From positions 1-12,545 of the forward strand of contig JAYTHY010000062.1 of the NCBI GenBank assembly GCA_043732185.1: DNA of 12,545 nt. Reading direction: 5' to 3'. The position numbers and the translations under genes were made by a program. Under the pieces are notes generated by a model. That model did not search any database, was not told where the DNA came from, and saw only the letters and a program-made list of their open reading frames with translations. This document shows positions 1-12,545 of the stretch, in pieces. The DNA is from Fibrobacteria bacterium. Lineage in GTDB: Bacteria > Fibrobacterota > Fibrobacteria > UBA11236. The stretch's first letter is position 1. Every line of letters begins with the position of its first letter.

Positions 1-1562
1 CCAACCACTCGCAGATTGAGTTCCTTTTCCATATTGAGAAGCCGGTTGGATTCCGTGCTGGCCATTTTAGCGAGCGGAATGCCCGTCATTTTGGCAACCA
101 CTTCCTGGATGACGTCTTCGTCCACCATCAGGCGCTCTTCGCGCTTTTGCTCGCGCCACTTTTTACGCATATCTTCGAGTTCAGCCTTGAGGCTTTCTTG
201 GGAGTCGCGCAGACTGGCAGCCGTTTCATAATCTTGATTCTCAACGGAGGCTTCTTTTTCCTTGATCACCGCTTCAAGCTCTAGCTCTTTGGTGCGCAAT
301 TCAGGTGGGATGGAAAGACTGGCCAAACGAACGCGGGCGCCGGCTTCGTCAATGATATCGATAGCTTTGTCTGGCATAAAGCGATCGCTGAGGTAGCGAT
401 CCGATAAGCGCACTGAGGCATCCAGCGCTTGCTCGGTATAGGTCACCTTATGATGCTGTTCATACTTAACCCGCAGGCCTCGGATAATAGCCAGTGTGTC
501 CACCAAGGAAGGCGGATCCACCACAATGGTTTGGAATCTCCGCTCCAAGGCGCCATCTTTTTCAATGTACTTGCGGTATTCATCCAAAGTGGTCGCGCCG
601 ATGCATTGGAACTCGCCGCGTGAGAGGGCGGGCTTGAAAATATTGGACGCATCCAAGGATCCTTCTGAACCACCTGCGCCCACTATGGTATGCAATTCAT
701 CGATGAAGATGATGACATTCTCATTCTTTTGCAGCTCCGTCATCAGGGACTTGAGGCGTTCCTCAAATTGACCACGGTATTTGGTGCCTGCCACAATGCT
801 ACCCATATCCAATGTGACAACGCGCTTGTTTTCCAGAATTTCCGGAATGTTGCGCTCCACTATCTTCTGGGCCAAACCTTCCACGATAGCGGTTTTGCCA
901 ACGCCGGGTTCACCGATAAGCACAGGATTGTTCTTTTTTCGACGGGAAAGTATTTGGATGACCCGTTCGATTTCCGGTCCCCGACCAATGATAGGATCCA
1001 ATTGCCCTTGGCGGGCTAGTTCCGTTAAATCGCGGCCAAAATGATCCAGAAACGGGGTCTTGGATTTTTTACGGCTTCCGGCAAACTCGCTGGTTGCAGC
1101 ACCGGCGCCCGCGGTGGCATCGCCACCACGAAGCACGCGTTCGATTTCTTCCTTCACGCGCTCGTACTCGACGCCGATGCTGGCGAGCGCATTGGCTGCT
1201 GCGGATTCATGATCCTTCATCAATGCCAAAAGCAGGTGTTCCGTACCTATATACTTATGGCTCATTGAGCGTGCTTCCTGCGCGGCAATTTCCAAAACCT
1301 TTTTTGCCCTAGGTGTAAAGGGAATCATTTGTCCAATGGTCATCATTCCCCCTGACGAGGAAATGGATTTCTCAATATTGCGGGCTAGATCATCCAGGTC
1401 GATGCCCAGATTCTTGAGTACCGCCACCGCTACCCCGTCGCCCTCGCGAATCAGTCCAAGCAGGAGATGTTCAGTTCCAACATAATCATTTCCAAGTCGC
1501 ACGGATTCCTCGCGTGCCAGTTGCATGACTTTCTTGACTCTATCCGTAAACATGCCGTTCAT
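1..1562 (-). CDS. clpC: ATP-dependent Clp protease ATP-binding subunit ClpC (5' part; continues beyond the left edge)
   Basis: Absent from the ORF track because there is no stop in the window; translated by hand from ATG 1562. It shows Clp-N repeat 1 ([37 protein letters not shown]), repeat 2 ([33 protein letters not shown]), [18 protein letters not shown] (Walker A), [21 protein letters not shown] (Walker B), [19 protein letters not shown] and a short UVR-type middle domain ([18 protein letters not shown]), which indicates ClpC rather than ClpA or ClpB. SD-like GGGGA lies 8 nt upstream, and the gene follows mcsA-mcsB. Confidence 0.96.
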
Positions 1563-1615
1563 GATTTTATTCCCCGTTGGTACAGCCCAGTTTTGTCCAA
1601 GCTGACCCTTAGATT

Positions 1616-1644
1616 AAAATACCTGTTATAAATCAATTTCACAA
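1616..1644 (-). promoter_or_regulatory. Candidate sigma70-like internal promoter for clpC
   Basis: The AT-rich 106-bp intergenic region contains minus-strand TTGTGA (1644-1639), a 17-nt spacer and TATTTT (1621-1616). Motif match only. Confidence 0.3.
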
Positions 1645-1668
1645 TTAATTCCTCGATAAGCAACCGCA

Positions 1669-2760
1669 TCAATTCTTAGAACTCTCCAGTGCTAATCTTA
1701 CAACCTTTGCCCTGTATCTGTCCTCATCTTCTTTCGGAAGCAACCGATTTGAACTTACCCCGAGGTGACCGGATCCAGCGGTAACTCTCAGTTCTTCCGC
1801 TATCTCGGCCAATTTTGGGTTTAATATTCCTAGATACGCACCGAGACGTAGGTAGGACCCCATCTTTAAAAGCGATGGATAGGAGAGTACTTCCGCCTGA
1901 GAAAGCCCTTGCAGGGATTCTTGAACTCGATCTTCAAGGGTTTTATGCTGTTTTTCCATGCATCGGTCCTGCAATTTTTTTTCCTGAATCAGTAGAGGTT
2001 GGACGCTTCTCATAAAGCGTGTGTAAATGGCCGGCAGGGATTCACCGGCATTTCCCCGGGATTTCAGTAGAAATAATCCCGCCACTGCGGATCCTTCCAA
2101 AAAACTAACCGGGGCAAAACCCAAACCTAAGGCTACCATACCATTCCGCGCCTGGGGCAACTGACGCGCAAGTGCATGACCAGGCAGATGGACGAGTATT
2201 TCTATTTCCAGTCCGGGCCCCAAATGATCGGGAGCGGAGGTCAAATACCCAAGGCGCTCGGACCAAGCCCAAAGCTGTTGGCTGTCGGCCGAGGCATACT
2301 CCTCGATAAAATCTTTTTCCGTCAGGCATCCAGGATACATCCGGCCGAACACCATATGTTCGACTTCATTAACCAGAACCCAACGTTTAGCGGCAGCGTC
2401 TACATTCAAATACTTGAATTCTTTTTTTCCTGGAAAGGGAACGGAGCGTTCCGGCAACAAAAGTCTTTCCCGCAACATTCGGATAACTTGCGGCGCGCAA
2501 TCGGACAGACGGAAGACATCGTAACCACCCTGTTTGATCAACAGGTTCAATGCCTTGTCGGCAATGGCGGCACAAATACTGGGAGTGGCGGAAACGGTAA
2601 ACGGGAAGCCAGCAAAATTACGGAAGACGTGCACGCGCGTGAGCACCACGAATGGATATGGGCTCGCAAGCGCTTCCCGCCGACCCGTCCAGGCCACAGG
2701 CAGGCTGGCCAATTCACGCCAATCCAAGTCCGCCGCCGAACTTTCTTGAAGCTTCCGCAT
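1669..2760 (-). CDS. mcsB: McsB-family ATP:guanido phosphotransferase (protein-arginine kinase) homolog, catalytically degenerate
   Basis: Collinear with McsB: VLTRVHVFRNFAGFPF (~SSRIRLARNL.GFPF), VLVNEVEHM (~MINEEDHL), ERLGYLTSAPDHLGPGLEIEILVHLPG (~[23 protein letters not shown]), LEDRV...SYLRLGAYLGIL and C-terminal DRYRAKVVR. It lies between mcsA and clpC. The start is uncertain: ATG 2760 or TTG 2727 (MDWRELAS...). The track start at 2844 lies deep inside mcsA. Confidence 0.85.
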   Translation of the reverse strand: MRKLQESSAADLDWRELASLPVAWTGRREALASPYPFVVLTRVHVFRNFAGFPFTVSATPSICAAIADKALNLLIKQGGYDVFRLSDCAPQVIRMLRERLLLPERSVPFPGKKEFKYLNVDAAAKRWVLVNEVEHMVFGRMYPGCLTEKDFIEEYASADSQQLWAWSERLGYLTSAPDHLGPGLEIEILVHLPGHALARQLPQARNGMVALGLGFAPVSFLEGSAVAGLFLLKSRGNAGESLPAIYTRFMRSVQPLLIQEKKLQDRCMEKQHKTLEDRVQESLQGLSQAEVLSYPSLLKMGSYLRLGAYLGILNPKLAEIAEELRVTAGSGHLGVSSNRLLPKEDEDRYRAKVVRLALESSKN

Positions 2761-3031
2761 TCTGAATGAGCAGGCGGAGTCGCGCCGCTTCGCCATAATT
2801 TTCAACCTTGAGCGCTTCGGCCAGCATGATCCGCCATCGCGCAAGATTTTCGGGATCGGATGTGGAATCCAGTTCAGGAAAGTCCGGAGTCGCCTCTGAA
2901 AACTTTAATGCATGATGCATCCAGAGCAAATCGGCCTGCAAAGCCTCGCCAAAGCTGGCATAGCAATGGGTACACCCAAGTAAGCCGCGCGTCCGGTATT
3001 CACCCAACGTAAATCCACATTGCGTGCACAC
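2714..3031 (-). CDS. mcsA: McsA-like protein (CxxC motifs plus UvrB/UvrC coiled coil), N-terminally shortened
   Basis: CTQCGFTLGEYRTRGLLGCTHCYASF matches the McsA C..CG.T...F...GR.GC..CY..F motif. C-terminal LAEALKVENYGEAARLRLLI is a UVR motif. It lies directly upstream of mcsB-clpC. Start is GTG 3031, with CTG 3046 as an alternative. Confidence 0.85.
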   Translation of the reverse strand: MCTQCGFTLGEYRTRGLLGCTHCYASFGEALQADLLWMHHALKFSEATPDFPELDSTSDPENLARWRIMLAEALKVENYGEAARLRLLIQNAEASRKFGGGLGLA

Positions 3032-3038
3032 TGAAAAA

Positions 3039-3791
3039 CTATCCAGAAAGGCCTCCGGAGGAATCCCGCTCCAGATTCAATACTCCATTTTCCATCATGT
3101 AGACTCGGTCGGCCTTTGCCGCCAAATTAAGATCATGGGTTACCACCAAAATGGCCACAGACAAACGTTTGTTCAGATCGAGAAGTTGAGAATGCAGCAG
3201 ATCCGAATTTTTGGCATCCAGATTTCCGGAAGGCTCATCGCAAAGCAAGATGCCTGGCTCATTGATAAGGGCACGGGCCAATGCGATACGCTGACGTTCG
3301 CCGCCGGAAAGTTCTGCGGGGAGATGCTTGAGACGATGATCCATGCCCACCATTCGAATCAGTTCCAACGCCCTCTCCTCATCGGCTCGGCGCAATCTTC
3401 CTGCAATCCTACTGGGCATCAGCACGTTTTCTTTGACAGTCAAGTCCGGCATGAGATGGTGGAATTGGAAAACGAAACCGATTTCCTTATTGCGGATTTG
3501 GCTGAGTTGCTTGTCCGTAAGCCCCTCCGTATCCTTGCCTTTAAAAAGCACACGGCCAGCCGTAGGTCTGTCCAGCATGCCCAAAATGTGCAGCATGGTG
3601 CTCTTACCCACACCGGATGCGCCTTTGATGGCCACAAAGTCGCCGGTGGAAATTGCAAAGTTCAGATCCCGAAAAAGTTCGATGCGCGTGCCCGTTTCCT
3701 CGAAAACCTTTTGAATGCCGGAAACGGCTAATAGCGGTGTGGTCCTTAATGAAGGCGCGTCCGGTAAAGACACGTTCAAAGCATCACTCAT
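3039..3791 (-). CDS. lolD: Lipoprotein-releasing system ABC ATP-binding protein LolD
   Basis: Walker A GASGVGKST, IRNKEIGFVFQFHHL, signature LSGGERQR, Walker B LLCDEPSGNLD and H-loop VTHD. Overlaps the upstream permease gene by 8 nt. Confidence 0.9.
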   Translation of the reverse strand: MSDALNVSLPDAPSLRTTPLLAVSGIQKVFEETGTRIELFRDLNFAISTGDFVAIKGASGVGKSTMLHILGMLDRPTAGRVLFKGKDTEGLTDKQLSQIRNKEIGFVFQFHHLMPDLTVKENVLMPSRIAGRLRRADEERALELIRMVGMDHRLKHLPAELSGGERQRIALARALINEPGILLCDEPSGNLDAKNSDLLHSQLLDLNKRLSVAILVVTHDLNLAAKADRVYMMENGVLNLERDSSGGLSG

Positions 3792-5031
3792 GTCGGATGG
3801 CCTCCACAGGATTATGCCGCGCGGCTTTCATGGCCGGAAGAATGGTAGCCAAGCCGCATAAAACATTGGTGACGATGAGCACCATCAGCACATCAGCCAA
3901 GTGCAATTCCACCGGGAGCACGGTTACAAAATAAACATCACCGGGAAGTTGGATGATACCGAATCGGCTTTGCAACCAATAACTGAATAGGCCCAGCAGG
4001 GTTCCGGCGAACGATCCGGCCAAACCGATCAGCATGCCTTCCAGCATAAAGATGCGTAGGATGGAGTTGCGCGTGGACCCCATGGCACGCAGAATGCCGA
4101 TTTCCCGAACCTTGTCGTTTACGGCCATGACTAGGGATGAAATGATATTGAACGCGGCGATGATGATGATGATGCCAAGCGCCAAACCCACCAAAACCTT
4201 TTCATAGGACATCCACTTGATCAAGGTATAGTTCTTGGCTTGCCAATCCAGGGCTCGGTACGGGAAGCCCAGGCTGTCTTCCAAACTGTTGGCGATGGAG
4301 CCGCTTCGGTAAGGATCCTGTACCCGGATTTGCAAACCCGTTACGGCGTTTTGCATATCGAAAAGATGCTGCGCCTCCGGAAGTGAAATATAGGCCAAGG
4401 TTTCGTCGAATTGATACATGCCGGATTCAAAGGTCGCTGCCACCAGAAAGACGGAAATCTTGGGTGCGAATCCGGAGGAGCCCAATTCACCGGCACCGGT
4501 AAAATCAGCCAGGAACACCTTGTCGCCAACTTCTGCGCCGAGCCGCGCTGCCAGGGCATAGCCGAGAATGATCCCCGGAAAACTTTTGCCCGTGGAGTCC
4601 ACCAAACCGTTGAATGCGTATTTGCCATGTGTTATGGTTTTGTCCAATCCAATCACACCTGGACTGGTAGCCGTATCAATTCCGTAAACGACAATACCAT
4701 CCTGGTTTTTTTTGCGCGAGATGATGGTCTTGGCCATGATAAAAGGAGATACCGCTGTTACGTCCGGCGAGTGCTTTACGATTTGCAGCAGGGAATCATA
4801 GGCAAAGACAGGTGCGTACTGGTATTTGGTGATTTCAATATGCGCGTCCTTGCCGATCAGCTGTTTTTTCACTTCATGTTCAAAACCGTTGATGGCCGAG
4901 AGGACAAAGATGAGCAGCCACGTACCCACTGTGACACCGGCCGCCGAGAACAAGGCAATAAGGCCCGTGGACAAGGTGCGGCGTTGGGCCCAGAAATACT
5001 TCCGGGCGATAAACCATTCGAAATATTTCAC
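3784..5031 (-). CDS. Lipoprotein-releasing ABC transporter permease, LolC/LolE (possibly LolF-type) family
   Basis: N-terminal FIARKY...GVTVGTWLLIFVLSAINGFE, a large periplasmic domain and a C-terminal FtsX-like domain (IAAFNIISSLVMAVNDKVREIGILRAMG...IFMLEG...PGDVYF...LPAMKAARHNPVEAIRHE). GTG start; adjacent to lolD. Confidence 0.9.
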   Translation of the reverse strand: MKYFEWFIARKYFWAQRRTLSTGLIALFSAAGVTVGTWLLIFVLSAINGFEHEVKKQLIGKDAHIEITKYQYAPVFAYDSLLQIVKHSPDVTAVSPFIMAKTIISRKKNQDGIVVYGIDTATSPGVIGLDKTITHGKYAFNGLVDSTGKSFPGIILGYALAARLGAEVGDKVFLADFTGAGELGSSGFAPKISVFLVAATFESGMYQFDETLAYISLPEAQHLFDMQNAVTGLQIRVQDPYRSGSIANSLEDSLGFPYRALDWQAKNYTLIKWMSYEKVLVGLALGIIIIIAAFNIISSLVMAVNDKVREIGILRAMGSTRNSILRIFMLEGMLIGLAGSFAGTLLGLFSYWLQSRFGIIQLPGDVYFVTVLPVELHLADVLMVLIVTNVLCGLATILPAMKAARHNPVEAIRHE

Positions 5032-5068
5032 GCCAAGGTCTTCATGCGCATGGCTACCTGAGGGTTTC

Positions 5069-6610
5069 TCATTCCGGTTTCATCAACGGGAACAAAAGGA
5101 CGTCCTTGATGGTTTGACTGTCGGTTAAAAGCATCACCATACGGTCGATGCCGATGCCCACACCGCCGGTGGGCGGCATGCCGTATTCCAAGGTCCGCAG
5201 AAAATCTTCGTCCAGCGGATGAGTTTCTTCCTCGCCCCCGCGACCCCGGGCCACCTGTTCTTCCAGCAGTTTGCGTTGCACCAGCGGATCGTTCAATTCG
5301 GAATAGGCATTGCCGACTTCCCAGCCATTGATATAGGGTTCAAATTGCTCTACTAGATCGGCATCCGAGCGATGGGCCTTGCACAGCGGAGTGCTTTCCT
5401 TGGGATGATCGATGATGAAAATCGGGCCTTCCAAATGGGCTTCACAGCGCGCTTCGAACAACGCTTTAATCGCCAAACCCCGACTGAAACTTCCTTTGGT
5501 TTCGGCATGGCTTTCATAAAGGGCGTCCTTCAAGGCTTCATCCGTCATGGCATCTACGTCCAGTCCACCAAAATTTTTGATGGCTTCCTTGACGGTCATG
5601 CGCGGCCACGGCGGAGTGAGATCGAATTCTTTTCCCTGATACGTGAAGCGCGCCGATCCATTGGCGGCCGTACAGGCCAACGCGTACATGGTTTCGAAAT
5701 GCGTCATCATGTCCTGGTAATCGGCAAAAGCTTGGTAAAATTCCAACAAGGTGAATTCAGGATTATGGGTTCGGTCGATGCCCTCGTTGCGGAAATCCTT
5801 GGCGAATTCGAATACACGCGGGAAGCCGCCGGTGATGCAGCGCTTGAGATACAGCTCGTTGCTGACTCTAAGGAACAGGGGAATATCCAAGGCATTGTGA
5901 TGCGTTAGGAAAGGTCTGGCGCTGGCTCCCCCATAAATCGCCTGCAATATGGGCGTTTCTACTTCCAGATAATCCTGTCCCAATAGGTACTCACGCAGGG
6001 ATTGGATGATTCGGGACCGCTTTTTGAAAGTGGCGCGCACAGTATCATTCAAAGTGAGATCGATGTAACGTTGACGATACCGGGACTCCACATCCTTGAA
6101 CTCGTCGAAAATGATCTTAACGCCATCCTCGATTTTTTCTTTGGGTATCGGCAGCGGCCGCACCGCCTTGGACAAAAGCACCACGGTTCGGGCATGCACG
6201 GTATATTCTCCGGTGCGGGTGATGAACATATAGCCCCTCACGCCGACCCAATCCCCGATATCCAATAGCTTTACCAATTCAAAGCTGGGTTCACCCACGG
6301 CGTCGCGGCCAAACATGACTTGCTGGCGTCCCATGTCATCTTTGAGATGGATGAAGGCTAATTTGCCTTTCAAGTTGTACCGGACAATCCGGCCTGCAAA
6401 GGCGATTTCAGGCGCGGGGGAAGCTGCGGGTGTAGGGGATGCTGGAGTCACGGCGGCACTGTCGACGACGGGAAGTAGCTGGTCCTTGTCGGCAAGCAAC
6501 CCGGCACTGTCATGGGTAAAGGCAAAAGCATAAGGATAGGGATTGATCCCCATCGCTTTAAGTTTCACTAGCTTGTCCAACCGGGCTTCGACTTGGTCGT
6601 TTACTTCCAT
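5069..6610 (-). CDS. lysS: Lysine--tRNA ligase, class II
   Basis: N-terminal OB-fold (GINPYP, AGRI, LDIGDWVGVRG, TRTGE), RYRQRYIDL, EVETPIL, GGASARPFLTHHNALD, motif 2 FRNEGIDRTHNPEFT, NAYSELNDP and motif 3 YGMPPTGGVGIGIDRMVMLLT. Confidence 0.98.
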   Translation of the reverse strand: MEVNDQVEARLDKLVKLKAMGINPYPYAFAFTHDSAGLLADKDQLLPVVDSAAVTPASPTPAASPAPEIAFAGRIVRYNLKGKLAFIHLKDDMGRQQVMFGRDAVGEPSFELVKLLDIGDWVGVRGYMFITRTGEYTVHARTVVLLSKAVRPLPIPKEKIEDGVKIIFDEFKDVESRYRQRYIDLTLNDTVRATFKKRSRIIQSLREYLLGQDYLEVETPILQAIYGGASARPFLTHHNALDIPLFLRVSNELYLKRCITGGFPRVFEFAKDFRNEGIDRTHNPEFTLLEFYQAFADYQDMMTHFETMYALACTAANGSARFTYQGKEFDLTPPWPRMTVKEAIKNFGGLDVDAMTDEALKDALYESHAETKGSFSRGLAIKALFEARCEAHLEGPIFIIDHPKESTPLCKAHRSDADLVEQFEPYINGWEVGNAYSELNDPLVQRKLLEEQVARGRGGEEETHPLDEDFLRTLEYGMPPTGGVGIGIDRMVMLLTDSQTIKDVLLFPLMKPE

Positions 6611-6647
6611 GATTCCATCGCTTTCAAATCTGTCCGAAATCTACTAT

Positions 6648-7743
6648 TTACTTTTGTTGCCGCTCTGCATCGGCGGCTAACAGATACGCGTTGATAAACC
6701 CGTCGATATTGCCGTTTAAGACGCTATCGGCATCCGTATTTTCAAAATCCGTGCGCGCGTCCTTGACCATTTGATACGGCTGCAAAACATACGAACGGAT
6801 TTGACTGCCCCATTCGATTTTGAGTTTGGAAGCCGCCTTGGCCTCTTTTTTGGCCTCTTCATCGTCGCGGAATTTCTGGTACACTCTGGCGCGCAGCATT
6901 TTGATAGCGCTGGCACGGTTCTTATGTTGGCTGCGCTCATTTTGACAGGACACGACAATGCCGGTCGGCAAATGCGTCATGCGTACGGCGGAGTCCGTTT
7001 TGTTGATATGCTGTCCGCCCGCGCCGCCGGCTCGGAAGGTGTCGACTTTGATATCCTTCTCGTCTAGGTCGAATTCCACTTCTTCGACTTCCGGATACAG
7101 GTAAACGGCGGCGAAGGATGTGTGCCGCCTAGCGTTGGCGTCGAAAGGAGAGATACGCACCAGTCGATGCACGCCTATTTCGGATCGAAGGTATCCAAAA
7201 GCATATTCGCTTTGCACTTCAATCGTGGCGCTTTTGATACCCGCTTCCTCTCCAGGTTGCTCATCCAGGATTTCGTATTTGAAACCCTTTTTCTGCAGCC
7301 AGTAGACGTACATGCGCAGTAGCATACGGGCCCAATCCTGCGACTCCGTACCCCCGGCGCCGGGATGGATACTCAGGATGGCGGGCTTTTCATCATCCTC
7401 ACCGGAGAGCATTTTTTTGAGCTCCAGCTCGCGGACTTTAACCTCTAATCCAACTACGGATTCTTTGGCTTCCTGCAACGAGGCTGCATCTTTGTCCTCC
7501 TCCGCCATGGTGGCGAGCAATTCAAGCTCGTCCGCCTGGGTTTGCAAGGATTTCCACTGATCCAGCCACCACTGGTTGGTTTTGATTTTCTTCTGTACGA
7601 TTTGGGCTTTGGCGATGTCGGACCAGAAACCGGGTTCCGAAGCGGTGCGTTCGAGAAGGGCTACTTCTTCTTCTTTATGAGCGAGGTCAAAGATACCCCC
7701 ATAGGCGTTCTACCCGGGCCTTTAAATTATTGATCTCGTCCAT
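6648..7743 (-). CDS. prfB: Peptide chain release factor 2, translated through a programmed +1 frameshift
   Basis: ATG 7743 gives MDEINNLKARVERLWGYL followed by TGA. The +1 frame continues DLAHKEEEVALLERTASEPGFWSD... into the tracked 299-aa ORF, which has GAGGTESQDW, HRLVRISPFD (RF2 SPF motif), GGQHINKTDSAVR and WGSQIRSYV. SD-like AAGGGG lies upstream. Confidence 0.97.
7686..7701 (-). promoter_or_regulatory. prfB +1 frameshift cassette (internal SD plus CTT TGA C)
   Basis: The minus strand reads TGGGGG TAT CTT TGA C, one base from the canonical AGGGGG TAT CTT TGA C. The TGA is at 7689-7687, after codon 18. Confidence 0.95.
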
Positions 7744-7817
7744 GGTAGAGCCCCTTGAATGACGGCCTTAAAGGTAGTCAAAAGCCAGGGGAAATTCACG
7801 ATACCGGGCCCCTTGGG

Positions 7818-8591
7818 TTAGGCATGACGCACAGGAATTCCCGCAACTGCGAGCTCCTTTTTAATATCCGCAATGCGATACGTACCGTAATGCACCATCG
7901 ACGCGACAAGACCCGCATCCGCTTTGCCCAGCTTAAAGACGTCTACCAGATGGTTTGGAATTCCTGCGCCACCAGAAGCGATAATGGGGACATCGACAGC
8001 TTCAGCTATTTGTCGGGTCAGGTTAATTTCATATCCGTTTTTTGTGCCGTCGGCGTCGATGGAGTTGACGCAGATCTCCCCCACGCCTAATGCCACGGCC
8101 TGTCGCGCCCAGGCCACGGCATCAAGGCCCATGGCTTTACGACCACCTTGCACATAGACCTCGTATCCGGAAGGCAAATCGGCTCGGTCCGATTTTTTAG
8201 CGTCCATTCCCAAGACGATGCATTGATTTCCGAAAGCGCGGGCACCTTGCCGGATAATGTCCGGATTCTGAACTGCTAAGGAATTGAGGCTCACCTTTTC
8301 GGCCCCTGCCAGTAAGACTTCCCGCATGTCTTCCAGATTGCGAATGCCGCCACCTACCGAAAACGGGATAAAGACTTGGCGGGCCACGGCCTTGACCATG
8401 GCGATATCGATGGGACGCTTTTCCGCCGAGGCCATGATATCGTAGAATACCAATTCATCGACACCTTCCAAATAGTATTGCCGACCCATTGCCACCGGAT
8501 CCCCGAGGTCAACGTTCTCTTTGAATTTTACGCCCTTGGTAACCTGCCCGTTACGGACATCCAAGCACACGATAACGCGTTTGGTCAGCAT
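7818..8591 (-). CDS. hisF: Imidazole glycerol phosphate synthase cyclase subunit HisF
   Basis: [77 protein letters not shown] and PIIASGGAG. The true start is ATG 8591, 4 nt after the hisH stop; the track's upstream extension overlaps hisH. Confidence 0.96.
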
Positions 8592-8595
8592 GGAA

Positions 8596-9228
8596 TCAGG
8601 CCTTCCCATTCCAATTGCAGAAATTCTTAAGCAGCGCCAGTCCCCATTGACCGCTTTTTTCCACATGGAATTGGCATGCGACTAAATTGTCCCGGCCAAG
8701 TATAGACGCAAATCGAACTCCGCCGTATTCCGTTTCGGCCAGAACATCGTTTCGGCTGATGGGAGTGGGATAAAAACTATGCACAAAGTAAAATTCTGCG
8801 GCATCGGGAATGCCTTTAAAAATGGGATGCGACTGTCCATGGATCCCCGATCGGTGAACCTGGTTCCAGCCCATATGTGGAACCTTGCTGTCCAGGCTTG
8901 GTTGGAAAGTATCCGTTCCGCCGGGTAGAAAACCCAGGCAAGGTGTGCGGCCATCTTCCAAGCTCCAGTCCATGATGATCTGGCAGCCCACACAAATGCC
9001 CAAAAAAGGTTTGCCTGAGGCGAGGAAGTTTTTGAGAACAGGAGCCAGTCCAGCTTTGTGCAATTCCTCCATGGCGGAACCCGCAGCACCCACGCCAGGA
9101 AACACCAGGCGTTCGGTCGCGGCAATGACAACGGGATCCGCAGTGATGATCGAGTCCTGGCCTATTTCCGCGAGAGCGAGTTGTACGGAAGTGAGATTAC
9201 CGGCCTTATAATCGACTATCGCTATCAT
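8596..9228 (-). CDS. hisH: Imidazole glycerol phosphate synthase glutaminase subunit HisH
   Basis: [21 protein letters not shown], nucleophile elbow [22 protein letters not shown] and QFHVEKS (His-x-Glu of the triad). Confidence 0.96.
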
Positions 9229-9255
9229 ACTTTACAAACTCCCGATGGATTCCAA

Positions 9256-9274
9256 ACCCCCGCGTCACGGGGGT
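9256..9274 (-). terminator. GC-rich hairpin just after the bioB stop; weak intrinsic terminator or RNA stabilizer
   Basis: The minus strand reads ACCCCCG-TGACG-CGGGGGT followed by TTGG, a perfect 7-bp stem starting 2 nt after the bioB TAA. The U-tract is short. Confidence 0.45.
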
Positions 9275-9276
9275 GG

Positions 9277-10356
9277 TTATTTAGCCAAGCGGTTTTCGCG
9301 CGTGGACAAGCTAACCCTATCGGACAAAGATGGGCCAGTGGATTCCGAGATGTGCTCACCCACTACCTCGAAGCCCATGTCCCGAATCATTTCCACATCC
9401 AAGGAAGCGGCCTGTCCTTCGCTGGTCAGGTAATCACCGACAAAAATGGAATTGGCGACAAAGAGGCCCATGGGCTGTAATGCGCGCAAGTGCAATTCCC
9501 GACCGCCGGCGATACGGATTTCCGTGGCCGGATTGATCAAGCGAAAGAGACAGAGGATCTTGAGGCAGAAATTTGGGGTCAGTTCCTCGTGATGGCCTAG
9601 GGGCGTACCTTTAAAGGGGATCAAGAAGTTGACGGGAATGGAATCCACGACCATCTCCCGTAACCGGAAAGCGACGTCGATAATGTCTTCGCGCGTTTCA
9701 CCCATGCCGAAAAGGGCTCCACTACAGGAGGAAATACCGGCCGCCTGCACTTTGCGCACCGTATCCAGTCGATCGGAATAACCATGGGTACTGCAGACTT
9801 CTCCATAGTGGCGTTCGCTGGTATTCAAATTGTGGTTGTACGCGGTAACGCCGGCGTCATTGAGTTTGGAAGCCTGACCTTCTTTGAGGAGACCAAGACA
9901 GGCGCAGAGTTCTAACTGAGGGAAACGGGCTCTAACGCGCTTAATGGCTTCCGCCACTGCGCCAACATCCTTATCGGAAGGGCCGCGCATTGAAGCGACC
10001 ATGCAGAGGCGGGAAGCGTGATTGGCCACCGCCTTCTCGGCAGCACTTTCAACTTCTTCCGGCGTCATGAGCTTGTATTTGTCTACGGGGACATCGGACA
10101 CCCGGGACTGGGAACAGTACCCGCAATCCTCGGCACAAAGTCCGCTTTGAATATTGACCAGGAAATTAAGTCGAACCCGTTTTCCGAAATGGGCTCTGCG
10201 AACCTTATAGGCGGCCGAAAGCAGGTCCAGAATATCTTCATCCGGCCATTCCAGCACGGAAAGAGCTTCCTCCCGCGACAGTTCCTCACCAGAAAGGCTT
10301 TTTTCAGCCAGGGCGGAGGCGTTGAAGGTGTTGATTAATGTAGGTACGGTTTCCAT
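9277..10356 (-). CDS. bioB: Biotin synthase (radical SAM)
   Basis: SGLCAEDCGYCSQS (CxxxCxxC), RLCMVAS, LCACLG, YNHNLNTS, SCSGALFGMGE, SIPVNFLIPFKGTPL, IRIAGGRE and ANSIFVGDYLT. The [2Fe-2S] ligand positions (three Cys, one Arg) are present. Confidence 0.97.
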   Translation of the reverse strand: METVPTLINTFNASALAEKSLSGEELSREEALSVLEWPDEDILDLLSAAYKVRRAHFGKRVRLNFLVNIQSGLCAEDCGYCSQSRVSDVPVDKYKLMTPEEVESAAEKAVANHASRLCMVASMRGPSDKDVGAVAEAIKRVRARFPQLELCACLGLLKEGQASKLNDAGVTAYNHNLNTSERHYGEVCSTHGYSDRLDTVRKVQAAGISSCSGALFGMGETREDIIDVAFRLREMVVDSIPVNFLIPFKGTPLGHHEELTPNFCLKILCLFRLINPATEIRIAGGRELHLRALQPMGLFVANSIFVGDYLTSEGQAASLDVEMIRDMGFEVVGEHISESTGPSLSDRVSLSTRENRLAK

Positions 10357-10357
10357 T

Positions 10358-10393
10358 TGGGACGGCCTTTGTAAATGGGACTGCCTGTGTAAA
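10358..10393. repeat. Imperfect 18-bp tandem direct repeat, two copies, abutting the bioB start codon
   Basis: TGGGACGGCCTTTGTAAA (10358-10375) and TGGGACTGCCTGTGTAAA (10376-10393) are 16/18 identical. Confidence 0.85.
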
Positions 10394-10452
10394 AGCCCTA
10401 AAATATAGGAAAATCTACTGGTTTAGGACTCCGTCCTGTCCAAGGTTGCCCT

Positions 10453-12545
10453 TCAGGTCTGAATTTCCGGAGTGAATCCGTGCCGCATCGTGTTTTCTGT
10501 GATGCAATACGGATCCACGAATTGAAGCAAATAGCCCGGACCTCCGGCTTTAGTCCCGAGGCCGCTGTGTCCAAAACCACCAAAGGGCTGCCGGTCCACC
10601 AAAGCCCCAGTGGAACCACGGTTGATATACAGATTTCCTACCCGAAATTGCGATCGAGCCGCTTCAATATGCGCCGGACTGCGAGTGTAAACGGCACCGG
10701 TTAGGGAGAACGGTGTTGCAGCCACTATTTCCAAGGCGTGTTCGAAATCCTTGGCTTGCATCACGGCCAAGATTGGACCAAACAATTCCGCTTGCATGAG
10801 TGTATGCCAAGCATCTTCGACTTCAAACACCGCCGGAGCCACAAAATTCCCGCCGACCGGCGGCGTGCCCTGGTAGATCAGGCGTGTACGAGGGCTCGGA
10901 TCCTTTATGGCCGCTTCCAAACGTTGTTGAGCCTCGGCATCGATAACGGGAGAAACATCACAGGCAGGCGATTCCGCCGAACACACTTCCAAATCTTTGC
11001 ACGCGGCTATAAGGCGTTCTAAAAAAGCCTGATATATATCGCCGACTACCACTAGGCGCGAGCAGGCTGAACATTTTTGACCGGCGAATCCAAAAGCACT
11101 GCGCAGAATTCCGATGACGGCCTCGTCCAGATCAGCATCGTCATCGACTATGATGGCATTCTTGCCGCCCATCTCACACACTACTCGTTTGAGACTGCGC
11201 TGGCCAGGGCGCAGTACAGCAGCTTCGCGCAATATTGTTGTACCCACTTGAAGACTGCCCGTGAAGGCTATTTGAGCAATGGCTGGATGGGCAACGAGAT
11301 GTGCGCCGACGACTTCTCCCAGACCCGGAAGAAATTGCACAACACCAGATGGGAATCCAGCTTTCTCCATCGCTTTAAACAGTTCATAGGCGATGGCACT
11401 GGATTGTTCAGCGGGTTTAAGAATCACGGGGTTACCGGCCACCAGGGCAGCTACGGACATGCCGCATAAAATAGCCAGGGGAAAGTTCCAGGGGGCTATG
11501 ATGAGAGTGGGCCCACGACCCTGATAACCCATGCTGTTCATTTCACCGGAAACCTGTGCTTGAGTACGCATCACCAGTTCCGTCAAAGACTGGCGCGCAT
11601 AGTAGCGGCAAAAATCCACGGCTTCAGCCACGTCCAAATCCGCTTCCAGCCACGGCTTTCCCACTTCCAAACACTGCAAGGCCGCAAGGCGTATTCGATC
11701 GCTTTCCAGCACATCCGCTAAAGCTTCAGCCAGCAACGCCCTTTTCCGCAAGGGCTTATCGCGCCAGGCACGGTATGCGCCTTCCGCAGATTGGGCCGCA
11801 GAATCCGCCTGGGAGATCGAGGCAAGTTGGATTTTGGCAACACACATTTTGGAATCATTGGGTGAAAACCATTCCAAGGATGGGGACGATTTCGCCTCTT
11901 GGCCATTTAGTACAATCGGAATGGATAAGGGAAACTGGGACTTCCATGTCTCCAGGGCCTTTTTAAAAGCGTCCCTGGCGGTGGGCAGAGCAAAATCCGT
12001 GCGAGGGCAGTTGCGGAAAGGCGTCGACAAATCGCCCGGTAGCCTATCCGTTACGGTGGAAACGGAATCCCCAGGGTTTGGCAAAGCAGGAGCGTGGGTC
12101 GGCGCAGCCAATAACAATCCGATGTCTTCGCCGTCGTGGTGGCTTTGCCGCAGGAAACCGGAGTTCGAGGTGTTTTCCAAAAGTCGGCGCACCAAGTAAG
12201 CCATGCCGGGGAGCAGCGCACCCACAGGAGAATAAACGCGTACCCGATATTTCCGGGCGCGCAGCACTTTGCGCTCGGGTTCGGCCATGCCATACAGCAT
12301 TTGAATTTCAAATGCATTAGCCGGAACCTTGAGGTCCTCGGCCGTTGCAATAGCATGCACTAGAGAGCGGAGGTTATGGCTTCCAAAAGCCGGAGGCAAA
12401 TGCGCATGGTGTATCAATAATTCCCGCGAGAGCATTTCATATTGGATATCTGAATCCGCCTTGCGAGTCAGCACCGGACAAGGCAGTCCCCACTGCGCCG
12501 CCATGGCCACTTCATAATCCCAGTACGCGCCTTTAACCAACCTAA
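10453..12545 (-). CDS. putA: Bifunctional proline dehydrogenase / L-glutamate-gamma-semialdehyde dehydrogenase PutA (3' part; start beyond the right edge)
   Basis: PRODH motifs RLVKGAYWDYE, FGSHN, FEIQMLYGM and AYLVRRLLEN are followed by the ALDH domain (EAVDFCRYYA, IAPWNFPLAI, FTGS, EMGGKNA, GQKCSA, ELFGP, GNLYINR, QPFGG). The frame stays open to the window end, so the track's TTG start is not the true start. Confidence 0.96.
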   Translation of the reverse strand, partial: RLVKGAYWDYEVAMAAQWGLPCPVLTRKADSDIQYEMLSRELLIHHAHLPPAFGSHNLRSLVHAIATAEDLKVPANAFEIQMLYGMAEPERKVLRARKYRVRVYSPVGALLPGMAYLVRRLLENTSNSGFLRQSHHDGEDIGLLLAAPTHAPALPNPGDSVSTVTDRLPGDLSTPFRNCPRTDFALPTARDAFKKALETWKSQFPLSIPIVLNGQEAKSSPSLEWFSPNDSKMCVAKIQLASISQADSAAQSAEGAYRAWRDKPLRKRALLAEALADVLESDRIRLAALQCLEVGKPWLEADLDVAEAVDFCRYYARQSLTELVMRTQAQVSGEMNSMGYQGRGPTLIIAPWNFPLAILCGMSVAALVAGNPVILKPAEQSSAIAYELFKAMEKAGFPSGVVQFLPGLGEVVGAHLVAHPAIAQIAFTGSLQVGTTILREAAVLRPGQRSLKRVVCEMGGKNAIIVDDDADLDEAVIGILRSAFGFAGQKCSACSRLVVVGDIYQAFLERLIAACKDLEVCSAESPACDVSPVIDAEAQQRLEAAIKDPSPRTRLIYQGTPPVGGNFVAPAVFEVEDAWHTLMQAELFGPILAVMQAKDFEHALEIVAATPFSLTGAVYTRSPAHIEAARSQFRVGNLYINRGSTGALVDRQPFGGFGHSGLGTKAGGPGYLLQFVDPYCITENTMRHGFTPEIQT

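Follow-up and report, generated by a model that had tools for sequence, protein, structure and literature searches.

The window is a 12,545-nucleotide stretch of DNA from the MAG of an uncultured Fibrobacterota bacterium. We found the following genes on its minus strand, given here with the evidence that identifies each.

3..1562, minus strand: the first 520 residues of ClpC, spanning N-domain, D1 and the UVR-containing M-domain; Pfam Clp_N (two matches), AAA, AAA_lid_9 and UVR
1669..2760, minus strand: coding sequence of a putative McsB-derived pseudokinase (the McsB-like protein); ORF and translation, Pfam, PDB, AF2 and Foldseek
2714..3031, minus strand: McsA-like protein, 105 aa, GTG start, overlapping the McsB-like start; NCBIfam McsA and PDB profile match
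3039-3791, minus strand: lolD-like ABC ATPase; Pfam ABC_tran
3784-5031, minus strand: lolC/E-like permease; Pfam FtsX and MacB_PCD

The lolD/lolCE pair is tightly packed upstream of mcsA, in an order kept across the phylum; these adjoining lipoprotein-export genes and the Fibrobacterota source fit the earlier suggestion of a diderm host. The clpC gene is cut by the window end and separated by 106 nt from the McsB-like stop codon (1669-1671, minus strand). A scan for promoters and terminators, whose consensus is weak evidence and may not suit this phylum, gave nothing of use and placed no minus-strand terminator within this gap. The minus-strand ORF 1669..2844 is open throughout, with 391 codons from a TTG and 363 from the ATG at 2760, which agrees with the unbroken frame of about 350-363 codons first reported. 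The true start is probably TTG 2727, giving 352 aa, because homologues begin at an aligned M/L-x-W-[PR]-[ED]-L-A and the model of the ATG form stays below pLDDT 50 over residues 1-9. In its own genome, which is 100% complete, the McsB-like protein is the sole PF00217 match.

The McsB-like protein aligned collinearly (query 37-358) with B. subtilis McsB structures 8wtb and 6tv6 at E 1e-20 and matched G. stearothermophilus 6fh1 at 1e-19. Its description as a full-length McsB homologue was borne out by this end-to-end alignment with solved McsBs, although identity to the B. subtilis and G. stearothermophilus proteins (PDB 6TV6, 6FH1-3, 8WTB/C; NF053707, NF002194) is only 22-24%. An AF2 model was obtained with pLDDT 93.2 and pTM 0.91; it contains the two-domain McsB fold (phosphotransferase and dimerisation domains), and Foldseek superposed it on 6tv6 and 6fh1 with TM 0.81-0.84 over ~360 columns. 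Pfam ATP-gua_Ptrans (PF00217) matched over profile positions 14-202 of 203, above its gathering threshold (35.9 vs 22.4 bits), whereas four canonical Fibrobacterota McsBs scored 183-227 bits with the same profile. Both equivalog cut-offs were missed (NF002194, 108 vs 385 bits; NF053707, 91 vs 500); the four canonical controls reached 344-421 bits with NF002194, three of them above the cut-off. The protein is a member of the ATP:guanido phosphotransferase superfamily by descent only. Phosphagen kinases (arginine and creatine kinase, PF00217) have the catalytic-domain fold in common with it (TM ~0.5), but their N-terminal substrate-specificity domain is missing here, as in all McsBs, and so are the equivalents of the arginine-kinase phosphate-binding cluster R126, R229 and R280 (PMC12467219).

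We set the residue register via the published B. subtilis McsB numbers C167, R190 and R194, which gave the correspondences R31 to H44, E121 to V133, D122 to E134, R125 to V137, C167 to A176, R176 to E185 and R207 to A216. The alignment located the following motifs within the coding sequence.

2617..2640, minus strand: TRVHVFRN in place of canonical S-R-x-R-L-A-R-N
2413..2436, minus strand: FPGKKEFK loop with the two-residue insertion P110, G111
2350..2370, minus strand: NEVEHMV in place of N-E-E-D-H-x-R
2206..2241, minus strand: TSAPDHLGPGLE in place of T-[AS]-C-P-T-N-x-G-T-G-L-R
2089..2118, minus strand: FAPVSFLEGS, residues 215-224, the former lid loop R-G-x-Y-G-E-G-S
1711..1725, minus strand: EDRYR, residues 346-350, the former phospho-arginine receptor site

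Every substitution listed in the preliminary description was found at its place in the sequence. His44 stands at the second Arg of SRxRLARN (R31 in B. subtilis, R126 in arginine kinase), with R42 and R47 retained; this position is Arg in 93/93 canonical McsBs and Leu, Ser, His or Gln in the degenerate clade. NEVEHMV carries Val133 for the catalytic Glu, Glu134 for the Asp and Val137 for the phosphate-binding Arg, and the second Glu of NEEDH is Val in 27/28 core-clade proteins and Glu in all 93 canonical ones. Both the NEEDH motif and C167 of B. subtilis McsB are named as catalytic in the available part of PMC11046695. In TSAPDHLGPGLE, the catalytic Cys167 has become Ala176 (2233-2235), a Thr Pro182 and Arg176 Glu185; the Cys column holds Asp, Asn, Ala or His in the degenerate clade and Cys in 93/93 canonical proteins. 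The lid loop has lost Arg207 (Ala216) and varies in length and sequence within the clade. From the arginine cluster that binds the ATP phosphates (R29, R31, R125, R176, R207; roles based in part on PMC12467219, PMC11046695 and PMC8370763), only the R29 equivalent R42 is left, the other places being occupied by H44, V137, E185 and A216. One proposed mark did not stand: ERLL at residues 98-101 does replace EKHL, but loss of the His is not diagnostic, since catalytically intact McsBs may have H, R, N or Q in its column.

The phospho-arginine receptor is formed by R337, R341, S285 and D338 (PMC8370763, in the part available). Here R337 is replaced by Glu346, which is invariant in the core clade, and S285 by Tyr294, while D338 and R341 are retained as D347 and R350. 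R337 is not a strict family feature, because it is present in only 70/93 catalytically intact McsBs and missing from 8/12 canonical Fibrobacterota loci. Among the 66 positions that are at least 85% conserved in the 93 canonical McsBs, half (33/66) are altered in the core clade (n=28), those of E121 (to V), C167 (to A, D or N), R31, R125, R176 and R207 among them, and 11 of these 33 are fixed to a new residue at a frequency of at least 86%. As a set, the altered positions were not significantly better conserved than background, which would have been a mark of a new function; the observed mean was reached by 1325 of 10000 random sets. The clade has also gained basic residues: R97, K112 and K116 are invariant in its core and R199, R205 and R235 nearly so; the inserted positions 110-111 next to K112 are gapped in 92/93 canonical McsBs. 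Loss of the kinase chemistry is well supported, and the McsB-like protein would accordingly be expected, from its residues, to lack kinase activity.

The McsA-like protein combines a UVR-like coiled coil with a Z2-type zinc knuckle (C2, C5, C20, C23). All four knuckle cysteines are invariant in 13/13 McsA-like proteins. Its match to NCBIfam McsA (NF053706; 1.7e-7, 31 bits vs a cut-off of 210) covers profile positions 80-172 of 182, and a profile search aligned it at 8.4e-8 with residues 83-177 of the 187 in B. subtilis McsA (8wtb_B). The Z2 four-Cys knuckle and C-terminal coiled coil are common to the two proteins, but the N-terminal Z1 part of B. subtilis McsA (8WTB chain B; ~80 residues) is wholly missing. 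McsA proteins beside canonical McsB are 158-188 aa long and contain Z1 in 12/12 Fibrobacterota loci, whereas those in the window and in five further loci (L030-L033, L015) are 96-126 aa long and have no Z1. The lineages that have lost the kinase motifs are also those in which McsA is cut down to the McsB-binding Z2 and coiled coil. According to the available part of PMC11046695, Z2-L3 is the part of McsA that binds McsB, and the kinase is activated further by Z1 and the coiled coil.

The gene order lolCE-lolD-mcsA-mcsB-clpC is kept in 12/12 close loci and across Fibrobacterota. Intact kinase motifs were found in 12 loci (L016-L021, L024-L029, the canonical Fibrobacterota loci) from 11 other families (f9-f13, f16-f21), and degenerate motifs in 4/4 loci of families f1 and f2. 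The canonical Fibrobacterota McsBs retain S-R-x-R-L-A-R-N, NEEDHxR, C-P-T-N-x-G-T-G-x-R and R-G-F-x-G-E; they and their McsAs lie in the same cluster, beside a ClpC with an 82-85% identical N-domain. In a FastTree phylogeny of 118 rows (canonical McsBs randomly thinned to 28/89; rows <300 or >450-460 aa left out), the degenerate forms, which belong to the order of the window's bacterium, made up one clade of 51 rows with SH-like support of 100. The substitutions are common to this clade, as had been proposed for checking. B. subtilis and G. stearothermophilus mcsB have the same neighbours, mcsA and clpC, and by synteny and phylogeny within Fibrobacterota the McsB-like gene is an orthologue of canonical McsB that arose in situ. 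In a sister family (G089), mcsA and mcsB are both deleted, clpC is retained and lolD and clpC are now adjacent. Two candidate markers of the system were discarded: CtsR is uninformative, because ctsR is absent from 5/5 genomes, three of them with canonical McsB, so that its absence distinguishes the window genome from B. subtilis but not from Fibrobacterota with a canonical McsB; LMW phosphatase is too widespread to be informative.

We compared substitution rates. NG86 omega for the closest pair of McsB-like genes was 0.13 at dS 0.30, well under the dN/dS of 1 that had been named as the limit to check, and 0.18-0.50 for the remaining 45 pairs with dS <1.6; synonymous sites are near saturation between members of the degenerate clade. 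The corresponding closest-pair values for ClpC, LysS, LolCE, LolD and McsA were 0.00-0.075. The McsB-like frame was open in 13/13 sequences compared, and a match was present in 30/31 f1 genomes and 5/6 f2 genomes (35/37), one genome (G262) having a TGA within the match. Among 28 proteins of 44-93% identity, 59 positions were invariant. On these measures the gene is under purifying selection and is not decaying. Recent decay, which had been set beforehand as the refutation of repurposing, is excluded, because intact motifs are seen in relatives only from other families of the phylum, two families make up the degenerate clade, and synonymous sites within it are nearly saturated. A slowly decaying, functionless relic is likewise very improbable. 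The McsB-like gene does evolve several-fold faster than its neighbours, has been deleted in a sister family and is interrupted in one genome, as a relic might be; the open frames, omega of 0.13-0.50 over near-saturated synonymous distances, retention in two families, the invariant positions and the confident AF2 model all speak against it.

The opinion that the fold was kept while the chemistry was lost agrees with the pLDDT of 93.2, the TM of 0.81-0.84, the clade-wide substitutions and the closest-pair omega of 0.13. On balance we lean towards a folded pseudokinase derived from a working McsB, which together with the short McsA serves as a non-catalytic ClpC cofactor without phospho-arginine tagging. 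The ancestor of a single Fibrobacterota order would have lost the phosphotransfer chemistry, with the folded pseudokinase kept since. It most likely still binds the short McsA through Z2 and the coiled coil, and the pair would most likely serve the ClpC unfoldase encoded 106 nt downstream as a non-catalytic adaptor or regulator, leaving the phospho-arginine tag unmade. With the arginine-phosphorylating residues gone, the McsB-like protein probably aids the neighbouring ClpC without an enzymatic role; it is the conserved adjacency to clpC, that is gene context, that points to this partner. What the sequences and the model themselves show is the homology, the fold, the replacement of the catalytic Glu and Cys and of four phosphate-binding Arg, the origin in situ, the purifying selection and the parallel shortening of McsA.

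Several observations sit less easily with a non-catalytic ClpC cofactor. ClpC persists where mcsAB is deleted. It is 93-100% identical across the clade loci, and there is no sign of co-variation with the McsB-like protein, since identity within the clade reaches 99% for the ClpC N-domain but only 44-52% for the McsB-like protein. Eleven of the 33 altered positions are fixed anew, and new basic residues have become invariant. Pseudoenzymes sometimes retain activity via other residues, which also counts against this account. The action of B. subtilis McsB on ClpC reportedly depends on its being an active kinase, so a dead McsB would need a new binding mode. The available part of PMC9604228 is consistent with that requirement; it also places arginine phosphorylation in mycobacteria, where, in the same part, no McsB homologue is known, so that lost McsB chemistry is not proof of a cell without phospho-arginine. 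A complex prediction for the short McsA, the McsB-like protein and the ClpC N-domain scored 0.00 in two runs without controls and counts neither way.

The newly fixed residues could instead belong to a rewired enzyme, in which new residues particular to the clade stand in for the lost ones, allowing phosphotransfer or another chemistry on protein substrates. S103P (1.00), E133V (0.96), D134E (1.00), Q139G (0.96), T182P (1.00), S187E (0.93), G217P (0.93) and Q235R (0.93) are fixed without drift, there are new (near-)invariant basic residues, the FPGKKxFK loop has grown by two residues, and omega is well below 1. We nevertheless think this unlikely: drift is seen at three phosphate-Arg positions (44, 185 and 216), where the commonest residue reaches 0.46-0.54, the lid loop is not constant in length, the altered set is no more conserved than background (1325/10000) and the kinase-activating Z1 of McsA is gone in the same lineages. 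It is similarly doubtful that the protein has a non-catalytic role unrelated to ClpC, for instance with Lol lipoprotein export, the clpC adjacency being inherited gene order. Such a role would suit the spacing of the genes, with lolD, mcsA and mcsB overlapping or 7 nt apart vs 106 nt between mcsB and clpC, as well as the lack of co-variation between the ClpC N-domain and the fast-evolving McsB-like protein and a clpC that survives mcsAB deletion with the lolD-clpC adjacency intact. However, ClpC and its substrates are the sole known partners of McsA and McsB in the available parts of PMC8370763 and PMC11046695, the order mcsA-mcsB-clpC is kept in every locus where the contig reaches, and the admittedly weak consensus scan called no minus-strand terminator between mcsB and clpC.

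We give an equally small chance to a groove that has been rebuilt for unmodified arginine-rich or unfolded segments or for a small ligand, such that McsA(Z2) and the pseudo-McsB deliver ClpC clients without phospho-arginine, or perform a new chemistry. The features that such a groove would comprise are NEVEH, a Gly-Pro-Gly turn, the inserted FPGKKxFK loop and extra acidic residues at the Cys167 and Ser sites. Were it true, the pair would have succeeded the phospho-arginine degron system without depending on phosphorylation, or would even be an enzyme of a new chemistry.

McsB is, to our knowledge, the sole writer of the bacterial phospho-arginine degradation tag, and a kinase-independent role for it with ClpC is still debated. 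We found no paper describing a kinase-dead McsB of Fibrobacterota in our literature search, and the available part of PMC11046695 states that the activity of Gram-negative McsB homologues was never identified. The annotation 'protein arginine kinase' in Gram-negative genomes may cover non-kinases. Within one phylum and one gene cluster, Fibrobacterota present a natural series: an intact McsAB, a putatively kinase-dead McsB with an McsA that has no activating domain, and the deletion of both. This series offers matched proteins with which the effect of McsA and McsB on ClpC can be followed apart from phosphorylation.

The McsB-like gene was found as an uninterrupted ORF in the following gene order (window coordinates):

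5069-6610, minus strand: lysS, first in transcription order
3784-5031, minus strand: lolC/E-like permease, second
3039-3791, minus strand: lolD-like ABC ATPase, third
2714-3031, minus strand: McsA-like gene of 105 codons, directly before the McsB-like gene
1669-2760, minus strand: McsB-like gene (Pfam ATP-gua_Ptrans)
3-1562, minus strand: clpC, after a 106-nt gap, clipped by the window end

Its product matched ATP-gua_Ptrans with 35.9 bits (cut-off 22.4). Residues 37-358 aligned with solved B. subtilis McsB (E 1e-20), and solved G. stearothermophilus McsB was also matched (E 1e-19). Translation probably starts at TTG 2727 rather than ATG 2760, since homologues start at an aligned M/L-x-W-[PR]-[ED]-L-A and the first nine residues counted from the ATG were disordered in the AlphaFold2 model. 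The McsA-like stop codon (2714-2716) sits within the McsB-like ORF; the overlap, 47 nt from the ATG or 14 nt from TTG 2727, suggests translational coupling.

Residues were compared in a HMMER alignment with its register anchored on published B. subtilis numbers: C167, catalytic according to the available text of PMC11046695, and R190, R194 and R337/D338, from the available part of PMC8370763. The former places the catalytic site of McsB at C167 and the NEEDH motif. The equivalent residues were (B. subtilis, then window protein):

R29: R42
R31: H44
R34: R47
N119-E120-E121-D122-H123-I124-R125: N131-E132-V133-E134-H135-M136-V137
C167: A176
R176: E185
R207: A216

In NEED, the second Glu serves as the catalytic base. 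Of 172 aligned homologues, 93 match the canonical pattern at all six diagnostic positions. At 66 positions these canonical McsBs are at least 85% conserved; the core clade of close degenerate homologues (n=28) keeps 33 of them and has changed 33. The window protein scored 108 bits with NF002194 (cut-off 385) and 36 bits with Pfam, against 344-421 and 183-227 bits for four canonical Fibrobacterota McsBs used as controls. The kinase chemistry has thus very probably gone, and by descent the gene is a McsB-derived pseudokinase outside the functional kinase family. The preliminary description had recognised a degenerate full-length McsB homologue; the open frame and the alignment to solved McsBs show this to be real, and all the motif replacements that it listed were recovered in place.

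The phospho-arginine receptor in the dimerisation domain was also altered (R337 to Glu346, S285 to Tyr294), with D338 and R341 kept. These changes are weaker evidence than they appear, because R337 is missing from many intact McsBs: it was found in just 70 of the 93 catalytically intact proteins, and its equivalent is missing in 8/12 canonical Fibrobacterota McsBs (L017-L021, L024-L026). Some working McsBs may thus do without allosteric sensing of phospho-arginine.

In the AlphaFold2 model (148 aligned sequences; mean pLDDT 93.2, pTM 0.91) the McsB fold is retained, dimerisation domain included. The top PDB matches were McsBs (6tv6, TM 0.81-0.84; 6fh1, TM 0.83), followed by phosphagen kinases at TM of about 0.5, in agreement with the earlier proposal that the fold is kept.

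The 105-aa McsA-like protein carries four Cys, invariant in 13/13 sequences, and a UVR-like helix. Its profile covers only residues 83-177 of the 187 of B. subtilis McsA, that is Z2, L3 and the coiled coil. McsAs beside canonical McsB (12/12 loci) are 158-188 aa long with a second, N-terminal CxxC...CxxC domain (Z1), while those of the window and of loci L030-L033 and L015 have 96-126 aa and lack Z1. PMC11046695 attributes binding of the McsB kinase domain to Z2-L3, and further activation of the kinase, via oligomer reassembly, to Z1 and the coiled coil. Loss of the activating domain with retention of the binding domain is expected if kinase activity is irrelevant but the complex is still needed. 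The McsA-contacting McsB residues F41, T165, S166 and P168 are conserved as F54, T174, S175 and P177; the remaining contact residues of the crystal structure are not conserved.

Selection was estimated as Nei-Gojobori omega for the closest pair, the window and locus L002 (dS about 0.3):

McsB-like: 0.13
McsA-like: 0.06
LolD: 0.075
LolCE: 0.033
LysS: 0.014
ClpC (109 codons): 0.00

The McsB-like gene is therefore constrained, yet its rate of change is several-fold that of the genes around it. Across the remaining 45 McsB-like pairs (dS <1.6) omega was 0.18-0.50, values inflated by synonymous sites near saturation. In all these pairs dN/dS stayed below 1, a check proposed in the preliminary description. 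Identity among clade members was 44-52% for McsB-like proteins versus 93-96% for ClpC.

The order lysS-lolCE-lolD-mcsA-mcsB-clpC was found in 12/12 close loci as far as contigs extend, with ClpC observed in 11 (the L007 contig stops before clpC), and the same lysS-to-clpC cluster was present in loci from 17 further families or genera of Fibrobacterota. Twelve loci, from families f9, f10, f11, f12, f13 (two loci), f16, f17, f18, f19, f20 and f21, have intact McsB motifs (S-R-x-R-L-A-R-N, NEEDHxR, C-P-T-N-x-G-T-G-x-R, R-G-F-x-G-E). Four loci of f1, the window's own family, and f2, a second degenerate family, are each degenerate in a different way (GEVEH, RSGEM, NMKEH, NAGES). In a quick, unrooted FastTree of 118 rows (canonical sequences thinned at random, very short and very long rows dropped), the degenerate proteins and these four loci formed one group of 51 with SH-like support of 100, and the canonical Fibrobacterota loci fell among canonical McsBs; long-branch warnings concerned only rows outside the degenerate clade. 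Taken together, the synteny, the intact motifs elsewhere in the phylum and the single degenerate group indicate a single loss of the kinase motifs, in situ in the orthologous McsB gene, before the window's order diversified. McsBs of f8, f14 and f15 are partly degenerate: L014 (G281, f8), in a 661-codon open frame, retains G-T-G-x-R as well as the Arg cluster, whereas LDGDH and Ser stand in for the catalytic Glu and Cys; L022 (f14) has NDGNH and no Cys; L023 (f15) keeps the Cys and lacks the G-T-G-L-R arginine. They may represent separate losses or steps on the way to full loss.

The gene order is conserved phylum-wide (window 1669-6610, minus strand; L002-L033), with junctions from lolCE to mcsB that overlap or nearly touch. 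Lipoprotein export and the McsAB-ClpC module are not known to be functionally linked.

A word-indexed search returned 32 proteins at E <=1e-5, 29 with 44-100% identity and three with 22-25%; an exhaustive search gave 1864 at E <=1e-3, just 15 of them at <=1e-30. All recovered genome loci (12/12) were MAGs titled Fibrobacterota, Fibrobacteria or Fibrobacteres. Of the 296 phylum genomes scanned, 120 gave a match to the clade profile (f1, 30/31; f2, 5/6; f6, a large sister family, 0/151); these tallies include G254, flagged unpublished, whose sequence entered no other result. No second PF00217 gene was found in the window's own genome (100% complete). Family f6 removed mcsA and mcsB altogether: in G089 (L035, G089:C22, about 1331-1501) both are cleanly deleted, clpC follows lolD after 170 bp, and ClpC is retained (72-73% identical).

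The protein still folds stably, its partner is retained and its place before clpC is fixed. The most economical reading, and a plausible one, is a non-catalytic McsA-McsB complex that would act on or with ClpC. Against a role as ClpC cofactor, ClpC persists in f6 without mcsAB, and its N-domain shows 99% identity among clade members and 82-89% to relatives in which McsB works. In both N-domain repeats the GTEH motifs, to which the phospho-arginine pockets are presumably linked, were invariant in 20/20; ClpC thus bears no mark of the change in McsB. Some observations favour a former active-site groove rebuilt for another activity: 11 positions are fixed to new residues, an FPGKKxFK loop is inserted and basic residues have been gained. 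As a set, however, the changed positions did not exceed background conservation (1325 of 10000 random sets reached the observed mean), and the three phosphate-Arg positions drift.

In the accessible portions of the literature on McsB pseudokinases, Fibrobacter McsB and McsB-like, homolog or ortholog proteins, we found no description of a degenerate McsB. The available text of PMC11046695 states that the activity of Gram-negative McsB homologues was never identified, and those of PMC10128030 and PMC5177608 take chlamydial McsAB as a putative kinase. Non-canonical McsBs were scattered outside the Fibrobacterota clade in the 172-homologue alignment and 118-row tree, so degeneration seems recurrent. 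The main value of the present case lies in its natural series, with McsB intact, dead or deleted, and in the matching McsA truncation.

A TGA lies within the McsB-like match of G262, a genome of the window's family (G262:C14:19046-20098), and could reflect a pseudogene or an assembly error. Elsewhere in the window, the classic RF2 +1 programmed frameshift site, GGGGG TAT CTT TGA C (7686-7692, minus strand), precedes a 299-codon RF2 ORF, so that prfB (about 6648-7750, minus strand) is split between two frames, an arrangement shared by most bacteria.
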